Assembly: GCA_002713205.1 (NCBI GenBank)
Contig: PAVW01000016.1
Coordinates: 2,443 to 8,471, forward strand
Source of the DNA: Nitrososphaerota archaeon
GTDB lineage: Archaea > Thermoproteota > Nitrososphaeria > Nitrososphaerales > UBA57
Direction of reading: 5' to 3'
Length of the DNA: 6,029 nt
In this document: one piece after another, positions 1 through 6,029 of the stretch
How positions within the stretch are numbered: position 1 is the first letter of the stretch
Layout of the letters: the number at the start of each line of letters is the position of its first letter
The notes under the pieces: model-generated
The model's database searches: none
Seen by the model: the letters and a program-made list of their open reading frames with translations, nothing else
What the model was told of the DNA's origin: nothing
Position numbers and translations under genes: made by a program

Positions 1-65
1 TCTATAGCTTTAAAATCACCGTAAGCTTTTGTAACATTTGTTGCGTTAATTGATATTTCTCCCAT
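1..65 (-). CDS. ABC transporter ATP-binding protein, N-terminal fragment (gene continues past the left edge)
   Basis: The reverse complement of 1..65 reads ATG GGA GAA ATA TCA ATT AAC GCA ACA AAT GTT ACA AAA GCT TAC GGT GAT TTT AAA GCT ATA, giving MGEISINATNVTKAYGDFKAI. This fits the usual opening strand of ABC ATPases (l-x-l-x-n-v-t-K-x-Y-g-x-x-x-a-l). An AGGGGA Shine-Dalgarno-like motif (complement of 71..76) lies 5 nt before the ATG at 65..63. The gene starts 57 nt downstream of the binding-protein gene on the same strand, with no T-tract between them. Only 21 codons are visible and the Walker A motif is outside the window. Confidence 0.45.
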   Translation of the reverse strand, partial: MGEISINATNVTKAYGDFKAI

Positions 66-122
66 TTAAATCCCCTAATGAAACATTGAGAGTAATTAAA
101 GATACTTAAGTATTTACTGCGA

Positions 123-1637
123 TTAAAAGCTAAAAGGGCCTTGATCTATTGCACGGTCCTCGATAATTTTTAATGCTTCTTTTGAAGTAATTTGACCGCG
201 AATTGCACGATTTAATTGGTTCATCATTTCTCCCTCAATATTATCCCACAGTGGAAATCCAGGTTTAATATTAATCTCTCCTTTATCTATTGCATCTTTT
301 ACAACGTTAAAATGACGTATGGTTCCTTCGCTAACAAGTTCCTTTACATGAGAATCTTCATAAACTGAAGTTCTTGTAGGAACAGCCAAAGCTAAAGGAT
401 CCATTGCAACTATCAATTGAGTTGCGGCAAATGTTGCCCATTGGATAAACACCCATGCAGCAGCAGGATTATTTGAATATCTTGGAATTGCCAATCCAGC
501 TCCACTATAATGATGTGATGCGCCACTTTCACCTACAGGATTACGAGCGTAACCAACGTCTCGAACCACATAAGATTCACCGGGAATATCCATCAAAGAA
601 GCAAATTCAGTAAGATTGAGCATAGTTGCGGCTCGTCTTTGGCCCATCGCTTCTGCAGCAGGAGCCCAACCATAAAATGCAGAATTTGGTTCTGCATATT
701 TACTGACCTCAAGATAATGATCAAGAGCTGCTAGTGATTGTTCGGTATTGATAGCCGAAGAAATTGTTCCATCTTTTTCTATATTCCAGAGCTTGCCTCC
801 AAAAGAATACAACCAATTATGAAATTCCATAACAATAGATGGAAACCGTGCAGCCATAAGAACTGTACCGAATTTTGCCTTAGTAGGTTCGTGGAAATGT
901 TTGACGTCGTCAAGATATTCATCCCATGTAACAGAAACGTCACGACCTTCTGCGGAATATAAATCCTTACGGAAGAACCTTATCATTAGAGGAACTTCTT
1001 GTGGAAATTGCAAAAATGTTCCATTGAATCCAACCTCCCAAGGTGGAAGACTCAGAGTTGGAGGATAGGTACAAGTAAAATCTATAACTGGTTTAACAAA
1101 TTCATCGATATTGAGATTAGGATAAGTTAACTCAGGATATGTTTCCATTAACTCTTCAATAGGAATCAAGTGAGGAGCAAATCTTCCGACTTGCGAAACA
1201 TCTATATTCATGACATCAAAAGTAGGAGATCGAGTAGAAATCGCTAACAAGCATTTTGCTAAATTATTACGATATATATCAAATTCCATGAGTACTTTAG
1301 TTCCAGTAGATGATTCAAAATCTATTTTATTTCTAAGTAAAGCACGAGGAGCAACTTCAGCTTCTATAGCAATACGCATTTCGGTGCCAGCTATATTATC
1401 AGAAATAGATTCCAACCAACGTATAAAATCTACATATTCATCAGGAAGGTAATTTTGAGGATTTTTAGGTATTGCTAATCTTGTGGAACGACCACTAGGA
1501 GCTGAAGAATTTCCAGGTATAGGTTCGGTTTGTTGTGGTTGGTTGAATTGGTTCAGTGCAAAATAACCCGACGCACCTAAACCTACAGCCGCACCCGCAT
1601 ATCCAAGGAATTTACGTCGTGAGATTTTCGATGACAA
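123..1637 (-). CDS. Extracellular solute-binding protein, family 1 (MalE/UgpB-like, CUT1-type ABC transporter component), Tat-exported; substrate unknown
   Basis: 504-codon ORF. The only canonical start ahead of the signal sequence is TTG at 1637..1635; an in-frame TAG lies at 1691..1689 with no ATG or GTG between. The N-terminus MSSKISRRKFLGYAGAAVGLGASGYFA carries a twin-arginine S-R-R-x-F-L motif plus a hydrophobic h-region, with no lipobox Cys. A Q/P/S-rich linker (QPQQTEPIPGNSSAPSG) follows. The body matches the family-1 SBP layout, for example TWDEYLDDVKHF...FGTVLMAARFPSIVMEFHNWLYSFGGKLWN..DGTISSAINTEQSLAALDHYLEV and AGLAIPRYSNNPAAAWVFIQWAT. Confidence 0.75.
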   Translation of the reverse strand: MSSKISRRKFLGYAGAAVGLGASGYFALNQFNQPQQTEPIPGNSSAPSGRSTRLAIPKNPQNYLPDEYVDFIRWLESISDNIAGTEMRIAIEAEVAPRALLRNKIDFESSTGTKVLMEFDIYRNNLAKCLLAISTRSPTFDVMNIDVSQVGRFAPHLIPIEELMETYPELTYPNLNIDEFVKPVIDFTCTYPPTLSLPPWEVGFNGTFLQFPQEVPLMIRFFRKDLYSAEGRDVSVTWDEYLDDVKHFHEPTKAKFGTVLMAARFPSIVMEFHNWLYSFGGKLWNIEKDGTISSAINTEQSLAALDHYLEVSKYAEPNSAFYGWAPAAEAMGQRRAATMLNLTEFASLMDIPGESYVVRDVGYARNPVGESGASHHYSGAGLAIPRYSNNPAAAWVFIQWATFAATQLIVAMDPLALAVPTRTSVYEDSHVKELVSEGTIRHFNVVKDAIDKGEINIKPGFPLWDNIEGEMMNQLNRAIRGQITSKEALKIIEDRAIDQGPFSF

Positions 1638-1746
1638 ATTGAAAATAATTACTATACCTGCGAAATAAACATTATGTAAATAGAATAACTATCAATATGA
1701 GAAGAAAATGCAAATTATTTATTCGTGGAAGAACTATTGAAACTAT
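1638..1746. promoter_or_regulatory. Divergent intergenic region that must carry promoters for both flanking units; candidate archaeal-type TATA boxes
   Basis: The two genes diverge from this 109-nt A/T-rich spacer. TTATTTATT at 1715..1723 is centred about 28 nt upstream of the ATG at 1747, with a purine-rich GAAGAAAA stretch just upstream. AAATAAAC at 1663..1670 (GTTTATTT on the minus strand) is centred about 29-30 nt upstream of the TTG at 1637. Neither start codon has a nearby Shine-Dalgarno motif, which fits leaderless or near-leaderless transcripts. The exact boxes are weak calls in A/T-rich DNA. Confidence 0.4.
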
Positions 1747-2829
1747 ATGACAGATTTAAGTATTCAATCATTATCTAAAAAATTTAGCAATAATTTAGTT
1801 GTAGATAATATTAGCTTTGATGTCTTAGATAAATCGTTTATCACAATTCTTGGGCCAAGTGGTTGTGGAAAGACAACAGTACTTCGATGTATTGCAGGTG
1901 TTGAACAACCTGATGAAGGAATAATAAAAATTGGGAATCAAACGTTATTTTCGAAAAAAAACAATATCATGATTCCAACTGAAAAAAGAGGAATGGGAAT
2001 GGTCTATCAATCATATGCACTATGGCCTCATCTAACTGTATTTGAGAATATTGCATATCCATTAAAAATTAGAAATTTATCAAAATCTGAAATTGATGAA
2101 AAAGTAATGGAAATTATTAAATTAGTAAGGTTAAATGGGTTAGAAGATAGATTAGTTCCAAATTTAAGCGGAGGACAACAGCAGAGAGTTGCTTTAGCAA
2201 GAGCTTTGGTTTATAATCCAAAACTACTTCTTTTAGATGAACCATTAAGTAATCTTGATGTAATCCTGCGAGATGAAATGAGAACTGAACTTAAAGAACT
2301 GCAACGGAAGTTAAAAATAACTACAATTTATGTAACACATGATAGAACGGAAGCACTTTCTCTAAGTGATCAGATAATTATTATGGATAAAGGAATGATT
2401 AAAGCATCAGGTACACCGGATTCATTATTAAATAATCCACCGAATTCATATGCTGGAATAATATTAGGAGATATGTCTATTTTAAGAGGAAGAGTAGTAA
2501 ACTTGGACAAATCCATGGCGACTATCAGTATACAAGGAAATAATCTGATTTGTCAGCGTATAGATCAAATAGAAAAAGGCGATGATGTAAAAGTTTTATT
2601 GAAAGGTCCTGAGGTAATAATTCATAATTCGACAAGAACAGGCTCAAATATATTTCAAGCAGTTATAAAAACTTCAGCGCATACTGGACAATTTATTGAA
2701 TATAAAATATTAATTAAAGATCAAAAAATTAAAGTTTCAAGAGCTATAACAGATTACCCATTGTACAAAGATGGAGACAACGTGTTCATTGAAATACCTT
2801 CATCAGCATGTTTGATAGTATTAGAATAA
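1747..2829 (+). CDS. ABC transporter ATP-binding protein, PotA/FbpC/CysA/MalK type with C-terminal TOBE-like regulatory domain
   Basis: 360-aa ORF with all the ABC ATPase motifs. These are Walker A GPSGCGKTT (res 36-44, nt 1852..1878), Q-loop VYQSYALWPHLTV (Q88) and signature LSGGQQQRVALARAL (nt 2164 onward). Walker B LLLLDEP is at nt 2224 onward, the D-loop is SNLD and the H-loop is IYVTHD (H198). The roughly 120-aa C-terminal extension (ILRGRVVNLDKSMATISIQG...VKVLLKGPEVIIH...IFQAVIKTSAHTGQFIEYKILI) has the beta-rich pattern of the TOBE/MalK-type regulatory domain. Confidence 0.9.
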   Translation: MTDLSIQSLSKKFSNNLVVDNISFDVLDKSFITILGPSGCGKTTVLRCIAGVEQPDEGIIKIGNQTLFSKKNNIMIPTEKRGMGMVYQSYALWPHLTVFENIAYPLKIRNLSKSEIDEKVMEIIKLVRLNGLEDRLVPNLSGGQQQRVALARALVYNPKLLLLDEPLSNLDVILRDEMRTELKELQRKLKITTIYVTHDRTEALSLSDQIIIMDKGMIKASGTPDSLLNNPPNSYAGIILGDMSILRGRVVNLDKSMATISIQGNNLICQRIDQIEKGDDVKVLLKGPEVIIHNSTRTGSNIFQAVIKTSAHTGQFIEYKILIKDQKIKVSRAITDYPLYKDGDNVFIEIPSSACLIVLE

Positions 2830-2894
2830 GAAAATAAGTTAGTATTATTCTAAATGATTTGTTATTATTCTCTTGAAATTTATATTTAGTTAAT

Positions 2895-4025
2895 ATGTCA
2901 GATTATCTTAAAGAATTAGAAAGAGATGCCAAAGCTGATGGAAGATTAGTAATATATGCGTCATTGAGGGGCGTTTTACAGAATTCTGTCAAGGCTTTTA
3001 GAAAAAAATATGAGCATCTAAATCTCCATGTAGAATATATTTCATCCCACCCAGTACCAATAGAAAGAAGAATCGAGGTTGAAGCAGAAGCATTCAAAAA
3101 TCTCAACGAGGAAGGAGATCCAGGTACCGCAGATGTGGTAATGATGCCGCAATTTATGCTAATACAAATGGCAAATAAAGGACTATTAAGAGAATGCATT
3201 CCAGAAATAAAAAGGACACATCTTAAACTATGGCCAAATGTAATCAAAGATGAAAATGCAACATGGGCAGCTATGGCTGTGGAGCCAACAGGAGTTGTGT
3301 ATAATGATGCATTATTTAAGAAATTATATGCTGATAAAGGAGGTTTGGATTATCTCCCAACAACATTTGAAGAATATACAGATCCAAAATGGAGTGAAGC
3401 TAATGGTAAACAAGTAATAGCTGGAAAGACGATTGAATCAAGTCATTGTATTCAATCTCTGGTAAGATTTCCTGAAGGAAAAATGGGATTCTATTATCTA
3501 ATTTCATTAAAAGAACACATAGGTGAAAGTAGATGGACAGAACTTATGAAAAGAATGGCGAATAATGTTAAGCCTAGTACATACGAATGCCTTTTACATA
3601 TGACGCATAACCTAGGATTAGGCCAACATATTTTCGGTCTTCCTGCGACACTTCGTAAACAAGGAATGGGAGATGATTATTCTTACATGAGAGAAGGAGG
3701 ACTAAAGCCACTAGTTCTTACAGATATTCCGCCATCTGCAATTGCAAGATGTGCAGGATTAACATCTGCAGGTAAAAACAAAAGTGCAGGAGAATTATTC
3801 CTTAACTTTATATTTAGTGCAGATTGGCAAGATGAATTAGGAAGAACGTTAGATGGGATGGTGCCAGCAAGACCTGGAACTGTCACTGAATATTGGGTAA
3901 GTCAAGCATTAGACAAAGGATTCATTCACTATCCAAAACCTGAACATGTAGCCAAAGAAAAAGAATACATTGAGGAATTCGAAAGTCTAGGACTCGGCAG
4001 TAATTTACCCAAAGGCACAGGATAG
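2895..4025 (+). CDS. Periplasmic-binding-protein-fold protein of the Fe(3+)/polyamine/thiamine type (FbpA/PotD-like, PBP2) lacking any signal peptide
   Basis: 376-aa ORF. The first ATG at 2895 is preceded by an in-frame TGA at 2874..2876, so no N-terminal extension is possible. The N-terminus MSDYLKELERDAKADGRLVIYASL is highly charged and enters directly into the first beta-strand typical of mature FbpA/PotD-type SBPs. Family-like blocks include GRLVIYAS...VKAFRKKYEHLNLHVEY, ADVVMMPQFMLIQMANKGLLRE, NATWAAMAVEPTGVVYNDALF, TFEEYTDPKW and AGLTSAGKNKSAGELFLNFIFSADWQDELGRTLDGMVPARPG. There is no hydrophobic segment at either terminus. Confidence 0.65.
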   Translation: MSDYLKELERDAKADGRLVIYASLRGVLQNSVKAFRKKYEHLNLHVEYISSHPVPIERRIEVEAEAFKNLNEEGDPGTADVVMMPQFMLIQMANKGLLRECIPEIKRTHLKLWPNVIKDENATWAAMAVEPTGVVYNDALFKKLYADKGGLDYLPTTFEEYTDPKWSEANGKQVIAGKTIESSHCIQSLVRFPEGKMGFYYLISLKEHIGESRWTELMKRMANNVKPSTYECLLHMTHNLGLGQHIFGLPATLRKQGMGDDYSYMREGGLKPLVLTDIPPSAIARCAGLTSAGKNKSAGELFLNFIFSADWQDELGRTLDGMVPARPGTVTEYWVSQALDKGFIHYPKPEHVAKEKEYIEEFESLGLGSNLPKGTG

Positions 4026-4064
4026 CACATTCAAGTTATTAAGAGCAAGTCAATTAATATTATT

Positions 4065-5876
4065 ATGAAAATAATACAGGCAGGCGCAATTTTAATACTC
4101 GTATTAATGATGTTAATGGCAAGTACGCCAACAATTTTTGCGCAAGAACCAGTTTTCAACTGGTTCAAACCTGCTGTTAACGATCACAATACAAATTTTT
4201 TCCCCCAAGATTCAATTAATCGAGATAATGTAGGGAATTTAGTTTTAAGTTGGATATATCAAGTGCCAGAAGATCCATTCAAGATTCCTTATGTTGCGCC
4301 ATCTCTAGGTTTACAAACTGCACCTTTAGTTGTAAATGGCATAATTTATTTTACAACTTTTTATAATCGTGTAATTGCATTAAATGCAGAAACGGGTGCA
4401 GAAATTTGGCAGTATCAAGTAGATGTAATGGAATTTGTAGATGAAGAATGGTGGTGGCCAGTTCTAAGTCAAAAAAGCATAACATATGAAGACGGAACAA
4501 TTTACTTTATGGCATCTGATTGTAGGATAATTGCTTTAGATGCTCTTGATGGCAGTGAAGTATTTGTAATTCCTGATGTCTGTAAAAATGTAGAAGGAAA
4601 CACTGGTTTCTATTTTGGAGAGCATGCCCCTTTAATATTTGAAAATTTGTTAATTGCACGGCCTTCAGTTCAAGATGGCGGAGGAAGAGGATTTGTTGTT
4701 GCATATGATTTAGATACATTAGATGAAGTATGGAGATGGTTTTCAGTACCACCTGTAGGAGGAGATCCAAAATGGGATTTCAAAGACGGGAATAAAGGAA
4801 ATATCAAACCATTCGAAGGTGATTGGGGTGAAACCGATCTAATAGGAGGAGGAGCTGTATGGAGCTTGATTTCCATTGATGAAGAAACAAGGACTATATA
4901 TTTTTCAACTGGAAGCAGTCCAGGAGTAACTGACGCTGCATTACGGCCAGGACCAAATCTTTATGCGAGTTCTATTGTAGCTTTAAATGTTGATACTGGT
5001 GAAATGCAATGGTATTATCAAATAGCACCACATGACATTAACGATCATGAGATAGGTTGGAGTGTAATTCTGGGTGAAATTGAAATTAAAGGGCAGATGA
5101 AAAAAGCCATAATGGCAGGTTCCAAAACCGATCATGTATTTGTTTTAGATGCTTTGTCAGGTCAACTTCTTCATGAGCCGTTAAGACTAGGCAATCAAGC
5201 ATTTAATGTTCCAAATGATAATGCAGGAAATAATGCAGATATGAAGATTTCGCAAAAGACACTAGTTGGAAAAACTTTTTGTCCTGGAGGTAATGGAGGA
5301 ATTGAACATGCAGGAGCATTTGCGTCAAATACACTATATTATGTTAGTCAAAAGGTCTGTTGGACTGTAACAGAGGGCCCAGTAAATTACAAAGGTAAAG
5401 ATATGCAAGGTTTTATCTATGGTGCAGCAGCTGGAGAAAAACAAAATGCTACAATGTTTGCAATTGATGTATCAGACATGAGTATAAAATGGGTTTTTGA
5501 AATGCCAAACAGATACCAAAGTTCTGGAGTTACAGTTAGTGGAGGAGTTATTTATGCGGTAGATAGAGCAAGTGTAATGTATGCAATTGATCAAGAAACA
5601 GGTAAAGAACTAAGAAGAATTCAATGGGGAGGACTAGGTGCAGGCAGTATCACATTAGGAGCAACTGCAAGAGGCGATATGATGTTATTCATACCATCAG
5701 GAGGAGGTCAAGTAGCAGCAAACACTCCAGGAATAATTGCTGCGTTTAAACTGCCTGAAGGCTCAACAGATTCTTCTGCAATTATAGGAACTACAAACGA
5801 GGTAATTTTACTTTTAATTGCATCAATAGCTGTAATATCAGCAATTTACATAGTTTTTAAAATTCGAACAAAGTGA
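4065..5876 (+). CDS. PQQ-dependent (quinoprotein) dehydrogenase, eight-bladed beta-propeller, Sec signal peptide plus C-terminal transmembrane anchor; substrate unknown
   Basis: 603-aa ORF. The N-terminus MKIIQAGAILILVLMMLMASTPTIFA|QEP is a Sec-type signal (nt 4065..4142). PQQ-propeller blade motifs (A-x-D/N-x-x-T/S-G-x-x-x-W) recur: ALNAETGAEIWQY, ALDALDGSEVF, AYDLDTLDEVWRW, ALNVDTGEMQWYY, VLDALSGQLLHE, AIDVSDMSIKWVF and AIDQETGKELRRI. Core blocks line up with quinoprotein alcohol/methanol dehydrogenases: GGGAVWSLISIDEETRTIYFSTGSSPG, APHDINDHEIGWSVILGE and GSKTDHVFVLD. The C-terminus is an S/T-rich linker (PEGSTDSSAIIGTTNE), a hydrophobic helix VILLLIASIAVISAIYIVF (nt 5802..5858) and a basic tail KIRTK. 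Confidence 0.85.
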   Translation: MKIIQAGAILILVLMMLMASTPTIFAQEPVFNWFKPAVNDHNTNFFPQDSINRDNVGNLVLSWIYQVPEDPFKIPYVAPSLGLQTAPLVVNGIIYFTTFYNRVIALNAETGAEIWQYQVDVMEFVDEEWWWPVLSQKSITYEDGTIYFMASDCRIIALDALDGSEVFVIPDVCKNVEGNTGFYFGEHAPLIFENLLIARPSVQDGGGRGFVVAYDLDTLDEVWRWFSVPPVGGDPKWDFKDGNKGNIKPFEGDWGETDLIGGGAVWSLISIDEETRTIYFSTGSSPGVTDAALRPGPNLYASSIVALNVDTGEMQWYYQIAPHDINDHEIGWSVILGEIEIKGQMKKAIMAGSKTDHVFVLDALSGQLLHEPLRLGNQAFNVPNDNAGNNADMKISQKTLVGKTFCPGGNGGIEHAGAFASNTLYYVSQKVCWTVTEGPVNYKGKDMQGFIYGAAAGEKQNATMFAIDVSDMSIKWVFEMPNRYQSSGVTVSGGVIYAVDRASVMYAIDQETGKELRRIQWGGLGAGSITLGATARGDMMLFIPSGGGQVAANTPGIIAAFKLPEGSTDSSAIIGTTNEVILLLIASIAVISAIYIVFKIRTK

Positions 5877-5905
5877 GGAAGTAGAACAATAAAAGGAAAA
5901 TTAAA

Positions 5906-6029
5906 ATGAAAATATTATGCGTATTATATGACGATCCAAAAAACGGCATGCCGAGCAGATATGCTTTAGACAGTATACCTAAATTAGAAACATATCCAGA
6001 TGGTATGACATTACCAACACCAAAAGCAA
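5906..6029 (+). CDS. fdh: NAD-dependent formate dehydrogenase (D-2-hydroxyacid dehydrogenase superfamily), N-terminal 41 codons; continues past the right edge
   Basis: ATG at 5906 opens MKILCVLYDDPKNGMPSRYALDSIPKLETYPDGMTLPTPKA. This tracks the N-terminus of Pseudomonas sp. 101 NAD-FDH as I recall it (AKVLCVLYDDPVDGYPKTYARDDLPKIDHYPGGQTLPTPKA), with roughly two-thirds identity including the LCVLYDDP and TLPTPKA blocks. AGGA at 5894..5897 lies 8 nt before the ATG. The gap from the upstream quinoprotein gene is only 29 nt. Confidence 0.8.
   Translation, partial: MKILCVLYDDPKNGMPSRYALDSIPKLETYPDGMTLPTPKA

Follow-up and report, generated by a model that had tools for sequence, protein, structure and literature searches.

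The formate dehydrogenase (FDH) gene that directly follows a quinoprotein gene in the window analysed here, a stretch of 6,029 nucleotides from a heterotrophic marine thaumarchaeon (HMT), is probably a bacterial gene captured across domains into an already existing archaeal quinoprotein operon, where it would serve cytoplasmic formate oxidation. The import appears to be recent and confined to one HMT subgroup, and the link between the two genes would be one of position, that is a capture of expression, with no dedicated pathway behind it. HMT abound in the dark ocean, and a central role in their energy gain is ascribed to their quinoproteins. The lineage was assigned from orthologues of the quinoprotein with 75-76% identity, since these sit in the MAGs ATL, ASW2_bin45, ASW8_bin1 and UBA223, which are HMT MAGs of Aylward & Santoro. 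Another orthologue of this class is found in ALOHA_A2.5_79, and the labels of these MAGs read Thaumarchaeota or Nitrososphaerales, in agreement with the archaeal context suggested by the first-pass annotation, a reading made from the letters alone. It may be noted that none of the GTDB genomes returned by the orthologue search belongs to the FDH-bearing clade. Many membrane-bound PQQ dehydrogenases encoded by HMT were described in 2020 by Aylward & Santoro (PMC7300363), who sort them into 21 families.

The upstream gene (4065..5876 on the + strand, stop codon TGA at 5874-5876) encodes a PQQ-dehydrogenase-like eight-bladed propeller of 603 aa, as seen from its Pfam match (PF01011 PQQ, E 1.2e-54) and from an AlphaFold model (mean pLDDT 91, pTM 0.87) for which Foldseek returned 30 quinoprotein structures with probability 1.00 and TM values of 0.70-0.74. 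Among these, XoxF, MxaF and the type I/II/III ADHs share the fold at only 17-25% identity. Hydropathy peaks are present only at residues 1-27 and 570-602, and in the model the helices 2-19 (with a linker of low confidence after it, at 21-25) and 577-602 flank the confident propeller; together the peaks and the terminal helices point to a signal peptide at the N-terminus and a membrane anchor at the C-terminus. The signal peptide covers residues 1-26 (4065..4142, + strand, MKIIQAGAILILVLMMLMASTPTIFA, then QEP), with cleavage probably after residue 26, and is conserved in the orthologues. The transmembrane helix covers residues 577-602 (5793..5870, + strand), is followed by a basic KIRTK, and is found in 16/16 aligned orthologues. 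The signal peptide would export the propeller and the helix would tether it to the outer side of the membrane. By homology the protein may oxidise some alcohol, sugar or aldehyde and feed the electrons into the respiratory chain. It represents one of the HMT quinoprotein families: it comes from an HMT genome, carries the PQQ Pfam domain, a signal peptide and a transmembrane segment, and has no Cys-Cys pair. Like the proteins of Aylward & Santoro it is divergent from all characterised enzymes, whereas its D-H-E motif lies outside their DYD/DXD classes.

The downstream gene (5906..6029, + strand) is cut by the end of the window, and its first 41 codons match positions 3-42 of the NCBIfam profile NF005750 (E 4.7e-11) for NAD+-dependent FDH. 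Both gene identities proposed in the first pass, and its description of the quinoprotein as exported, membrane-tethered and atypical, are therefore borne out. The full FDH of 398 aa is available in L001, a relative 91.6% identical, and scores 675 bits with NF005750 against an equivalog cut-off of 329. It aligns end to end with the FDH of Pseudomonas sp. 101 (2GO1/2NAC, E 4e-199). The residues that we take to be catalytic (Asn146, Arg284, Gln313 and His332 in Pseudomonas sp. 101 numbering) and to form the NAD site (GxGxxG, Asp221) are all identical in the alignment of the L001 protein with 2GO1, at positions that lie past the end of the window. In L053, a contig with 98% DNA identity to the window, the FDH copy runs for 344 codons. 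Within HMT the gene has a dN/dS of 0.06-0.10 and is under purifying selection. As the protein has no signal peptide it is taken to be cytoplasmic, where it would oxidise formate to CO2 and form NADH.

The distribution of the gene pair was obtained from tblastn maps and gene tables of the loci. FDH is present directly after the PQQ gene in 9/9 sequences in which the latter has at least 93% identity (93-98%; the window, L001, L002, L003, L042, L051, L052, L053 and L054), against 0/42 of the other orthologous or paralogous loci examined (PQQ identity 76% or lower, with 18 loci at 74-76%, 4 at 68-71% and 20 at 40-58%). The 18 loci at 74-76% otherwise keep the order TatSBP(-)/ABC360/SBP-like/PQQ/u266/u162/u113/MoxR/DUF58/TM322/u561/citrate synthase(-). 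The adjacency thus stops at close relatives, where a conserved PQQ-DH/FDH module would extend beyond them. Conservation of this synteny had been named beforehand as a check on a shared pathway, with absence from all relatives counting against it, and the outcome comes near to such an absence.

Since FDH is conserved across abundant marine taxa, the adjacency might be imagined as a chimera of metagenome assembly, a reading we find scarcely credible. Many contigs of the clade do break inside FDH (the window, L002, L003, L042, L053 and L054), L001 and L051 have identical flanks yet differ by about 19% over some 450 nt inside the gene, and for L052 a chimeric 5′ end (66% GC) can be demonstrated. 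Yet the left PQQ-FDH junction recurs in at least 8 independent assemblies from different samples and assemblers, and both junctions read through into archaeal genes on the 154-kb contig L001 and on L051. Also, the HMT copies of FDH form a group of their own, 96-98% identical in DNA to one another and 86-87% to bacterial copies, and a 35-nt duplication at the junction, described below, is not something that assemblers create.

The junction itself consists of a 29-nt spacer (5877..5905, + strand, GGAAGTAGAACAATAAAAGGAAAATTAAA), which as part of the inserted FDH cassette would form its 5′ leader. T-tracts are absent (no runs of 5 or more T), and AGGA at 5894-5897 stands 8 nt ahead of the FDH start codon (ATG at 5906), all as the first reading had it. 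A search of 3900-6029 for hairpin-type terminators was negative, and scans for Rfam families, tRNAs and bacterial promoters or terminators gave nothing relevant. On comparison with L001, the final 35 nt of the PQQ gene, TGA included (5842..5876, + strand), turned out to be the left copy of a duplicated segment, which contains a TATA-like box (TTTTTAAAA). In L001 the two copies (8222-8256 and 9559-9593) are 34/35 identical and 1337 nt apart; the copy in the window is 31/35 identical to the left copy of L001, and its right counterpart would fall beyond the window end. Only two contigs, L001 and L051, with 91.6% DNA identity to the window, show the right-hand junction, as the contigs of the closest relatives of the window, L053 and L054, end inside FDH, and L052, a single low-coverage contig, has a different context downstream of FDH. 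In the loci that have no FDH, the ATG of the next gene starts 1-4 nt after the PQQ stop (TGAaATG), and the right copy of the 35-mer in L001 terminates in ATGA, the former overlap of stop and start.

These features fit a sequence of events in which the PQQ-DH gene ancestrally came third in a conserved co-directional run, after those of the ABC ATPase and the signal-less solute-binding protein, and was translationally coupled to a downstream cluster of membrane-protein, MoxR and DUF58 genes. A cassette of about 1.3 kb with FDH would have been inserted exactly at the junction of the PQQ stop and the next start in an ancestor of the clade of the window, with duplication of the 35 nt that close the PQQ gene, and by this duplication both the C-terminus of the PQQ protein and the start context of the downstream gene would have been preserved. 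Because FDH sits inside a gene pair that was ancestrally coupled in translation, its co-transcription with the PQQ gene is plausible. Its transcription would most likely come from read-through out of the PQQ operon, and the TATA-like box that the duplicated 35-mer carries may provide an additional FDH promoter.

The relatives of the FDH lie among bacteria. Compared with Bacteroidota contigs, namely L010 (with a T9SS sorting-domain gene) and L011 (Flavobacteriaceae bacterium PRS1, about 90% identical), the HMT FDH shows 90.2-91.3% protein and 86.4-87.0% DNA identity, and the homology ends at the edges of the FDH coding region. This FDH type is widespread in marine bacteria at 85-91% identity, including a Pelagibacteraceae protein at 85%. 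The bacterial genes examined are solitary, those of Bacteroidota lying near an integrase or an IS1595 transposase, whereas the HMT copies sit in an archaeal host, in a quinoprotein operon, flanked by the 35-nt duplication of host sequence. The donor, which can be approximated from the few closest FDHs of known taxonomy, would be a marine bacterium, with Bacteroidota as the nearest relatives in hand. The opposite polarity, in which FDH was ancestral in HMT, disappeared either several times or a single time in the large 75% clade, and passed from the archaea to Bacteroidota, appears very improbable. Presence and absence alone give no polarity, and composition is alike in both groups (GC and GC3 are uninformative on foreignness, donor and host both being at about 35% GC). 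Against this, FDH is absent from all three of the lower locus classes (74-76%, 68-71% and 40-58%), the wide occurrence of the type in marine bacteria points the other way, and the loci without FDH have a tight stop/start junction and no deletion scar, while it is the FDH-bearing locus that duplicates the junction. Also, dS between HMT and Bacteroidota FDH (0.61-0.69) is lower than that of the flanking genes between the two HMT clades (1.24-1.81 for PQQ and ABC360, 0.64-1.0 for the SBP-like gene). No FDH neighbour is mentioned by Aylward & Santoro (PMC7300363) or by Reji & Francis (preprint 10.1101/2019.12.22.886556); in the former, 'formate' is absent from the main text and 'formate dehydrogenase' from the supplementary annotation tables examined, which likewise speaks against an ancestral FDH.

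The remaining genes of the window precede the PQQ gene. Directly upstream is a signal-less protein of 376 aa with a solute-binding fold of the ferric or metal-citrate binding class (2895..4025, + strand). A sequence search against the PDB gave no match for it, and it was placed only by fold search (model pLDDT 86; best folds MctA, FutA and FbpA, TM 0.6-0.7), beside weak Pfam matches to SBP_bac_8/1/6. Its family has only 20 clusters, with a signal peptide in none, and its dN/dS is 0.03. We considered this protein as an analogue of MxaJ/XoxJ and rejected it, as it is of a different SBP class and has no signal peptide. The next gene upstream encodes an ABC transporter ATPase of 360 aa of the PotA/FbpC/WtpC type (1747..2829, + strand; profile matches), which is a neighbour conserved in order, with no permease gene found nearby. 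The divergent gene at 123..1637 (- strand) encodes a solute-binding protein of 504 aa with a twin-arginine signal, also placed by profile matches, and is followed in the relatives by an ABC-2 exporter pair. The ATPase of this exporter was rejected as a PedA-like ABC protein of the 'PQQ-ADH system' (TIGR03864, 151 bits against a cut-off of 302, seventh among generic ABC matches), and so was the MFS transporter that follows the 70% orthologue in L007 as a formate/oxalate carrier, being of the DHA2 efflux type. The MoxR/DUF58 cluster, considered as a maturation system of the MxaR/MxaS kind, gave only generic AAA_3 and DUF58 matches and is not present beside the 70% orthologue. A cupredoxin gene after FDH in L052, considered as an electron acceptor, was set aside since this contig is of low coverage and chimeric at one end.

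In bacterial methylotrophs with XoxF or MxaF, FDH is the terminal step of C1 oxidation. The gene pair had been read in the first pass as a candidate module for a route from alcohols or C1 compounds to CO2. On such a view the exported quinoprotein would oxidise methanol, formaldehyde or short alcohols outside the cell, the formate would be taken up and oxidised by the co-transcribed FDH, and the site would have been selected for the shared pathway. We consider this unlikely. The two genes are co-oriented, 29 nt apart with no terminator between them, and FDH is retained at the site under purifying selection across the clade; a selected functional coupling would look alike. Yet in every other HMT locus the orthologue of the propeller does without an adjacent FDH, and the relatives of FDH in Bacteroidota stand alone. 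Given that FDH is apparently a recent import confined to one subgroup, its pairing with the PQQ gene lends little weight to a new pathway from methanol or alcohol to CO2.

The propeller was placed by profile scores, fold scores and motif mapping, with active-site positions mapped by sequence only. With TIGR03075, the methanol/ethanol family of MxaF, XoxF and ExaA/PedE/PedH, it shares the fold but reaches only 227 bits where the cut-off is 480. The score with the acido-empty-quinoprotein profile TIGR04528 is nearly equal (214 bits, cut-off 650), and that with TIGR03074 for the membrane-bound glucose/quinate/shikimate dehydrogenases is lower still (122 bits, cut-off 832). The N-terminal multi-helix membrane domain of the TIGR03074 type is also absent, as the only hydrophobic segments are the signal-like one and the C-terminal helix. 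In five independent pairwise alignments and a profile alignment the positions of the Cys-Cys pair fall on W130-W131, W130 being kept in 58/63 members of the family. The MxaF metal ligands Glu177 and Asn261 correspond to D204 (conserved in 38/63) and S284 (H/S/Q/A/Y in the family), and the catalytic Asp303 to D327, a position that varies in the family (E31/G8/D7/A6/Q6). The lanthanide-specific Asp of XoxF and PedH (D-Y-D) seems to align with E329 in the D327-H328-E329 of the window, Glu being present there in 56/63 sequences. The features of the PQLQ family of methanol dehydrogenases are thus missing, as both the Cys-Cys pair and the Asn ligand are lacking and the HMM cut-off is unreached, and by none of the criteria tested is the propeller a methanol dehydrogenase.

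With XoxF and MxaF the propeller shares the exported eight-bladed fold (TM 0.70-0.74 to 6DAM, 6OC5, 4MAE and 1W6S), the stacking Trp (W266) and, with Glu in place of Asp, a carboxylate at the presumed lanthanide-Asp position. It differs from them in its low identity (19-25%), in having WW for Cys-Cys, Ser for the Asn ligand and Lys for Arg331, and in carrying its own transmembrane anchor; also, the link with FDH is here confined to one clade and probably derived by horizontal transfer. The best sequence matches are the type II quinohemoprotein ADHs (1KB0, 1KV9 and 1YIQ; E 9e-42 for the single sequence), which likewise have Lys at the Arg331 position, whereas in the propeller a transmembrane helix replaces their C-terminal cytochrome c domain, the Cys-Cys pair is lacking and the metal ligands are altered. 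For a C1 function it can be said that on family-profile scores the propeller is about as close to XoxF (212 bits) as to the type II ADHs (221/214), that the carboxylate just mentioned is conserved, and that a complete THF C1 route is present in related MAGs according to Reji & Francis (10.1101/2019.12.22.886556). The loss of the Cys-Cys pair, the altered metal ligands, the variable catalytic-Asp position and the TIGR03075 score weigh against it. No gene of the mxaFJGI or xoxFJG clusters (MoxJ-type binding protein, cytochrome cL/XoxG, small subunit) is present either in the window or, in L001 and L004, up to about 10 kb away, in line with the first remark that mxaJ/G/I-like accessory genes were out of view; formate transporters and cytochromes c, which the same annotation had proposed to look for in the full contig or genome, were likewise absent within about 10 kb in the relatives. 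Methylotrophy by PQQ enzymes of HMT was already proposed by Reji & Francis (10.1101/2019.12.22.886556) and the enzymes themselves were described in 2020 (PMC7300363).

By itself, then, the PQQ-FDH locus reveals no new pathway, and the idea that the adjacency marks a dedicated one finds no support, FDH being in all likelihood a recent import and the propeller falling outside the methanol dehydrogenases by the criteria tested; it is also a caution that genes found side by side in metagenomic fragments may have become neighbours only very recently. A bolder proposal, that the capture gave a dark-ocean HMT subclade a route from an extracellular quinoprotein through formate to CO2, with the atypical propeller oxidising methanol or formaldehyde, is in our view a long shot, but if true it would be an aerobic C1 oxidation in archaea, possibly dependent on rare earths, assembled by inter-domain transfer. 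Under the capture of a bacterial FDH that we prefer, the 35-nt duplication is a clean molecular scar that would date and orient the event, which makes the locus a checkable example of recent gene capture between domains. The locus would then show an HMT subclade extending its energy metabolism with a ready-made FDH from co-occurring bacteria, and it may serve as a marker for a formate-oxidising HMT ecotype.

With a GC content of about 35%, the window spans four entire genes and breaks off early in a fifth. A twin-arginine-signal solute-binding protein of 504 aa (TatSBP) is encoded on the complementary strand (123-1637), and on the forward strand lie an ABC ATPase (1747-2829), a solute-binding-fold (SBP-like) protein of 376 aa (2895-4025), a PQQ-type propeller of 603 aa (4065-5876; Pfam PQQ, E 1.2e-54) and an open frame (5906-6029) that is cut off by the window end. 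Its 41 codons hit the equivalog model of NAD-dependent formate dehydrogenase (FDH) with an E value of 4.7e-11; the complete gene of relatives scores 675 bits on this model against a cut-off of 329 and aligns end-to-end with the FDH of Pseudomonas sp. 101, with the catalytic and NAD-site residues kept. The spacer from the PQQ stop to the FDH ATG is 29 nt long, has AGGA 8 nt 5′ of the ATG and shows no T-tract. Each element of the observation made by the first-pass annotation was thus verified. Its archaeal context was also borne out: many relatives of the propeller at 93-98% identity are present in marine metagenomes, and in GTDB genomes, sampled at one per species, 75-76% identical orthologues came up in MAGs labelled Thaumarchaeota or Nitrososphaerales. 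ATL, ASW2_bin45, ASW8_bin1 and UBA223 are among these MAGs and belong to the heterotrophic marine Thaumarchaeota (HMT) described by Aylward & Santoro.

Thirteen neighbourhood proteins were mapped onto all fetched loci, together with gene tables, and the synteny of the PQQ gene with FDH was found to be restricted to the 93-98% clade. FDH is the next gene after PQQ in the window and at loci L001, L002, L003, L042, L051, L052, L053 and L054, all with PQQ proteins 93-98% identical to that of the window. It was not found next to the PQQ gene in 18 loci of the 74-76% class, which are otherwise intact (TatSBP on the minus strand, ABC ATPase, SBP-like, PQQ, u266, u162, u113, MoxR, DUF58, multi-TM protein, u561 and citrate synthase on the minus strand), nor in the four loci of 68-71% identity, whose PQQ gene has a DHA2 efflux transporter and a thermosome on its 3′ side instead, nor in twenty loci at 40-58%. 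In the FDH-less loci only 1-4 nt separate the PQQ stop from the next ATG, typically as TGAaATG, which makes the PQQ gene and u266 translationally coupled. The PQQ-FDH adjacency exists in nature and is no assembly artefact. It may be noted that the clade contigs (the source of the window, L002, L003, L042, L053 and L054) repeatedly end inside the FDH gene, as expected if assemblers become entangled at a gene whose abundant bacterial copies are about 87% identical to it. Locus L052 is of low coverage and chimeric, with an unrelated 5′ end (1-516) at 66% GC; 3′ of its FDH (3901-5910), a cupredoxin, a presenilin-like membrane protein, a PNPOx-like protein and a PNPase-like fragment replace u266. 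Taken at face value, this 3′ part would place a blue copper protein beside the PQQ dehydrogenase and FDH, but the contig is too unreliable for use.

How FDH arrived is recorded in L001, a 154-kb contig with 91.6% DNA identity to the window. Here a 35-nt direct repeat stands on both sides of the FDH cassette (8257-9558). The left copy (8222-8256) covers the final bases of the PQQ gene, TGA included, and the right copy (9559-9593), identical in 34 of 35 positions, terminates in ATGA right at the start of u266. The ancestral stop/start junction was therefore duplicated, and about 1.3 kb now lies between the copies. Within the inserted piece, a leader of 33 nt precedes the FDH gene (1197 nt), and a trailer of 72 nt with a T7 run follows it. 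In the window the left copy is at 5842-5876, and the 29-nt spacer is the leader of the inserted cassette. L001 and its sister-sample locus L051 are 99.9-100% identical over the ABC, SBP-like and PQQ genes and the FDH ends, but about 19% of positions differ over ~450 nt in the FDH NAD-binding domain (L001, about 8790-9240), explained either by a tract recombined in from another FDH allele or by a mosaic assembly.

A search of 5.8 billion clustered proteins gave the closest FDH relatives outside the clade at 90-91% identity, and those that could be placed are Bacteroidota (locus L010, with a gene for a type IX secretion sorting domain, and L011, from Flavobacteriaceae bacterium PRS1). In these genomes the gene is solitary, near an integrase or an IS1595 transposase. 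Identity to a Pelagibacteraceae protein is 85%. Archaeal and Bacteroidota FDH DNA is 86.4-87.0% identical in the coding region only, the homology breaking off no more than a few bases from the start and stop codons. At synonymous sites, HMT and Bacteroidota FDH diverge by 0.61-0.69; for the flanking genes, the window clade and the 75% clade differ by 1.24-1.81 (PQQ, ABC ATPase) and 0.64-1.0 (SBP-like). Together with the distribution, these values point to a single transfer from bacteria to the archaeon, later than the split of the two HMT clades but earlier than the diversification of the FDH-bearing one. Composition is uninformative on the origin since donor and host are both AT-rich. The dN/dS of FDH within HMT (0.06-0.10) indicates a maintained functional gene.

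In sequence, no characterised quinoprotein stands much closer to the propeller than the others. Matches to type II quinohemoprotein ADHs score 146 bits with the single propeller sequence and 221 and 214 bits with its family profile, those to XoxF 125 and 212 bits respectively, and MxaF, sorbose dehydrogenase and ExaA lie below these; fold comparison gives TM 0.70-0.74 to all of them at 17-25% identity. All NCBIfam scores are under the cut-off (TIGR03075, 227 of 480; TIGR04528, 214 of 650; TIGR03074, 122 of 833). By these tests it lies outside the methanol/ethanol family, though it may act like a member. The active site was mapped by five pairwise alignments and a profile alignment, with columns counted over 63 family members. 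W130-W131 occupy the Cys-Cys pair positions, D204 the Glu metal-ligand position (conserved in only 38 of 63) and S284 the Asn ligand position, a variable column. The stacking Trp (W266) is conserved and Lys354 is at the Arg331 position, as it is in alcohol dehydrogenases. D327 aligns with the catalytic Asp, in a column that reads E/G/D/A/Q across the family; H328 is kept in 54 and E329 in 56 of 63 members, E329 standing at the lanthanide-specific Asp of XoxF and PedH. The triplet D327-H328-E329 (window 5043-5051) follows a family motif [E/D]-H-E, whereas the same site reads D-Y-D in XoxF/PedH and D-Y-A/S/T in calcium enzymes. From sequence, this motif without the canonical Asn ligand or Cys-Cys pair suggests a different metal-site architecture, and the propeller is accordingly a quinoprotein-fold enzyme with a remodelled metal site. 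Further divergent PQQ-propeller paralogues (620-751 aa, 22-37% identical) lie within 10 kb of the orthologue (L004 1-3646; L007 100-2310 and 17170-19032; L024-L031). Such clustering, seen in many Nitrososphaerota and Caldarchaeales genomes, shows a local build-up of quinoprotein genes.

Among the neighbours, the 376-aa protein belongs to a family of 20 clusters, every member signal-less, with very strong constraint (dN/dS 0.03), invariant H45, H52, E130, E194 and Y230-E231-C232, and a fold matching the metal-citrate/ferric binding proteins MctA, FutA and FbpA. It is invariably accompanied by an ABC ATPase, and no permease gene was found near the two. Signal-less paralogues (~22% identical) lie directly 3′ of other PQQ-dehydrogenase paralogues in HMT MAGs (L033 3709-4716, L036 4071-5084, L037 7295-8302, L034 5552-6553). 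This partnership recurs, is better conserved than the FDH pairing and may concern metal or cofactor supply. In both the 75% and the 94% clade, a conserved co-directional cluster lies 3′ of the PQQ gene (L001 9590-16159), with genes for three small membrane proteins, the AAA+ ATPase MoxR (AAA_3), a DUF58 protein, a multi-TM protein and a secreted, anchored protein of 561 aa. There is a resemblance to MxaR/MxaS of methanol dehydrogenase clusters, but the family matches were only generic and the cluster is not beside the 70% orthologue. The TatSBP region (window 1-1637, minus strand; L001 698-4017) continues on that strand with an ABC-2 exporter pair (DrrA-like ATPase, ABC2_membrane_2 permease). 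Such a combination of binding protein and exporter-type transporter is unusual, and it stays beside the PQQ cluster in every HMT locus down to 60% identity.

The first-pass annotation had suggested that the locus could mark an undescribed route for alcohol or C1 oxidation. The exported, membrane-tethered, atypical archaeal quinoprotein is real, but both the enzyme type and the methylotrophy idea were already known. HMT MAGs carry 4-19 PQQ dehydrogenases each in 21 families, most with signal peptides and transmembrane segments and all missing the Cys-Cys motif (Aylward & Santoro 2020, PMC7300363), and Reji & Francis (preprint, 10.1101/2019.12.22.886556) speculated that HMT enzymes take methanol through formaldehyde to formate. 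FDH is mentioned neither in the main text or supplements of Aylward & Santoro nor in a 2026 HMT study. By homology and the proposal of Aylward & Santoro, the propeller would be exported, tethered on the outer side of the membrane and oxidise its substrate there, passing electrons to the respiratory chain. Its only hydrophobic segments are residues 1-27 and 570-602, and in the AlphaFold model (pLDDT 91) terminal helices flank a confident propeller. FDH, which has no signal sequence and should therefore be cytoplasmic, would convert formate and NAD+ to CO2 and NADH. Since it was inserted inside a coupled gene pair and no terminator-like signal was found 5′ of it, operon read-through is the simplest expectation for its transcription. 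The duplicated 35-mer also includes TTTTTAAAA, a box about 45-50 nt 5′ of the FDH ATG and, for u266, 20-28 nt ahead of the second ATG. It could be an archaeal TATA box for both genes, though with so AT-rich a genome this is no more than a possibility.

A shared route of quinoprotein and FDH to CO2 requires that the propeller make formate (or formaldehyde, with further enzymes) and that formate be imported. We consider it improbable, because the adjacency stems from a recent insertion of a bacterial gene within one clade and is no conserved module, no transporter or C1 gene was found near the locus in relatives, and all other HMT keep the propeller orthologue, which evidently works there without FDH. 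Formate could equally come from seawater or from THF-linked C1 reactions, and its use from such sources would resemble SAR11. Those reactions have been reported in HMT (Reji & Francis, 10.1101/2019.12.22.886556), and SAR11 is cited for alcohol use by Aylward & Santoro (PMC7300363). The locus is an HMT quinoprotein and a standard NAD-FDH, each of a known kind, and its added interest is modest, namely a clean inter-domain gene capture with a preserved junction duplication.
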